Below are positions 1 through 64,000 of a stretch of DNA of 64,000 bases, one piece after another. Origin of the DNA: an uncultured Methylomirabilota bacterium (GTDB taxonomy: Bacteria; Methylomirabilota; Methylomirabilia; Methylomirabilales; 2-02-FULL-66-22); the NCBI GenBank assembly GCA_963705305.1, contig OY970067.1, positions 5,024,001 through 5,088,000 on the forward strand. The letters run 5' to 3'. The translations under genes were made by a program, and so were the position numbers. How positions within the stretch are numbered: the stretch's first letter is position 1; the number at the start of each line of letters is the position of its first letter. The notes below the pieces were generated by a model. It ran no database searches and was not told the DNA's origin. It saw only the letters and a list, made by a program, of their open reading frames with translations.

Positions 1-952
1 GACCGGAGCCCCGGGAGCCGCGCCCGGCCCCGGACGCCGACTGCCCCGCGCCCATCTCGCGGGGGGGAAGGATATGATAGGCGACGCCCTCGACCAGCGG
101 CATGGGCTGAAAACCGAAGCTCCGCTTGACCGCATCCAGGGCCGTGATGGTTCCCACCTCCAGCAGCTCCAGGTGGCGGTATCCCAGAAAGGGACTCTGC
201 CCCAAGCCTTCCAACGCCCGCCCCAGCCAGCCGGCCATCCGGCGCGAGAGGTGGATCTTCACCGGCGCCACGTTCAGCATCTTGCCCACCTGCTCCGCAA
301 TCTCCTCGTAGGTCAGGTGCTGGGGGCCTCCGACGGGGATGGTCCGATCCAGGGCCTCTTCGTCCTCGAGGGCCCGCACGAAGCATGAGACGACGTCGCC
401 CACCCAGATGGGCTGGAGCATGGCCTTCCCCGTGCCCGGAATCACCACCATGCCCAGGCGCTGGAGCAGTCGGGCCATGTTGCTGATAAGGCGATCGCCG
501 GCACCGAACATCAGGGAGGATTGCAGGACGACAAAGGGGAGGCCGCTCTCCCGGAGGCGATCCTCGGCCATCCCCCGACTCCGCAGGAAGGGGAGGCCGG
601 CGGAGGCCCCGCTCCCCAGCGGGCTGATCATGAGGATCCGCTCGACGCCTGCGGCACGGGCCCCCTCGATGAGGTGCTTCATGCCCGTCAGCTGGACATG
701 CTCCACCACGGCATCCCGTCCCTCATGAATGGGGGCGGCCAGGTGGATTATCTTCTGACTCCCCTGGCAGGCGCGGGCGACTGCACTTGCATCCAGCAGA
801 TGGCCCGGCACCAGCTCCGCCGGCTGGGTCCGCAGCCAGTCCACGCCGGGCGAGCCGGAGCGGACCAGGCAGCGCACCCCCTTGCCCGCGCCCAGCAGGC
901 GCCGCACCAAATGGTGCCCGAGGAATCCCGTGCCCCCGGTGATCAAGATCAT
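1..952 (-). CDS. NAD(P)-binding atypical SDR / NDUFA9-like epimerase family protein (3' end runs off window)
   Basis: Manual translation MILITGGTGFLGHHLVRRLL... (GxxGxxG Rossmann motif), later QPIWVGDV; no stop before base 1. Confidence 0.8.
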   Translation of the reverse strand, partial: MILITGGTGFLGHHLVRRLLGAGKGVRCLVRSGSPGVDWLRTQPAELVPGHLLDASAVARACQGSQKIIHLAAPIHEGRDAVVEHVQLTGMKHLIEGARAAGVERILMISPLGSGASAGLPFLRSRGMAEDRLRESGLPFVVLQSSLMFGAGDRLISNMARLLQRLGMVVIPGTGKAMLQPIWVGDVVSCFVRALEDEEALDRTIPVGGPQHLTYEEIAEQVGKMLNVAPVKIHLSRRMAGWLGRALEGLGQSPFLGYRHLELLEVGTITALDAVKRSFGFQPMPLVEGVAYHILPPREMGAGQSASGAGRGSRGSG

Positions 953-1055
953 CGGTATCTATCCTGTCGTCCCGACCGGGATTCCACCCCAGTCGGGACG
1001 GCGCCTGCCTCCGCCCTATCCTTCCGTCTCCCCCGCCGGGCCGGCGGGGCACTTT

Positions 1056-1220
1056 TCAACTCTTTCTCGAGGTTTTGGCGAAGAACGAGGAGAAGACCGG
1101 TTCCGCTTTGCTCGATCCGCACTTGGGACACTTGATCCGTTTCCGCTCTCGCTCGGCGATGGAGAGGGTGAGCGAGAATCGCTTGCGGCACCCGCCACAA
1201 CGGAAGTCGTATGTCGGCAT
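1056..1220 (-). CDS. FmdB-family zinc-ribbon protein (54 aa, not in ORF track)
   Basis: MPTYDFRCGGCRKRFSLTLSIAERERKRIKCPKCGSSKAEPVFSSFFAKTSRKS; MPxY..CxxC...CPxCGS signature. Confidence 0.85.
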   Translation of the reverse strand: MPTYDFRCGGCRKRFSLTLSIAERERKRIKCPKCGSSKAEPVFSSFFAKTSRKS

Positions 1221-1296
1221 TGGCACCCCCTTCGTGAGAAGAGAAGCCCGAAACGGCCGCCCACCCTTGCCGGGGGCCTTCGGCCCCGAGGCGGCT

Positions 1297-1638
1297 CTAT
1301 GAGGCCTCGCGCAGCTTGCGCAGTCGTCGCTTCATCCGCTTGATCCGATGTCGAGCCACTCCTGCCCCCGTCCGGTCCTTGGCCTGCGCCGCCGCATCTC
1401 GATCGCTCTTCAGCGCTCGAATGGCCGCCTTTAGCTGGGCCGTCCCCATGCTGGCCGTCGCCTGCCCCTTCTCCTCCTTCGGGCGCAGCCCGAGGCGCAC
1501 CTCCTCGGTGATGATGGCCTCGACCAGCTCCTCCTTCTTCATGCCCGACACGCCGGTGACATTGGGATACTTCTCGATCGCCAGCTCCCGCAGCTTCGGC
1601 GCGGTCATCTTCTCCAGCTCAGCGCGCGTCGTCACCAT
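1297..1638 (-). CDS. Stand-alone Rho termination factor N-terminal-like domain protein
   Basis: LEKMTAPKLRELA...GVSGMKKEELVEAI matches the Rho_N pattern; GGAGG RBS before ATG at 1638. Confidence 0.65.
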   Translation of the reverse strand: MVTTRAELEKMTAPKLRELAIEKYPNVTGVSGMKKEELVEAIITEEVRLGLRPKEEKGQATASMGTAQLKAAIRALKSDRDAAAQAKDRTGAGVARHRIKRMKRRLRKLREAS

Positions 1639-1834
1639 CCGCCTTCCTCCTGAGGACGATGCCACGATTGGCAGCGGATCCCCCGGATCCTCCGAGCGGG
1701 ATTCGCTGCGACTCCGGACCGATCCATTGGATTATATCCCTGCGGACTTAAAAATCAAGCCTGTGGCTGGCAGCGCGGATTCGGGAGGACCGGCAGCGGC
1801 GGGAAGGCCTCATCGCGCTTTGGACCCGCGGCGC

Positions 1835-3004
1835 CTATCCGGCGGCGGCGAGCGAGGCGAGGGCGGCCGCCACGCCCCCGGGGATGAAGGGGATCTTCGC
1901 CAGGGCCAGGCCCATCTCGACACCGCAGAGGGCTCCGGCCAGCGTGAGGTCGTTCAGGTCGCCGAGGTGCCCGATCCGGAACACGCGTCCCTTCAGCTTG
2001 CCCAGGCCGGTGCCCAGGGACAGGTCGAACCGCTCCAGCACGAGCTTTCGCAGGACATCCGCATCGTGACCGGCCGGCATCATCACGCCGGTGAGGGAAT
2101 TGCTGTATTCGGCGGAATTTCGGCAGACAACCTCCAGCCCCCAGCCCCGCACGGCGCGGCGTGTGGCTTCGGCGTGGCGGGCGTGGCGGGTGAAGACATT
2201 TTCGAGCCCCTCGTCGAGGAGCATCCGGATGGCCTCCTTGAGGCCGTAGAGCAGATTCGTCGCCGGGGTGTACGGGAAGAAGCCTGCGGCATTGTCCACC
2301 AGCATGGCCTCCCAGTCCCAGTAGGATCGGGGCAGGCGGGCCGACTTCGCCGCCGCCAGAGCCTTCTTGCTGATGGCGTTGATGCCCAGACCGGGGGGCA
2401 GCATCAGACCTTTCTGGGAGCAGCTCACGGTCACGTCCACCCCCCACTCGTCATGCCGGTACTCGATGGAGGCCAGGGAGGAGATCGTATCCACCAGAAG
2501 GAGGGCCGGATGGTTCGCTGCATCCAGCGCCTTCCGCACCCCGGACACATTGCTCGTCACGCCGGTGGAGGTCTCGTTATGCACCACAGCCACCGCCTTG
2601 ATCTGACGGGCGGTATCCTCGGCCAATTTAGCCTCCACCACCCCAGGATCCACGCCGCTGCGCCAGTCGCCGGGGACGAACTCCACCTCCAGCCCCAGCC
2701 GTACCGCCATGTTTCGCCAGAGGGTGGCGAAGTGACCGGTCTCGAACATCAGGATCCGGTCTCCGGGGGACAAGGTGTTCACCAGGGACGCCTCCCACGC
2801 GCCCGTGCCGGAGGACGGGAAGATCACCACCGGTCCCGCAGTCCGCACCACCTGCTGGAGTCCCGCCAGCACCTCGCGCGCCAGCCCCGCAAATTCGGGA
2901 CCCCGGTGGTCGATGGTCGGGTAGCTCAACGCCCGCAAGACGCGATCGGGCACGTTGCTGGGCCCGGGAATCTGCAGAAAGTGGCGTCCGCTCTTGGCGA
3001 CCAT
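1835..3004 (-). CDS. Serine/alanine-glyoxylate aminotransferase (class V, PLP)
   Basis: GRHFLQIPGPSNVPDRVL, HNETSTG, DTISSL, CSQKGLMLPPG, FRIGHLG. Confidence 0.9.
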   Translation of the reverse strand: MVAKSGRHFLQIPGPSNVPDRVLRALSYPTIDHRGPEFAGLAREVLAGLQQVVRTAGPVVIFPSSGTGAWEASLVNTLSPGDRILMFETGHFATLWRNMAVRLGLEVEFVPGDWRSGVDPGVVEAKLAEDTARQIKAVAVVHNETSTGVTSNVSGVRKALDAANHPALLLVDTISSLASIEYRHDEWGVDVTVSCSQKGLMLPPGLGINAISKKALAAAKSARLPRSYWDWEAMLVDNAAGFFPYTPATNLLYGLKEAIRMLLDEGLENVFTRHARHAEATRRAVRGWGLEVVCRNSAEYSNSLTGVMMPAGHDADVLRKLVLERFDLSLGTGLGKLKGRVFRIGHLGDLNDLTLAGALCGVEMGLALAKIPFIPGGVAAALASLAAAG

Positions 3005-3143
3005 ATCATTCCTCCCTGCCAGCTGGCCGGTTGTGGCTGCACGCTCAACCCAGACCTTGACCGAGCACGCGGGGGCGGTCGGAAACCGGCCGCGCCCACC
3101 CACGCGCGCCCCGAATGCCAATTGCCTGTGTTCAGGCCCCTTT

Positions 3144-3379
3144 GCAGGATGCTCAAATACCCGTGTTCGCCCAGGCTGCTCAAAAAGGCCCAGATGTCCC
3201 TCGACTTCGCTCGGGACCGTGAGCCTGTCGAACGGCAAGGCGGCGTCACCCATCCCTCGGGATGGGTACCCGGGGCGGGGCACCCGCCGCAGGCGGGTCA
3301 AGGCGTACTTCCGGTACGCCGCAACGAGTGCCCGAGCGCGTCAACGCGGCAGATGAGCCCTTTTTCAGCAGCCTGTTAG
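3144..3379. repeat. MITE/REP-like element family A, copy 1 (with nested palindromic modules)
   Basis: GCAGGATGCTCAAA...CCCAGGCTGCTCAAAAAGG...TTTTTCAGCAGCCTGTTAG; similar to 14715-14797 and 21401-21530. Confidence 0.7.
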
Positions 3380-5124
3380 CGGACCGCCGCCGGCTGGGGA
3401 ACCGGCACCTCCTCCGGCAGGTCGATCACGGGATCCCGCTCGACGATCTTGTCCAGAGCGATTCCCATGGCGGCGTCGGTCTCGCGATCTACGCGAATCT
3501 CGACGAGGACGGGGATCTTCCGGCTGTTGGACTCCTGGACGGCCCAGGCCAGCGCCGGCTTGATCTCCTCGGGCTTGATGATCCGCTTGCCGGCGCCTCC
3601 GAAACCCTCCATGATCTTGACGAAATCGGGCCCGTAGCCGTCCCCGTATCCGATATCCACGCCGTAGTTCATGTGGTAGAGATACTTGGACGGCTGCCGG
3701 ATCAGCGACAGGTAGCCGTTGTTCAACATGACCATCACGTAGGGCACGTTGTTCTGGACGGCGGTGGCCAGGTCCCCCAGGAGGAATTGGAAGGAATAGT
3801 CCCCCACCACGCCCACCACCTGCGCGGTCGGCTTGCCCAGCTTGATGCCCAGACAGGCCGGCACCTCCCAGCCCAGGGGACCCGCCTGGCCGCAACAGAA
3901 GTACGTGTGCGGCCTCCGGATCTCCTGAAACTGGCCCGACCAGATCTGGTACAGGCCGATGGCCGTGGCGAAAATGGTGTCGGGGCCGAAGAACTCGTTC
4001 AGCTCCTTGAAGACCCGCTGGGGCTTCAGCGGCACCTGGTCGAAGTCCATCTTGCGGCGGAAACGCCGCTTGTAGTCGGCGGCCTTCCGGCTCCAGTCGC
4101 TGGGAGAGCGCGGCGCCGTCATCTGCCTGGCCGTTCGCAGGAGCGATTCCACCGCCAGCTTGGCGTCCGCCACGATGCCGAGATCGGCCGGGAAGACCTT
4201 GCCGATGACGGTCGGCTCGATGTCGATGTGGATGAATTTGCGCCCGCCGCGGTAGACGCCCAGATCCCCGGTGTGCCGCTCGGCGAACCGGTTGCCGATG
4301 GAGAGGACCACATCGGACTCCAGGAACAGCTTGTTGCCGGCCCGGGTGTTGGTCTGTAGCCCGACCCGCCCTCCGTACAGCGGGTGATCGAAGGCGATGC
4401 CACCTTCGGCCATGTAGGTCGGAATGACGGGGATCTGCAGGTACTCCGCCAGCTCGACGAACTGCTGGCTGGCCCGGGCCAGCATGACCCCGCCGCCCAT
4501 CATCAGGATCGGCCGCTCGCCCTGCAGCAGCATCTCCAGAGCCCGCCGGATCTTGCGGGCGTCGGGGGACGGCTTGAAGACCTCCAGGGGCGCGTCGATG
4601 TCGGGATCGTACTCCACCTCCCCGCGCTGCACGTTCAGGGGCAGATCGATGAGCACCGGGCCGGGCCGACCCTCCCGGGCGATCCGGAAGGCCTCGCGGA
4701 ACACCTGCGGGATCTGGGCGCTCTCCTTGACGCAGTAGGTCTTCTTGGTCACCGGCTTGGCGATCTCGGCGATGTCCACCGCCTGGAAGGCCTCCGTGTG
4801 CAGCCGTTCCGAGAGCGCCTGGCCGGTGATGCACACGATGGGGATGGAGTCCCCCATGCAGGTGTAGAGGCCGGTCACCATGTTGGTCCCGGCGGGGCCC
4901 GAAGTCCCGATGGCCACGCCGACCTTGCCGGTGACGCGCGCCCACCCGTCGGCGGCGTGGGTGGCCCCCTCTTCGTGGCGCATGGTCAGGTGCCGGATCT
5001 TCTTGGACTTCGACAGCGCCTTGTACAGGGGCAGGATGGCGGCCCCGGGGATCCCGAAGCAGACGTCCACACCCTCGCTCTCGAGAATGTGCACGGCGGC
5101 TTCCATGACAGGCATCATGGCCAT
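3376..5124 (-). CDS. gcl: Glyoxylate carboligase (ThDP-dependent)
   Basis: FGIPGAAILPLY, GTSGPAGTNMVTGLY, GQAGPLGW, GDYSFQF, NNGYLSLIRQ. Confidence 0.85.
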   Translation of the reverse strand: MAMMPVMEAAVHILESEGVDVCFGIPGAAILPLYKALSKSKKIRHLTMRHEEGATHAADGWARVTGKVGVAIGTSGPAGTNMVTGLYTCMGDSIPIVCITGQALSERLHTEAFQAVDIAEIAKPVTKKTYCVKESAQIPQVFREAFRIAREGRPGPVLIDLPLNVQRGEVEYDPDIDAPLEVFKPSPDARKIRRALEMLLQGERPILMMGGGVMLARASQQFVELAEYLQIPVIPTYMAEGGIAFDHPLYGGRVGLQTNTRAGNKLFLESDVVLSIGNRFAERHTGDLGVYRGGRKFIHIDIEPTVIGKVFPADLGIVADAKLAVESLLRTARQMTAPRSPSDWSRKAADYKRRFRRKMDFDQVPLKPQRVFKELNEFFGPDTIFATAIGLYQIWSGQFQEIRRPHTYFCCGQAGPLGWEVPACLGIKLGKPTAQVVGVVGDYSFQFLLGDLATAVQNNVPYVMVMLNNGYLSLIRQPSKYLYHMNYGVDIGYGDGYGPDFVKIMEGFGGAGKRIIKPEEIKPALAWAVQESNSRKIPVLVEIRVDRETDAAMGIALDKIVERDPVIDLPEEVPVPQPAAVR

Positions 5125-5268
5125 GACGACCTCCTTGATCGGGGGGGCCCCGGGACCATCCGGGGGCCGATTATCGTAGTACTGACAGGCAGCCCGCCTG
5201 CGCCGCCCGGCATCTGCAGCTGATGCGCTGGCGGCGGACGGCGCGACCGCGGGACGTTCCGCGTCTGG

Positions 5269-6132
5269 CTAGACCGTGGCGCGATAGCCGAGCTCCGCGG
5301 AGATCTCGTCCGCGGTCCGCCGCATCAACGGAGCCAGCGCCGCCAGCCGCCGGGAGGTCAGGCGGATCGCCGGTCCCGAGACGCTCAGCGCTCCTTCCAC
5401 CTGCCCGGCGGCATTGTGGAGGGGCGCGGCGATGCAGCTGGCCCCCTCCTCGCACTCTTCCTGATCCAGGGCGAACCCTTGCAGCCGGGCCTGCTGCAGC
5501 TCGCGCCAGAACAGGCTGGGGGCGACGATCGTGCGAGGGGTGAGCGCCTCCAGCCGACCTTGGCCAAGCAGGGCCTCTGCCTCCGCGCGGGGACGATACG
5601 CCAGCAGGACCTTGCCCACCGCCGTGCAGTGCAGGGGGGCCCGGTGCCCGATGCGGGAGAAGTAACGGAGACTCTGCGGGCTCTCGACCTTGTCCAGATA
5701 CAGGACCTCCCGCCCCTCCAGGACCACCAGGTTTGATGTCTCCCCGGTCTCCCGGCTGAGGCGCTCCAGCCAGGGATGCACCAGGCCCCGCAGGTCGAGC
5801 TGGGCCAGATATGCCTCGGCCAGTCGCACGGACTGCGGACCCAGGGCATACCGGCCGGTCTCGGCGTTCTGCCGGGCGTAGCCCCTGGCGACCAGCGTGG
5901 CCAGGAGGCGGTGCGTGGTGCTCACGTGCAGGCCGACCTCTTTGCTGAGCGCCGCGATGCCCACCTCTCCGGGGCCGTCCCTCAAGGCCTCCAAGAGTGT
6001 CAGCGCCCGGCCGATTGATTGCACCCTCTCCCGCCCGTTGCCGGAACGGACCTCCGGAGCCTGGCGGGGTCTGCCCGCCCGCATGGGGGTGGCGGCCCGG
6101 CGGCCCGGCGGTGGGTTCTCTGATTTTCGCAT
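5269..6132 (-). CDS. IclR-family transcriptional regulator (AllR-like)
   Basis: VQSIGRALTLLE HTH, GHRAPLHCTAVGKVLLA, ALSVSGP; start may be ATG at 6084. Confidence 0.9.
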   Translation of the reverse strand: MRKSENPPPGRRAATPMRAGRPRQAPEVRSGNGRERVQSIGRALTLLEALRDGPGEVGIAALSKEVGLHVSTTHRLLATLVARGYARQNAETGRYALGPQSVRLAEAYLAQLDLRGLVHPWLERLSRETGETSNLVVLEGREVLYLDKVESPQSLRYFSRIGHRAPLHCTAVGKVLLAYRPRAEAEALLGQGRLEALTPRTIVAPSLFWRELQQARLQGFALDQEECEEGASCIAAPLHNAAGQVEGALSVSGPAIRLTSRRLAALAPLMRRTADEISAELGYRATV

Positions 6133-6158
6133 TACGATAATTCCTTTCGTAATGTGAA
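6126..6158. promoter_or_regulatory. Inverted repeat, candidate IclR operator
   Basis: TTCGCATTACGA-n9-TCGTAATGTGAA, 11/12 complementary, overlapping the first IclR ATG. Confidence 0.55.
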
Positions 6159-6207
6159 TCTAGCGCCTTATTCCGTCACTGTCAATCCTGAACCGTGAAA
6201 CGTCTTG

Positions 6208-6276
6208 AACCGCCATGACGCCAAGGCCAGCCCATTCAACTTCGAAATTCGAATTTTCCCTTGGCGTGTTGACGCT
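6208..6276. repeat. Palindromic REP-like family B, copy 1
   Basis: AACCGCCATGACGCCAAGG...TTCGAAATTCGAATTTTCCCTTGGCG; related to 50098-50132 and 52185-52258. Confidence 0.65.
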
Positions 6277-6512
6277 GAGATAGTTGCGGAACGGAGCCAA
6301 CCCACAGCAGGCCGCGGCCAATGAAGGCCTGGGGATCGAAGCAGAGATCAAATCATGCAGATCTTGCTGCAGCTCACAGCGGCGAGGAAGATCATTTGAC
6401 GGCTGCGGCGCGCCTCGACGGCGGCCCTGACTCGCCTGGATTCCGGTCCCTCGACAGGCTCGGGGCCGGAATGACGGGGCCCGAAAAGCAAGGAAGCGTC
6501 GGGCGCATTCCC

Positions 6513-6770
6513 CTAGGAGGTGATCTTCAGGACCTCGTCGCCTTTCCGCACCCGATCCTTCACCCGGATCCCCACGACCTGCCCCACGCCGGCCTGCTGC
6601 ACGGCCTGATGCTCGAGCTGCATCGAATCCACCGGCTGCGTCAGGTCCGTGGTGTGCCCCTTGATCCGAATGGAATCCCCGACGGCCAGAGATCCCTGCG
6701 TCACCTGGATGCCGGCTACCCCGACCTTTGCAAAATAGTCCACCACCGTGCCGACCAAGACCTCGCCCAT
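6513..6770 (-). CDS. Small EF-Tu domain II / peptidase U32 C-terminal-like beta-barrel protein
   Basis: VGTVVDYFAKVGVA...LAVGDSIRIKG...SMQLEHQAVQQAGVGQVVGIRV. Confidence 0.75.
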   Translation of the reverse strand: MGEVLVGTVVDYFAKVGVAGIQVTQGSLAVGDSIRIKGHTTDLTQPVDSMQLEHQAVQQAGVGQVVGIRVKDRVRKGDEVLKITS

Positions 6771-6947
6771 GATCGCACCTCCTGCGGCAAACTCGGGGGA
6801 GCCCCCCTCGCCGCGCGCTCTGCGGGTGTGGCAATGACGCTACCATCATCCCGGAGAGCGAGGCAAGGCTTTTCTCGCCCGGGTTTCATTGACAAGCCCC
6901 GCCTGCATCGGCTATAAACGCACAACCCTACACCGAAGGAGCGTCGA

Positions 6948-9662
6948 ATGCCCTCACGATCCATCATCGGCTCGATCATCCTCGCCTTCATCGCACTCAA
7001 TCTGCTGGGACAAACGCTGCCGCTCTACACCGACTATCTCTGGTTCCAGGAAGTCCATCTGACCTCGGTCTTCACCACCATCCTGTGGATGAAGGTGCTC
7101 ATGGGAGTCCTCGTCGGCCTGGCCTTCGCCGTCCTGGTCTACCTGAACGTCCACATGGCGGCCCGCCCCACGCCGGGCGACGTCCTCGTGGAGCTGGACG
7201 ATCCCCTCGGCCTCCCCAGTCGCCTGGTCATCGAGCCCCTGTTCCAAAAGCTGCTCCTCCCGGGGGCGCTGGTCCTCGGGTTCCTGGCGGCCTTCCAGGG
7301 TGTCTCGCAGTGGGAGACCGTCCTGCGCTTCCTGAACGGCCAGCCCTTCAACACGCCAGACCCCCTCTTCGGCCGCGACATCGGCTTCTACGTGTTTCGC
7401 CTCCCCTTCCTAGAGATGCTCTACGGCTGGGCGCTGGCGGCGCTGGGGGTCACTTTCCTGCTGGTCCTGGCAACCTATGTCCTGCACCGCGGGATCCAGA
7501 TCACGCCACGCGGCTTGCGGGTGGCCACCCGGGCCCGCGCCCACCTGCTGGCGCTGGGGGCCCTGCTCCTGATCGTCAAGGCTGCCGGCTACTACCTGAA
7601 CACCTTCGACCTGCTCCTGTCTCCCCAGGGCATCGTGTTCGGGGCCAGCTACACGGATATCAACGCCCAGCTGCCCGCCTTGCACATCCTGACCATCCTA
7701 ACCCTGGCGGCAGCGGCGGTCTGCATCTGGCAGATCGGCCGCGCGGGTGCGCGCCCGGTCTACGTCACGCTGGCGGTCCTGCTGGGGGTCAACATCCTGG
7801 GCCTGGGTGTGTACCCGGCCCTGCTCCAGCGAGTCCGCGTGGTGCCCAACGAGCTGGTGGCGGAGCGGCCCTACATCGAGCAGAACATCAAGTACACGCG
7901 GATGGCCTACGGGCTGGATCGCATCCGGGAGGAGGAGTTCCCGGCCTCCGAGACCCTGACCGCCGCCGACCTGGCCAACAACAGCGCCACCATCCAGAAC
8001 ATCCGGCTGTGGGATCACCGTCCCCTGCTCGCCACCTACGCTCAGCTCCAGGAGATCCGGACGTACTACCAGTTCGTAGACGTGGACAACGACCGCTACG
8101 AGGTGAACGGACAGCTTCGGCAGGTCATGCTCTCGCCGCGCGAGCTCTCCTACACCCACTTGCCCAGCCGAATTTGGATCAACGAGCGGCTCACCTACAC
8201 CCACGGCTACGGTGTGGTCCTGGGCCCGGTGAATCGCGTCACACCGGAAGGGCTGCCGGAGTTCTGGATCCAGGACATTCCCCCCGCCTCCTCGCAATCA
8301 ATCAAGGTCACTCGCCCCGAGATCTACTACGGGGAGACCGCTAACGACTACGTCTTCGTCAAGACACATGCGCAGGAGCTGGACTATCCCGCCGGCGACA
8401 AGAACGTCTACACCTCCTACACTGGGAGCGGGGGCGTTCCCATCCAGTCGTTCTGGCGCAAGCTGATCTTCTCCCTCCGCTTCGGGGATCCCAAGATCAT
8501 CCTGTCGAACGACATCGTAGACGACAGCCGGGTGATGTACTATCGGGACATCGAAGAGCGGGTCAAGCGGGCGGCTCCGTTCATCCTGTTCGACCCCGAT
8601 CCGTACCTGGTCATCGGCGCAGGCGGCCGCCTCTTCTGGATTATCGACGGGTACACCACCACCGACCGCTTCCCATATTCCGAGCCGGTCCGCGGGATTG
8701 GCAATTACATCCGCAACTCGGTGAAGGCCGTCGTGGACGCCTACAACGGCAGCCTGGCTTTTTACCTCAGCGAGCCGAACGACCCGGTGGTCCAGACGTA
8801 CGCGCGGGCCTTCCCCGGCCTGTTTCAGCCTCTGTCCGCCATGCCCGCCGATCTCAGGCCCCACATTCGTTATCCCCAGGGGCTGTTCTCCATCCAGGCC
8901 CGCATGTACGCCACCTACCATATGCAGGACCCCCAGGTCTTCTACAATAAGGAGGACCTGTGGTCCATTCCCAAGCGGGTCTCCGACGGGCAGGAGCAGG
9001 AGATGGAGCCGTACTACACCATCATGCGGCTCCCGGGGGAGCAGGGAGAGGAGTTCATCCTGCTCACCCCCTTCAACCCCAGCAAGAAGGACAACATGAT
9101 CGCGTGGATGGCTGCTCGCAGCGATGGGCCCCACTACGGCACGCTGATCGCGTACGTCTTTCCGAAGCAGAAGCTGATTTACGGCCCCCGGCAGATCGAG
9201 GCGCGTATCGACCAGGACGCGTTCATTTCACAGCAGTTGAGCCTGTGGAGCCAGCGGGGCTCTCAGGTCATCCGGGGCAGCCTGCTCGCCATCCCCATCG
9301 AGAAGTCCCTCCTCTACGTCCAGCCCCTCTACCTGGCGGCCGAGAAAGGATCCCTGCCCGAGTTGAAGCGGGTCATTGTTGCCTTCGGCAACCAGATCGC
9401 CATGGAGGAGACCCTGGAGGCCTCCCTGGACCAACTGTTCGGAACCCCCGGCAGGCAGCGGGAGGTTGCCGCCATGGAGGCGCCGGCCCGGGGCGCGCAG
9501 CGGCCCCCCAGAGAGCTCGGCGTGCGCGGATTGGCGGCTCAGGCGTGGCAGCAGTATTCCCGGGGCCAGGACCTGCTCCGCCAGGGAGACTTTGCGGGCT
9601 ACGGGGAGCAGATGCGACAGCTGGAAGGCACGCTGAAGAAGCTGCAGGAGCAGGCGCGCTGA
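6948..9662 (+). CDS. UPF0182 family membrane protein
   Basis: 904 aa, N-terminal TM helices, DPLFGRDIGFYVF, NIRLWD, YTHGYG, NYIRNSVK, VIRGSLL. Confidence 0.92.
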   Translation: MPSRSIIGSIILAFIALNLLGQTLPLYTDYLWFQEVHLTSVFTTILWMKVLMGVLVGLAFAVLVYLNVHMAARPTPGDVLVELDDPLGLPSRLVIEPLFQKLLLPGALVLGFLAAFQGVSQWETVLRFLNGQPFNTPDPLFGRDIGFYVFRLPFLEMLYGWALAALGVTFLLVLATYVLHRGIQITPRGLRVATRARAHLLALGALLLIVKAAGYYLNTFDLLLSPQGIVFGASYTDINAQLPALHILTILTLAAAAVCIWQIGRAGARPVYVTLAVLLGVNILGLGVYPALLQRVRVVPNELVAERPYIEQNIKYTRMAYGLDRIREEEFPASETLTAADLANNSATIQNIRLWDHRPLLATYAQLQEIRTYYQFVDVDNDRYEVNGQLRQVMLSPRELSYTHLPSRIWINERLTYTHGYGVVLGPVNRVTPEGLPEFWIQDIPPASSQSIKVTRPEIYYGETANDYVFVKTHAQELDYPAGDKNVYTSYTGSGGVPIQSFWRKLIFSLRFGDPKIILSNDIVDDSRVMYYRDIEERVKRAAPFILFDPDPYLVIGAGGRLFWIIDGYTTTDRFPYSEPVRGIGNYIRNSVKAVVDAYNGSLAFYLSEPNDPVVQTYARAFPGLFQPLSAMPADLRPHIRYPQGLFSIQARMYATYHMQDPQVFYNKEDLWSIPKRVSDGQEQEMEPYYTIMRLPGEQGEEFILLTPFNPSKKDNMIAWMAARSDGPHYGTLIAYVFPKQKLIYGPRQIEARIDQDAFISQQLSLWSQRGSQVIRGSLLAIPIEKSLLYVQPLYLAAEKGSLPELKRVIVAFGNQIAMEETLEASLDQLFGTPGRQREVAAMEAPARGAQRPPRELGVRGLAAQAWQQYSRGQDLLRQGDFAGYGEQMRQLEGTLKKLQEQAR

Positions 9663-9693
9663 CCGGCGGATGTCCGCGGGAGGCGGCTTCGCC

Positions 9694-10440
9694 TCACGGG
9701 AGGGGCCGCCCTGGGCGCCCGCCCTCGGGCGGGGCATCCGGAGCGGGCTGGGTCGGCGCGGCCTGGCGCTGCTGGTATTCGTCCACGGTGGAGCCAATCC
9801 ACTCCTGGCCGTCCGTCCAGACCTCTTTCTTCCAGATCGGCACGATCTCTTTGACGCGCTCGATGGCGTGGGCGCAAGCCTGCAAGGCCTCACGGCGGTG
9901 CGGCGACGAGACCACAATGGCCACGCTGGTTTCGCCGATCTGGAGCCGGCCGATCCGGTGGACGATGGCAACCTGGTCGATCGGCCAGCGCCCCCGGATC
10001 TCCTCACCAATGGCGCGCATCGCGGCCAGCGCCATCTCCGGATACGCGTCGTACTCCAAGTACAGGACCTGACGCCCCCGCGAGAACTCTCGCACCACAC
10101 CCACGAAGCTGGCGATCGCCCCCGAGGTGGTTTGCCGCATCGCGGACGCCAGCGCATCCAACGAGAGCCGCTCCTCCGTGACCTCGTAGCGGTCCAGACC
10201 GCCGCTTACCGGGGGAATAAGGGCAACTTCGTCACCGTCCTCCAGAATCTGGCCGCCCGCAACGTACTCCCGGTTCACGGAGAGACGAGAGAGGGCCGAC
10301 AACCTTGCCAGGCCGGGATATTCGGCGAGGAGCCGCCGCAGCAACCCCTCCACCGTGAGCCCGTCAGGGACCTCCAAGGCGATCTCCCGCTGTCCCACGA
10401 TATCCCTGGCTGCTGCAAAGAATCTCATTCGAACTGTCAT
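9694..10440 (-). CDS. Fused molybdopterin synthase MoaD-MoaE (MoaX-like)
   Basis: MoaD part ends VALIPPVSGG, then in frame MoaE (LEYDAYPEMA, HRIGRL, PIWKKE). Confidence 0.9.
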   Translation of the reverse strand: MTVRMRFFAAARDIVGQREIALEVPDGLTVEGLLRRLLAEYPGLARLSALSRLSVNREYVAGGQILEDGDEVALIPPVSGGLDRYEVTEERLSLDALASAMRQTTSGAIASFVGVVREFSRGRQVLYLEYDAYPEMALAAMRAIGEEIRGRWPIDQVAIVHRIGRLQIGETSVAIVVSSPHRREALQACAHAIERVKEIVPIWKKEVWTDGQEWIGSTVDEYQQRQAAPTQPAPDAPPEGGRPGRPLP

Positions 10441-10811
10441 GGAAGGCCGCCCGATCGCTTCGGCCGGGTGAGATCCAGGGCCGGAGGGAGAGGGTACTGC
10501 CAGTCCACGTCTTCGTGACGCCTGAGGCCCACCGCCTCGCGCTGGATGATGAGGTGGTGGCGAAGAATCTGGACGTGCCGTGCCAGCCGGAAATACTGAT
10601 CCCATTTCTCCTGCATCCCGGCTTCCAGGTGTGCCTCCTGCTGTTGGCACGACGGGATTGACGCCCAAATTTGCATCAGCTCCCGTCCGGCCATCTCCAA
10701 ATCTCTGATTGCGCGCTCCAGCCGCTCACCCGCCCGCCCCAAGGCCTCGGCTTTTTCCTTTCGGATCTCCGAATCTATCTTCTCAAGTGCGTCTTTCATT
10801 TCCATCCACAT
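10437..10811 (-). CDS. Conserved hypothetical helical protein (resembles DUF6665)
   Basis: EKAEALGRAGERLE...IIQREAVGLRRH...QYPLP; ATGA overlap with moaD-E. Confidence 0.6.
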   Translation of the reverse strand: MWMEMKDALEKIDSEIRKEKAEALGRAGERLERAIRDLEMAGRELMQIWASIPSCQQQEAHLEAGMQEKWDQYFRLARHVQILRHHLIIQREAVGLRRHEDVDWQYPLPPALDLTRPKRSGGLP

Positions 10812-11413
10812 GATGAATGTTGCTCTTTACTTAATTCTTTTTCATGTTTGACAATATGTCATAGATGGATACTATTTGTATTAAAAACGAATATAAAGTA
10901 TTAGATTCAACATGTTATAAACTTAGCTGGCTGCAAAATAACATGTGTGTGACCTTCTGTCAACGGCTTTCGAAATGTCATAACTTCAAGTTTTTCAGTG
11001 AGTTTTAGCTGTGACAGGTGAATTCGGCCTTGACGAAATGCCTCTTTTCATGTTAGTAAACCTTCGTAAGTTATTGACTATATCGCTCTTACGGTTACAC
11101 AAGAATGGGGCGTGCGGATCCTTCCACCGGTCCTGTCATTTTCCCCGTGACGCTGTTTCCGCACGGCACGGCCGTGCGGTGTTATTCTTCCATAATGTCT
11201 CTTTCGAATGTGGGTGGCGTGGGGTCCCGGCGAGGGGGAGCCAAACGCGCCGCGCACGCACGCGACGGCAGGAACCACACACCTGTTTGGGAGGTGCCGG
11301 ATTGTGCCGGCGCTTGTCAGGTGCAAGCAGCGAGCCGAGAGGAATTCTCTCCGCGGACTCGAACGCGGACGATCTCAGGGTCGAGACCGAAGTGAGGACG
11401 GGCGGGAGAGTCC

Positions 11414-13123
11414 ATGACGATTAAGGTGCTCGCCGAATCGGCCAAGGAGAAAGGCCGGCTGCTGAGCCAACTCGTCAGACACCTTTTGGATGAGCTAGGC
11501 TACGACGATTTTCGCGTGCAGGTAGCGGCGACCGGGATGGACCTGGAGGCCAAAGCCAAGCACCGAGCCACCCAGGCCCCGATCCTGTGCAAGGTCCGCG
11601 CCTTGCCGCGCGAGATCGGTCCGGACGAGTTGAAGCGATTCCTAGCCGACTACGCCAAGAGCAAGCGGAAGGATCGCCGCTTCGTCGGCCTGCTGCTGGC
11701 TTTTTCCGGGCTGAGCCAGTCCGCCCGCGACTGGTATGCCAACATGGAGGAAAAAGGGAAAGGCGAATTCCATGTTTTTGCGCCGGAGAAGATCCTGGCC
11801 TTGCTCCGGCGCGCGCGGCTGATCGGTTCGCCCGAGGTGGTCGAGCCGGCCGTCAAGTCCCGGATCCGCACCGATGCCGGCCCACGCTTTCTGGCCTACC
11901 ACGAAGGCCACATGTTCTGGGTCCAGACGATCCTCAGCGGACGCAAGCCGACCAGCTATGCGGTGCTGGGTTCCCACGGAGAGCTGATCTCCCGGGTGGT
12001 GGCCCGGGAACTGAAACGGCTCGACCCCGCCCTCCAGGGCAAACGCTTGGTGGACCTGTTCCTCCGCGACAAGATTTTCCTCGCGCTCTTGGATATGGTC
12101 CCGCGCAATCTGGAGGCCCTGGCCAAGGAGGCGCGGGAGCCTCTGGCTGATGTCCGCGAGGCGATCCAGGACCTGCTGCGGGAGAATGTCCTGACCGTGG
12201 AATCGGGCGGCCAGCCGCGCTGGAAAACGGATCGCTACAGCTTGCGTCCCGACCTGGGCCTCTTCCTCTCCCTGGCCCGGCAGTACCTGGAGGGACCCAA
12301 TAGGTTCCGGTTCCTGAGCTCGGCCTTCGCGGTCAATCTGCTGGCGGCGGACGTGCCCGGCTACCTCGAGGGGCGCTGGCGCTTCCGTGGCTCCGAGCGG
12401 GATCGCGCGGGCCTGTACCGCTTCCTGACGCTGACTCCCAGCGGTCTTAACCACATGCTCTTCACCCCGACCGACCGCTACGCCGCGACCGACGGCGAGG
12501 CCCGCGCGGGGCTGGGATACGCAGAGCGCGAGCGCATGCGCATTCCCCATATGCAGCGGCTGCTGGCCGATCTCCTGGTGCGGATGGCCAACGACATGGA
12601 GCAGCCGCAATTCCAAGAGCTGCTGGTCACCAAGGGGGTCAAGGTTCACCTCCTTCGCATGATCGCCAAAGGGGCCACCATCAACGACCTGTGGTTCAAT
12701 CTCGATGCCGAGAGCTTGCTGGCGCTGGGGCGGACCGGTGGCGCGAGCCGCTCTGCCCAAACCGGCCGTGTCGAGACCGACCATTTCATCGACCTGGGCA
12801 CCGCCCTGCTGCACGCCGGCGAGTACGAGCAGGCGGTGGCCCAGTTCGATCGCGGCATCAAGGAGGTCCGCGATCCCAGCCGCCTCCTGACCGCCTGGAA
12901 TCAACGCGGGCTGTGCCTGGTCCATCTCAAGAAGTTCACCGACGCCACCACCTGCTTCAACGAGGCGCTGCGCTACAACGGGAACTCCAAGGCGGCCTGG
13001 TTCTACAAAGCCGTCTGCCTGAAAGAGCTGGGGGACCTGAGTGGAGCCCAGCGCTGCTGCCGGCGCGCCCTGGAAATCGATCCGACCTACGCCGAGGCGC
13101 GCGAGCTCTCGCAGATCCTCTGA
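11414..13123 (+). CDS. Mrr-like restriction-endonuclease-fold domain (degenerate) plus C-terminal TPR protein
   Basis: N-term KGRLLSQLVRHLLDELGY..GMDLEAKAKHR..ILCKVRA; C-term TPRs (AWNQRGLCL, AWFYKAVCL, ALEIDP). Confidence 0.6.
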   Translation: MTIKVLAESAKEKGRLLSQLVRHLLDELGYDDFRVQVAATGMDLEAKAKHRATQAPILCKVRALPREIGPDELKRFLADYAKSKRKDRRFVGLLLAFSGLSQSARDWYANMEEKGKGEFHVFAPEKILALLRRARLIGSPEVVEPAVKSRIRTDAGPRFLAYHEGHMFWVQTILSGRKPTSYAVLGSHGELISRVVARELKRLDPALQGKRLVDLFLRDKIFLALLDMVPRNLEALAKEAREPLADVREAIQDLLRENVLTVESGGQPRWKTDRYSLRPDLGLFLSLARQYLEGPNRFRFLSSAFAVNLLAADVPGYLEGRWRFRGSERDRAGLYRFLTLTPSGLNHMLFTPTDRYAATDGEARAGLGYAERERMRIPHMQRLLADLLVRMANDMEQPQFQELLVTKGVKVHLLRMIAKGATINDLWFNLDAESLLALGRTGGASRSAQTGRVETDHFIDLGTALLHAGEYEQAVAQFDRGIKEVRDPSRLLTAWNQRGLCLVHLKKFTDATTCFNEALRYNGNSKAAWFYKAVCLKELGDLSGAQRCCRRALEIDPTYAEARELSQIL

Positions 13124-13128
13124 CCCCC

Positions 13129-14259
13129 ATGTCCATCGAGCTGGTGTGCGCCACCTGCGGCCGGGCAGCCTCGCCCTCGACGCGAAGCTGGCGCTGTGCC
13201 TGCGGCGGGTTGTATGGGCTGCGGGCTCCGGCGGCGTTCCCCCGGAACGCCATTCGGAGCCGTCCGGCCACCCTCTGGCGATACCGCGAGGCGCTGCCGC
13301 TGCCCGCTGATTGCGAGCCGGTCACACTGGGCGAACCAGTGACCCCCCTCCTGCCCTGGCCTGCCGTCGCCGGCTGCCTCCTCAAGGCGGAGTGCCTGTT
13401 CCCCTCCGGATCGTTCAAGGACCGGGGCGCCTGTGTGATGCTCAGCCACATGCGGTCCCAGGGCGTTCGGGACGCGGTGGAGGATTCCTCCGGGAACGCC
13501 GGGGCAGCCGTCGCGGCGTATGCGGCCCGCGCTGGCATCGCATGTCGAATCTTCGTCCCGGCGGCCGCCTCAACCGGCAAGCTGACGCAGATCGCGGCCT
13601 ACGGGGCCACCGTTGTCCCCGTCTCGGGCAGCCGTGAGGATACGGCAGCCGCCACGCGGGCGGAAGCCGAGCGCTGCTATTACGCCAGCCACGTCTTCAA
13701 TCCGTTCTTCCTGCACGGCTGCAAGACCTTTGCCTTCGAGATCTGGGAGCAGCTGGGATGTCGCGCCCCGGACGCGCTGATTCTTCCCGTCGGCAACGGC
13801 ACGCTGTATCTGGGGGCCTATCTGGGCTTCCGCGATCTGCAGGCGGCGGGAGAGATCCCGCGGCTCCCCCGGCTCATCGGCGTCCAGGCGGAGTCGTGTG
13901 CCCCGCTGGCAGCCCGGTGGCACGGGCGGCCGGCCGGCGCCCCGGGGTCCACGCTGGCGGAGGGGATTCGCATCGCCCAGCCGGAACGCGGGGCGGAGAT
14001 TCTGGCGGCCTGCCGCGAGACGGACGGCGATTTCGTCACCGTCAGCGAGTCGGAGATCGCTGCGGCGCTCCTTGCCCTGGCGGCAGTCGGCCTGTATGTG
14101 GAGCCGACGGCCGCGGCAGCGCCCGCCGCGGCCCTGCAGCAGGTCGCTGCCGGGTGCCTGTCCGCCCGGGAGACCACGGTCGTCCCCCTCACCGGCTCCG
14201 GCCTCAAGGCCGGGTCCGCCATCTCGGAGATCCTGAAGGCCCGCCGCCGGCCCGCCTAA
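13129..14259 (+). CDS. Threonine synthase-like PLP enzyme (fold type II)
   Basis: N-terminal CxxC..CxC, PSGSFKDRG, DSSGNAG, PVGNGT, VEPTAA, LTGSGLK. Confidence 0.85.
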   Translation: MSIELVCATCGRAASPSTRSWRCACGGLYGLRAPAAFPRNAIRSRPATLWRYREALPLPADCEPVTLGEPVTPLLPWPAVAGCLLKAECLFPSGSFKDRGACVMLSHMRSQGVRDAVEDSSGNAGAAVAAYAARAGIACRIFVPAAASTGKLTQIAAYGATVVPVSGSREDTAAATRAEAERCYYASHVFNPFFLHGCKTFAFEIWEQLGCRAPDALILPVGNGTLYLGAYLGFRDLQAAGEIPRLPRLIGVQAESCAPLAARWHGRPAGAPGSTLAEGIRIAQPERGAEILAACRETDGDFVTVSESEIAAALLALAAVGLYVEPTAAAAPAAALQQVAAGCLSARETTVVPLTGSGLKAGSAISEILKARRRPA

Positions 14260-14392
14260 TCACCCGCCGTACCGCAGGCCCGGAGGCGGTACTGTCTGGT
14301 TTTTGCCTTGCAGGCCGCCCGCACCTTGGGTAAGGTACGGGCAGGCACCGCATGCGGGCCGCCCCCGCGGCGGCTCGGAAGGGGGACGAACG

Positions 14393-14620
14393 ATGGCCAT
14401 CGCCTATATCTTGGTCGAAGCGGTTCCCCGAAAAGCCCGCAGCGCCTGCGGGAAGATTGCCCGCCTGGCCGGCGTCAAGTCCGCCCACCTAGTCACAGGA
14501 CCGTACGACATCATCGTCCTGGCGGAGGCCAAGGACCCGGCGGCCATCGGCAGGCTCGTCATGTCGAGAATCCAGGGGGTGGACGGTGTCGGCCGAACCA
14601 TCACCTGCGTTGTCGTGTAG
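14393..14620 (+). CDS. Lrp/AsnC ligand-binding-domain-only protein
   Basis: AYILVEA...VTGPYDII...IQGVDGVGRTIT; no HTH. Confidence 0.85.
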   Translation: MAIAYILVEAVPRKARSACGKIARLAGVKSAHLVTGPYDIIVLAEAKDPAAIGRLVMSRIQGVDGVGRTITCVVV

Positions 14621-14714
14621 GGCGACCGGGGCGCGCGGCTCATCCGGTCGCCGGGACTCTGGCGCGCCGTGCTCGAGGCAGGGCGAGGCTCCCGCCGCCG
14701 GTCTGCCGGAACGC

Positions 14715-14797
14715 CTAGCAGGCTGCTGGAAATGCGCCTTGCACCTGGACCTTTTTGAGCAGCCTGGGCGAAAACGGGATTTTCAGCATCCTGCTAG
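14715..14797. repeat. MITE/REP-like element family A, copy 2 (minimal, reverse orientation)
   Basis: Ends CTAGCAGGCTGCTG...CAGCATCCTGCTAG form an inverted pair; right end contains the pepA stop. Confidence 0.7.
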
Positions 14798-16341
14798 GGG
14801 CTGAGGAGTTCCTGCGCCAGTGCGACAAACGTCCGCACCATGACGCCCGTGGCCCCCTTGGGTTGATACCCCTTCTCCTTGTCCGTCTCGGACGTCCCGG
14901 CGATGTCCAGGTGCACCCACGGCGTCTCTCCCACGAAGCGCTGCAGGAACTTCGCCGCAGTGATGGCCCCGCCCTTCCGGCCCCCCGTGTTCTTGACCGC
15001 GGCGATGTCGCTCTTGAGCAGCTCATCGTACTCCGGATCGGTCGGCATGGGCCAGAGCTTCTCCCCGGTGGTCTTCGCAGCGCGCAGGAGGGCGTCCAGC
15101 AGTCCCTGGTCGCTGGCGAAGGCCCCGCTGGTGATCGTGCCCAGCGCCACCACGCAGGCGCCGGTGAGGGTGGCGACATCCACCAGGTGGGTCACCCCGC
15201 GAGTCCGGGCGTAGTGGAGTGCGTCCGCCAGGATCAGTCGTCCCTCCGCATCGGTATTGATCACTTCGATGGTCGTGCCGTTCATGGCCCGGAGGACATC
15301 GCCCGGCTTCAGGGCCGTGCCGCTGGGTAGGTTCTCCGTCGCCGGCACGACCCCCGTGACCCGCACGGGAAGCTTCAGCCGAGCGATGGCGCAGAGCGAT
15401 GTGATGACCGCCGCGGCCCCGGCCATATCCCCCTTCATGGTCTCCATGTTCTCCGCCGGCTTGAGAGAGATCCCGCCCGAATCAAAGGTGATGCCCTTGC
15501 CCACCAGCCCCAGGTGGGGACCGGTCGGCCGTCCGCCCCGGTACTCCAGGAGGATGAGCCGGGGCGGCTCCTGGCTGCCGCGCGCCACCCCCAGCAGGGC
15601 GCCGGCCCGCAGGCGGCGCAGCTCCGGCGGGCCCAGCACGCGACAGCGGACCCCTGCGCGGCGGGCCATCGCCGCCGCGCGGCGGCCCAGCTCGGTCGGG
15701 GTCAGGGCGTTGGCGGGCTCGTTCACCAGATCGCGGGCCGCATTGGTGGCCTCGGCCGCGATCCGCCCGCGACGGACCGCCTCGCCCAGCACCCGCAGTG
15801 TGTGCGGATCGGACTCGAGAATGGCGAGCGTCTGGATGGCCCGCTCCTCCTCGCCGCTTCCCTTGTAGCGCGTGAACCGGTAGAGGCCGAGCAGCGCGCC
15901 CTCCACCAGCGCCTGGGCGGCCTGTGCGCGGTTGAATTCGCCCATCCGGGCGAGGTGCAGCACGCTCCCGAAGCGACGCGCGCCGATCCGCCGGAGGTAC
16001 CGGGCCGTTTCCGCCGAGGCCACCCGCAGGCGATCCAGGGTGAACTCCTCCGGGCGTCCCAGGCCCGCCACCAGGATCCGGCCGGCCGGAAGCCGCCCCA
16101 GCGTGTGGATCAGGGTCTGCTCTCCCCATTTGCCCGTGGCTTCTCCCGACTGCACGAGACGGCGGATGGCGCCATCCAGGGCGGCATCCGCTGCCGCCGT
16201 GGCGCCCTCCAGGTCGCCGGCGGCGGCGGTGCGCACCGGGCGGCGAAGCGGGGCTCCCACCCGGGCCCCTTCAAACAGCCCGACCACCAGCGCGTCACCC
16301 CGGAACGCGGCGGCATCCCCCTGCACCACCCGAATGTCCAA
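14794..16341 (-). CDS. pepA: Leucyl aminopeptidase (M17)
   Basis: GKGITFDSGG, MKGDMAG, NTDAEGRL, DVATLTGA, WVHLDIAG; TTG start after AAGGAG. Confidence 0.93.
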   Translation of the reverse strand: MDIRVVQGDAAAFRGDALVVGLFEGARVGAPLRRPVRTAAAGDLEGATAAADAALDGAIRRLVQSGEATGKWGEQTLIHTLGRLPAGRILVAGLGRPEEFTLDRLRVASAETARYLRRIGARRFGSVLHLARMGEFNRAQAAQALVEGALLGLYRFTRYKGSGEEERAIQTLAILESDPHTLRVLGEAVRRGRIAAEATNAARDLVNEPANALTPTELGRRAAAMARRAGVRCRVLGPPELRRLRAGALLGVARGSQEPPRLILLEYRGGRPTGPHLGLVGKGITFDSGGISLKPAENMETMKGDMAGAAAVITSLCAIARLKLPVRVTGVVPATENLPSGTALKPGDVLRAMNGTTIEVINTDAEGRLILADALHYARTRGVTHLVDVATLTGACVVALGTITSGAFASDQGLLDALLRAAKTTGEKLWPMPTDPEYDELLKSDIAAVKNTGGRKGGAITAAKFLQRFVGETPWVHLDIAGTSETDKEKGYQPKGATGVMVRTFVALAQELLSP

Positions 16342-16596
16342 GGCTGGCTCCTTTCCGGCGGACGCAATCGCGCCGTCGCATTCACTCCCGGTCCGCTCCC
16401 TCCAGCGGCGTGTGGCCGCTCGCTCCATCGCCGGACCATGCCTGCCCCTTATAGCGCAGAAAGCCGAACCCGTCCAGCCCGGGCGTCGAGGACGCTTTAC
16501 ATTCGTGACGTGCCCGCGCTAGTATGGCGGCAGAATGCTTCCCTGCAGGCCGTGCTGCTTGACCTTCACCCCAGCTCCGCCAGGAGGACACCAGCG

Positions 16597-17958
16597 ATGA
16601 CCACGTGGGACGTCCCTGCACTCGTGAGCGAGGACCGCGCGCACCTACTCCACCCGTTGTACCATCCCGCCGACCACGCCGCGCCGCACATCTGGGTGCG
16701 CGGCCGCGGGGCCACCCTGACGGACGCCGCCGGGAAGGAGTTCTTGGACGGCCTGTCCTGCCTCTGGAATGTGAACGCGGGCCATGGCCGCCGGGAGCTG
16801 GCCGAGGCCGCGGCGGAGCAGATGGCCACCCTCGCCTTCTCCACCAATTACGTCGGCTCCTCCAACGTGCCGGCCATCCGGCTGGCCCGGCGGCTGATCG
16901 AGCTGGCCTACCCCAACCTAGCCGCGGTCTACTTCGCCAGCGGCGGGGCCGAGGCCAACGAGAGTGCGTTCAAGACGGCCCGCTTTTACTGGAAGACCCA
17001 GGGCCGGCCTGCCAAGGTGAAGATCATCTCCCGCCAGTACGGCTACCACGGGGTGACGCTGGCGGCCATGAGCGCCACCGCCGTCCCTGGATACGCCAAG
17101 ATGTTCGAGCCGCGCGTGCCCCACTTCATCCACACCGCCACCCCCTACGCGTACCGCTTCGAAGGGGCCGGGCCGGGCGAAACGGTGGGCCAGGCCGCGG
17201 CCCGCATGCTGGAAGAGACGCTCTTGCAGGAGGGCCCCGAGACGGTGGCTGCCGTCATCGCCGAGCCGGTGCAGGGGGCCGGTGGCATCCTCGTCCCACC
17301 GGACGACTACTTCCCACGCGTCCGGGAGATCTGCACCAAGCACGAGGTGCTCTTCATCGCCGACGAGGTCATCACCGGCTTCGGGCGCACCGGCCGCTGG
17401 TTCGCCCTGGAACGCTGGGGGGTCCAGCCCGACATCCTGGCCTTCGCCAAGGGGGTCACCAGCGGTTACCTCCCCCTGGGCGGCATCATGATCGCCCGCC
17501 CCATCTACGAGGCCATGCTGGGCGCCCCCTACGCCGACCGCTGGATGCACGCCTATACCTATTCGGGCCACGCCACCTGCTGTGCCGTGGGACTCCGCAA
17601 CCTGGAGATCATCGAGCAGGAGGGCTTGGTCGCGCGGGCCGAGGCCCGGGGCGCGCGGCTCTTGGCCGGCCTGCGGGCGGCCACGGCCGATCTGCGGGCG
17701 GTGGGGGAGGTGCGGGGCCTCGGCCTCATGGTGGCCGTCGAGCTAGTGGCCGATCGCGCGACCAAGGCCGCCTTCGACCCGGGGCTGCAGGTGATCGGAC
17801 GGATCAAGGCCGAGATGGAGGCCCGGGGGCTCTTCACCCGGTCCGTGCGGGACATCATCCTGCTGGCCCCGCCCCTGGTGATCACGGAGGCGCAGGTGGA
17901 CCGGATCGTGGAGATCGTCCGCGACAGCATCGCGGCGATCTGTCCGGAGCGAGTATAG
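16597..17958 (+). CDS. Class III aminotransferase (omega-amino acid/putrescine type)
   Basis: LWNVNAGHGR, SGGAEANE, YHGVT, EPVQGAGG, DEVITGFGRTG, AKGVTSGY. Confidence 0.9.
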   Translation: MTTWDVPALVSEDRAHLLHPLYHPADHAAPHIWVRGRGATLTDAAGKEFLDGLSCLWNVNAGHGRRELAEAAAEQMATLAFSTNYVGSSNVPAIRLARRLIELAYPNLAAVYFASGGAEANESAFKTARFYWKTQGRPAKVKIISRQYGYHGVTLAAMSATAVPGYAKMFEPRVPHFIHTATPYAYRFEGAGPGETVGQAAARMLEETLLQEGPETVAAVIAEPVQGAGGILVPPDDYFPRVREICTKHEVLFIADEVITGFGRTGRWFALERWGVQPDILAFAKGVTSGYLPLGGIMIARPIYEAMLGAPYADRWMHAYTYSGHATCCAVGLRNLEIIEQEGLVARAEARGARLLAGLRAATADLRAVGEVRGLGLMVAVELVADRATKAAFDPGLQVIGRIKAEMEARGLFTRSVRDIILLAPPLVITEAQVDRIVEIVRDSIAAICPERV

Positions 17959-18064
17959 ACACTCGAGCGGGTCGCGGTCGGCCGAGGCTACAGGGCCGGG
18001 CTGGGAAATCTCGGGGCCCAGTTGTTTTCCTGCCCTGCTCTTCGCCGGGAGGCGCGAGCACACT

Positions 18065-18514
18065 GTGGGGTTCTGGGATCTGTTGCGCCGCCGCCCCTTC
18101 CTCACCCCCCAGGAGCGCGACCAGATCGCGGCCGCGCTGGCGGGGATCGACCGCTATACGTCCGCGCGCATCGCCCTGCGCATCGACGAACGCCCGCAGG
18201 GGAATCCGGCCGCCCGGGCGAGCAGGCTGCTCCAGGCCTGGGACCTCCCGGAGGACGAGCGCGCCAGGGCGGTCCTGATTTACGCCTGCGCCGCCAATCG
18301 GCAGTTCGCCGTGGCGGGCGGGGAGGAGATCCGCCGGGTGGCCCCGCAGGCCTTCTGGATCCAGGTCGATCAGGACCTCCGGCACCACTTCCAGGAAGAG
18401 CGCTACTGCGACGGCTTCTTCAAGGCCCTGGCCCAGGTGGCCCGGCAGCTCCAGCACCATTTCCCCCCGCCGGCGGCTCCGCTTGCGACCGACGAACCCG
18501 ATCACGGGCCGTGA
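18065..18514 (+). CDS. TPM-domain protein
   Basis: FLTPQERDQIAAALAGIDRYTSARI...AVLIYA...FWIQV...F..ERY.DG. Confidence 0.7.
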   Translation: MGFWDLLRRRPFLTPQERDQIAAALAGIDRYTSARIALRIDERPQGNPAARASRLLQAWDLPEDERARAVLIYACAANRQFAVAGGEEIRRVAPQAFWIQVDQDLRHHFQEERYCDGFFKALAQVARQLQHHFPPPAAPLATDEPDHGP

Positions 18515-18638
18515 CCGCTGTTCGCCGCTCGTCCGTTTGCCGGGGGCGCGGCCCGGGTCCCGGAGAAAAGCGCGGCCGGGGCGGCAGACGCCTCGCCGCC
18601 CCGGCCCGTGGCATTCCGAGCACCCGGCGCTCGTCCGG

Positions 18639-19133
18639 CTATCCCTGACCGCGCTTCCCCAGCTGGCGGTCGAGCATGATCAGGGAGGGCTTGCTCTCGC
18701 CGATCATCTTGAACTGCTCCGCGATCAGGCCGGCGCTCTTCTCCTCCTCCACCTGCTCCGTGACGAACCACTGCAGAAGGACTTGGCTGGCGTAGTCGTT
18801 CTCCTTGACGGCCAGCGCGTATAGCTTGTGGATCGACTCCGTCACGCGCCGCTCGTGCTCCACCACCTGCTGAAAGATCTCCAGGGCCGACTTGAACTTC
18901 GCCGGGGGCTGGTCGATGGCCTTCAGAACCACCTGGCCGCCCCGATCGTTCACGTAGTCGAAGAACTTCATAGCGTGCGAGGTCTCCTCCTGGTATTGGA
19001 CCCGCATCCAGTGCGCCGTGCCGGGCAGGCTGTTCGTCTCGCAATGGGCCGACATGGCCAGATACAGGTAGGCCGAGTACAACTCCTTGTTGATCTGATC
19101 GTTGATCGCGTCTTGAATCGTCTTGGTCAGCAT
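18639..19133 (-). CDS. ftnA: Non-heme ferritin
   Basis: INDQINKELYSAYLYLAM, QEETSHAMK, EHERRVT, WFVTEQVEEE. Confidence 0.93.
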   Translation of the reverse strand: MLTKTIQDAINDQINKELYSAYLYLAMSAHCETNSLPGTAHWMRVQYQEETSHAMKFFDYVNDRGGQVVLKAIDQPPAKFKSALEIFQQVVEHERRVTESIHKLYALAVKENDYASQVLLQWFVTEQVEEEKSAGLIAEQFKMIGESKPSLIMLDRQLGKRGQG

Positions 19134-19251
19134 ACCGTTGCTCTCCTTTCGTGGGTCGGGGTTGCTCGTGCTTGTCCGCGATGGTCGGGCCCTGAGCCGG
19201 ACGGCGCCGCGCTCCGGTTCGAACGGCGGGTCGGACGGCCGAGCCGGTCCG

Positions 19252-20610
19252 TCAGGCGGCGTTGATCATCTCATCCACACGCGGGTCGCTGGGCTTGAAC
19301 GGATCCTTGCACAGGATGGTCCGCTGGTACCGATCGTTCAGCTTGAGGTAGGACCACCCGACGTCGTACGACTTGTTCCGCTCGTTGGCGAAATTGATGA
19401 AGTCGGAGCGGACCTTGGCCCGGGTCGTCTGCGGCGGGGTGGTCATGGCTTCTTCGATCAGTGCGTCGCTGAACAGCCGGTCGACCTGTTCCTGCCGGCA
19501 GAGCATGTTGTACAGGCCCCGGTCCCGGCGGATGTCGTGGTACTGGAGGTCCAGCATGCTGATCCGCTGGTCGTCGAAGCCGATCCCCTTGCGCGCCATG
19601 TAGGACTGGATCAGCTCCTGCTTGATGACCCAGTCCAGCTCCCGCGCGCACTGCCGGGGCTCCTCGGCCAGCTTGTCCAGGATGGTCTGCCAGCGCTCGA
19701 GGAGGTCGCTCACCTGGGGGGAGGGCTCCAGGCCGGCGTAGTAGTCCAGGGCCAGCTCCAGGTACTCCCGCTGCAGCTCGATGGCGGAGAATTCCTTCCC
19801 CCGCTTCAGCCGGACCTTCCGCCGGCAGCTGGTGTCGTGGGAGATCTCCTTGATGGCCCGGACCGGATCCTCCAGGGCCAGGTCCTTCCGGATGGCCCCG
19901 TCCTCCACCATGGCCAGGACCAGGGCCGTGGTCCCCACCTTGAGGTAGGTCGTCACCTCGGACATGTTCGAATCGCCGACGATGACGTGCAGGCGCCGGT
20001 ACTTCTCCTCGTCGGCGTGGGGCTCGTCGCGGGTGTTGATGATGCCGCGCGAGCTGGTGGTGGCCCCCGAGATCTCCTGATAGATATGCTGGGCGCGCTG
20101 CGAGATGTAGTAGTGGTTGCCCAGCCGGGTCTTCAGCACCTTGCCCGCGCCGGCGAAGACCTGCCGCGTCACGAAGAAGGGAATCAGCTGTTCGGCCAGC
20201 TTGTGGAAGTTGGCCCCGCGCTCCACCAGGTAGTTCTCGTGACAGCCGTAGGTGTTGCCCACCGAGTCGGTGTTGTTCTTGAAGATGAAGATGTCGCAAT
20301 CGATGCCGTTCTCGCGCAGCTTGCGCTCCGCCGTGAGCAGGAGCTCCTCGATGACCCGCTCTCCCGCCTTGTCGTGCAGCGTGAGGTCGAAGGGGTTGTC
20401 GCACTCGGGCGTGGCGTATTCGGGATGGCAGCCGGTGTCCTGATAGAGCCGGGCCCCGTTGCGCAGGAAATCGTTGGTGCCGCGCTGGCGCGAGACGACC
20501 CGCTCGAAGAGATACCCGAGGGCGCTCTCCACCGAGAGGTTCACCCGGCCGCCGGCCGAGGAAGAGATCAGGCCGTACTCGTTCTCCAGCCCGAAAATTC
20601 GCCGCTGCAT
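19252..20610 (-). CDS. pafA: Pup-protein ligase
   Basis: MQRRIFGLENEYG, NGARLYQDTGCHPEYATPEC, GCHENYL, SQRAQHI, C-terminal KDPF; no Dop loop. Confidence 0.92.
   Translation of the reverse strand: MQRRIFGLENEYGLISSSAGGRVNLSVESALGYLFERVVSRQRGTNDFLRNGARLYQDTGCHPEYATPECDNPFDLTLHDKAGERVIEELLLTAERKLRENGIDCDIFIFKNNTDSVGNTYGCHENYLVERGANFHKLAEQLIPFFVTRQVFAGAGKVLKTRLGNHYYISQRAQHIYQEISGATTSSRGIINTRDEPHADEEKYRRLHVIVGDSNMSEVTTYLKVGTTALVLAMVEDGAIRKDLALEDPVRAIKEISHDTSCRRKVRLKRGKEFSAIELQREYLELALDYYAGLEPSPQVSDLLERWQTILDKLAEEPRQCARELDWVIKQELIQSYMARKGIGFDDQRISMLDLQYHDIRRDRGLYNMLCRQEQVDRLFSDALIEEAMTTPPQTTRAKVRSDFINFANERNKSYDVGWSYLKLNDRYQRTILCKDPFKPSDPRVDEMINAA
19522..20044. repeat. 523-bp direct repeat copy 1 (inside pafA)
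   Basis: Line-by-line identical to 22645-23167 (offset 3123). Confidence 0.95.
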
Positions 20611-20625
20611 GACGAGTGCGGGGGA

Positions 20626-21327
20626 TCAGGCATCCCCACTGCCCTCCTTTTCCACATAGGTCCGCAGCTCCGCCAGAGGAAGCCGTCGGAATTTCCGCCC
20701 CGGCCGCTCCCGCTCGAGGAGGGCCACTTCCAGGCTGGCCGCCTTCACCTGCTGGCTGGCCGCCGCCTCCAGGGCTCGGGTGGCCAGTTGGAGCGCGGCC
20801 TCCAGGCTGAGGCCCTCGCTGTACTTGTCGCGCAGAAAGATCTTCAGCTCCTCCGCCTGGCCGCCGATGCTCGCGTAGCCCTTCTCGTCGGCGATGCTGC
20901 CGTCGAAGGCGATCCGATACAGCTCGTTGCCGGCCGCTCCCTCCCCCACCTCCAGGACCAGGATCTCCACCTCCAGCGGCTTGATCTCCATGCTGAAGAT
21001 GTTGCCGATGACCTGGGAGTAAGCGCTGGCCAGTGATTTCGCCGTGACGTCCTCGCGACCATACGCGTACCCCTTCAGGTCGGCGTAGCGGATCCCCTCC
21101 TTGCGCAGCCGCTCGAATTCGCTGTACCTTCCCGCGCCGGCGAAGGCGATGCGGTCGTAAATCTCCGAGATCTTGTTGAGCGAGGCGCTGGGATTCTCCG
21201 CCACCATGAGCAGTCCCCGGTCGAACTCCAGGGCAATGATGGACTTCCCCTTGGCGATGCCCTTGCGGGCGTATTCCGCCTTGTCCTGCATCATCTGTTC
21301 GGGAGAGACGTAATAGGGCAGCGCCAT
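20626..21327 (-). CDS. prcA: 20S proteasome alpha subunit
   Basis: MALPYYVSPEQMMQDKAEYARKGIAKG, KISEIYDRIAFA. Confidence 0.95.
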   Translation of the reverse strand: MALPYYVSPEQMMQDKAEYARKGIAKGKSIIALEFDRGLLMVAENPSASLNKISEIYDRIAFAGAGRYSEFERLRKEGIRYADLKGYAYGREDVTAKSLASAYSQVIGNIFSMEIKPLEVEILVLEVGEGAAGNELYRIAFDGSIADEKGYASIGGQAEELKIFLRDKYSEGLSLEAALQLATRALEAAASQQVKAASLEVALLERERPGRKFRRLPLAELRTYVEKEGSGDA

Positions 21328-21400
21328 CGTTTGGCCCTCAGTGGTGGTGGCCCCGGCCGCCGGGAAGCGGATGTCGTCCTTCCCGCGCCCCGACGTGTCT

Positions 21401-21530
21401 CAGGGGCTCGCTGAAAAACTCGTTTGGCCCAGGCTGCGCAGACAGAACCACATGCGCGGGGACCCATCCGCAGGATGGGCACCCATCAGATGGGTACCCG
21501 GCAGATGGTCCTTTTTCAGCAGCCCGTTAG
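21401..21530. repeat. MITE/REP-like element family A, copy 3 (between prcB and prcA)
   Basis: GCTGAAAAA...CCCAGGCTGC...CCCATCC-GCA-GGATGGG...TTTTTCAGCAGCCCGTTAG; end overlaps the prcB TAA. Confidence 0.65.
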
Positions 21531-22324
21531 GCCGATCGGCGGGCGTTCACCAGGGTCTGGCAAACGGAGGCCACGCGATCCTCGGGAACATCCTGGGTCC
21601 CCTGCCGGGTCACCAGCTTGACAGTCGGAAAGATCCCCCGGACGAAATCCGGCCCGCCGGTCCCCCGGTCCTCGTCCGCGGCGTCGTACAGCGCCTCCAG
21701 ACCCGTCGCGATCGCTTCGGCCTCTTCCAGGCCCAGCCGGTAGAGCTTCTTGAGGCTGGAGCGGGCGTCCTTGCCGCCGGAGCCGATGGCGTAGTATTCG
21801 GCTTCGTCGTATCGGCCGCCAGCCACGTCGTACTTGTAGATGCGCCCCTCGTCACGGCGCAGGTCGTACCCGACGAAGATCGGCACGACCACCAGACCTT
21901 GCATGGCCAGGGGGAGGTTCGCCCGCACCATCTGGGCCAGGCGGTTGGCCTTGCCCTCCAGGCTCAGCCCCAGGCCTTCCAATTTCTCGTAGTGGGCCAG
22001 CTCGGTCTGGAAGAGCCGGACCATCTCGAGGCACGGTCCCGCGGCGCCCGCGATGGCGATGGCCGAGTGCTCGTCGGTCGCATACACCTTCTCGATCCGC
22101 CGCGAGGCCACCTGGTAGCCTTCGGTGGCCTGCCGGTCCCCGGCGATCACCACCCCCTGGCGGTACGTGAGGGCCAGCACGGTGGTCCCGGTGGGAACGG
22201 GCGGGGCGGTCTCGTGCGCCTCTCGCCCCTCCGCAGCGAACTGGGGCACGAGCTGCGGTTGGCGCTGGCGGACCAGGTCGAAGAAGCTGGAGCTGGCGTC
22301 GTTTTGGAAGAATGAAGGCTCCAC
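21527..22324 (-). CDS. prcB: 20S proteasome beta subunit (with propeptide)
   Basis: SSSFFDLV propeptide, PTG|TTVLA catalytic Thr1, AGDRQAT, GSGG; GTG start. Confidence 0.93.
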   Translation of the reverse strand: MEPSFFQNDASSSFFDLVRQRQPQLVPQFAAEGREAHETAPPVPTGTTVLALTYRQGVVIAGDRQATEGYQVASRRIEKVYATDEHSAIAIAGAAGPCLEMVRLFQTELAHYEKLEGLGLSLEGKANRLAQMVRANLPLAMQGLVVVPIFVGYDLRRDEGRIYKYDVAGGRYDEAEYYAIGSGGKDARSSLKKLYRLGLEEAEAIATGLEALYDAADEDRGTGGPDFVRGIFPTVKLVTRQGTQDVPEDRVASVCQTLVNARRSA

Positions 22325-22338
22325 GGAACGGACCCCTC

Positions 22339-23823
22339 CTAGCCGGCCAGCCGCTCCAGCAGCTCGGCCACACTCTCCGATCGCTCCAGAACCTCCCCCA
22401 CCAGCTTCCGCGTGCCCCGTCCGGGCTCCGCCATGGGAATCCGCTTGACCGTGGCGTCGCCCGTGTCCAGCAGCACGGAGCTCCAGCTCGCCCCGTAGAC
22501 CTGGGCGCCGAATTTTTGAAGACACATGCCCCGGAAGTACGCCCGCGTATCCGTCGGCGGATGGCCGGCGGCCCAGAGGATCTCGTCATCGCTCAGCAGC
22601 CGATCCACGTATCCTTCCCGCTCCATCCGGTAGTAGATGCCTTTGTCCCGGCGGATGTCGTGGTACTGGAGGTCCAGCATGCTGATCCGCTGGTCGTCGA
22701 AGCCGATCCCCTTGCGCGCCATGTAGGACTGGATCAGCTCCTGCTTGATGACCCAGTCCAGCTCCCGCGCGCACTGCCGGGGCTCCTCGGCCAGCTTGTC
22801 CAGGATGGTCTGCCAGCGCTCGAGGAGGTCGCTCACCTGGGGGGAGGGCTCCAGGCCGGCGTAGTAGTCCAGGGCCAGCTCCAGGTACTCCCGCTGCAGC
22901 TCGATGGCGGAGAATTCCTTCCCCCGCTTCAGCCGGACCTTCCGCCGGCAGCTGGTGTCGTGGGAGATCTCCTTGATGGCCCGGACCGGATCCTCCAGGG
23001 CCAGGTCCTTCCGGATGGCCCCGTCCTCCACCATGGCCAGGACCAGGGCCGTGGTCCCCACCTTGAGGTAGGTCGTCACCTCGGACATGTTCGAATCGCC
23101 GACGATGACGTGCAGGCGCCGGTACTTCTCCTCGTCGGCGTGGGGCTCGTCGCGGGTGTTGATGATGGGCCGCTTGGCCATCGTGTCCAGCCCGATCAGG
23201 GTCTCGAAGAAATCGGCCCGCTGGGAGAGCTGGAAGCGGCAGGGCTCCGTGCCGTTCTCGAAGCCGACCTTCCCCGAACCGCAGAAGACGATCCGAGAGA
23301 CCAGGAAGGTCGTGAGGCCCTCCACCAGCTTGTCGAACGGGACGCTGCGGGCCATCAGGTAGTTCTCGTGATATCCGTAGCTGTTTCCCTTCCCGTCGCT
23401 GTTGTTCTTGTAGATCATTAGCTGCTGAGAGGGTGGAAGCTTGCGGTTGGCCGCCTCGCGGCACTGGTCCGCCACGCGCTCCCCGGCCTTCTCGAAGAGC
23501 ACCAGGTCCCGGGCGTTGGTGGTCTCGGGGGTGGAGTATTCGGGGTGCGCCCCGTCCACGTACAGCCGGCCGCCATTGGTCAGGATCTTATTGATCGCCC
23601 GGTTGTCCTGCTGGCTGGGCCGCTCCCGCTCGCCGCTGGCCTCGAACCCTCGGGCGTCCAGCAGCGGATTCTCCCCCGCATAATCCCACATGACGCGGGG
23701 GGGCTGAGTCATCGGCAGCGCGTTGATGAGGAAGATGGAACTGCCTACGGGATCGAAGCCGGCGCCCTCCCGCGCCGTGATCCCGAATTCGGTCTCGCTC
23801 CCCATGATCTTGTCGATCGCCAT
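22339..23823 (-). CDS. dop: Pup deamidase/depupylase Dop
   Basis: GSETEFG, Dop loop WDYAGENPLLDARGF, LTNGGRLYVDGAHPEYSTPE, SQRADFFE, TRAYFRG. Confidence 0.92.
   Translation of the reverse strand: MAIDKIMGSETEFGITAREGAGFDPVGSSIFLINALPMTQPPRVMWDYAGENPLLDARGFEASGERERPSQQDNRAINKILTNGGRLYVDGAHPEYSTPETTNARDLVLFEKAGERVADQCREAANRKLPPSQQLMIYKNNSDGKGNSYGYHENYLMARSVPFDKLVEGLTTFLVSRIVFCGSGKVGFENGTEPCRFQLSQRADFFETLIGLDTMAKRPIINTRDEPHADEEKYRRLHVIVGDSNMSEVTTYLKVGTTALVLAMVEDGAIRKDLALEDPVRAIKEISHDTSCRRKVRLKRGKEFSAIELQREYLELALDYYAGLEPSPQVSDLLERWQTILDKLAEEPRQCARELDWVIKQELIQSYMARKGIGFDDQRISMLDLQYHDIRRDKGIYYRMEREGYVDRLLSDDEILWAAGHPPTDTRAYFRGMCLQKFGAQVYGASWSSVLLDTGDATVKRIPMAEPGRGTRKLVGEVLERSESVAELLERLAG
22645..23167. 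repeat. 523-bp direct repeat copy 2 (inside dop)
   Basis: Identical to 19522-20044, same reading phase. Confidence 0.95.
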
Positions 23824-23941
23824 AGATGGACCCTTTCGGGACCGTCGCCGTGCGGCCCGCCCTCGCCTGGATCACCTCCTGAAGGCAAGACCGCGGGTCA
23901 CAGCCCTGACGGGCCGGCGGAGCCTGGTGCGGAAGCCGCCG

Positions 23942-25760
23942 TCAGAGGTAGTGACCCGTGGTGATGGTCTCGACCTTGCGCGGCTTCTTCTGCTCGCGAT
24001 CGAACACCGGACGAACGTGCACGATCCGCTCGCCCCGTCGTCCGGCAATCTTGGCCCAATCATCGGGGTTGGTCGTATTCGGAAGGTCCTCGTTCTCCCG
24101 GAACTCGGCTTTGACGGCCTCGATGAGGTCGCTCGCGGTGATGCCCTTCACCCCGCTGGTGATCATCCGCTTCACCGCGGCCTTCTTGGCCCGCGTGCAG
24201 ACGCTTTCGATCAGCGCCCCGCTGACGAAGTCCTTGAAGTAGAGCGTCTCCTTCTCGCCGGAGGCGTAGGTCACTTCGAGGAAGCGGTGGGCGTCGTCGG
24301 TCTCGAACATCTCGCCCAGGGCCGACTCGATCAGGCTGGCGACCGTGGCCGCCGGATCGTCCCGTTGCGCCGCCAGGGTGTCCGGGGCCAGCGGAAGGTC
24401 CGGGGTGAGGTACTTGGAGAAGATCTCCCGAGCGGCGTCCCGGTTGGGACGTTCGATCCGGATCTTGACGTCGAAGCGGCCGGGACGGAGAACGGCGGGA
24501 TCGATGAGGTCCTGCCGGTTGCTGGCCCCGATGACGACCACGTGGCGCAGCCCCTCCACCCCGTCCAGCTCGGCCAGGAACTGGGGCACGATGGTGGACT
24601 CGACGTCCGAGGAGATGCCGGATCCGCGCGTCCGGAACAGGGAGTCCATCTCGTCGAAGAAGACCACCACCGGGGCCCCGGCGCTGGCCTTCTCCCGGGC
24701 GCGGGCGAACACTTCGCGGATCTTGCGCTCCGTCTCCCCCACGTACTTATTGAGCAGCTCGGGACCCTTGACGTTGAGGAAGTAGGCCGGGCTGGGCGTG
24801 CCGGTCTGCCGGCTCAGCTGCTGGGCCAGCGCATTCGCCACCGCCTTGGCGATGAGCGTCTTCCCGCAGCCGGGCGGCCCGTACAGCAGGACCCCCTTGG
24901 GTGGGGCGAGCTTGTGGGCGGCGAAGTGCTCGGCGTAGAGGACCGGCAGCTCGATGGCGTCGCGGATCTGCTCGATCTGCGCCGCCAGCCCCCCGACGTC
25001 GTTGTAGGTGATGTTGGGGACTTCTTCCAGCACCAGGTCTTCCACCTCGGCCTTGGGCAGCTTCTCCAGCACGACCCCGGCCCGCGCATCCAGCCGCAGA
25101 TGGTCTCCCACCTGGAGCGGCACGTCGCGCAGCTGGGCCGAGAGCTCCACCACCCGCTCTTCGTCCGCACGGAGGCTGACGATGGCCCGCCCCTCGTCCA
25201 ACCGATCCTTCAGGCGCACCACCTCTCCCTGCAGGTCCTGGCCTCCCACGTCCACCACGTTCAGGGCCTCGTTCAGGACGACCTCTTGGCCCCGGTACAG
25301 CTCGCCGCTCTTGACCATGGGGGCAATGTTCACCTTCATCTTCCGGCCGCCGGTCCAGAACGTCCGCCGTGCTGTCTGGGTAATGCTGCAGGAAGATGCC
25401 GTAACTGGACGGAGGCGCGGCCAGCTTGTCCACCTCGGCGCGCAAGGAGGCGATCTGCTCCTTGGCCTGGTTCAGCGCGGCCACCAGGCGATCGTTCTGC
25501 TGCTGGGCTCGATCCAGCTGTTCCCGCGACTGGCTCAGCTTGTTGCGCAGGAACTCGAATTCCTTGGGGGTCTGTTCCAGCCGTCGCCGCAGGTGGAACA
25601 TCTCCTCTTCCAGCGCCTTGACCTGAGCTTGAAGATTCTCGATATCCATGGCATCTTGACCGAACGCCCGCGCGAGGGCGGGATCTGACTTCGAAGGTTG
25701 CCCGGAAAGCTTCTGCATCGTCTTTCGCAGCGAGTTGAGCCTGGTCTCGGAATCCCCCAT
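23942..25760 (-). CDS. arc: Proteasome AAA ATPase ARC/Mpa, interrupted by a +1 frameshift near 25354-25361
   Basis: Coiled coil ending [13 protein letters not shown] in one frame; GRKMKVN...GPPGCGKT...FFDEMDS...C-terminal GHYL in another; span 1819 nt = 3n+1. Confidence 0.88.
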
Positions 25761-25863
25761 GCCGACTGGTCCTCCGCCGCTGCCGGCCGCCGATCACCCC
25801 TCGCCGCGCGCTCGTGCCACTACAGCGCGCGCGACAAGAGCACGCTCTTTCGGTTTCGATCGT

Positions 25864-25891
25864 ATATTAAACGGCTTCAAGGGGGTGTCAA
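25864..25891 (-). promoter_or_regulatory. Sigma70-type promoter upstream of arc
   Basis: TTGACA-16nt-TAATAT on minus strand. Confidence 0.55.
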
Positions 25892-26004
25892 GCTCCTTTT
25901 CCGCCCGCGCGGGCGGCGATTTTCGGGCCGTTCACCGGCCGCCAGACACCGATGGCTGGGAACACCCCAGCCATCGGTCGGCGACCCCGCCATCGCGTCT
26001 GCGG

Positions 26005-26023
26005 TCCCCCGTCACGCGGGGGA
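26005..26023 (-). promoter_or_regulatory. SECIS-like hairpin
   Basis: UCCCCCG-CGUGA-CGGGGGA; loop starts 25 nt after the in-frame UGA and contains GU. Confidence 0.55.
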
Positions 26024-26242
26024 TCAGTGGCTGCACGTCCCTCACCCGCTGCTGGTGCAGGTCCCGCACCCACCGCTGGTGGACCCGACAAATCCCCGCT
26101 CGCCTTTGAAGGCGAAGGTTGAGAACTGCCTGGTCACCTTTCCGCTCTCGCATTTGGGACAGCGCACCCGGCTCTGGCTGGACGCGACACGCTTCTCGAA
26201 GGCGTGCGCGCAGGCATCACAGACGTACTCGTAGATCGGCAT
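26024..26242 (-). CDS. FmdB-family zinc-ribbon protein, probable selenoprotein (Sec at codon 67)
   Basis: MPIYEYVCDAC...CPKC...GGCGTCTSSG(UGA)GTCSH*; UGA at 26042-26044 occupies the first position of a CxxC. Confidence 0.75.
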
Positions 26243-26284
26243 CAGGCCTCTCCGGGCGGCGACAGCGCCTCCGAGGGACTCGGG

Positions 26285-26482
26285 TCACTGGCCGCCCCGC
26301 TGCACATAACTCTTGACGAACTCTTCGGCATTCTCTTCCAGGACGTCGTCGATCTCGTCCACCAGCTTGTCCATATCCTCTTTCAGCTTCTTGCCCTTCT
26401 CCGTCGCCGCGGAGCGCGTTTGCTCACCCTCTCCCGCCGGCGGCCCCTCGGTTCGACGCTGCTTTCGCTCTTGCTCCGGCAT
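26285..26482 (-). CDS. pup: Prokaryotic ubiquitin-like protein Pup (C-terminal GGQ)
   Basis: LVDEIDDVLEENAEEFVKSYVQRGGQ. Confidence 0.95.
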   Translation of the reverse strand: MPEQERKQRRTEGPPAGEGEQTRSAATEKGKKLKEDMDKLVDEIDDVLEENAEEFVKSYVQRGGQ

Positions 26483-26544
26483 GCCGTGCCTCCTTCCCCT
26501 GCCTTTCCACGCCGGTCCTTACCCTGGTATTGTACCACTGAAAT

Positions 26545-27051
26545 TCATCGGTTCGCTACCCAGATCAAATGCGGAAGCTCCGGGATCAATACCTGGGACA
26601 GTCCCAGCCGAACCGCCGCCTGCGATCCCGGCAGGCAGCAGATGACTTTCCCCCGGCTCACACCGCACAGCGCCCGGCTGAGAAACGCGGCGGCGCCGAT
26701 CTCCTGGAAGCTCAGCCAGCGGAACAGCTCGCCGAATCCCGGGAGCGCCTTCTCGATCAGCGGCTCCACCGTCTCGACCGTCAAGTCACGGCGGCCGACT
26801 CCGGTGCCCCCCGTCACCACCAGGCAGCGCGCGGGGCCCTGCAGAAATCGGCGCACCACCGCCTGGATCGCTGCCGGCTCGTCCCGGACCAGCTCGTGAT
26901 CCAAGAGGGTGTGCCCGGCCCCCTCCAAGAGCTCTCGGGCCAGGCGCCCCGAGGCGTCGGTGGCCTGGGTGCGGGTGTCGCTCACCGTAAGGACAACGCA
27001 GGCGACCGGCCCGACCGTCTGCGCGCCTACCTGATGCTCGTGCGCCCCCAT
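26545..27051 (-). CDS. moaB: Molybdenum cofactor biosynthesis protein B / MogA
   Basis: VLTVSDTR, TGGTGVGRRDLT, LPGFGELFR, LSRA, LPGS. Confidence 0.88.
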   Translation of the reverse strand: MGAHEHQVGAQTVGPVACVVLTVSDTRTQATDASGRLARELLEGAGHTLLDHELVRDEPAAIQAVVRRFLQGPARCLVVTGGTGVGRRDLTVETVEPLIEKALPGFGELFRWLSFQEIGAAAFLSRALCGVSRGKVICCLPGSQAAVRLGLSQVLIPELPHLIWVANR

Positions 27052-27053
27052 GC

Positions 27054-27683
27054 TCACCTGCCTTCCCGAAGAAACGGGTTGTTCCGGCGTTCGGCACCGA
27101 TGGTCGTCTGCGGCCCGTGGCCGGAATAGACCACCGTTGCATCCGGGAACGTCAGGAGCTTGGTGCGGATGGAATGAAGCAGGGCCGCCGGCGATCCGCC
27201 GGCGAGATCCGTGCGCCCCACCGAGCCTGCGAACAGCGTGTCTCCCACGAAGACGCTCTCCTCCGCCCGCAGCGAGATGCTGCCCGGCGTATGGCCGGGG
27301 GTCTCCAGCACACTCAGGGCGAGGCCGCCCAGCGCGATCACATCCCCCTCGCGGACCAGCCGATCCGGGCCGGGGGGCTCCGCCGCCTTGAGGCCGAACA
27401 TCCGGGCGGTTTCCGGGACCATCGCCAGCAGGGGGAGATCGTCCGGATGCATCACGATTGCGGCGCCCGTGGCGGCCTTGAACAACTCGGTCCCCGCCAC
27501 GTGATCGAAGTGGGCGTGGGTGGCGATCAGATAGTCCAGCTGAAGCGCCTGCGTGCGCACCGCCTGAAGGACCCGCTCGCTCTCCATGCCCGGATCGATC
27601 ACCGCCGCCCGGCGGGTCTGCTCGTCCACCACCAGATAGCTGTTACTCTGTAACGGCCCGACCACGAACATCTCGACCCGCAC
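27054..27683 (-). CDS. MBL-fold metallo-hydrolase (glyoxalase II-like)
   Basis: THAHFDHV, TPGHTPG, GDTLFAGSVGRTD, GHG, NPFL. Confidence 0.9.
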   Translation of the reverse strand: MRVEMFVVGPLQSNSYLVVDEQTRRAAVIDPGMESERVLQAVRTQALQLDYLIATHAHFDHVAGTELFKAATGAAIVMHPDDLPLLAMVPETARMFGLKAAEPPGPDRLVREGDVIALGGLALSVLETPGHTPGSISLRAEESVFVGDTLFAGSVGRTDLAGGSPAALLHSIRTKLLTFPDATVVYSGHGPQTTIGAERRNNPFLREGR

Positions 27684-27785
27684 CGTTGCTCTCCCGCCCC
27701 TCCGCCCCTCACGACGCCCCGAAAGAATGCACAGACGAAGAATGCCACGCACGGCGGCCGCCGGGGGCGGCCTGGATGTGCTCGC

Positions 27786-27947
27786 TCAGGACAGCTCCCG
27801 CTGGATCCGCAGCACCGTCGAATAATCAACCCCGGTCTGGGCCGAAAGACGGAGCAGATCACGCTCGGTGATCCGGCTCCCGCGCTTCATGATCGCTTGC
27901 AGTTCACGACGAACGACCACCAACGCCTCCTCAGTCTTTAGCCGCAT
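27786..27947 (-). CDS. Small 53-aa HTH-like hypothetical protein (not in ORF track)
   Basis: AAGGAG RBS; MRLKTEEALVVVRRELQAIMKRGSRITERDLLRLSAQTGVDYSTVLRIQRELS. Confidence 0.55.
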   Translation of the reverse strand: MRLKTEEALVVVRRELQAIMKRGSRITERDLLRLSAQTGVDYSTVLRIQRELS

Positions 27948-27974
27948 ACGCCGCTCCTTGCCGTATGTCGCTGC

Positions 27975-28811
27975 CTACCCCATGTGGATCACGGGGCCGG
28001 AAATCGCCTCCGCCGCGATCCGCTCCAGCAGCCCCGCCGCCGCCCGGCGGAAGGCCTCCGCAACGGCCGAGTCCGGATGGCTGGTCAGGACCGGTTCGCC
28101 GCGGTCGCTGGTCTGGCACACCATCGGGTCCAGGGGAATCTCCCCCAGGAAGGGCACGCCCAGGGTCTGGCTGGCCCGCCGGCCCCCGCCCTGCTTGAAG
28201 ATCGGCGCCCTCGCCCCGCAGTGCGGGCAGACGAAGCCGCTCATGTTCTCCAGGATTCCCAGGATCGGCACCTTGAGCTGCCGGAACATGGCCAGGGCCT
28301 TGCTGGCGATGTTCATGGCCAAGTCCTGCGGAGTCATGACGATGATGGCCCCGGCCAGGGGGGTGGACTGGGCCAGCGTCAGCTGGGCGTCTCCCGTGCC
28401 CGGCGGCAGGTCGATGATGAGGTAATCCAGCGCCCCCCACGCGACATCCTTCAGGAGCTGCTGGACAGCCTGCGCCACCATGGGGCCGCGCCAGACCACC
28501 GGGGCGCCGTCGGGCAGCAGGAATCCCAGCGACATCATCCGGAGGCCGTGGGCCTCCAGCGGGAGAATCTTCTGTTCCACGCTCTGCGGCATCCGGGTGA
28601 CCCCGGTCAGCTTTGGGATGGTGGGGCCGTAGATGTCGGCGTCCAGGAGACCGGTGGCGACCCCGGCCTGGGCCAGCGCAACCGCCAGGTTCACCGCCAC
28701 CGTGGATTTCCCCACGCCCCCCTTCCCCGAGGCGATGGCCACGGAGTGCTTGATGCCGTTCTGGGCCGCCGGATCCACAGGAATGCCGGGGCCGACTGTC
28801 TGAGCCGTCAT
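27975..28811 (-). CDS. Mrp/ApbC/NBP35 Fe-S carrier ATPase
   Basis: SGKGGVGKST, DADIYGP, VVWRGPM, DLPPGTGD, ENMSGFVCPHC. Confidence 0.92.
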   Translation of the reverse strand: MTAQTVGPGIPVDPAAQNGIKHSVAIASGKGGVGKSTVAVNLAVALAQAGVATGLLDADIYGPTIPKLTGVTRMPQSVEQKILPLEAHGLRMMSLGFLLPDGAPVVWRGPMVAQAVQQLLKDVAWGALDYLIIDLPPGTGDAQLTLAQSTPLAGAIIVMTPQDLAMNIASKALAMFRQLKVPILGILENMSGFVCPHCGARAPIFKQGGGRRASQTLGVPFLGEIPLDPMVCQTSDRGEPVLTSHPDSAVAEAFRRAAAGLLERIAAEAISGPVIHMG

Positions 28812-28857
28812 GGTCACTCCTTCCGTGCACGACCGTTCCTCCCGGCCGCCCCCCACT

Positions 28858-29259
28858 TCACTCCAGGGAGGGGAGCCGGCGAGCGTCCCCGTTCACCGCC
28901 GGGCCGCCGGCGCGCTCGCGGAACACCGGGCACTGGGTGCAGGGAACATCCCGGGCCGCCCCCAGGATCTCCCAGCACGGGGCGTAGCCCAGCAGCCGCT
29001 TCACCCCCTCGATGCTGATCTTGTCGCGATGGATGAGACGGCGCAGGCACTCCAGCCACTGCACGTCCCCCAGGCAGTAATAGCGCTCGCGGGCCCGGCG
29101 GGCGGGCTTCACCAGCCCGTGGGATTCGTAGAGCCGGAGGGTCTGCTCCGTCACCCCGAGCATCTCGGCCACGATGCCGATGGGGAAGCAGGCCCCGCTC
29201 TCGGCGGATCGCTCGCCGAGGAGGGGGGCCGGCCGGCGCTGGTCACTCACCCGCTTCAT
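28858..29259 (-). CDS. MerR/HspR-like regulator with Cys-rich C-terminus
   Basis: IGIVAEMLGVTEQTLRLYESHGLVKP; C-terminal PCWE...CTQCP. Confidence 0.8.
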   Translation of the reverse strand: MKRVSDQRRPAPLLGERSAESGACFPIGIVAEMLGVTEQTLRLYESHGLVKPARRARERYYCLGDVQWLECLRRLIHRDKISIEGVKRLLGYAPCWEILGAARDVPCTQCPVFRERAGGPAVNGDARRLPSLE

Positions 29260-29416
29260 CTCAACCTGGAATTTTGCCCGCGCTAGAAATCTCGGCTTTA
29301 GATAACAGGACAAGCCGGAGGTGTCAAGCACCGGAAGGGGCGGGCTCGAGGGGAGACGTACGCCCTGTCGCGGTTCAGGCCAAGGGGACACCGGGGCCGG
29401 GGTGCGGGCCGGCGGC

Positions 29417-29971
29417 TCAGCGATGCCCCGCATGGATCAGCTGCAGGAACTCCTCGCGGGTTTCCCGGCACTCGCGGAACGCCCCCAGCATGCAGGAGGT
29501 GACGGCCTTGCTGTTCTGCTTCTCCACCCCGCGCATCATCATACAGAGGTGGTAGGCCTCGACGATCACGCCGACGCCGGCCGGGCGGAGCGCCTCCTGA
29601 AGGGCCTCGGCGATCTGCGTGGTAAGCCGCTCCTGCACCTGCAGGCGCCGGGCGAACATCTCGACCAGCCGCGCCAGCTTGCTGAGGCCGACGATCTTCC
29701 CCGCCGGCATGTAGGCGATGTGGGCCTTGCCGAAAAACGGTAACAGGTGATGCTCGCACAGGGAATAGATCTCGATATCCCTGACCACCACCATCTCATC
29801 GTACTGCTCGTCGAAGACGGCGCCGTTCAGCACCTCGGTCACGGTTCGCTCGTACCCAGACGTGAGGAAGCGGAGGGCACCGGCCACGCGCGCCGGGGTT
29901 TCCAGGAGGCCCTGGCGATAGGGATCCTCGCCGATCTCCTTCAGCAGGTCGCGGATCAAGGGCTCGATCAT
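29417..29971 (-). CDS. folE: GTP cyclohydrolase I
   Basis: [35 protein letters not shown]. Confidence 0.95.
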
Positions 29972-29986
29972 GCCGGATTCTCCTTC

Positions 29987-30472
29987 CTACTCCACGTGCG
30001 CCGGGTCCCGGAGCCTCGCCACCCCCGGGGACTCCAGTTCAAAAGAGTTGTTCGGGGTCTCCTCCAGCCGCAGCCGCCGCAGCCGCCCCGGCGGCAGCGC
30101 CTCGGCCAGCACCCGCCAGAGGACACCGGCCAGCACCTCGGCGGTGCTGGTGGGGCCGTCGGCCGGGCCGATCAGGTCGTCCAGGTTGGCCTGATCGAAC
30201 CGGTCCAGCACCCGGCTCCGCACCACCGACGCCAGATCGACATCCCCCGCCGCCGAGCCGACGTCGGGGCGGATCGGGCCGCGCAGGGTGAGCGCCAGCC
30301 GGTAGGTGTGGCCGTGCCCATGCGGGTTGTTGCACCGGCCGTAAAGCCGCCGATTCTCCTCCGCGGTAAAGCGCGTGTTGTGCATCCGGTGCGCGGCGGA
30401 AAACTGGAACGTCAGCGTGGTCTCCACGATGGGCGCGCCGAGCCGCCGGTCTCCCTCGGGTCCCCTAGCCAT
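29987..30472 (-). CDS. 6-pyruvoyl-tetrahydropterin synthase family protein (CX5HGH type)
   Basis: FSAAHR...GRCNNPHGHGHTY...STAEVLA...LEETPNN. Confidence 0.8.
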   Translation of the reverse strand: MARGPEGDRRLGAPIVETTLTFQFSAAHRMHNTRFTAEENRRLYGRCNNPHGHGHTYRLALTLRGPIRPDVGSAAGDVDLASVVRSRVLDRFDQANLDDLIGPADGPTSTAEVLAGVLWRVLAEALPPGRLRRLRLEETPNNSFELESPGVARLRDPAHVE

Positions 30473-30881
30473 GCGTCTCCCGCTCGCCGAAGTAGTCCAC
30501 ATATGCCGACCCGTCCTCGTGCAGGCGCACCCGCTGCAGCCGGGCCTCAGTGAGCCGCGGCTCCAGCAGCTCCCAGATGGCCACCGCCAGCTGTTCGGGC
30601 GTGGGAATGCAGTCCCGGAGCTCCGGCACCTCGACATTCAGATTGCGGTGGTCGAATCGATCCAGCACTACCCGGGCGATCAGGTCCTTCAATGCCTTGA
30701 GGTCCATCACCATGCCCGTCTCCGGTGAGACCTCCCCCTCGATGGTCACCTCCAGGATGTAATTGTGGCCGTGGAGGTTCGCAGCCTTGCCGAACACCCG
30801 GCAATTCTCCTCCTCGGTCCAGTGGGGATTGAGATAGCGATGCGCCGCACAGAACTCCACCCGCTTGGTCAGCCGGATCAT
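30465..30881 (-). CDS. PTPS/QueD-family protein lacking the catalytic Cys
   Basis: FCAAHR...GKAANLHGHNY...TGMVMDL...DHRNLN...PTPEQLA. Confidence 0.8.
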   Translation of the reverse strand: MIRLTKRVEFCAAHRYLNPHWTEEENCRVFGKAANLHGHNYILEVTIEGEVSPETGMVMDLKALKDLIARVVLDRFDHRNLNVEVPELRDCIPTPEQLAVAIWELLEPRLTEARLQRVRLHEDGSAYVDYFGERETHG

Positions 30882-32080
30882 CCCTCTTCCCTTCCCGGGC
30901 CTCCGGACCCGACCGCAGACAAAGCCGCCAGCCCCGGCAGTCCGGCCTCCGTCCCCTCGAGGGCTCCCTCAACCGCGGCCAGGAATTCCCCAGCCACCCG
31001 GTCCGCCTCGAACCGTTCGGCCCGACGTCGGCCGGCCGCTCCGAACTCCCTCCGCAGCCCGCTATCCGTCAGCAGGCGGGCCAATGCCTCCGCCAGTCCC
31101 CGCGGATCATCCGGCTCTACCAGGAGGGCCGTCTCTCCTTCCGCCACCGTCTCGGGCACCGCGGCCGCCCGGGCGGCCACCACGGGCAGGCCCGAGGCCA
31201 TCGCCTCCACGAACACGATCCCGAACCCTTCCTGGCGGCTCGGCAGGCAGAACAGGGCGGCGCGCCCGTACCGCTCGCGCAGCTCGCGCCACGGCAGGGT
31301 CCCCAGGAATTGCACCGCGCCCCCCAGTCCCAACCGGTCCCGCAGCCGCTCCCACGCCCGCCGCCGGGGTCCGTCGCCCACGATCCATCCCTGAAACGGC
31401 ACGCCGGCGGCCGAGAGCTCGGCGAAGGCCTGGAGCAACCGCTCCAGATTCTTCCGCGGGTACATATGGGCCACGCTCAGGATGGCCGGCGGATTTGCCG
31501 GCGCCGGCCCGTTCCCCTGCTCCCGCCAGCGCAGGAGGTCGATCGGCTCGGGGACGATGACGATCTTGCCGGCCGGAATGCCGTAGGCCTCCACGATCCG
31601 GTCCCGCGAGTAGCGGCTGGTGGCCACCACGACCTGCGCCCGGCGCACCGCCAGCCGCTCGCAGCCGGCCTGCAGCCCGAGGAGCGCCCGGACGATTCCG
31701 CGCTCGTTGCGCAACTCGTCCGCCACGACCCCCTTGATGCTGGCCACGTAGGGGACGGCGGGCCGGCGGCCGTAGACGAAGCCATCGAGATCGAAGCCGA
31801 CGACCCAGTCGTACCGGCCCTGCCGGAGGCGGGGAGCGACCCGAAGATTGAACCACAGGCGCCGGGCGGTGTAGCCTGGCCACAGGCGGATCGGCGCGTG
31901 CATCTCGACCCCGACGCCGCGCGCCTCCAGCGAACGGACCAGTTGGCGAATGGCCACATAGGTGCCGCTTCCCTCGCCCACCGACAGCGGCGTGGAGGTG
32001 ACGAAAGCCAGACGGGAAGGCACCGGCCGGCGCTGGCCCGTGGACAGAGCGTGCGGATGAAGCAGTCTTGGTGACGTCAT
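30878..32080 (-). CDS. GT4-family glycosyltransferase (start uncertain)
   Basis: RKNLERLLQAF, PSRQEGFGIVFVEAMASGLPVV; ATGA overlap with the PTPS gene. Confidence 0.88.
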   Translation of the reverse strand: MTSPRLLHPHALSTGQRRPVPSRLAFVTSTPLSVGEGSGTYVAIRQLVRSLEARGVGVEMHAPIRLWPGYTARRLWFNLRVAPRLRQGRYDWVVGFDLDGFVYGRRPAVPYVASIKGVVADELRNERGIVRALLGLQAGCERLAVRRAQVVVATSRYSRDRIVEAYGIPAGKIVIVPEPIDLLRWREQGNGPAPANPPAILSVAHMYPRKNLERLLQAFAELSAAGVPFQGWIVGDGPRRRAWERLRDRLGLGGAVQFLGTLPWRELRERYGRAALFCLPSRQEGFGIVFVEAMASGLPVVAARAAAVPETVAEGETALLVEPDDPRGLAEALARLLTDSGLRREFGAAGRRRAERFEADRVAGEFLAAVEGALEGTEAGLPGLAALSAVGSGGPGREEG

Positions 32081-32258
32081 GGGGCGAAGAGACAGCGCGG
32101 GGGACCCTCGGCTACGCTGCGCGGAATGCCGCTGTCGCGCCTTCCAGTTGCAGGCGGGCCGGCCGACCCGCGGCAGACCGATCGCCCGCACGCTAATCCG
32201 CTACCCGCGGGGTGTCAAGGGAAAAGCCTCCGGCGGCGAGAACGTCCGGCGCGGCGCA

Positions 32259-32900
32259 TCATCTCCCATCCGGCGTTCCAGGCGGGAGCGGGGGGATCAG
32301 CCCGGCCTGGCGCAGCGACGGACCCACCAGCTCCACGAATTGCTTGAGGATCCTGGCCGTGAGGCCCCACACCTGCTGCCCGTCCTGCTCGTAGAAGTAG
32401 ACCGGGTACCGGCGGCCATCCCGCTCCCACATCTCTTCGCGGAAGGCGGCCCCGGAGAACAGCGGGATCATGGGCAGGTGGACGAGCGCCTCCACTTCGA
32501 ACGGATCCGGTTGAAAGGCATAGGGATATGGCACGCCGGCCACGAAGGGGCGCACCACGTGCCGGCTGCTGGCTGTCAGCGTATCATCCAGGACGCCCAG
32601 GATCCGGACGTCCTGGCGCCGCAGCCCCAGCTCCTCCTCCGTCTCGCGCAGGGACGTCGTCAAGAGATCGCCGTCCTCCTCCTTGAACCCACCTCCCGGA
32701 AAGGCGATCTGTCCCTTGTGGGTGGGCACCGATTCGGTCCGCTTGACCAAAAGCAGACAGGGCCCCTGCGGCCCCACGTACAGGGGCACCAGGACCGCGG
32801 CCCGCCGAAATCCGGCGGGGGCCGCCTGCTGCACCGTCCGCCGGTGCAGGATCGCGGCGATCCGCTCGGACAGGCCTTCAGGCTGTTGCACGCCGTCCAT
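32259..32900 (-). CDS. CoA pyrophosphatase (Nudix, NudL-like)
   Basis: AAVLVPL, HKGQIAFPGG, SLRETEEELG, VWGLTARIL. Confidence 0.88.
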   Translation of the reverse strand: MDGVQQPEGLSERIAAILHRRTVQQAAPAGFRRAAVLVPLYVGPQGPCLLLVKRTESVPTHKGQIAFPGGGFKEEDGDLLTTSLRETEEELGLRRQDVRILGVLDDTLTASSRHVVRPFVAGVPYPYAFQPDPFEVEALVHLPMIPLFSGAAFREEMWERDGRRYPVYFYEQDGQQVWGLTARILKQFVELVGPSLRQAGLIPPLPPGTPDGR

Positions 32901-32963
32901 CCTCCTTCGCCCGTCCGCTCGAGACCATCTCCGCCCCTGTCCGCGGCCGCGAGGAAAATGCAA

Positions 32964-32991
32964 AGGGGCTCCGGAAGACCCCGAAGCCCCT
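32964..32991 (-). terminator. Hairpin terminator after tRNA-Gly
   Basis: AGGGGCTTCGG-GGTCTT-CCGGAGCCCCT followed by TTGCATTTT on minus strand. Confidence 0.55.
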
Positions 32992-33003
32992 GGCAGAATC
33001 TTG

Positions 33004-33077
33004 TGGAGCGGGTAGCGGGGATCGAACCCGCATCCCAGGCTTGGGAAGCCTGTGCCCTACCATTGGACGATACCCGC
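33004..33077 (-). tRNA. tRNA-Gly(CCC)
   Basis: GCGGGTA acceptor stem, anticodon loop TTCCCAA, T-loop TTCGATC, encoded CCA; 74 nt. Confidence 0.95.
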
Positions 33078-33132
33078 GGCGTGGATTGTTCCTACCAGAT
33101 TGCCGACCGCCTGTCAACAGAAAGGGTCGGCC

Positions 33133-33795
33133 TCATCCCTTGCGGGCATACTCGCAGATGTGGGCCAGCACACAGGTGGGACACAGCGGGCGGCGCGCCC
33201 GACACACCTGTCGCCCGTGCTCCACCAGGTTCAGATGCAAGGCGTGGCGGTTCTCCCGGGGAACCCGCGGCTCCAGGAAGTCGTGGGCCTTTTCCGGATT
33301 TCCGTACCCGTCCAGCAGGCCCAGCCGCCGGCGCACGCGGAAGACGTGGGTATCCACGGGGAAGGCGGGGCGCCCCATGCCGAAGAGCAGGACGCAGGCC
33401 ACGGTCTTGCTGCCGATCCCCTTGAAGCGGCCCAGGAACGCCTCGACCTCCTCGTCGGACAGGTCGCGCAGGAAGCTGAGGTCGAAGTGGCCTTGCGCCG
33501 TCCAGATCTCTTCCAGCAGCGCCTTGATCCGCACCGCCTTGATGTTGGCCAGGCCCCCGCAGCGGATGGCGCGGATCAGATCCCGCAGCGGGGCGCGATG
33601 CACCTGCTCCCAGGAGGAATAGCGGCCCCGCAGGGTGGCATACGCGCGCCCGCTGTTCTCATCGGTGGTGTTCTGGGAAAGCAGGGTCTGGATGAGAGAG
33701 TCCAGCGGGTTGTCCGGCCGGCGCGCGGCTCGCCGGGGGCCGTAGGCCTGATGCAGGAGGGTGGACACTCGGGCCAGCTTGGCTGTGGGACGCAT
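33133..33795 (-). CDS. Endonuclease III-like HhH-GPD glycosylase with 4Fe-4S motif
   Basis: LSQNTTD, FKGIGSKT, FPVDTHV, CRARRPLCPTCVLAHIC. Confidence 0.88.
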   Translation of the reverse strand: MRPTAKLARVSTLLHQAYGPRRAARRPDNPLDSLIQTLLSQNTTDENSGRAYATLRGRYSSWEQVHRAPLRDLIRAIRCGGLANIKAVRIKALLEEIWTAQGHFDLSFLRDLSDEEVEAFLGRFKGIGSKTVACVLLFGMGRPAFPVDTHVFRVRRRLGLLDGYGNPEKAHDFLEPRVPRENRHALHLNLVEHGRQVCRARRPLCPTCVLAHICEYARKG

Positions 33796-34049
33796 GCGAC
33801 CCCCCGGCGGGAAGAACGAGTCGTACGCTAATGAACCCGCGGGGGAAAGTCAAATCGAAAATCGCAATGTGACGGAGGCCACGCAAGGGCAGGTCTGCCG
33901 CGCGCGCATCGGAGGCGCTGCCCCCCGGATGAAGAAGCTCGCCCCGAGCACCGCGAATGCAGCGGCCCTCCCATGCGTCGCGGACCGCGAATGCTCTCGG
34001 CCGTGCCTGGAGACAGCAAGTCCGATGAGTCAGCAGCGTCCCGCATTGC

Positions 34050-34766
34050 TCAGGATGAGTCTCCCGCGGCGCAGAACGGACACGCGGATCCCGTACATTC
34101 CCGGTTGAGCGGGCTGAACTCGCAGACGATGGGCTGCTCGTCCTCCAGTTCGAGGTGCAGCTCTCTCCGCACGAAAGCCACTGCCGTATGCAGGGCCAGG
34201 AACGTGTCCCGCTTGCAGCAACGGGGACCGCCGTGGTTGGCGATCGTCAAGAGGCTTTCCGCGGTCACGAGGTTGCTGAGGCGCCATTCGGCCTTGGAGA
34301 GCGGGTTCGCCCCCGTGAGCACACTGAGGAAGATCCCAGTTCCCACCGCGGCGCCGCAGGTCCCGCAGAAACCGCAGAACCCGCCCTTGACGTCTTCGGC
34401 CCGTCGCCGGGCGATCTCGATCTTCTTTATCTTTCCTGCCGGGGGAGTGCCTAGCCGATTCAGGGCAGCCGCGAGGAGCACGGCCGGGACCAGGAAGTGG
34501 TGTTCGGGCCCGTGCATCTTGACCGGCGCGCTCCGCATCAGCGTGAGGGCCATTTCGATCGGGGCCGTGGATGCGGTCGCGGAGCAATATCGCTGGATGA
34601 GATCGTTTGCCGAGCCGCTATGGCAGCGATCGCAGACGTAATGGCCCTTCGCACAGGCCACGGTCGTGTCTTCGGCCGCGCCGCAGTAGTAGCAGCGGGA
34701 GGCCGCACTTCGCTCGACGTAGATCAGCTCCTCACCGCAGATCAGGCAGCCGGTCTTCTGCTCCAT
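34050..34766 (-). CDS. Cys-rich DUF5714-like protein
   Basis: CLICG, CYYCG, GHYVCDRCH, MHGPEHH, CGFCGTCGAAVG, GGPRCCKR. Confidence 0.75.
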   Translation of the reverse strand: MEQKTGCLICGEELIYVERSAASRCYYCGAAEDTTVACAKGHYVCDRCHSGSANDLIQRYCSATASTAPIEMALTLMRSAPVKMHGPEHHFLVPAVLLAAALNRLGTPPAGKIKKIEIARRRAEDVKGGFCGFCGTCGAAVGTGIFLSVLTGANPLSKAEWRLSNLVTAESLLTIANHGGPRCCKRDTFLALHTAVAFVRRELHLELEDEQPIVCEFSPLNRECTGSACPFCAAGDSS

Positions 34767-34910
34767 TGGTACCGCTCCTCCTCCCGAGACGGGCAAGACC
34801 ATGCAGGATGGCCACAGCCAACCTCATCACGGATTCCAGCTGCTCCCGGGAGCTGAGGACGGAGAATCGGCCCGTTCCGTCTCGGACTGCCTCGACCCCC
34901 GACGGCCGCC

Positions 34911-35405
34911 TCACCGCTTCCCGATGTCCTCAAGTCGGCGTTGGAGCGACATCGCATCCAAGGATTTCAGGGGCAGGTTGAGAAACAGCTCGATCCGACG
35001 CCGCAGAACGGCCGCGACGCCGTGAAACAGCCTGCGCTTCTTGTCTTCGGGACCTTCGAAGGCCGCCGGGTCTTCCACGCCCCAGTGAGCCGTCATCGGC
35101 TGTCCGGGCCAGAACGGGCAGACCTCTCCCGCCGCGTTGTCGCAGACGGTGAACACGAAATCGAGGGGCGGCGCCCCCGGCTCGGCGAATTCGTCCCAGC
35201 TCTTGCTGCGCAAGCCTTCGACGGGCAGGCCCATGCTGCGGAGCGTCTCCAGCGCCATCGGGTTTACGCTGCCGGTCGGATGGCTGCCGGCGGAATAGGC
35301 GCGGAAGTGGCCCCGCCCCAGCTGGTTCAGAATCACTTCAGCCAAAATGCTCCGGGCGGAATTGCCCGTACACAGGAAAAGAACATTGTACACGCGCTCA
35401 GTCAT
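34911..35405 (-). CDS. arsC: Arsenate reductase (LMW-PTP fold)
   Basis: LFLCTGNSARS, TVCDNAAGEVCP, HWGVEDP. Confidence 0.9.
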   Translation of the reverse strand: MTERVYNVLFLCTGNSARSILAEVILNQLGRGHFRAYSAGSHPTGSVNPMALETLRSMGLPVEGLRSKSWDEFAEPGAPPLDFVFTVCDNAAGEVCPFWPGQPMTAHWGVEDPAAFEGPEDKKRRLFHGVAAVLRRRIELFLNLPLKSLDAMSLQRRLEDIGKR

Positions 35406-35470
35406 CGAAATCTCCTCCCCCGGTCGCCAGCCCTCCCGGCCCCCCGCCCCGCCCGTGGCCGGTCCATCGG

Positions 35471-36553
35471 TCACCCGCGCGCCGCGGCAGGCCGGACGGC
35501 GGTCGCGGGGACGGCGAAATAGCGCCGCTGGAATCGGAAGGCCACGTTCAGGAGGCCGATCAGAACCGGCACCTCCACCAGCGGCCCGATGACCGACGCG
35601 AAGGCGGCCCCGGAGTTCAGCCCGAAGACGCCGACCGCCACCGCGATCGCCAGCTCGAAGTTGTTGCTGGCCGCGGTGAAGGACAGGGAGGCGGCTTGGG
35701 CATAGTCGGCCCCGGCGCGCTTGCCGAGCGCAAACGAGATGAGGAACATCGTGACGAAGTAGACCAACAGCGGCAGGGCGATCCTCAGAACATCCAAGGG
35801 AAGCCGGACGATCACCTCCCCCTTCAGACTGAACATCACCACGATGGTGAAAAGGAGGGCGATCAGCGTGAGGGGGGAGAGCCGGGGAATGAACCGGGTC
35901 TGATACCAGGGCTTCCCCTTCGCCGCAATCAGGCAGAACCGTGTGCTCACCCCGGCGATGAACGGGATCCCCAGGTAGATGAACACGCTCTCGGCGATCT
36001 GGCGGATGGAGACCTGCACGACAGCGCCCTTCACGCCCAGCCACGCCGGCAGGACCGTCACGAAGACGTAGGCAAATCCCGAATAGAACAGTACCTGGAA
36101 GATGGCGTTAAAGGCCACGAGGGCTGCGCAGTACTCCGCATCGCCCCGGGCCAGGTCGTTCCAGACGATGACCATGGCGATGCAGCGCGCCAGGCCCATC
36201 AGGATCAGTCCGACCATGTACTCGGGACGGTCTCTCAGGAACACGATCGCCAGGGTGAACATCAGGACAGGGCCGATGGCCCAGTTCAGCACGAGGGAAA
36301 GAGCCAGCACCCGCACGTCCCGGAACACCCGGCCGATCTCCTCGTACTTCACCTTGGCCAGGGGAGGGTACATCATCAGAATCAGCCCGGCCGCGATCGG
36401 CAGCGATGTCGTGCCGACCTGGGATGCCGAGATCCAGCCCGTGCTCGACGGAAAGAAGTACCCCTGGGCGACTCCGGCGAACATCGCCAGGAAGATCCAG
36501 AGCGTCAGGTACCGATCCAGGAAGGACAGTCGCGTGCCGACGTGGTCCGTCAT
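35471..36553 (-). CDS. acr3: ACR3 arsenite efflux transporter
   Basis: [47 protein letters not shown]. Confidence 0.95.
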
Positions 36554-36584
36554 GGTGGCCTCCATCAGGGAAGGGGACAGATAC

Positions 36585-36604
36585 ATATGCTGAAATCAGC
36601 ATGT
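36585..36604. promoter_or_regulatory. Candidate ArsR operator upstream of acr3
   Basis: ATATGC-TGAAATCA-GCATGT palindrome; same 6-8-6 form as 37005-37024. Confidence 0.6.
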
Positions 36605-36621
36605 ATTGAGACCAAAAAAAA

Positions 36622-36989
36622 TCAGCCGCCTGGCGTCCGACGGCGCAGGCGCGCGGGCGACGCCCCGCGCGGCGTAACCGGGATTCGTCGGCGCGCGCGG
36701 TGGACTCGGAGGCCAAGTGGACGTCCAGGACCTTGATCAGCTCCCGGTACACGGGCTCGCGATCGATCATGGCAGCCAGCCGGTAGTGCATCCACCGCCC
36801 TTCTCGGCGCGCCTCGACGAGCCCGGCGGCTCGGAGCTGTCGCAGATGCCGGGACACGGCGTATTGGGGCAATTGCACGGCATGCACCAACTCGCATACA
36901 CAGGCCTCTCCGCGCAGCAAGAGACGCAGCAGGCGCAGCCGCACGGGATCGGCGAGCGCTCCGAGTATCACCGTCACCTGCTCCAGCAC
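36622..36989 (-). CDS. arsR: ArsR/SmtB metalloregulator (3' end ambiguous; in-frame stop missing)
   Basis: ALADPVRLRLL, EACVCEL, VSRHL, REGRWMHY; GAGGAG RBS then GTG; as given the frame reads on to 36108, the TGA at 36622 is 1 nt out of frame. Confidence 0.8.
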
Positions 36990-37004
36990 AATCTGATTCT
37001 CCTC

Positions 37005-37051
37005 ATATGCTGCATTACGCATATATTAGCCGCCTTGCCCGCAGCTGTCAA
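37005..37051 (-). promoter_or_regulatory. arsR promoter with overlapping operator
   Basis: TTGACA-17-TAATAT (37051-37023) and ATATGC-n8-GCATAT (37005-37024). Confidence 0.7.
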
Positions 37052-37316
37052 GCCGCTTTCATCACGCGGACTTGTGTGCCGACAAAAATCACCTATTTCT
37101 TGCAGTGCCCGGCTCCTCCTTGATCGGCGAGCCAATGAGGGGTTGAGCTGCGACCCCCCCGCCTGTCGCCGGACTGGTATTGAGTTGACACCCACCAGCC
37201 CCTTCGATACGCTTCCCAACAAGGTATCCCGCTTTCGTAATTGTCGCGGGGCTCGTTCGACGATATTCCTCGCCCCGTGAAAGCGGTCTCCGTCCCAGAG
37301 AATCGGAGGAGTGTGC

Positions 37317-37808
37317 ATGCCTCACAAGAAAGTCGCCATGGAACATGACAAGAAGATCGCCCTCGTGGCGCACGACAACAAGAAGGCTGATCTGGTTGAA
37401 TGGGCCAAGTTCAATAGCGTGCTCTTGGCGCACCACAGGCTCTACGCCACCGGGACCACCGGCGAGACCTTGGAGCACGAGCTGGGCCTGACCGTGAGCA
37501 AACTGCAGAGTGGACCCCTGGGCGGGGACCAGCAGATCGGCGCCAAGATCGCCGGCAACGAGATCGACTTCCTTATCTTCTTCTGGGATCCGCTGGAGCC
37601 GCAGCCCCACGATCCAGATGTCAAGGCGCTCTTGCGCATGGCGGTCGTGTGGAATATTCCCGTGGCCTGCAACCGCGCCTCCGCCGATTTCATGATCTCC
37701 TCCCCTTTGATGGATGGCGCGTATGATCGTCTGGTGCCGGATTATGACCTGTATCGGTCCCGGAAGCTCCCGCGGGGCGAAGCCGGAGAACAAGGGGCGG
37801 CCGAGTGA
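37317..37808 (+). CDS. mgsA: Methylglyoxal synthase
   Basis: [38 protein letters not shown]. Confidence 0.95.
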
Positions 37809-37991
37809 GCCGCGGGAGCCGACTTCATTTAGACGCTCGTTCGACGGGACGCTGCTTCTTTATTTGCTTTGCTCAAAGCGCCTCCAGTCTCCGAGGGAAC
37901 CGCGACAAGCGGCGGGTAGCTCCTCCTGCTCGGCGGTTCAGCTCGTCGGAGAACACAGTGCCTCATTTGGCTATCCCGCTCCAGATTGGCG

Positions 37992-39413
37992 CTAGAACAG
38001 CCCGATGGCCCTCCAGTAGAATGACCCGAGGCCCATCCAGATGACGAGATAGACCAGGGACACGAGGGCGCCCACCCCCCACCACCGCTTCAGGCTGACG
38101 TACCCGGCCCCGAAGTAGACGGGGGAGGGGCCGCCGCCGTAGTGGGTCAGGCACACACACAGGTTGGAGAAGAAGGCAAAGATGAGCGCCGCGAAATACG
38201 GGGGCGCCCCGACCGCCACCGCCACCGTGAGGAACGGCACGAAGAACGCGCTGACATGGGCCGTGAGGCTGGCGAAGAAGTAGTGGGAGTACATGTAGAC
38301 CAGGGCCAGGATGGCCAGGGCCGGCAGCCAGGGCCACCCCTTCACGTAGCTGCCCACGGCCATCGAGAACCACTTGATGAGGCCCAGCTTGGCCAACATG
38401 GTGGCCATGCCTACCAGGCCGCCAAACCAGATCAACGCATCCCAGCCGGCCCGCTCGGCGAGCACGTCCCCCCACCCAATGGCCCCCAGGACCAGCATGA
38501 GGCAGAGGCCGAGGAAGGCGACGACGGTGGCGTCGATGTGGGTCCAGGAGCCCGTGAGCCAGAGCAGCAGGGCCAGGGCGAAGGCGCCCAGCACCACCCA
38601 CTCTTCGCGCCGCATCGGCCCCATCCTGGCCAGCTCCGTCCGGGCCAGCGCGGCGGCCTCCGGGGTCTGGCGAATCTCGGGCTTGACCAGGTGGAAGATC
38701 AGGAACGGGATGAGGAAGAAGGAGAGCACCCCGGGCCCGAGGGCGGCGAGCGCCCAGCCCCCCCAGGTGATCTCCACATTGATCGTCTTCTTGGTCAATT
38801 CGGCGATGAGGGGGTTGGCCGCCATGGAGGTCAGGAACATGGCGCAGGTGACGCCGTGCACGTGGTAGGCGCTCAGCATCAAGAAGTTCCCGATGCGCCC
38901 GGCCGTCGGGCCCGGCTCGGAGCCGTAGGTTGTCGCGAGGCTCTTCACGATGGGGAAGAGCACGCCGCCGGTCCGGGCGGCTCCCGAAGGAATCCCGGGG
39001 GCCAGGACTAGGTCACTCACGGCCAGGGAGTATGCCAGGCCCAGCGTGCGGTGGCCGAAGGTGCGGATGAAGACGAACGCGATGCGGCGCCCCAGGCCGG
39101 TCTGGCTGAACGCCCGAGCAAAGAGGAAGGCGACGACGATCAGCCAGACGGTCCCGTTCATGAAGCCATTCAAGGCCTCGGCGATGGAGAGGGTGCCCGT
39201 GAGGGCGGTGAGGGTGGTCCCGATGAGCACGACGGCGCCCATGGGCAAGGGCTGCAGGATCAGGCCGATGATCGTCCCGAAGAAGATCGCAAAAAGGTGC
39301 CACGCCTTGCCGGTGACGCCTGCGGGCATCGGGAGGACCCAGATGACCGCCGCGACCAACGCGGTGGCTGCCCCCCGCAGGGCTCGGTTCTGCGTCGACT
39401 CATTGGCGCTCAT
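37992..39413 (-). CDS. DASS-family dicarboxylate/anion transporter
   Basis: PLPMGAV, TGLGRRIA, PSGAARTGG, MFLTSMAANP, FFASLTAH, THYG. Confidence 0.92.
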   Translation of the reverse strand: MSANESTQNRALRGAATALVAAVIWVLPMPAGVTGKAWHLFAIFFGTIIGLILQPLPMGAVVLIGTTLTALTGTLSIAEALNGFMNGTVWLIVVAFLFARAFSQTGLGRRIAFVFIRTFGHRTLGLAYSLAVSDLVLAPGIPSGAARTGGVLFPIVKSLATTYGSEPGPTAGRIGNFLMLSAYHVHGVTCAMFLTSMAANPLIAELTKKTINVEITWGGWALAALGPGVLSFFLIPFLIFHLVKPEIRQTPEAAALARTELARMGPMRREEWVVLGAFALALLLWLTGSWTHIDATVVAFLGLCLMLVLGAIGWGDVLAERAGWDALIWFGGLVGMATMLAKLGLIKWFSMAVGSYVKGWPWLPALAILALVYMYSHYFFASLTAHVSAFFVPFLTVAVAVGAPPYFAALIFAFFSNLCVCLTHYGGGPSPVYFGAGYVSLKRWWGVGALVSLVYLVIWMGLGSFYWRAIGLF

Positions 39414-39541
39414 GGCATCCCCCTTTCACGGGAAACCGGTGATCCGGAATTCTTCGGATCGATTCTCATGGCACGATCAGCCCAACGGCTCCACGAATCT
39501 GCGCCATCGATGAAAGAAGGGGCGGCTACCGCCAGCAAAGG

Positions 39542-39979
39542 TCAAAGGGCAACGGCACTGAGGGGAGAATGGGGTTCGACCGATTCGGGGGATGGTGACC
39601 TCATGATGGAGTGTTTCAGGGCAAGCTGTCTCCGCGGGAGGAGCGGGCTATTGCAAAGCCAGGGGCCTCCGTGGACGTCCCCGCAGAGCGTTCGCCGGAG
39701 ACGGTGTCCATTGGAAACCTCCAGGTCGAGATGGGCGGGAAAGGGGGAGAGGTCGTAGCGAACGGGGCGATGGGGTCCTGTCTGGGCGTAGGAGGCCACA
39801 ACGGAGTGGTGGCCGAGATGTGTCGTGAAATTCGAGCGATCCAGATTCAAGACGTCGAATGCGAGATACGAGCAGAATAGCCCGGCGCCCGGCGCCCACC
39901 ACAAGCCCCACGCGAGCCCGAGCCGCCTCACAGTCCACCTCACCTCATGGTTCCTGCGGACAGCGTAACCACCTATCAT
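39542..39979 (-). CDS. Hypothetical protein (uncertain)
   Basis: 145-aa ORF with one hydrophobic stretch upstream of the DASS gene; no recognised motif. Confidence 0.3.
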   Translation of the reverse strand: MIGGYAVRRNHEVRWTVRRLGLAWGLWWAPGAGLFCSYLAFDVLNLDRSNFTTHLGHHSVVASYAQTGPHRPVRYDLSPFPAHLDLEVSNGHRLRRTLCGDVHGGPWLCNSPLLPRRQLALKHSIMRSPSPESVEPHSPLSAVAL

Positions 39980-40139
39980 AGGCCCTGGGCACTGTCAATG
40001 CCGGAACCCTGCACTCGCGAGGAAGTTCGGACAGGAATCCGCGTGCTCCTCACCCCTGCGGGCGGCGGTCACACTTCACAACGGCCTCCCGGTGAGAGGT
40101 CGGCTCTGGCTGTGGACACGTCCCGTCGTATCCTCCAGG

Positions 40140-41659
40140 CCCTAATCTCCGGCTAAGCGGTGGCCAGCCGGGCGATCTTGCGCCGCGCCCGGACGAGCAA
40201 GGCGTGCTGCAGGGCGCCCGAGAGCCGCAAGAGCGTCCGTCGGGCATGCGCGACGACCTTCCCGACGGTGTTGAACAGCAGGAACCGGAGACGCTTCGGC
40301 CGGGCGGTCCGGAGATCTCCGGGTAAGGTCAACCGCTTGAGCGCGGTGAGCAGGTTGTAGGTGAGCACGTTCAGCCGGAACCAGGCGGCGTTCGCCCCGA
40401 ACTTCCCACTGGGCAGCGCGGCGGCCGCCAGCTCGGTCTTGAGGACGTGATGGGTGTGCTCGATGGTCCCTGCTTTCTCCCGGTGCCACCGGAGGATCGT
40501 GAGCCCATCCTCCGGCCGATTGGTGACCACGGCGAAGTACTGCACGCTACTCCCGTCGGCGAAGAGGCTCCCCTGGCGTCGCTGGATACGCACCGCGAGG
40601 TAGCGGCGAACGCACGGCCGCGCCTTCCGGTGATCGCCATCCTCGGGGACGTAGGGGACTTCGGCCCAGGCCCGGATCGCCTCGGGCTCCTCCCGCTCGA
40701 GCTGCCAGGCGGCCGCGGGGAGGCGCCGGATCTCGGCCTGGAGCTGCGCGGACATATCGGCGCTAATCGCGTAGGCGATTTTCTTCTCCTCGCACCAGCG
40801 GAGGACCTCCGTCTCGTAGAGGGCGCTGTCGGCCCGCAGGGAGATGCGGTCCACGCCCTGGGGCAAGTTGGCCACCGCCTGTTCGAGGACGCGCACGTTG
40901 CCGCACCCGGCGGGCACCTGGCCATCGCGGAACTGGTCGTGCACGATGACATCGTGCTCGGCCCAGAGGACCACGACGGGCTGGTAGCCCCGGGTCCCGT
41001 CGTAGGCCACGGTCGCCGCGTCCTTGTGGCTCTCGACGAGCGTCGCGTCCACATCCAGGGTGGCCGTCGCCGCCCGGGCCCCGCGCTGGACGCCCGCGAC
41101 CAGCGTCCGGTTCGCCTGTCCGAGGCCCGCCAAGGGGGCGGACTCCAGGGGGACCGTGGCCGCGGGCCCGGCCACCCAGAGCGGCCCGTCCTCCACGTGG
41201 AAGGCCTCGAGGAAGTCCCGGACCGTGGTCGCGGCCGGCAGGGGGTAGCCGAGCAGCGTGGCCAGGGCCTGATCCTCCCGGAGCGTCGTGAGGTCCTGGC
41301 AGCGGTCCCCGCCGCTCGTCCACAACGCGACGAGACTCTCCACGAGCTGCGAGGGGGGTAATCCGCGCTGCCGCTGCTTGACCGCAACGTGGGTGTCGAC
41401 GGCCTGGGCCACCCCGAGCTGGCGGAACAGCTCGATCACGAGCGGGACCCCGGCCCGGCCCGTGACCAGCGTGGGGTCGATCGCGTCATCGATCTCGAAC
41501 GGCAACCGGGGCGAGGTGTCGGGCATCGCTCTCCTCCTTGTGGTGTTTGCACCCACTGGGTGAAACCAAGCAAGGCCGATGCCAACCCCGCGGGCCGCGC
41601 GCACTGCGGGCCGCTGCGTGATTCGCGATCCCCCTCAACTTCTTAGCCGGAGATTAGGG
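40140..41659 (-). mobile_element. IS1380-family insertion sequence, 1520 bp
   Basis: Perfect 18-bp TIR CCCTAATCTCCGGCTAAG (40140-40157 / 41642-41659), flanked by direct repeat TCCAGG (40134-40139, 41660-41665). Confidence 0.9.
40153..41526 (-). CDS. IS1380-family DDE transposase
   Basis: TLDVDAT, GYQPV, LRADSALY, GTIEHTHHVLK, PSGKFGANAAW. Confidence 0.88.
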   Translation of the reverse strand: MPDTSPRLPFEIDDAIDPTLVTGRAGVPLVIELFRQLGVAQAVDTHVAVKQRQRGLPPSQLVESLVALWTSGGDRCQDLTTLREDQALATLLGYPLPAATTVRDFLEAFHVEDGPLWVAGPAATVPLESAPLAGLGQANRTLVAGVQRGARAATATLDVDATLVESHKDAATVAYDGTRGYQPVVVLWAEHDVIVHDQFRDGQVPAGCGNVRVLEQAVANLPQGVDRISLRADSALYETEVLRWCEEKKIAYAISADMSAQLQAEIRRLPAAAWQLEREEPEAIRAWAEVPYVPEDGDHRKARPCVRRYLAVRIQRRQGSLFADGSSVQYFAVVTNRPEDGLTILRWHREKAGTIEHTHHVLKTELAAAALPSGKFGANAAWFRLNVLTYNLLTALKRLTLPGDLRTARPKRLRFLLFNTVGKVVAHARRTLLRLSGALQHALLVRARRKIARLATA

Positions 41660-41737
41660 TCCAGGGCCGTCGCCTTTACTTCACCGGAGTGGGCATGTAT
41701 ATTTGAAATGAACGGATCTACACCCAAGGAGGCGGCC

Positions 41738-42412
41738 ATGCAGCGAGGCCTGATCGTTGCATCCAGCCTGCTGATCCTGCTCGGCATCTGCACCCCCGCC
41801 CCGGCGGCACAGGAGCCGCCAGCGATCCTGGCCCTGGGCAACATCGGCTTCCTGGACATCCCGGCCATTCAGGCGTCCACCGGCGATGTGGTCGTGCGGG
41901 AGATGGGAACGCGGAAGCTCCGGGGGTTCGTCGCGGTGATTCTGGCCGACATCTCCTATGCGGCGCTGCCCCGCGAGGTGCAGGACGGCCTGGCGGCTTA
42001 CGTGAGCTCCGGCGGCGCGGTCCTGGTCACCGGCGGCGCGCAGTCGTGGGGGGCGGGGGGCTACCAGCCCCTCAGCTCGATTCTCCCGTTCACGATTCGC
42101 GGCTCCCAGGACTGGGGCGCCGTTCCCTTCCGCGAAACGGTGCCCATCCAGCCCGGTCACCCGATCCTGGCCGGCGTTCAATTCGTCCCCATCGGCACCG
42201 TGAACTGGGTGAGCGTGGCGCCCGGGGCGACCGAGATCCTGCGGAGCGCGGGCGGGGGAACCTTTCCCGCCCCCTTGATCGCCGAGATGGGCGTGGGATC
42301 GGGGCTGGTGCTGGGTTTCGCCTTCGATCCCAACCAGCTCACCGGCATGTCCAGCCGTGCCCTCTTCATCAAGAACACGATCACCTACCTGCTGGCCTCC
42401 TCGCGGGTGTAG
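41738..42412 (+). CDS. Putative exported protein with class I glutamine amidotransferase-like domain
   Basis: Signal-peptide-like N-terminus; VILADI, YVSSGGAVLVTGG, HPILAG. Confidence 0.6.
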   Translation: MQRGLIVASSLLILLGICTPAPAAQEPPAILALGNIGFLDIPAIQASTGDVVVREMGTRKLRGFVAVILADISYAALPREVQDGLAAYVSSGGAVLVTGGAQSWGAGGYQPLSSILPFTIRGSQDWGAVPFRETVPIQPGHPILAGVQFVPIGTVNWVSVAPGATEILRSAGGGTFPAPLIAEMGVGSGLVLGFAFDPNQLTGMSSRALFIKNTITYLLASSRV

Positions 42413-42601
42413 CCGGGTGGGGTGCAGAAACCGTGGCGGAAGATCGCAGCCGGGAGGGGGCCAGGATGCGAGCAACGGAGGACATGACCCTCCAGACGGC
42501 CCTCACCGGCCTCGCGGCCTCACGGTCCGGCACACCGAGGCGTGGCCCTGCTTCGCGAATACTGCCGATCAGACTCCGTGCGGTTTTCGACCGGGAACCG
42601 C

Positions 42602-43957
42602 TCAGGGCATCGAGCTGTCGGGATTCAGCGGGTTGATGACCAGTCCGCTTGGGACCTTGGGGAAGAAGTAGGTGGATTTCTGGGGCAGGCGCTCCCCGGA
42701 TAAGGCCAGACCGACCACCTGCGCCACCCGCGGCGGCCTCAGAAACAGCGCAACGTGGGCCTCGCCCCTGCGCACGGCGGCCAGGGCCTCCTCCGCATCC
42801 CGCGTGTACCGGACGGCCTCGTCGGCCTGACCCGCCGCCCGCACGCCCAGGATCCCTTCGATGACCAGCCGGTGCAGGATCGCCACGTCGAATCCCGCAT
42901 ACGCAGCCGAGTGCCCGGCAGCGGCGAGCTCCTGCATGCAGGCGTCGCTCGCCAGCTCCACAACCCAGACGGCCTCCCCTCCCGGATAGACGGCAAAGGC
43001 GGCCCGCTCGTCTCCCCGCCTCCCCAGCTCGGCGAGGGCCGAGCGCAGCGACGCCGACACATCGGCCGGGTCCAGCGCGACGTGTCGGATGTGGAAATGG
43101 GCTGCCAGCGCGGCTTCCAGCTCGGCGCCGGAAACCCGGGGCGGCTGGCAGACCAGCCGGTGCGTGGGCAGGACGATCAGGCCGGGATCCTCGACATGGA
43201 CGAGGTTCGCCATCACGAAGTCGTCCGGCCGGCCCGGCCCCGCTTCCCCCGGTATTCCGGCCCGCGCCCGACGCTCGGCTCGGAAGTTGAGCGCGGTCTC
43301 GTACCGATGGTGGCCGTCCGCGATGACCACCGGCCGATCGCGGAGGAGGCCGGCCAGGCCCGCCGTCTCCGCGGGATCCCCGAGAAGCCACAGGCGGTGG
43401 CGACCGTCGTCCTCATCCCGGAAATCCACCTCCGGCCAGCCCGACATGTGCCGGTCCAGCAGGGCGGTCACCGGCGCCGCCGGCCCCGGGTAGATTCCGA
43501 AGATCGGCTCCAGGTTGGCGGGACACGCGCGCATCAGCGAGAGCCGGTCGTCCCGGTACCGCGCGAAGGTCTGCTCGTGCGGAAACACGACGCGGTCCTC
43601 GTAGGGGTGGAGCCGCATCAGCGCCAGCAATCCGCGCCGGCGCAGCCGGCGTCCCCCGCCTGCCGCGAACTCCAGTTCGTAGAGGTACACGGCGGGCTCG
43701 GGATCCCGCCGCAGGACCCCCTCCCCCCGCCAGGCGGCGAAGGCCCGGGCGGCCCGGGCATACCGGTCCTCTCCCGGCGAGTCCGGCTCGGCCTCCTTGG
43801 GCAGGATGAGCCGGACCATGTTGCGGGGATGGCGCGCGTAGTACCGCTCCTGCGCGCGGGGGGAAATCACGTCGTAGGGCGGGGTCACCACCTCGGCGAG
43901 GTCGGGGACGAGTCTGGGATTGTACCGTAAGGCCCGGAAAGGCGCGATCTCCGCCAT
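42602..43957 (-). CDS. DUF1015 family protein
   Basis: IAPFRALRY, PPYDVI, PHEQT, IADGHHRYETA, PQKSTYFFPK. Confidence 0.9.
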   Translation of the reverse strand: MAEIAPFRALRYNPRLVPDLAEVVTPPYDVISPRAQERYYARHPRNMVRLILPKEAEPDSPGEDRYARAARAFAAWRGEGVLRRDPEPAVYLYELEFAAGGGRRLRRRGLLALMRLHPYEDRVVFPHEQTFARYRDDRLSLMRACPANLEPIFGIYPGPAAPVTALLDRHMSGWPEVDFRDEDDGRHRLWLLGDPAETAGLAGLLRDRPVVIADGHHRYETALNFRAERRARAGIPGEAGPGRPDDFVMANLVHVEDPGLIVLPTHRLVCQPPRVSGAELEAALAAHFHIRHVALDPADVSASLRSALAELGRRGDERAAFAVYPGGEAVWVVELASDACMQELAAAGHSAAYAGFDVAILHRLVIEGILGVRAAGQADEAVRYTRDAEEALAAVRRGEAHVALFLRPPRVAQVVGLALSGERLPQKSTYFFPKVPSGLVINPLNPDSSMP

Positions 43958-44327
43958 GGAGTCTTCCCCACAATAAAGAGGTCACGCGATCTGCGTCACC
44001 TCGGGGGACAGCCGGTGAGATCATGCTGCTGAAGGGCCGGCTGCGGCATCAGGCACGCACGCGAAGCTATCCGGCCTCCCGGGTGGTGTCAAGGCAAAAG
44101 CCGGCCGATCGGGGCGGGCGGCCCTCCTGACATCCCGACTTCGTCCTTGCCGCCCGCGCGCCTGGACGCGTATCATGGCCCCGTCCGCCGCTCTGCCTTT
44201 CCCGGGAGGCGGACCCGATGATGATCCTTGCCGGCGGCAGACCCGATCCCTCCGCTGGCCGACGGTCGTTCCGCACACTCCCGAGGGTCCATGGCCGCAA
44301 CCGACCCTCGACAGGCAAGGAGGGATA

Positions 44328-46013
44328 ATGCCAATGCAGGCGAGTCGCCTGGCCGGGAAGCCGGCGCCCCCCGGGATGCTCGTCAATGTCCCAAGGTTAG
44401 TGACCGCGTACTACACCGACCGCCCTGATCCTGCGGCCCCGGAGCAGCGCGTGGCCTTCGGCACCTCCGGGCACCGCGGCTCCGCGTTTCAGCGCACCTT
44501 CAACGAGGCTCACATCCTCGCCATCAGCCAGGCCATCTGCCACTACCGGCGGGAGCACGGCATCGACGGCCCGCTGTTCTTGGGCATGGATACCCACGCG
44601 CTGTCCGAGCCCGCGCTGGCCACCGCCCTGGAGGTGCTGGCGGGAAACGGGGTGGAGGTGATGCTGGACCGAGGGCTCGGGTACACTCCGACCCCGGTCA
44701 TCTCCCACGCCATTCTCTCGTACAACCGCGGCAGGCGGACGGGCCTCGCCGACGGCATCGTGATCACCCCCTCGCACAACCCCCCGGAAGACGGGGGCTT
44801 CAAGTACAACCCGCCGCAGGGCGGGCCGGCCGAGACCGACGTGACCGGCCAGATCGCGGAGCGCGCCAACGCCCTCCTGGCCGCCGGCCTCGACGGTGTC
44901 AGGCGGCTCCCCCTGGCGCGGGCCAAGAGCGCCCCCACCACCCACGCCTACGACTACCTCGGATCCTACGTCGGGGATCTCGCCGCCGTCCTCGATCTGG
45001 ATGCCATCCGCGGGGCCGGCCTCCATATCGGCGTGGACCCGCTGGGCGGCGCCGGGGTCGCCTACTGGGGGGTCATCGCCGAGCGGTACGGGCTGAACCT
45101 GTCGATCGTGAACGAGGCGGTGGATCCCACCTTCCGCTTCATGACGCTGGACTGGGACGGGAAGATTCGGATGGACTGCTCGTCCCCGTACGCCATGGCG
45201 GGGCTCATCGCCCTGAAGGATCGCTTCGACGTCGCCTGCGCCTGCGACACCGATCACGACCGCCACGGGATCGTCACCCGGAGCGCCGGCCTCATGAACC
45301 CCAACCACTACCTCGCCGTCGCGGTCCACTACCTGTTCGGGCGGCGGGACGGGTGGCGACCGAATGCCGGCGTCGGCAAAACCGCCGTCAGCAGCAGCAT
45401 GATCGACCGGGTGGCGGCCCGCTTGGGGCGGCGGCTGCTGGAGGTCCCGGTGGGGTTCAAGTGGTTCGTTCCTGGCCTGCTGGACAGCTCCTTGGGATTC
45501 GGCGGCGAGGAGAGCGCCGGCGCCTCGTTCCTGCGGCGCGACGGGACCGTTTGGACCACGGACAAGGACGGGATCATCCTCGCCCTGCTGGCCGCCGAGA
45601 TCACAGCGCGATCCGGCCGCGACCCGGGCGAGCTGTACCGGGATCTCACCCGCGAGCTGGGAGATCCGGTCTACGAGCGGATCGACGCGCCCGCGACGGC
45701 CGCCCAGAAGGCGATCCTCCAGCGCCTGACCCCGCAGGACCTGCCGGCCACGGAGCTCGCCGGCGACCGGATCGAGGCGGTCCTCACGGCTGCGCCGGGG
45801 AACGGCGCCTCCCTCGGCGGCCTGAAGGTGGTCACCCGGCACGGCTGGTTCGCCGCCCGGCCTTCGGGGACCGAGGCCGTTTACAAGATCTACGCTGAAA
45901 GCTTCAAAAATGAGAGCCACCTGCGACGCATCCAGCAGGACGCCCAGGCACTGATCGGACGTGCGTTCGAGGCCGCGGCACTCACCGGGCGATCCCCACA
46001 GGGCCGGACCTGA
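44328..46013 (+). CDS. pgm: Phosphoglucomutase
   Basis: [33 protein letters not shown]. Confidence 0.95.
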
Positions 46014-47212
46014 TGGCGCCCCGGATCATCCTCTGCCTGAACCGCGGCTCTTCCTCTCTCAAGTTCACCCTCTTCGAGCTGGGGGACGGGGTCGAGCGCC
46101 TGGCAGCGGAGGGGGCCGCAGAGGGCATCGGACTCGCGCAAGGACGCCTCTGGGTCCGCGACCCATCCGGCAAATCCCTGCGGGATGCGCGGGACAGGTT
46201 CACCGACCGGCAGGGGGCCGTGCGGACGGCCCTGACCGCCCTGGAGGAGCTCCGGCTCCCGCGCCCGGCGGCAGTCGGCCACCGGCTGGTGCACGGGGGT
46301 CCGGACCACACCGCGCCGGAGCGGCTCACCCCGGCGCTTCTCCAGACCCTGCGGCGGCTGATCCCCCTGGCCCCGCTGCACCTGCCGGGCGAGCTCCAGG
46401 TTATCAAGGTGGTGACGGACCGCCACCCGGACCTGCCGCAGGTCGTCTGCTTCGACACGGCCTTCCACCGGCGCATGCCCGAGTTGGCGCAGCGGCTCCC
46501 CCTCCCCCGCGCTCTCTGGGACGAGGGGGTGCGGCGCTACGGCTTTCACGGGCTCTCCTACGAGTACATCCTGGATCACCTGGGGGTCGCCGCCGCCTCG
46601 GGGCGGCTCATCATCGCCCACCTGGGAAACGGCGCCAGCATGGCGGCGGTCCGCGACGGGCGCCCGCTGGACACCACCATGGGGTTCACGCCGATGGGCG
46701 GTTTCATGATGGGAACGCGGAGCGGGGACCTGGATCCCGGCGTGCTGATCTACCTGCTCACCGCCAAGCGGTACGACACCGAGCGGCTGGAACGGCTGGT
46801 GGAGCACGAATCCGGCCTGCTGGGCGTCTCCGGCATCAGCCCGGACATGAAAACCCTGCTGGACGCGCGGCCGCACGAGCCCTACGCCGCCCAGGCGGTG
46901 GCGATGTTCTGCTACCAAGTCCGCAAGCACATCGGCGCCCTGACCGGGGTGCTGGGTGGCCTGGACGCGCTGGTATTCAGCGGAGGCATCGGCGAGCGGG
47001 CCTCCGCCGTGCGGAGCGAGGTGTGTCGCGGCCTGGAATATCTGGGGATCCGGGTGGATCCCGGGCGGAACACGGCCCACGCCGACCTCATCAGCCCGCC
47101 CGACAGCCCCTGCGCGGTGCGGGTCGTCCGGACCAACGAGGATCTCATGATCGCTCGGCACACCGCCCGGCTCGTCTTCCCCACCCCGGACCGGCGGGCT
47201 GCCGGCCCGTGA
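46013..47212 (+). CDS. ackA: Acetate/propionate kinase
   Basis: NRGSSSLK, GHRLVHGG, APLH, FDTAFH, RYGFHGLSY, HLGNGAS, TNED. Confidence 0.92.
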   Translation: MAPRIILCLNRGSSSLKFTLFELGDGVERLAAEGAAEGIGLAQGRLWVRDPSGKSLRDARDRFTDRQGAVRTALTALEELRLPRPAAVGHRLVHGGPDHTAPERLTPALLQTLRRLIPLAPLHLPGELQVIKVVTDRHPDLPQVVCFDTAFHRRMPELAQRLPLPRALWDEGVRRYGFHGLSYEYILDHLGVAAASGRLIIAHLGNGASMAAVRDGRPLDTTMGFTPMGGFMMGTRSGDLDPGVLIYLLTAKRYDTERLERLVEHESGLLGVSGISPDMKTLLDARPHEPYAAQAVAMFCYQVRKHIGALTGVLGGLDALVFSGGIGERASAVRSEVCRGLEYLGIRVDPGRNTAHADLISPPDSPCAVRVVRTNEDLMIARHTARLVFPTPDRRAAGP

Positions 47213-47385
47213 CCGGCGGGGCGGCACGGCGCGTACGGGTTCTCCCGTCTTTCAGAGAAGGATGTCGATTTTCCCGCGGCACTCTTGTGTTCGGATCGTA
47301 GGCATCCGCGGCGATCCCGGCCCGGAGCGGCGAGACCCGAAGAGGCGCCACGGGACGTGATGTCAAACCACCATCGGAGGCAGCC

Positions 47386-48498
47386 ATGAAGATCGCAGAC
47401 CTGCGGGCCGTTCTGGTTCGAATCCCCTTGCAAAACCCGGTGCGCATCGCCACCAGAGAGGTCACCGGGCGGGAGTTCGTCCTGGTGTTCCTGCGGGCGG
47501 AGGACGGAGCGGAGGGATTCGGCTACACCTATGCGGGCACTGTGGGGGGAACCATGGTCCGGGCCGCTATCCAGGATATCCTGGCCCCGCTGCTTGTCGG
47601 CGCCGACGCCGGACTGATCGAGCACCACTGGGCGGCGATGTTCCAGGAGGGGCTGCTGGTCGGCCGTCGGGGCGCCCTGCTCCGGGCCATCTCGGCCGTG
47701 GATATCGCCTTGTGGGACCTGGCGGCCAAGCGGGCCGGCCTGCCGCTCTACCGCCTGCTGGGAGGCTATCAGGCCGAGGTCCCGGCCTATGCCTCGGGGG
47801 GCTACTATCTGGCGGGCAAGGGCACCAATGGCCTGGCCGCAGAGATGGAGCGATACCTCCACGCCGGCTTTCAGAGTGTGAAGATCAAGGTCGGCGGGGC
47901 TCCCCTGGCGGAGGACGTGGCGCGCGTCCAGGCCGCCCGGAAGGCGATCGGTCCCGGCGTACGCCTGGCCCTGGACGCCAACAACGCCTACCGCAGCGTC
48001 GCCGAGGCCATCCGGGCGGCGCAGGCGTTCGAGCCGTTCGACATCTGGTGGTTCGAAGAGCCGCTGGCCCCCGACAATATCCCGGGGCATGCCGAGGTCG
48101 CAGCCGCCACGTCGATCCCCGTGGCCACCGGCGAGATCCACGCCAGCCGCTGGGATTTCCGCGACATCATCCTGGACGGGGCCGCGCAGATCCTCCAGCC
48201 GGATGCCGGCGTCCTGGGAGGCGTCAGCGAGTGGATGAAGGTCGCCCACGCCGCCGCGGCGTTCGATCTGCCCGTCGCCCCCCACTGGCACGCCGATCTC
48301 CACGCCCACCTGGTCGGGGCTGCGGCCAATGCCCTCACCGTGGAGTACTTCTTCCTGGAGGAGGACATCTACAACTTCGAGCGCATTCTTCGCGAGCGGC
48401 TCAGGCCCACGGCCGACGGCCGCTTGCCCATCCCCGACCGCCCCGGGCTGGGCCTGGTCCTGGACGAGGCGGCCATCGACCGGTTCGCGGTCCGCTAA
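47386..48498 (+). CDS. Mandelate racemase/muconate lactonizing enzyme family protein
   Basis: SAVDIALWD, KIKVG, DAN, WFEEP, ATGE, QPD. Confidence 0.88.
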   Translation: MKIADLRAVLVRIPLQNPVRIATREVTGREFVLVFLRAEDGAEGFGYTYAGTVGGTMVRAAIQDILAPLLVGADAGLIEHHWAAMFQEGLLVGRRGALLRAISAVDIALWDLAAKRAGLPLYRLLGGYQAEVPAYASGGYYLAGKGTNGLAAEMERYLHAGFQSVKIKVGGAPLAEDVARVQAARKAIGPGVRLALDANNAYRSVAEAIRAAQAFEPFDIWWFEEPLAPDNIPGHAEVAAATSIPVATGEIHASRWDFRDIILDGAAQILQPDAGVLGGVSEWMKVAHAAAAFDLPVAPHWHADLHAHLVGAAANALTVEYFFLEEDIYNFERILRERLRPTADGRLPIPDRPGLGLVLDEAAIDRFAVR

Positions 48499-48699
48499 GT
48501 GCTTAGCGGCCTAAATTCTACGACGTATCCATTGACCGCTTAACCTCCCGGTCCCCCGGGCCGGACCCGGGCTCGCCGGGTACCCATCCGGAGGATGGGT
48601 GTGGCGCGGCGTCTCGGGGCGGCCTGGGGGACCGGGATACGTCGCCGCGATTACGGCCAGGAGTACTAAGCGGGCGCTCGGGACGAGCCGGCCGACGCC

Positions 48700-49002
48700 T
48701 CACACCCCCAGCTTGGCCTGGACGCTGCGGACCTTGTCGGTCATCGTCTGCTCCCGGTCCGTGCGTGTGCCCAGCTTGATGACCGTCGAGATGCGGGGCG
48801 CGCCCATGGCGTGGACCGCCTCGTGGCAGCGCTTGATGGCGGCAAAGACGGCGTCCCACTCTCCCTCGACGTTGGTCCCGTAGGCGTGCAGCTGGGTCGT
48901 CAGACCGGCCTCGGCGAGAATCCGCTCGCACGCCGCCACGTAGGACGACACCGAGACGCCCACGCCCAGCGGAACCACGCACAGATCCACGATCGCCTTC
49001 AT
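48700..49002 (-). CDS. MTH1187-family thiamine-binding protein
   Basis: VVPLGVGVSVSSYVA, YGTNVEGEWD, RTDREQT. Confidence 0.85.
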   Translation of the reverse strand: MKAIVDLCVVPLGVGVSVSSYVAACERILAEAGLTTQLHAYGTNVEGEWDAVFAAIKRCHEAVHAMGAPRISTVIKLGTRTDREQTMTDKVRSVQAKLGV

Positions 49003-49012
49003 GCCGTTCTCC

Positions 49013-49537
49013 TCATGCTGTGGATGGATGGCTGGTCCCGGCGGTGGGGGGCGAAATCCACCGCACCACCCGGACCGGCGCCTGCCCGGGGCAGGCGGCG
49101 TGAAGCCGCCGCCGGAAGATCGAGGACGACGGCCGCCGGGGAAAGAAGACGAGATGCGCCCGGCACGCGCAGTCCGAGGCGCCGAAGTGCGGAACCGGAA
49201 TCGCGGCGCCGGGAGCCCGGCGAAACACCTCCGCCCAGGCGTGCTCGCGACGGATCGGATCGCGCGAGATCCAGGCCTCCCGCACCTCCGCCGCCGTGCG
49301 GAGATAATCGATGTGCCAATGCCGCCGCCGCAGCGTCCGGCGGTGGTGCGCGATCCTCGCCTCGATTCCGCCCGGTCCGAATGCACTCCCCACGTACACG
49401 TAAAAGCCCGGCCGGACCTCCATCACCCCCAGCCGGCCAATCTCGATCCGTGCGGCGGCAGGCGCGTGGAGAATCAGGGCGTACGTCCCGGTCCGGCTCG
49501 CCGCCGCGCGGACGGCCTCCTTCCCGGCACGCGGCAC
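49013..49537 (-). CDS. GIY-YIG (DUF123/Uri-type) nuclease family protein
   Basis: GTYAL...YVYVGSA, RHWHIDYL, FGASDC.C..HL. Confidence 0.8.
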   Translation of the reverse strand: MPRAGKEAVRAAASRTGTYALILHAPAAARIEIGRLGVMEVRPGFYVYVGSAFGPGGIEARIAHHRRTLRRRHWHIDYLRTAAEVREAWISRDPIRREHAWAEVFRRAPGAAIPVPHFGASDCACRAHLVFFPRRPSSSIFRRRLHAACPGQAPVRVVRWISPPTAGTSHPSTA

Positions 49538-49540
49538 TTG

Positions 49541-49894
49541 CTACTCCTTCCGCATGGCCTCGATTTCGTTCAGGAATTCCAGGAGGTGCTCCCGGACGAT
49601 CACGAACGCCGGCCCGCCGCCAAATTCGACGCCGATGGCCGCCGCCTCGATCACCTCGTCCCGTTTGGCCCCGGCCGCGATGGCGTTGTAGGCATGGTTG
49701 GCCAGGCACTCCACGCAGCGCGTAGCGACCGAGGCCCCCACCGCCACCAGTTCCTTGTGCTTCCGCTGCAGGCTCCCGCAGCCGTAATACCGCTTCATGA
49801 GCTCGTTAAAGCCGTGGTACAGCGTTGGGGTTTCTTGCTCGAGGCGCTTCCAATCCTCCGCGCGCTGCCTGAGAATATCCCTCGCTTTTCTCAT
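49541..49894 (-). CDS. Carboxymuconolactone decarboxylase/AhpD-family protein
   Basis: KHKELVAVGASVATRCVECLANH, GGGP. Confidence 0.85.
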   Translation of the reverse strand: MRKARDILRQRAEDWKRLEQETPTLYHGFNELMKRYYGCGSLQRKHKELVAVGASVATRCVECLANHAYNAIAAGAKRDEVIEAAAIGVEFGGGPAFVIVREHLLEFLNEIEAMRKE

Positions 49895-50097
49895 GTGCGC
49901 CACCTCCCTGCCCCCCGACCCGTCCGGAACGTCGACCCGGGACACTGCCGCTCTGCCGTCCGACCCCGATGCTACTACAAAGCCCTCACGCTTTTCCAGT
50001 GGCATCGGCCGATCGTCCTCGCCTGCCGACCGACGGCTCGTCAACCCGGAGTATTCACGGCCGCGGCTCCCAGCCTTGAACCGAAAGAACTGTTGAT

Positions 50098-50132
50098 CGC
50101 CATGACGCCAAGGGCACCCCTTTCAATTTCGA
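50098..50132. repeat. REP-like family B, partial copy
   Basis: 35 bp exactly reverse-complementary to 52222-52256. Confidence 0.75.
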
Positions 50133-50143
50133 AAGCGGTAATC

Positions 50144-51568
50144 TTACCCCCTCAGACTGCTGTCGAGGGCCGCCAGCGCCGCTCGGTACCCGCACATGCC
50201 GTGCACCCCGCCGCCGGGGGGCGTCGAGGCCGAGCACAGGTACACGCCTCCCAGCGGGGTCGCGTAGGGAACCGCCCGCAGCACGGGCCGCGCCAGGAGC
50301 TGGGAGAGATCCTGGAGACCGCCTCCGATGTCGCCGCCCACGTAGTTGGCGTTGTAGCGCTCCAGGTCGCACGGGAAGAAGGCGTGCCGGGCCAGGATCC
50401 GGCCGTGGAACCCGGGGGCAAACCGTTCGATCTGCGCCTCGATCCGAGAGGTCATGTCCACGGTCGATCCGTTGGGCACGTGACAGTACGCCCAGGCGGT
50501 CTGCTTTCCCTGGGGCGCCCGCCCGGGATCGAACAGGCTCGACTGGGCCAGGAGGACGAAGGGTCGCTCCGGGTGCTCTCCGCGGCTTACCGCCCCCTCG
50601 GCGGCGGCGATGTCGCGGAGCGTCCCGCCCAGATGGACCGTGGCCGCTCGCAGGCACTCGGCCGCCGCCCAGGGAATCGGCCCGTCCAGCGCGTAGTCCA
50701 GCTTGAACACGCCGGGCCCGTGCCGGTAGCGCGACAGCCGGCGCCGGTACTCCAGGGGCAGCCGATGACCCGCTAGCGAGAGGAACTGACCGGGCGACAC
50801 GTCGAGGAGCGCGGCCTGCGCGCCGGCCAGTTCGTCCAGCGACTCCACCCGCTTTTCGAAGACGACCTTGCCCCCCAGCGCGGAGAGGTACCCTGCCAGG
50901 GCGTCGGCGATCCGCTGCGATCCGCCGCGGGCCACCGGCCAGCCCGCGACGTGGCCGAGGATGCCCAGCACCAGTCCGCAGGCGGCGCTGAGCGGCTGCT
51001 CCAGCGAGAGCATGGAATGCGCGGCCAGACCCGCGAAGAGCGCTCGAGCCGGCTCATCTCGGAAGCGTCCCTCGGCCAGGCCCCGTGCGGATCGGATTCC
51101 CCGGACGCCGAACCGGGCCAGAGCCCAGGGATGGCGCGGCGGGCGCAGGAGGGGACCGAAGAGCATATCCGACAGCCGCTGCCAGGCGGCCGCCAGGGGC
51201 GCCATCAGTCGATGGTAGGCGGCGCCGTCCCGCCCCAGTCCCTGGGCCGTGGCCTCCACCGACGGCTTCAGCACCACCGCCGTGCCGTCATCCAGCGGAT
51301 GGGCCAGCGGCACGGGGGGATGGATCCACTCCAGTCCGTACTCGCGGAGGGGAAGACTGCGGAAGAAGGGCGAGGCCGCTCCTAGGGGGTGCACAGCGGA
51401 GCAGACGTCGTGGACGAACCCGGGCAGGGTGAGCTCCGCCGAGCGCATCCCGCCGCCGATTCGCTCGGCGGCCTCGTACACCAGGACCGAGCGCCCCGCG
51501 CGCGCCAGCGTGATGGCCGCCGCCAGCCCGTTCGGACCCGAGCCCACGACTACCGCTTCCGGTCGCAC
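50144..51568 (-). CDS. Phytoene dehydrogenase-like FAD-dependent oxidoreductase
   Basis: VVGSGPNGL, HDVCSAVHP, YLCSASTPPGGGVHGMCG. Confidence 0.88.
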   Translation of the reverse strand: MRPEAVVVGSGPNGLAAAITLARAGRSVLVYEAAERIGGGMRSAELTLPGFVHDVCSAVHPLGAASPFFRSLPLREYGLEWIHPPVPLAHPLDDGTAVVLKPSVEATAQGLGRDGAAYHRLMAPLAAAWQRLSDMLFGPLLRPPRHPWALARFGVRGIRSARGLAEGRFRDEPARALFAGLAAHSMLSLEQPLSAACGLVLGILGHVAGWPVARGGSQRIADALAGYLSALGGKVVFEKRVESLDELAGAQAALLDVSPGQFLSLAGHRLPLEYRRRLSRYRHGPGVFKLDYALDGPIPWAAAECLRAATVHLGGTLRDIAAAEGAVSRGEHPERPFVLLAQSSLFDPGRAPQGKQTAWAYCHVPNGSTVDMTSRIEAQIERFAPGFHGRILARHAFFPCDLERYNANYVGGDIGGGLQDLSQLLARPVLRAVPYATPLGGVYLCSASTPPGGGVHGMCGYRAALAALDSSLRG

Positions 51569-51723
51569 CCGCCCGACCCCTTCCCTCTCCGACGGAGAGA
51601 TAGACGCCTATCCCGCCGCTTTCTCCCCTTCGACAGGATGCCACTGGAGAGTCTCGGGAATCAACGGATATTTCGGGCGCCCCTGCCCGGGGATCAGCGG
51701 ACGGGCGCCCTGCCGCGAACCGC

Positions 51724-52125
51724 CTACGCCGCGAGTGCCCGGCCCGGCCGGTGCGCCGCCGCCCGCTCCGCGCGCAGCCTGGTCCCCCCGGAGTCTGGGT
51801 CCGGCCTGGGCGTCAGGATGACCTGGTACGTCTCCCCGTCGGAAAACACCCCGCACGCGGCGGCCAGGATGCCCGCAGTGATGTCCGGCCGGCTGAAGGG
51901 GACGCCAATCCGGACTCGCCAGGGGCCCCGGAGCGGCTTCTCTACCCACGGCGAGGCGACGGCGCCGAATCGTTCCTGGATTACGTCGGTCAGCGCGATC
52001 TGCCGACGAATCGCATCCTCCCGCCGCTTTCGACGGCTCCGGACCGCCAGCATCGGCAGGCCGATCCACAGGAACGCGTACAGCGACACAAGCATGATCC
52101 CGAACACGATCGAGCCGATATGCAT
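51724..52125 (-). CDS. Hypothetical single-TM membrane protein
   Basis: N-terminal hydrophobic helix; GGAGGAG RBS. Confidence 0.55.
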   Translation of the reverse strand: MHIGSIVFGIMLVSLYAFLWIGLPMLAVRSRRKRREDAIRRQIALTDVIQERFGAVASPWVEKPLRGPWRVRIGVPFSRPDITAGILAAACGVFSDGETYQVILTPRPDPDSGGTRLRAERAAAHRPGRALAA

Positions 52126-52184
52126 GACCGCTCTCCTCCCCGCGCGGGTTCAGCCGACAGCGAATCCCAATCCGAGAACATCTC

Positions 52185-52258
52185 TCCGCCAAGGCACCAA
52201 GGGAAAATCCGAATTTCGAAATCGAAATTGAAAGGGGTGCCCTTGGCGTCATGGCGGT
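52185..52258. repeat. REP-like family B, full palindromic copy
   Basis: CCGCCAAGGCACCAAGGG...AT-rich spacer...CCCTTGGCGTCATGGCGG. Confidence 0.7.
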
Positions 52259-52297
52259 TGAGGAGCTCTTTCGGTGGAAGGCTCACGTCACCCGGTA

Positions 52298-52326
52298 TGA
52301 CACCGCGGGCAGGCTAGTGTGAAATG
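52298..52326 (-). promoter_or_regulatory. ECF-type promoter motif, copy 2
   Basis: CATTTCACAC-n11-CGGTGTCA on minus strand; same as 53816-53844. Confidence 0.6.
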
Positions 52327-53285
52327 GGATGAAGATCCGGCCGGCAGGTGGTGCAGGGGGTGAGGCCCGCCGCCTCCGCGTGTCCGCGGGACGCGAAGCG
52401 GGCGAGGGGGACGGATCGGCGCCCGGCGAGCGAGGGGCACGTCGGCAGGCAATATTCCCGGTCTCCCGGCACGAGGACGTACATCGCCTCGGAAACGATG
52501 CCAAGCCCGCCGCCGTGCCCGGTGGTGGGGACGCCCTCCATGGCCAGCAGCCGGCGCTTCAGGTCCACCTTGTGGCCGGCGTACCCGGTCAGGGCGCCGG
52601 AGCTTCCGATCACCCGGTGGCACGGGATCACGATCGGCAGGGGGTTCCAGCGAAGCGCCTGGGCCACGGCCCGCACGGCCGATGCTCGGCCGATTTCCTG
52701 GGCGATCCCGGCGTAGGATATCACGGCCCCGTACGGGAGGGCGGCCGTGGCCTGCAGGACCCGCCGGTGAAAGTCGCTCCGCACCAGGCGCAGGTCCAGC
52801 GACCAGTCCAGGTGCCGACGCCGGCCGTGCAGGTACTCCAGCAGATCCCGCTGGAGGGTCTCCAGCTCCCCGCCCCCTTCGACCATCTCCACGCCGGGCT
52901 CGCGGCCGAGGCGCGAGGAGCGCACACCCGCCCCCCGCTCGAGATACTCCACCAGCGCAATCCCCGTCTCCGACTGGGCGATCAGGATGGGCCCCAGGGG
53001 TGACGGGAAGATGCGATAGGCCAGCAGACGGCGGCGGAGGTCCGCCAGGCGCGTATCGAGCTGCTCGCGGGTCCGAGCCAGCGTCTCTTCCGGCAGCCGC
53101 GCCTCCCGAAGCGCGGCAACCGCCCCGTCCACCGCGCGGTAGGCCTGGTATTCCCGGCGGCAGGGGCCGCAGGTCTCCAGGTGCCTCTGCACCCGCTCGA
53201 CCGCGCCCGGCGGCGCCTCGCCCATGGCCGCGGCCAGCAGCTCCTCTGCAATTCGCCCGCATCCCGCCGGCTTCTTGCCCATCAT
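52314..53285 (-). CDS. Fusion of zinc anti-sigma (zf-HC2), methylated-DNA-protein-cysteine methyltransferase and Ada Zn-binding domains
   Basis: HLETCGPC; SPLGPI; RAVAQALRWNPLPIVIPCHRV; YCLPTC...AEAAGLTPCTTCRP. Confidence 0.85.
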   Translation of the reverse strand: MMGKKPAGCGRIAEELLAAAMGEAPPGAVERVQRHLETCGPCRREYQAYRAVDGAVAALREARLPEETLARTREQLDTRLADLRRRLLAYRIFPSPLGPILIAQSETGIALVEYLERGAGVRSSRLGREPGVEMVEGGGELETLQRDLLEYLHGRRRHLDWSLDLRLVRSDFHRRVLQATAALPYGAVISYAGIAQEIGRASAVRAVAQALRWNPLPIVIPCHRVIGSSGALTGYAGHKVDLKRRLLAMEGVPTTGHGGGLGIVSEAMYVLVPGDREYCLPTCPSLAGRRSVPLARFASRGHAEAAGLTPCTTCRPDLHPISH

Positions 53286-53806
53286 TGCGACTCCTCGGGA
53301 AGCAATCCATGGCCGTCCAGGGCCTGGCGGATCTTGCGCAGCGCCTGGAACACGTGCGCCCGGGCGCTCTCGGCCGAACAGCCCAGACTCCGTCCGATCG
53401 CCTCGTACTCCTGGCCGTGGACCTTCCGCTGCACGAAGGCCAGCCGCTGCTTGAGCGGCAGGCGCCGGATGACCCCCTCGGCCAGCGCGCCCGCCTCGCG
53501 GGAGAGCAGCCGCGCCTCTGCCCCGCCATCCCCCGACTCGCGAGTGGAAACGCGCACTGCGTCGTAGGCCCGGCGCCGCCGCGTCTCCGACCGGAAGTAA
53601 TTCTTGGCCAGGTTGGTGGCGATGGAGAACAGCCAGGCCCGGACGTTGGCACCGCTGGGGAGCGACCCGTACGCCCGAAAGGCGTGCAGGAAGGTCTCCT
53701 GTGACAGATCGTCGGCGTCCCCCGCCCGGCCGATCGCCCGCCGGAGATACCGGCAGATCTCCTCGTGGTGCGCCGATACAATGACTTCAAACGTCTCCTG
53801 GCCCAT
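53282..53806 (-). CDS. ECF sigma factor
   Basis: DADDLSQETFLHA, AWLFSIATN (region 2); LPLKQR...YEAIGRSLG...ARAHVFQALRKI (region 4); ATGA overlap with the downstream gene. Confidence 0.92.
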   Translation of the reverse strand: MGQETFEVIVSAHHEEICRYLRRAIGRAGDADDLSQETFLHAFRAYGSLPSGANVRAWLFSIATNLAKNYFRSETRRRRAYDAVRVSTRESGDGGAEARLLSREAGALAEGVIRRLPLKQRLAFVQRKVHGQEYEAIGRSLGCSAESARAHVFQALRKIRQALDGHGLLPEESQ

Positions 53807-53815
53807 TATCCTGTG

Positions 53816-53844
53816 TGACACCGGACCTGCCCCGGTGTGAAATG
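53816..53844 (-). promoter_or_regulatory. ECF-type promoter motif, copy 1 (likely autoregulatory, leaderless)
   Basis: CATTTCACAC-n11-CGGTGTCA ending 9 nt before the sigma ATG. Confidence 0.65.
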
Positions 53845-53891
53845 AGGGGATGAAAAGCGCTCTCGACGTGCCTCGCCCGCCGGCCGGAACG

Positions 53892-55091
53892 TCAGGAAAG
53901 CAGGCGTGCCGCCGCGAGGGCATAAACGATGGTATGCGAATAGACCTCCTCCATCTCGACCCACTCGTCCGGGCCGTGGGATACCTCCAGGCGGCCCGGT
54001 CCGTACGCGAATGCCGGGATTCCCCGGCGCGCGTACCAGCGGGTCTCCAGGATGCCCGGGCACATGGCGAAGGCCGGCCGCGCGCCGGTCGCCGCCTGGA
54101 TGGTCTCGGCCAGAGCTGCGGCCGCCGGGTGATCCTCCGGGACGCCGCTGGAGTCCCCCTCCTGGAGCATCTCGATCTCCAGCGCGATGCCGCGGCGCCG
54201 GCTCTCCTCCAAGACCTCGAGAAGCCGCGCCTTTTCGGTGGCGAGATCCTCCTCGGGATTGAACCGCCTTTCCACGGTGAAGGAACAGCTCTCGGGGACC
54301 ACGTTGAAATTGGTCCCCCCCTCGACCCGCCCGCCCAGCATGAGGATCGATCCGGCCGCCTCGGGCGCGATGCGGTAGCCGGTCCGGCGGGTCTCCACCT
54401 CGGCCTTAACGGCCAAAAGATCCGTCGCCACGCGCAGCATCTGCTCGAACGCGTTGACGCCCTGGTGCTGCAGCCCGACGTGGGCCGCCCGGCCTTTCAC
54501 GGTGACGCGCAGGCTGACGGCCCCCCGGTTGGCGTTCCAGATGACGCCCCCGGTGGGCTCCGGCGTGAGCATGGCGACGGCGTCCCGTCCCAGCAGCCCG
54601 AGCCGATCCAGGTGGCCCGACCCGGCCCGGCCTCCGGTCTCCTCGTCGGCCACGATGCACAGGCCGATCCGGCCCTGCAGGGGAACCCCCAGCCGCTGCA
54701 GGAGGTGGGTTGCGTACAGCATGGCGGCCAGGCCCAGCTTCATGTCGGCGGACCCCCGGCCGACCAGCCGTCCCCCTTCCAGGCGCGGCTCGAACTGGTC
54801 GCGGCGGTGGGCCGGCACCACGTCATAGTGGCCGTGGAAATAGAGCGTGCGCCGGCCTTCGCCGGCGAAGCCGAGCAGGTTGTAGCCGGGGCGCCCGGGA
54901 GAGCCGGGCGCCTCGATGATCTGATACGCCAGCCCAAGGCGACCCAGCTCCAAGCGGATCCGGTCCGCGCACTCGCGGTAGCGGTTGCCCGGCGGATTCT
55001 CGCTGGCGATGCGGATGAGGTCCTGCCCCAGCGCCAGCAGGGGCTGCTTGCAGGACTCCAGGGCCTGCCTCAGCGCGCGTTGGAGGTCCAT
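53892..55091 (-). CDS. M20 ArgE/DapE-family deacylase
   Basis: HGHYDVVP, GRGSADMK, ADEETGG, GRAAH, HGPDEW. Confidence 0.88.
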   Translation of the reverse strand: MDLQRALRQALESCKQPLLALGQDLIRIASENPPGNRYRECADRIRLELGRLGLAYQIIEAPGSPGRPGYNLLGFAGEGRRTLYFHGHYDVVPAHRRDQFEPRLEGGRLVGRGSADMKLGLAAMLYATHLLQRLGVPLQGRIGLCIVADEETGGRAGSGHLDRLGLLGRDAVAMLTPEPTGGVIWNANRGAVSLRVTVKGRAAHVGLQHQGVNAFEQMLRVATDLLAVKAEVETRRTGYRIAPEAAGSILMLGGRVEGGTNFNVVPESCSFTVERRFNPEEDLATEKARLLEVLEESRRRGIALEIEMLQEGDSSGVPEDHPAAAALAETIQAATGARPAFAMCPGILETRWYARRGIPAFAYGPGRLEVSHGPDEWVEMEEVYSHTIVYALAAARLLS

Positions 55092-55098
55092 ACTGCTG

Positions 55099-55446
55099 TC
55101 ACCTCACCCGCCGGCGGCGCGCCGGGGATTTCGTGCCCGGCGCCCCCGCCGGACTCTTTCGCCTGCGACGCCGGGTGCTGGCCCGCTTGGCGGGCCCGAC
55201 CTTCCAGGCCACCACGCCCAGCACGAACAGCAGCCCGTAGGCGGCGCGGACGAGCGTCCACGTCTCCCAGCGGAGCGAATACTGCGCCACGATCGCCACC
55301 GCCCAGACCAGGAGGAACTGCAGCGCGGCCGCCACACCCACGAACGGATGGCCGGCAACCGACCGCAGGGCCAGCCGGATCCCGACCCATCCGAGCAGTG
55401 CGACGACGAGGCTCTCGCCGAGCAGTTCCAGGAGCTGCCAGGTCAC
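55099..55446 (-). CDS. Small hypothetical membrane protein (about 3 TM)
   Basis: WQLLELLGESLVVALLGWVGI...LLFVLGVVAWK followed by a basic tail. Confidence 0.55.
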   Translation of the reverse strand: MTWQLLELLGESLVVALLGWVGIRLALRSVAGHPFVGVAAALQFLLVWAVAIVAQYSLRWETWTLVRAAYGLLFVLGVVAWKVGPAKRASTRRRRRKSPAGAPGTKSPARRRRVR

Positions 55447-55679
55447 GTCTGCCACCTCGTCCCTCGCTTGCCAGGGTGACGCAGTTGCTCTTATTACCCT
55501 TTCGGGTCCCCCAGGCCTGCGGGCCTTGTCTGCCCTCGACCTTCCGGGAGGAGGCGCCGCCGGGGGGAACGCCCCCTGCCGCAAGGCGGCGGGGGGCGCC
55601 GGAGTCTTTGGATGACGGCTGGTCAGGGGCTCGGGCGTTTCTCTCGAGAAGGAGCAGGACCGGTCCTGCCGGGCGCTCC

Positions 55680-56639
55680 CTACTCCTCCTCGAACACCCC
55701 CATGCGCCGGAATTTTCGGTAGCGCTCTTCCAGGAGCGTGTCGGTGGGAACCGCCAGCAGGCGCTGGAAGGCCGCGACGAGGACCTCCTTGAGGGTGGCC
55801 GCCATCTCTTGATGGTTGCGGTGGGCGCCGCCCACCGGCTCGGGCACGATGGCGTCCACCAGCCCAAGACGCTTGAGGGTGTCGGCGGTGATGCCCATGG
55901 CGGCGGCCGCTTCGGGGGCCTTGGCCGGGTCCCGCCAGAGGATGGAGGCGCATCCCTCGGGCGAGATGACCGAGTAGATGGCGTACTCCAGCATCAGCAC
56001 GGTATCCCCCACGGCGATCCCCAGCGCGCCCCCCGAGCCCCCCTCTCCTGTGATGGCGACCACCACGGGCGTGCGGAGCAACGTCATCTCGCGGAGGTTC
56101 CGGGCGATGGCCTCGGCCTGCCCCCGCTCCTCCGCGCCGATGCCGGGGTAGGCGCCGGGCGTGTCCACCAGGGTCAGGATCGGCCGGTGGAACTTTTCCG
56201 CCAGCTTCATGAGCCGCAGGGCCTTGCGGTAGCCCTCGGGGTTGGCCATGGCGAAGTTCCGGGCCAATTTTTCTTTGGTGTCTCTTCCCTTCTGCTGTCC
56301 GATCACGACCAGGGGCATGCCGTCCAGGCGGGCCGGCCCGCCGACGATGGCCCGGTCGTCCCGGAAGGCGCGGTCCCCGTGCAGCTCCAGGAAGTCGGTG
56401 AGGAGCAGCCGGATGTAATCCATGGTGTACGGCCGCTGAGGGTGCCGGGCGATCTGGGTGCGCTGCCAGGGGCTGAGGCGGGCGAAGATCTCCTGCTGAA
56501 GGCGCGAGACCTTGCGCTCCAGACGCGCGATCTCGCCGGTGAAGTCCACCTGCTCGACCTGGGCGACCTGCTTCAACTCCTGGATCTTCTGCTCCAGCTC
56601 CAGGATCGGCCGCTCGAACTCCAGCGTGTAGGTCGGCAT
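55680..56639 (-). CDS. accA: Acetyl-CoA carboxylase carboxyltransferase alpha
   Basis: [38 protein letters not shown]. Confidence 0.96.
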
Positions 56640-56660
56640 GGGCTCGTCCTCGTCGCCGGA

Positions 56661-59600
56661 TCAGCGCAGGGTGAGGCACCCCGCGCCGAACTCCGCCTCC
56701 AGCGCCTGGCGCAGGTTGTCATCGGCCGCCACCGTGAGGGTGGAAGCCGGCGCGATGGTGACCTGCCCGCCCTCGGGCAGCCGGAGGCGCACCCGGAGCG
56801 CCGCCTCGCCGGGGTGGGCCTGGAGGAGCTCCCGCAGGCGTCGGAGGCCGTCGGAGCTCGCCGCCGTCCCCGCCAGGGTGACCTCCACCAGCGGCGGGCT
56901 GCCGTTGCCCGACAGGCTCAGCGGCCGGACCTCGCTCAGCAACAGCTTCACGGTCTCTTCGGACACGTCCACCTGTCCTTTCACCAGGACGGCGGAGTCC
57001 TTGGCCAGATTGAGCATGCTGGACCGGTACACGTCCGGAAAGACCACCGCCTCCACTGACCCCACCAGGTCCTCCAGCGTGACGAAGGCCATCCGCTCCC
57101 CGCTCTTGGTGCTGATCTCCTTGACCGCGGTGACGATGCCCGCCAGCTTTACCGTGGACTTGTCCGCCAGGGACGGCAGATCCTCCGTCGAGGCCGTGGC
57201 CAGCCGGGCGATCTGCGCCCGGTGCTCGGCCAGGGGGTGGCCCGTGATGTAGAACCCCAGCGTCTCCTTCTCCGCCGCCAAAAGCTGCATGCGCTCCCAC
57301 TCCGGCAGCTCCGGCAGGGTCCCGCCCTGGGGCGCGGCTGTCTCGCCCGCCCCCAGCATGTCCAGCAGCGAGACCTGCCCGCGGGCCCGGTCCCGCTGCG
57401 TCGAGGCGGCCGCCTCCATGGCCTTGTCGACCACGGCCATGAGCTGGGACCGCCGCGCCCCCAGCGAGTCGAAGGTGCCGCACTTGATGAGGCTCTCCAC
57501 TACCCGCTTGTTGACCAGGCGCAGATCCACGCGCTGGCAGAAGTCGAAGAGATCGCGGTAGCGGCCCTGGTCCCGCCGCGACGCCAGGATGGACTGGATG
57601 GCCGCCTCTCCCACATTCTTGACCGCCACCAGACCGAAGCGGATCTTGTCCCCCACCACGGCAAAGTCGCTGCTGGACTCGTTGACGTCCGGCGGCAGCA
57701 CCTCGATCCCCATGGCCCGGCACTCTTCGATGTACTTCACGATCTTGTCCGTGTCGGCCATCTCCGAGGTGAGGAGGGCGGCCATGAACTCGACCGGGTA
57801 GTTAGCCTTGAGGTATGCGGTCTGGTAGGCGATGAAGGCGTAGGCCGCCGAGTGGGACTTGTTGAAGCCGTACCCCGCGAACTGCTCCATGAAGCCGAAG
57901 ATCCGCTCCGCCTTCTTCTCCGGTACCCCACGGGCCATCGCCCCGTCCACGAACTTCTTCCGCTGCTCGGCCATCAGCTCGGGGTTTTTCTTGCCCATGG
58001 CCCGCCGCAGGATGTCCGCCTCGCCCATGCTGAAGCCGGCCAGCTCCGAGGCGATCCGCATCACCTGCTCCTGGTAGACCATGATGCCGTACGTCTCTTT
58101 CAGGATGCTCTCCATCAGCGGGTGGTCGTAGACCACCTTAGTCCGGCCGTGCTTGCGCTCGATGAAATCCGGGATGAGCTGCATGGGGCCCGGCCGGTAG
58201 AGGGCCACCAGGGCGATGATGTCCTCGATCAGGCTGGGGCGGAGCTGGCGCAGCAGGTCCCGCATCCCCGAGGATTCGAACTGGAACACGCCGAAGGTCT
58301 TGGCCTCCCCCAGAAGCTGATAGGTGGCGGGATCGTCCTGCGGGATGGTCTCGATCTCCAGGCTGACGCCGCGGCTCTCCTTGATCAGCCGGAGGGTGTT
58401 GGCGATGACCGTCAGGGTGCGGAGCCCGAGGAAGTCCATCTTGAGGAGGCCGATCTTCTCGATGGCCCCCATGGCGTACTGGGTCGTGATTTCGCCCTTG
58501 GCCCCCTTGTACAGCGGGACGTGCTCGATCAGGGGCTCGCTGGAGATCACCACCCCGGCTGCATGGGTCGAGGCGTGGCGCGTCAGCCCCTCCAGGACCC
58601 GGGCCGTCTCTATCAGCTCCGTGATCTCGGGCCGCTTCTCCACCGCCTGGCGCAGGGGGGCCGAGTCCTTCAGCGCGTCGTCCAGGGTGATGTTCAGGGT
58701 GTTGGGCACCATCTTGGCGATCTTGTCCACATCGGCGTAGGTCATGCCCATGGCCCGGCCCACGTCCCGGATGACCGCCTTGGCGCCCAGGGTCCCGAAG
58801 GTGATGATCTGGGAGACGTTCTCCGCCCCGTACTTCCGGGTGACGTACTCGATGACCTCGTCCCGGCGCTCGTAGCAGAAATCGATGTCCATGTCCGGCA
58901 TGCTGATGCGCTCGGGATTCAGGAAGCGCTCGAACAGCAGGCCGTAGCGCAGGGGGTCGATGCTGGTGATGCCCAGACAGTAGGCCACCAGCGAGCCCGC
59001 GGCCGACCCCCGCCCGGGGCCCACGGGAATTCCCCGCGAGCGGGCGTAGCTGATGAAGTCCCAGACCACCAGGAAGTAGCCGGCGAAGCCCATCTTGGCA
59101 ATGACCGCCAGCTCGCCCTCCAGCCGCTCCAACACCGCTTTCCCCGGGCTGCTGTACCGCTTGCGCAGCCCGGCCTCGGCCAACTCCCGCAGGTAGGAGT
59201 CCAGCGTGTGCCCCTCGGGCACCGCATACCGGGGCAGCCGGAACTGCCCGAACTTCAACTCCAGGTTGCAGCGCTCGGCGATGGCGATGGTGTTCTGCAG
59301 GGCCTCCGGGACCTCGCCGAAGACCTCCTGCATTTCCGCCGGGGACTTGAAGTAGAACTGCTGGGAGCTGAACTGCCAGCGGTCCGGATCCTTGAGGGTC
59401 TTGCCGGTCTGGACGCAGAGCAGGACCTCGTGGGCCTTGTGGTCCCCGGCGTTCAGGTAGTGGACGTCGTTGGTGGCCACCACCGGGATGCCCAGCCGCT
59501 TGGCCAGGGGCAGGACGCCCCGGGTCATGGTGCGCTGGTCCTCCAGGCCGTGGTCCTGGATCTCCAGGTAGTAGTTCTCCTTCCCCACCGCGTCCATGTA

Positions 59601-60095
59601 GAAGGCGGCGATCTGGGCGGCCCTGGCCTCGTCCTTGTCCACCAGCGCGTGCCCCAGCTCGCTGTTCAGGCAGCCGGAGAGCACCACCAGTCCCTCGCCG
59701 TGCTGGGCGAACAGCTCGCGGTCGATGCGGGGCTTGTAGTAGAACCCTTCCAGGAAGCCGGCGGTGGCCAGCTTGATCAGGTTCTTGTAGCCGGTCGCGT
59801 CCCGGCACAGGAGGGTGAGGTGGTTGGCCCCCTCGTACTGGCCGTCCTGCGGCGTCCGCTCGAAGCGGCTGCCCGGAGCGATGTAGACCTCGCAGCCGAC
59901 GATGGGCTTGATCCCCTCTTTCATCGCCGCGGTGTAGAAATCGATGGCGCCGAACAGGTTCCCGTGGTCGGTCATGGCCAGGGCCGGCATCCGGTACTCT
60001 TTGGCCTTGGCGATCAGCCGATCCAGCTGGCACGCCCCGTCCAGAAGGGAGTACTGGGTGTGCAGATGCAGGTGAACGAATTCCGCACGCGACAT
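56661..60095 (-). CDS. dnaE: DNA polymerase III alpha subunit
   Basis: HLHLHTQYSLLDG, GRGSAAGS, MPDMDIDF, KMDFLGL, FNKSH. Confidence 0.97.
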   Translation of the reverse strand: MSRAEFVHLHLHTQYSLLDGACQLDRLIAKAKEYRMPALAMTDHGNLFGAIDFYTAAMKEGIKPIVGCEVYIAPGSRFERTPQDGQYEGANHLTLLCRDATGYKNLIKLATAGFLEGFYYKPRIDRELFAQHGEGLVVLSGCLNSELGHALVDKDEARAAQIAAFYMDAVGKENYYLEIQDHGLEDQRTMTRGVLPLAKRLGIPVVATNDVHYLNAGDHKAHEVLLCVQTGKTLKDPDRWQFSSQQFYFKSPAEMQEVFGEVPEALQNTIAIAERCNLELKFGQFRLPRYAVPEGHTLDSYLRELAEAGLRKRYSSPGKAVLERLEGELAVIAKMGFAGYFLVVWDFISYARSRGIPVGPGRGSAAGSLVAYCLGITSIDPLRYGLLFERFLNPERISMPDMDIDFCYERRDEVIEYVTRKYGAENVSQIITFGTLGAKAVIRDVGRAMGMTYADVDKIAKMVPNTLNITLDDALKDSAPLRQAVEKRPEITELIETARVLEGLTRHASTHAAGVVISSEPLIEHVPLYKGAKGEITTQYAMGAIEKIGLLKMDFLGLRTLTVIANTLRLIKESRGVSLEIETIPQDDPATYQLLGEAKTFGVFQFESSGMRDLLRQLRPSLIEDIIALVALYRPGPMQLIPDFIERKHGRTKVVYDHPLMESILKETYGIMVYQEQVMRIASELAGFSMGEADILRRAMGKKNPELMAEQRKKFVDGAMARGVPEKKAERIFGFMEQFAGYGFNKSHSAAYAFIAYQTAYLKANYPVEFMAALLTSEMADTDKIVKYIEECRAMGIEVLPPDVNESSSDFAVVGDKIRFGLVAVKNVGEAAIQSILASRRDQGRYRDLFDFCQRVDLRLVNKRVVESLIKCGTFDSLGARRSQLMAVVDKAMEAAASTQRDRARGQVSLLDMLGAGETAAPQGGTLPELPEWERMQLLAAEKETLGFYITGHPLAEHRAQIARLATASTEDLPSLADKSTVKLAGIVTAVKEISTKSGERMAFVTLEDLVGSVEAVVFPDVYRSSMLNLAKDSAVLVKGQVDVSEETVKLLLSEVRPLSLSGNGSPPLVEVTLAGTAASSDGLRRLRELLQAHPGEAALRVRLRLPEGGQVTIAPASTLTVAADDNLRQALEAEFGAGCLTLR

Positions 60096-60102
60096 GACTG
60101 TC

Positions 60103-60232
60103 TAGCCCTCAGCCCTCAGCGGTCAGCCGTCAGCCCCCTGTCCTTCCGCCGTCCGTCCTCTTCCCTTCGCCCTTGGCCCTGTGCCCTCTGCCCTGTGCGT
60201 ACTGCCTACTGCCTTCTGCTTACTGCCTACCC
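60103..60232. repeat. Degenerate heptamer tandem repeats between guaA and dnaE
   Basis: TCAGCCC/TCAGCGG/TCAGCCG, then TGCCCTC, TGCCCTG, TGCGTAC, TGCCTAC, TGCCTTC, TGCTTAC, TGCCTAC. Confidence 0.7.
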
Positions 60233-60289
60233 TGCTCTGACCTGTCGCGAACCGCCGCACCGCAAACCGCAGCACGACGGCGCCGCCAC

Positions 60290-61831
60290 TCACTCCCACT
60301 CGATGGTGCTGGGGGGCTTGCTGCTCACGTCGTAGACGACGCGGTTGACCCCCTTCACCTCGTTGGCGATGCGGCTGCTGATGACGGCCAGCACGTCGTA
60401 GGGCAGGCGCACCCAGTCGGCCGTCATCCCGTCCTGGCTGTGCACGGCCCGCAGGGCGACGACGTGCTCGTAGGTCCGCTCGTCTCCCATGACGCCGACC
60501 GTCCGGATGGGCAGCAGGACGGCGAAGGCCTGCCAGATGTCCCGGTACAGGCCGGCCTTGCGGATCTCCTCCTCCACGATCACGTCGGCCTTCCGCAAGA
60601 GGTCCAGCCGCTCGCGGGTGATGTCGCCGATGCAGCGCACCGCCAGGCCGGGCCCGGGGAAGGGCTGGCGCCACAGGATCGTGTCGGGCAGGCCCAGCTC
60701 CCGCCCCACCTCCCGCACCTCGTCCTTGAACAGCTCGCGCAGGGGCTCCACCAGCCGGAAGCCCATCTTCTCGGGGAGACCGCCCACGTTGTGGTGCGTC
60801 TTGATGGTGACGGAGGGCCCTTTCACCGACACGCTCTCGATCACGTCGGGATACAGGGTCCCCTGCACCAGATGCCCGATTGTGCCCAGGCGGCCGGCCT
60901 CCTCCTCGAAGACGGCGATGAACTCGGCCCCGATGATCTTCCGCTTGCGCTCGGGGTCCTCCACGCGGGCCAGGCGGGCCAGGAAACGGTCGCCGGCATC
61001 CACGGCCACGAGGTTCAGCCCCAGGTGGGTCCCAAAGGTGTCCACCACCTGGGCCGCCTCGTCCATGCGCAGCAGGCCGTTGTCCACGAAGACGCAGGTC
61101 AGCCGGTCCCCGACGGCCCGGTGGGCCAGCAGGGCGGCCACCGACGAGTCCACCCCCCCGCTCAGGGCGCAGAGGGCGCGGCCGGTCCCCACCTGCTGCC
61201 GGATGCGCTCCACGCTGCTGGCCACGAACGAGCGCATGGTCCAGTCCGCGCGGCAGCCGGCGACGCGAAACAGGAAGTTGGCCAGGATGGTCTTGCCCTG
61301 CGGGGTGTGCACGACCTCGGGGTGGAACTGGACGGCGAAGAAGGGCCTCTCCCGGTGGCGGAAGGCCGCGTAGGGCGAGTTGTCGGTGTGCGCCAGCACC
61401 TGGAACACACCGGGCAGAGCGGCCACCTTGTCGCCGTGGCTCATCCACACGGGGAGCCCTCGCGGCAGATCGGCGAACAGATTCTCCGCCGAGTCCACCA
61501 CCAGATCCGCCGGCCCGTACTCCCGGCGCGCCGCTCGCAACACCTCCCCCCCGCAGAAGTCCGTCAGGACGCAGAGCCCGTAGCAGATGCCCAGGATCGG
61601 CAGCCCCAGATCCAGGATCCCCGGGTCGGGGCGGGGGGCGTTCGGCTGGTAGATGCTGGCCGGGCTCCCCGACAGGATCAGCGCCGTGGGCTGGAAGGCC
61701 CGGATGTCTGGCAGCGGCATGTCAAAGGGGTGAATCTCGGAATAGACGTGGAGCTCGCGCACTCGCCGGGCGATCAGCTGCGTGTACTGCGAGCCGAAAT
61801 CCAGGATGAGGATTTTATCCATGGCCGACAA
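60290..61831 (-). CDS. guaA: GMP synthase (glutamine-hydrolysing)
   Basis: [39 protein letters not shown]. Confidence 0.97.
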
Positions 61832-62136
61832 CCCACTCTATTGAGCATTGCCTAGAGGATGCACTGTCCGAATGGTGGTCGGGCTGGGCCGGCGCACCCT
61901 GTCGACGCCTGGCGCCTCGTCGAAGACTGCCCGGCCTTGCTCCGGCGCCACCGGCCCTCCGGGCCGCGTCGCGCCGCGGGACGTACACCCATAAGGCCTT
62001 ATGGTTCCTGCTAGGCCGCGGCGACCGAACCCGGCCGGGCCGCGGGCGCGGCGCTCCATGATACGCCGGCCCAGCCCCAATCGGTCGATAGCATTACTTC
62101 TGCGAGATTCAATAATGCGGACGCCCCTCACGCCGG

Positions 62137-63612
<1,476 letters not shown>

Positions 63613-63672
63613 TGCCTCTCCCTCGCTCGCGGCCCCTGCGGGCCGTGTGTGCTCGGCCACCCCGTGAATCCC

Positions 63673-64000
63673 TCAGAGTCCCATCGCCGTCTTGGCCTCT
63701 GCCAGGGTCTCGCCGGCAACCTTGCGCGCCCGCTCGGTCCCCTCCTCCAGGATGTCCAGAACCGTGGCGGGGTTGCCGGCCAGCTCTGCCCGCCGCTCGG
63801 CGACCGGCTGCAGGATGGGCAGGGCGTGCTTCAGCAGGATCTGCTTGCAGTCCAGGCAGCCGATCCCGGCCGTGGTGCAGCCGGGGACGATGACGCCCTC
63901 CCGCTCGGCCTGAGGCGTGAACACCCGGTGTAGGTCGTATACGGGACACACCTCGGGATTGCCGGGATCGGTCCGGCGCTTGCGCGCCGGGTCGGTGACC
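63673..64000 (-). CDS. trpS: Tryptophanyl-tRNA synthetase, C-terminal part (5' end outside window)
   Basis: VTDPARKRRTDPGNPEVCPVYDLH...CTTAGIGCLDCK...GTERAR. Confidence 0.85.
   Translation of the reverse strand, partial: VTDPARKRRTDPGNPEVCPVYDLHRVFTPQAEREGVIVPGCTTAGIGCLDCKQILLKHALPILQPVAERRAELAGNPATVLDILEEGTERARKVAGETLAEAKTAMGL

Follow-up and report, generated by a model that had tools for sequence, protein, structure and literature searches.

The genes for the Pup-protein ligase PafA and the depupylase Dop, two paralogs of opposed activity, share in an uncultured Methylomirabilota bacterium an internal segment that is identical at every base. How do the maker and the breaker of an isopeptide bond come to carry the same 523 bases, and where does this leave the determinants of their specificity? 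The window analyzed is a stretch of 64,000 nucleotides (contig OY970067.1, positions 5,024,001 to 5,088,000), in which pafA and dop are located 3.1 kb apart, in the same orientation, within one Pup-proteasome gene cluster.

The Pup-proteasome gene cluster

The features of the cluster, in window coordinates, are the following.

19252..20610, minus strand: pafA, encoding the Pup-protein ligase of 452 aa; TIGR03686 score of 572.2 bits (cut-off, 551.3)
19522..20044, minus strand: putatively converted tract, pafA copy (codons 190-363 and the last base of codon 189); exact match to 22645-23167
20050..20088, minus strand: alpha-loop counterpart in PafA, HIYQEISGATTSS, codons 175-187, ending 2 codons before the tract; by alignment
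20626..21327, minus strand: proteasome subunit gene between the tract copies, putative prcA by position; PF00227, 73.5 bits
21527..22330, minus strand: second proteasome subunit gene, putative prcB with an approximate start codon; PF00227, 123.3 bits
22339..23823, minus strand: dop (depupylase/deamidase), 494 aa; TIGR03688 score of 573.8 bits (cut-off, 492.3)
22645..23167, minus strand: putatively converted tract, dop copy (codons 220-393 and the last base of codon 219); identical to 19522-20044
23173..23211, minus strand: Dop alpha-loop, FFETLIGLDTMAK, codons 205-217, ending 2 codons before the tract; aligned to AcelDop F208-K220 (PMC8599861)
23596..23712, minus strand: Dop-loop, approximate limits, an insertion that PafA is without; extra Dop residues before the NKILTNGGRLY strand
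23942..25760, minus strand: mpa/arc proteasomal AAA ATPase, in two frames; AAA domain and proteasomal ATPase OB domains
26285..26482, minus strand: pup, 65 aa, C-terminal GGQ; PF05639, 77.2 bits

PafA exceeds the TIGR03686 cut-off by a small margin, and the Dop model also scores it, at 419.8 bits. The protein contains the GhExE nucleotide-binding motif (GLENE, residues 7-11) and, in the strand after it, the catalytic aspartate, which is the invariant D58 in LYQDTGCHPEYATPE and is followed by a one-residue PafA insertion; the alignment contains no insertion ahead of the catalytic-Asp strand of PafA, so that the Dop-loop is absent. The counterpart of the alpha-loop is equivalent to CgluPafA H188-S200 (PMC8599861), and residues 179-187 have a pLDDT below 50 in the AlphaFold model (pTM 0.90). 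In Dop, the insertion that corresponds to the Dop-loop described in PMC8599861 contains VMWDYAGENP, and the alpha-loop shares E, G, L, T and K with AcelDop F208-K220. Unlike canonical Dop, all 16 Dops of the order Candidatus Methylomirabilales have Gly directly after the catalytic Asp, the residue being His in 7/7 outgroup Dops; AcelDop H95, which occupies this place, is 'uniquely conserved' position 11 of PMC7947786. The glycine is a lineage-specific departure, and the protein is still assigned to Dop by its HMM score, its Dop-loop and its alpha-loop. The putative prcB translation has a TTVLAL motif after a propeptide-like stretch. A Pup that ends in GGQ requires deamidation before ligation; thus, Dop must act on this Pup before PafA can.

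An exact internal repeat

Self-comparison of the assembly sequence yielded 19522-20044 and 22645-23167 as the longest exact run at an offset of 3123 bases (523/523 bases), outside of which the pafA/dop identity track falls to scattered matches. The first-pass annotation had reported this 523-bp identity by eye, and the exact alignment reproduced both its limits and its codon numbers (pafA codons 190-363, dop codons 220-393), along with the divergent flanks (41-55% nucleotide identity) and the placement of the ends at family motifs, IINTRDEPHAD at the start and DLQYHDIRRD at the end of the tract protein. Specifically, there are 0 mismatches among the 522 aligned tract bases, against 55% nucleotide identity of the flanks on the N side, 41% on the C side and a flank protein identity of 36.5%. 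The 5.65-Mb single-contig genome contains exactly two copies of the tract, each matching at 100%. At a background identity of about 55%, an exact run of 523 bases cannot be a chance match.

Such perfect identity might also be an artifact, if the cell's two copies differ and the assembler or short-read polishing placed one tract in both. Single-base errors are possible in this assembly, given that the mpa frame is split by one extra T near 25351 that is missing from 4/4 relatives. No public sequencing run among those searched contains the source stretch (the best share is 0.16), and the reads aligned from two runs consist, for X1, of 151-base mismatch-free pieces outside the tract only and, for X2, of a mixed community of relatives. 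Polishing, however, may hide a few differences but could not lift an identity of ~55-75% to 523/523, and 13 further genomes, each from an assembly of its own and one of them complete at 2.75 Mb (G055), have a near-identical, genome-specific tract.

The collapse scenario is further contradicted by the way in which independent short-read assemblies break at the tract. Among 69 loci, 18 are whole contigs of 2.6-3.4 kb that extend from the 3' part of dop to the 5' part of pafA. Where the pafA-5' and dop-5' contigs come from the same MAG, their ends share an identical block of 141, 141, 141, 141, 127 or 99 bases in 6 of 10 pairs, these lengths being assembler word sizes; a seventh pair has 133 bases in common after trimming, and the remaining 3 are without a terminal identical block and contain elsewhere matches of 99%, 93% and 100%. 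In one k55 assembly, the repeat is 510 bases long. The contig ends of word length show that the repeats are true, and we consider a collapse of differing copies highly improbable. The tract repeat thus breaks short-read assemblies of the phylum at the Pup-proteasome cluster, and the MAGs contain the resulting Dop-N/PafA-C hybrid contigs, which can mislead enzyme annotation and phylogenies.

Distribution of the near-identical tract

Both genes are intact in 20 genomes of the order, including the source genome (G000). Within-genome tract identity is 96.5-100% (0.965-1.000) in 14 of these (G000, G005, G006, G010, G013, G015, G016, G020, G023, G026, G031, G034, G039 and G055, hereinafter homogenized), the values of 100% in MAGs being possibly slightly high because short-read assemblers may hide a few differences between near-identical copies. 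The homogenized genomes belong to at least three families (f1, f4 and f7). In 10 order genomes, including G055, pafA and dop share exact runs of 430-523 bases, which always start at pafA nt 566-570; in G039, pafA and dop are 11 kb apart, and the tract identity is still 0.981. The order genomes are related, so that these counts are not independent events, and each homogenized genome has its own tract sequence. In the remaining 6 of the 20 genomes, tract identity is 73-91%, with both genes otherwise intact; conversion is therefore not universal in the order, the tract having decayed in these lineages.

Outside the order, all 15 genomes of the same class have tract identities of 0.66-0.76, with the longest exact runs of 19-35 bases. 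In other lineages, the tract is 0.47-0.66 identical versus 0.42-0.58 elsewhere in the genes, and the longest runs comprise 9-27 bases (18/18 loci). In a wider survey that covers Actinomycetota with 8 loci only and leaves Nitrospirota unsampled, the pafA and dop tracts of the Actinomycetota are 48-65% identical. The initial premise was that PafA and Dop are normally far from identical, and tract identity is 47-66% in the 18 loci of other lineages; in the relatives of the source genome, divergence of the segment is not of the ordinary kind, 14 of the 20 order genomes having a near-identical tract of their own.

Phylogeny, divergence and base composition

The annotation had attributed the identity to gene conversion or concerted evolution and had proposed phylogenies by segment; these, when constructed, agree with that reading. 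The tree built from the tract makes pafA the sister of the dop of its own genome in 16/16 order genomes and groups the sequences by gene in the 7 outgroup genomes; the flank tree is split by gene with a support of 100/100. By the AU test, a tract tree with a pafA clade, i.e. one split by gene, is rejected (delta lnL 1621, p 5.8e-44), and this is also the case when the test is restricted to the order (p 3e-7). The mean between-genome distance over 120 pairs is 0.242 and 0.248 for the tract, 0.212 for the pafA flanks and 0.264 for the dop flanks. Hence, the tract is not frozen by nucleotide-level selection, given that it diverges between genomes as fast as the flanks.

These results bear on a scenario in which the order's ancestor underwent a single ancient swap and nucleotide selection, for an embedded RNA or an overlapping gene, froze both copies thereafter. 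The same tract limits across all genomes would be compatible with such an event, but the between-genome tract distance (0.24 vs 0.21-0.26 for flanks), the presence in every genome of its own tract sequence and the rejection of the by-gene tree leave this scenario a practically negligible chance.

The GC3 of the tract exceeds that of the flanks by 0.093 in homogenized genomes (11/11 positive) and by 0.030 in decayed ones (3/5 positive); the difference is -0.001 in the outgroups (3/7 positive). The raised tract GC3 of the homogenized genomes is as expected under GC-biased conversion.

Probable recurrent conversion of an internal segment

Taken together, these observations make it very probable that the internal segment of pafA and dop is subject to recurrent gene conversion, that is, evolves in concert. 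The two genes would repeatedly exchange the same segment of ~510 bases, presumably by non-reciprocal homologous recombination. In the PafA model, the tract is predicted to comprise the active-site sheet strands 191-192 and 204-209 and the helices 218-236, 249-258, 276-292, 298-316, 326-341 and 348-357, so that the exchanged unit would consist of two active-site sheet strands and the helical bundle behind them, a core that evidently would work in either enzyme, both of which are presumably active. Because the copies are identical and, as such, good recombination substrates, conversion would go on erasing new differences, with the outcome of concerted evolution that would have lasted through the diversification of the order. 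In some lineages, the copies would have drifted past a threshold, upon which conversion would stop and the tract would decay.

Conversion could, furthermore, be favored by selection, if identical cores keep the writer and the eraser matched to the same Pup (a 'shared module') and homogenized genomes are fitter. The persistence of the pattern across at least three families (f1, f4 and f7) would fit such an advantage, as would a Pup that ends in GGQ and on which Dop acts before PafA. The grooves in which the two enzymes bind Pup are homologous (PMC8599861), and the texts of PMC8599861, PMC3511204, PMC5952411, PMC12053664 and a 2026 preprint, in which the contacts are given in figures, contain no residue list that maps the Pup groove onto the tract. 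Nevertheless, a fitness benefit appears unlikely, considering that 6/20 genomes have decayed to 73-91% with both genes otherwise intact, that other lineages with the pair live with 47-66% tract identity, and that a self-sustaining neutral process accounts equally well for the two-group spread of identities. Should the cores nonetheless be such a module, the direct repeats would also permit occasional excision of the proteasome genes, giving rise to a Dop-N/PafA-C hybrid enzyme such as the hybrid contigs of the MAGs contain.

Limits of the tract

The limits of the tract are constant. In 10 of 11 homogenized genomes, the last 5' mismatch is at pafA nt 566/567, and in G023 it is at nt 570; these positions come immediately after the alpha-loop. 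The 3' mismatches begin at nt 1077-1082 (11 homogenized genomes aligned). Under recurrent conversion, the 5' limit would be set at the first codon past the alpha-loop and its arginine, where the pafA and dop sequences are unalignable and function-specific. The heteroduplex may be unable to cross the alpha-loop, and those events that did cross it would exchange an element that determines the direction of the reaction and would be lost, so that selection probably acts at the limits. The 3' limit follows DLQ(Y/F)HD, and the last event in the source genome might have extended 4 codons further, by which Dop would have received the PafA-type IRRD.

The 3' edge in the source genome, where Dop carries IRRD of the PafA type, is the only hint of direction, namely, from pafA to dop in the last event. 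Scoring the tract by itself with the NCBIfam models (16 tracts) did not identify a donor gene, as PafA and Dop types are not separated by these scores outside Actinomycetota; in Rokubacteria-like and KSB3 genomes, the tracts of PafA and of Dop alike prefer the Dop model. Identities of the order tracts to the outgroup tracts are mixed and indicate no donor.

Location of the specificity determinants

Compared with the PafA and Dop of Actinomycetota (4B0R, 4B0T, 4BJR, 7OXY; PMC8599861; PMC7947786), the proteins of the source genome belong to the same two families and have the same fold (pTM 0.90), with a Dop-loop in Dop only and differing alpha-loop regions; the difference lies in the tract, which is 100% identical here versus 48-65% in the 8 Actinomycetota loci. 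The suggestion made at the outset, that the specificity for ligation or depupylation resides outside the tract, agrees with published mutagenesis, in which all positions mutated to make Dop a ligase are outside AcelDop 223-399 (PMC7947786, table 1), and with the position of the alpha-loop, whose end lies 2 residues ahead of the tract (PMC8599861, section 6). The conversion of Dop to a ligase by Hecht et al. 2020 (PMC7947786) points to the same seat of specificity, namely the N-terminal portion, the Dop-loop, the alpha-loop and a single C-terminal-domain residue; that work, however, involved engineered point substitution in one enzyme, whereas here a whole core is naturally exchanged between the two. 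Ten of the 48 'uniquely conserved' positions of PMC7947786 (numbers 34-43) are inside the tract, and because the tract is identical in both enzymes, these positions are necessarily the same in PafA and Dop here.

Relation to known concerted evolution and implications

Concerted evolution of prokaryotic paralogs is exemplified by tufA and tufB. Wang and Chen 2018 (PMC6053082) described 26 prokaryotic genes with long-lasting concerted evolution by recurrent gene conversion. With these cases, pafA and dop have in common that the paralogs are closer than the orthologs, that identity reaches synonymous sites, that the process recurs over deep divergences and that the genes belong to one pathway. 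They differ in that only an internal segment of ~510 bases is homogenized, with limits at function-determining elements, and in that the products have opposed rather than the same activities. The words pafA, Pup and proteasome are missing from the main text of that article, and a literature search that left most subscription journals outside found no published account of gene conversion or concerted evolution of pafA and dop, including for Methylomirabilis. The pair would add to the short list of long-lasting prokaryotic concerted evolution a case that is limited to a segment and involves functionally opposed paralogs.

For the PafA/Dop family, the tract amounts to a natural domain-swap experiment, apparently repeated across many species, in which ~174 residues, comprising the entire helical bundle and two strands of the active site, would be interchangeable between an isopeptide-bond maker and a breaker. 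If the tract is interchangeable, the determinants of reaction direction would lie only in the first 189/219 residues, which include the Dop-loop and the alpha-loop, and in the last 89/101 residues, a prediction that fits the laboratory mutagenesis.

The tract shared by pafA and dop and its gene neighborhood

The genes for the Pup ligase (pafA) and the depupylase (dop) of the source genome share an exact run of 523 bases, the longest in the region at an offset of 3123 bases (19522-20044 and 22645-23167), with 0/522 mismatches in the codon alignment. The first-pass annotation, made by eye, was thus exact in placing an identical tract at codons 190-363 of pafA and 220-393 of dop. The bounding motifs that it named (IINTRDEPHAD and DLQYHDI) are also present, the ends reading IINTRDEPHAD and DLQYHDIRRD, and the flanks are divergent as described, with nucleotide identities of 55% (N-terminal) and 41% (C-terminal) and 36.5% identity for the flank protein. 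The tract occurs exactly twice in this 5.65-Mb single-contig genome. All genes of the locus lie on one strand, so that the two copies are direct repeats flanking the proteasome subunit genes.

Genes of the locus, in the order of minus-strand transcription
26285-26482 (-), pup, 65 aa with C-terminal GGQ
26042-26242 (-), small four-Cys zinc-ribbon ORF between pup and mpa
23942-25760 (-), mpa/arc, proteasomal AAA ATPase
22339-23823 (-), dop ORF (TIGR03688, 573.8 bits against a cut-off of 492.3)
about 22330-21527 (-), proteasome subunit gene 1
21327-20626 (-), proteasome subunit gene 2
19252-20610 (-), pafA ORF (TIGR03686, 572.2 bits against a cut-off of 551.3)
18639-19133 (-), ferritin-like gene

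The pup gene is located upstream of mpa and not between dop and prcB. The mpa/arc gene is read in two frames, with one extra T at 25340-25360 (-) (GACGTTCTGG; 4/4 relatives have GACG-TCTGG or GACG-TGTGG); either the gene is genuinely frameshifted or the assembly is wrong by one base.

Homogenization within genomes of the order

We compared pafA with dop inside each of the 20 genomes of the same order (Candidatus Methylomirabilales) in which both genes are intact enough. Ordinary divergence of the segment among relatives, the observation named by the first-pass annotation as counting against its reading, was not seen: the two copies are nearly identical in 14 genomes (homogenized; 0.965-1.000) and diverged in six (decayed; about 0.73-0.91), so that the identities fall into two groups (at least 0.965, and 0.73-0.91). 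The flanks of the two genes are 0.41-0.60 identical in all order genomes compared.

Within-genome identity of the pafA and dop tracts (G000, source genome; other G-numbers, other genomes of the order)
Homogenized: G000 1.000; G005 0.985; G006 0.990; G010 0.965; G013 0.992; G015 0.992; G016 0.989; G020 0.998; G023 0.987; G026 0.966; G031 0.985; G034 0.987; G039 0.981; G055 1.00 (complete 2.75-Mb genome, 510 exact bases)
Decayed: G049 0.90; G022 0.83; G002 0.80; G009 0.79; G029 0.74 (dop truncated by the contig end); G025 0.73

Exact runs of 430-523 bases, always starting at pafA nt 566-570, are present in 10 genomes, including the complete G055. By family, the tract is homogenized in 8/10 genomes of f1, 3/4 of f4 and 3/3 of f7; the one f3 genome and the two f6 genomes have decayed tracts. 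In G039, pafA and dop are 11 kb apart and the tract identity is still 0.981; the decayed G022 retains a 98-base identical patch at the 5' end of the tract. An assembly or polishing collapse in the source genome alone could have masked no more than a few differences between its two copies.

In two loci, L037 (G020) and L040 (G010), the dop match is split into two pieces in different frames (tract against pafA, 0.998 and 0.965), which could reflect indel errors or broken genes. G016 contains an additional fragment similar to the last 55 PafA residues (82% identity; contig L051, 8264-8428), approximately 1.7 kb downstream of the complete pafA.

Outside the order, pafA and dop have 0.47-0.66 identity in this segment in 18/18 loci from other lineages (7 KSB3/Moduliflexus-type, 8 Actinomycetota, and one each labeled Rokuibacteriota, Acidoferrum and archaeon), with 0.42-0.58 for the remainder of the genes and longest runs of 9-27 bases. 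In 15/15 genomes that belong to the same class but not to the order (loci L122-L137), the tract identity is 0.66-0.76 with longest runs of 19-35 bases, and the remainder is 0.54-0.59 identical in 14 of the 15, one partial locus being badly aligned. The low identities and short runs indicate that no recent conversion occurred in either set. The excess of tract over remainder is larger in L122-L137 than in the Actinomycetota or KSB3 loci; this mild excess may be left over from earlier conversion or may simply reflect higher conservation. In a protein search across the phylum, the tract was present in 209 of 251 genomes, a tally that takes in four genomes marked as unpublished (G050, G075, G216, G217), of which all other claims are independent.

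Assembly behavior at the repeat

The 69 loci retrieved include 18 whole contigs, 2.6-3.4 kb long, that extend from inside the dop tract to inside the pafA tract, the expected middle piece of a two-copy repeat in a de Bruijn assembly. In 6/10 paired MAGs, the contigs carrying the 5' parts of pafA and dop end in an identical block of 141, 141, 141, 141, 127 and 99 bases, lengths that are assembler word sizes; over the 150 bases upstream, similarity is 33-91%. A seventh pair has 133 bases in common after trimming, and the remaining three have 99%, 93% and 100% matches elsewhere; one k55 assembly has a 510-base repeat. The intact loci on k141-named contigs are those with decayed tracts (longest runs, 26-98 bases), as would be expected if an assembler with 141-base words is unable to span a longer exact repeat; homogenized genomes are therefore under-represented among intact loci. 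Three MAG contigs are hybrids: L075 joins dop-N, tract and pafA-C, L064 joins pafA-N, tract and dop-C, and L104 joins dop-N, tract and pafA-C with a frame break. The probable origin of all three is an assembler path that switched copy within the repeat; a real deletion between direct repeats is a possible alternative.

Phylogenies of the tract and flanks

In a tract tree of 46 rows (16 order and 7 outgroup genomes), the pafA and dop copies of one genome are joined in 16/16 order genomes, mostly with starred support; the outgroup tracts cluster by gene, and the gene label requires 18 changes. In the flank tree, as the first-pass annotation had predicted for flanks as against tract, pafA and dop are separated by a single change with 100/100 support. 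The log-likelihood falls by 1621 units when all pafA tracts are constrained to one group (AU p 5.8e-44), and the by-gene constraint within the order alone is also rejected (p 3e-7). The mean p-distance between genomes (120 pairs) is 0.242 for the pafA copy of the tract and 0.248 for the dop copy, compared with 0.212 and 0.264 for the respective flanks; thus, the tract is not unusually conserved between genomes. A single ancient swap with nucleotides frozen since then is contradicted by the by-genome tract tree, by these distances and by the AU rejection. Each homogenized genome has its own version of the tract, which implies conversion on many separate lineages. The proposal of recent gene conversion or concerted evolution is supported accordingly.

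Limits of the tract and direction of transfer

At the 5' limit, 10 of the 11 homogenized genomes aligned have their last mismatch at pafA nt 566 or 567, and G023 has it at nt 570. The codon concerned is 189, which specifies Gly in PafA and Pro in Dop. Ahead of the preceding Arg, 13 codons read HIYQEISGATTSS in PafA; in Dop they read FFETLIGLDTMAK or a close variant. By alignment to AcelDop, the stretch corresponds to the alpha-loop F208-K220 of Dop and helix H188-S200 of CgluPafA. At the 3' limit, the first mismatches are at nt 1077-1082, past DLQ(Y/F)HD. In the source genome, identity extends to nt 1089, and its Dop has a PafA-like IRRD that is absent from 15/15 other order Dops aligned. At the 3' edge at least, the latest event there was therefore probably a transfer from pafA to dop.

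Encoded structure and specificity determinants

In an AlphaFold model of PafA (16-row alignment, pTM 0.90, mean pLDDT 87), the tract encodes strands 191-192 and 204-209 of the active-site sheet and helices 218-236, 249-258, 276-292, 298-316, 326-341 and 348-357; pLDDT is below 50 solely in the alpha-loop region 179-187. According to PMC7947786, Dop becomes a ligase upon deletion of the Dop-loop combined with 20 substitutions, at AcelDop positions 27, 31, 80, 81, 84, 93, an insertion, 95, 96 and 101-103, nine alpha-loop positions between 208 and 220, and 452. The tract equivalent (223-399) contains none of these changes. Of the 48 "uniquely conserved" positions in its supplementary file 4, 10 (numbers 34-43) are within the tract; in that listing they are mostly conservative differences, and in the order the two enzymes necessarily agree at all of them. 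A 2026 preprint places PafA-substrate contacts at three sites: the SS hinge and beta3-4 loop, the extended loop 196-216 and R442; the extended loop spans the 5' limit and contains the family-wide IINTRDEPHAD motif. Together, these published mutations and contact sites put the known specificity determinants outside the tract, in agreement with the earlier suggestion that ligase versus amidase specificity lies outside it.

Near 23538-23540, the residue after the catalytic Asp of Dop is Gly (VD-GAHPEY) in 16/16 order Dops and His in 7/7 outgroup Dops (AcelDop H95). One of the substitutions used in PMC7947786 to make Dop a ligase is this His-to-Gly change.

A proposed mechanism of concerted evolution

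The GC3 difference between tract and flanks (tract minus flanks) averages +0.093 in homogenized genomes (11/11 positive), 0.030 in decayed ones (3/5) and -0.001 in outgroups (3/7). Such an excess is the expected product of GC-biased conversion and is a consistent trend rather than a test, given that the genomes are related. The two identity groups and the 98-base patch in G022 fit a self-sustaining process that is halted past the divergence at which recombination fails. We propose that recurrent non-reciprocal homologous recombination between the two direct repeats would homogenize the tract, that the 5' limit would be imposed by unalignable, function-specific sequence, and that both limits would be maintained by selection against transfer of specificity elements. 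Homogenization is itself observed; the recombination pathway, a role of mismatch repair and selective pruning are what we infer from it. That homogenization is advantageous in itself, for example by keeping Pup handling by the two enzymes matched, appears rather improbable.

In the literature searched, we found no description of pafA-dop conversion. The words "recombination" and "concerted" do not occur in PMC7947786, which names NC10 only as a sporadic holder of the pafA/dop genes. Long-lasting concerted evolution by gene conversion is already known in prokaryotes (PMC6053082, in the main text of which the words pafA, Pup and proteasome are absent). What is unusual here is that the core segment alone is common to the two genes and that the partners are enzymes with opposite activities.
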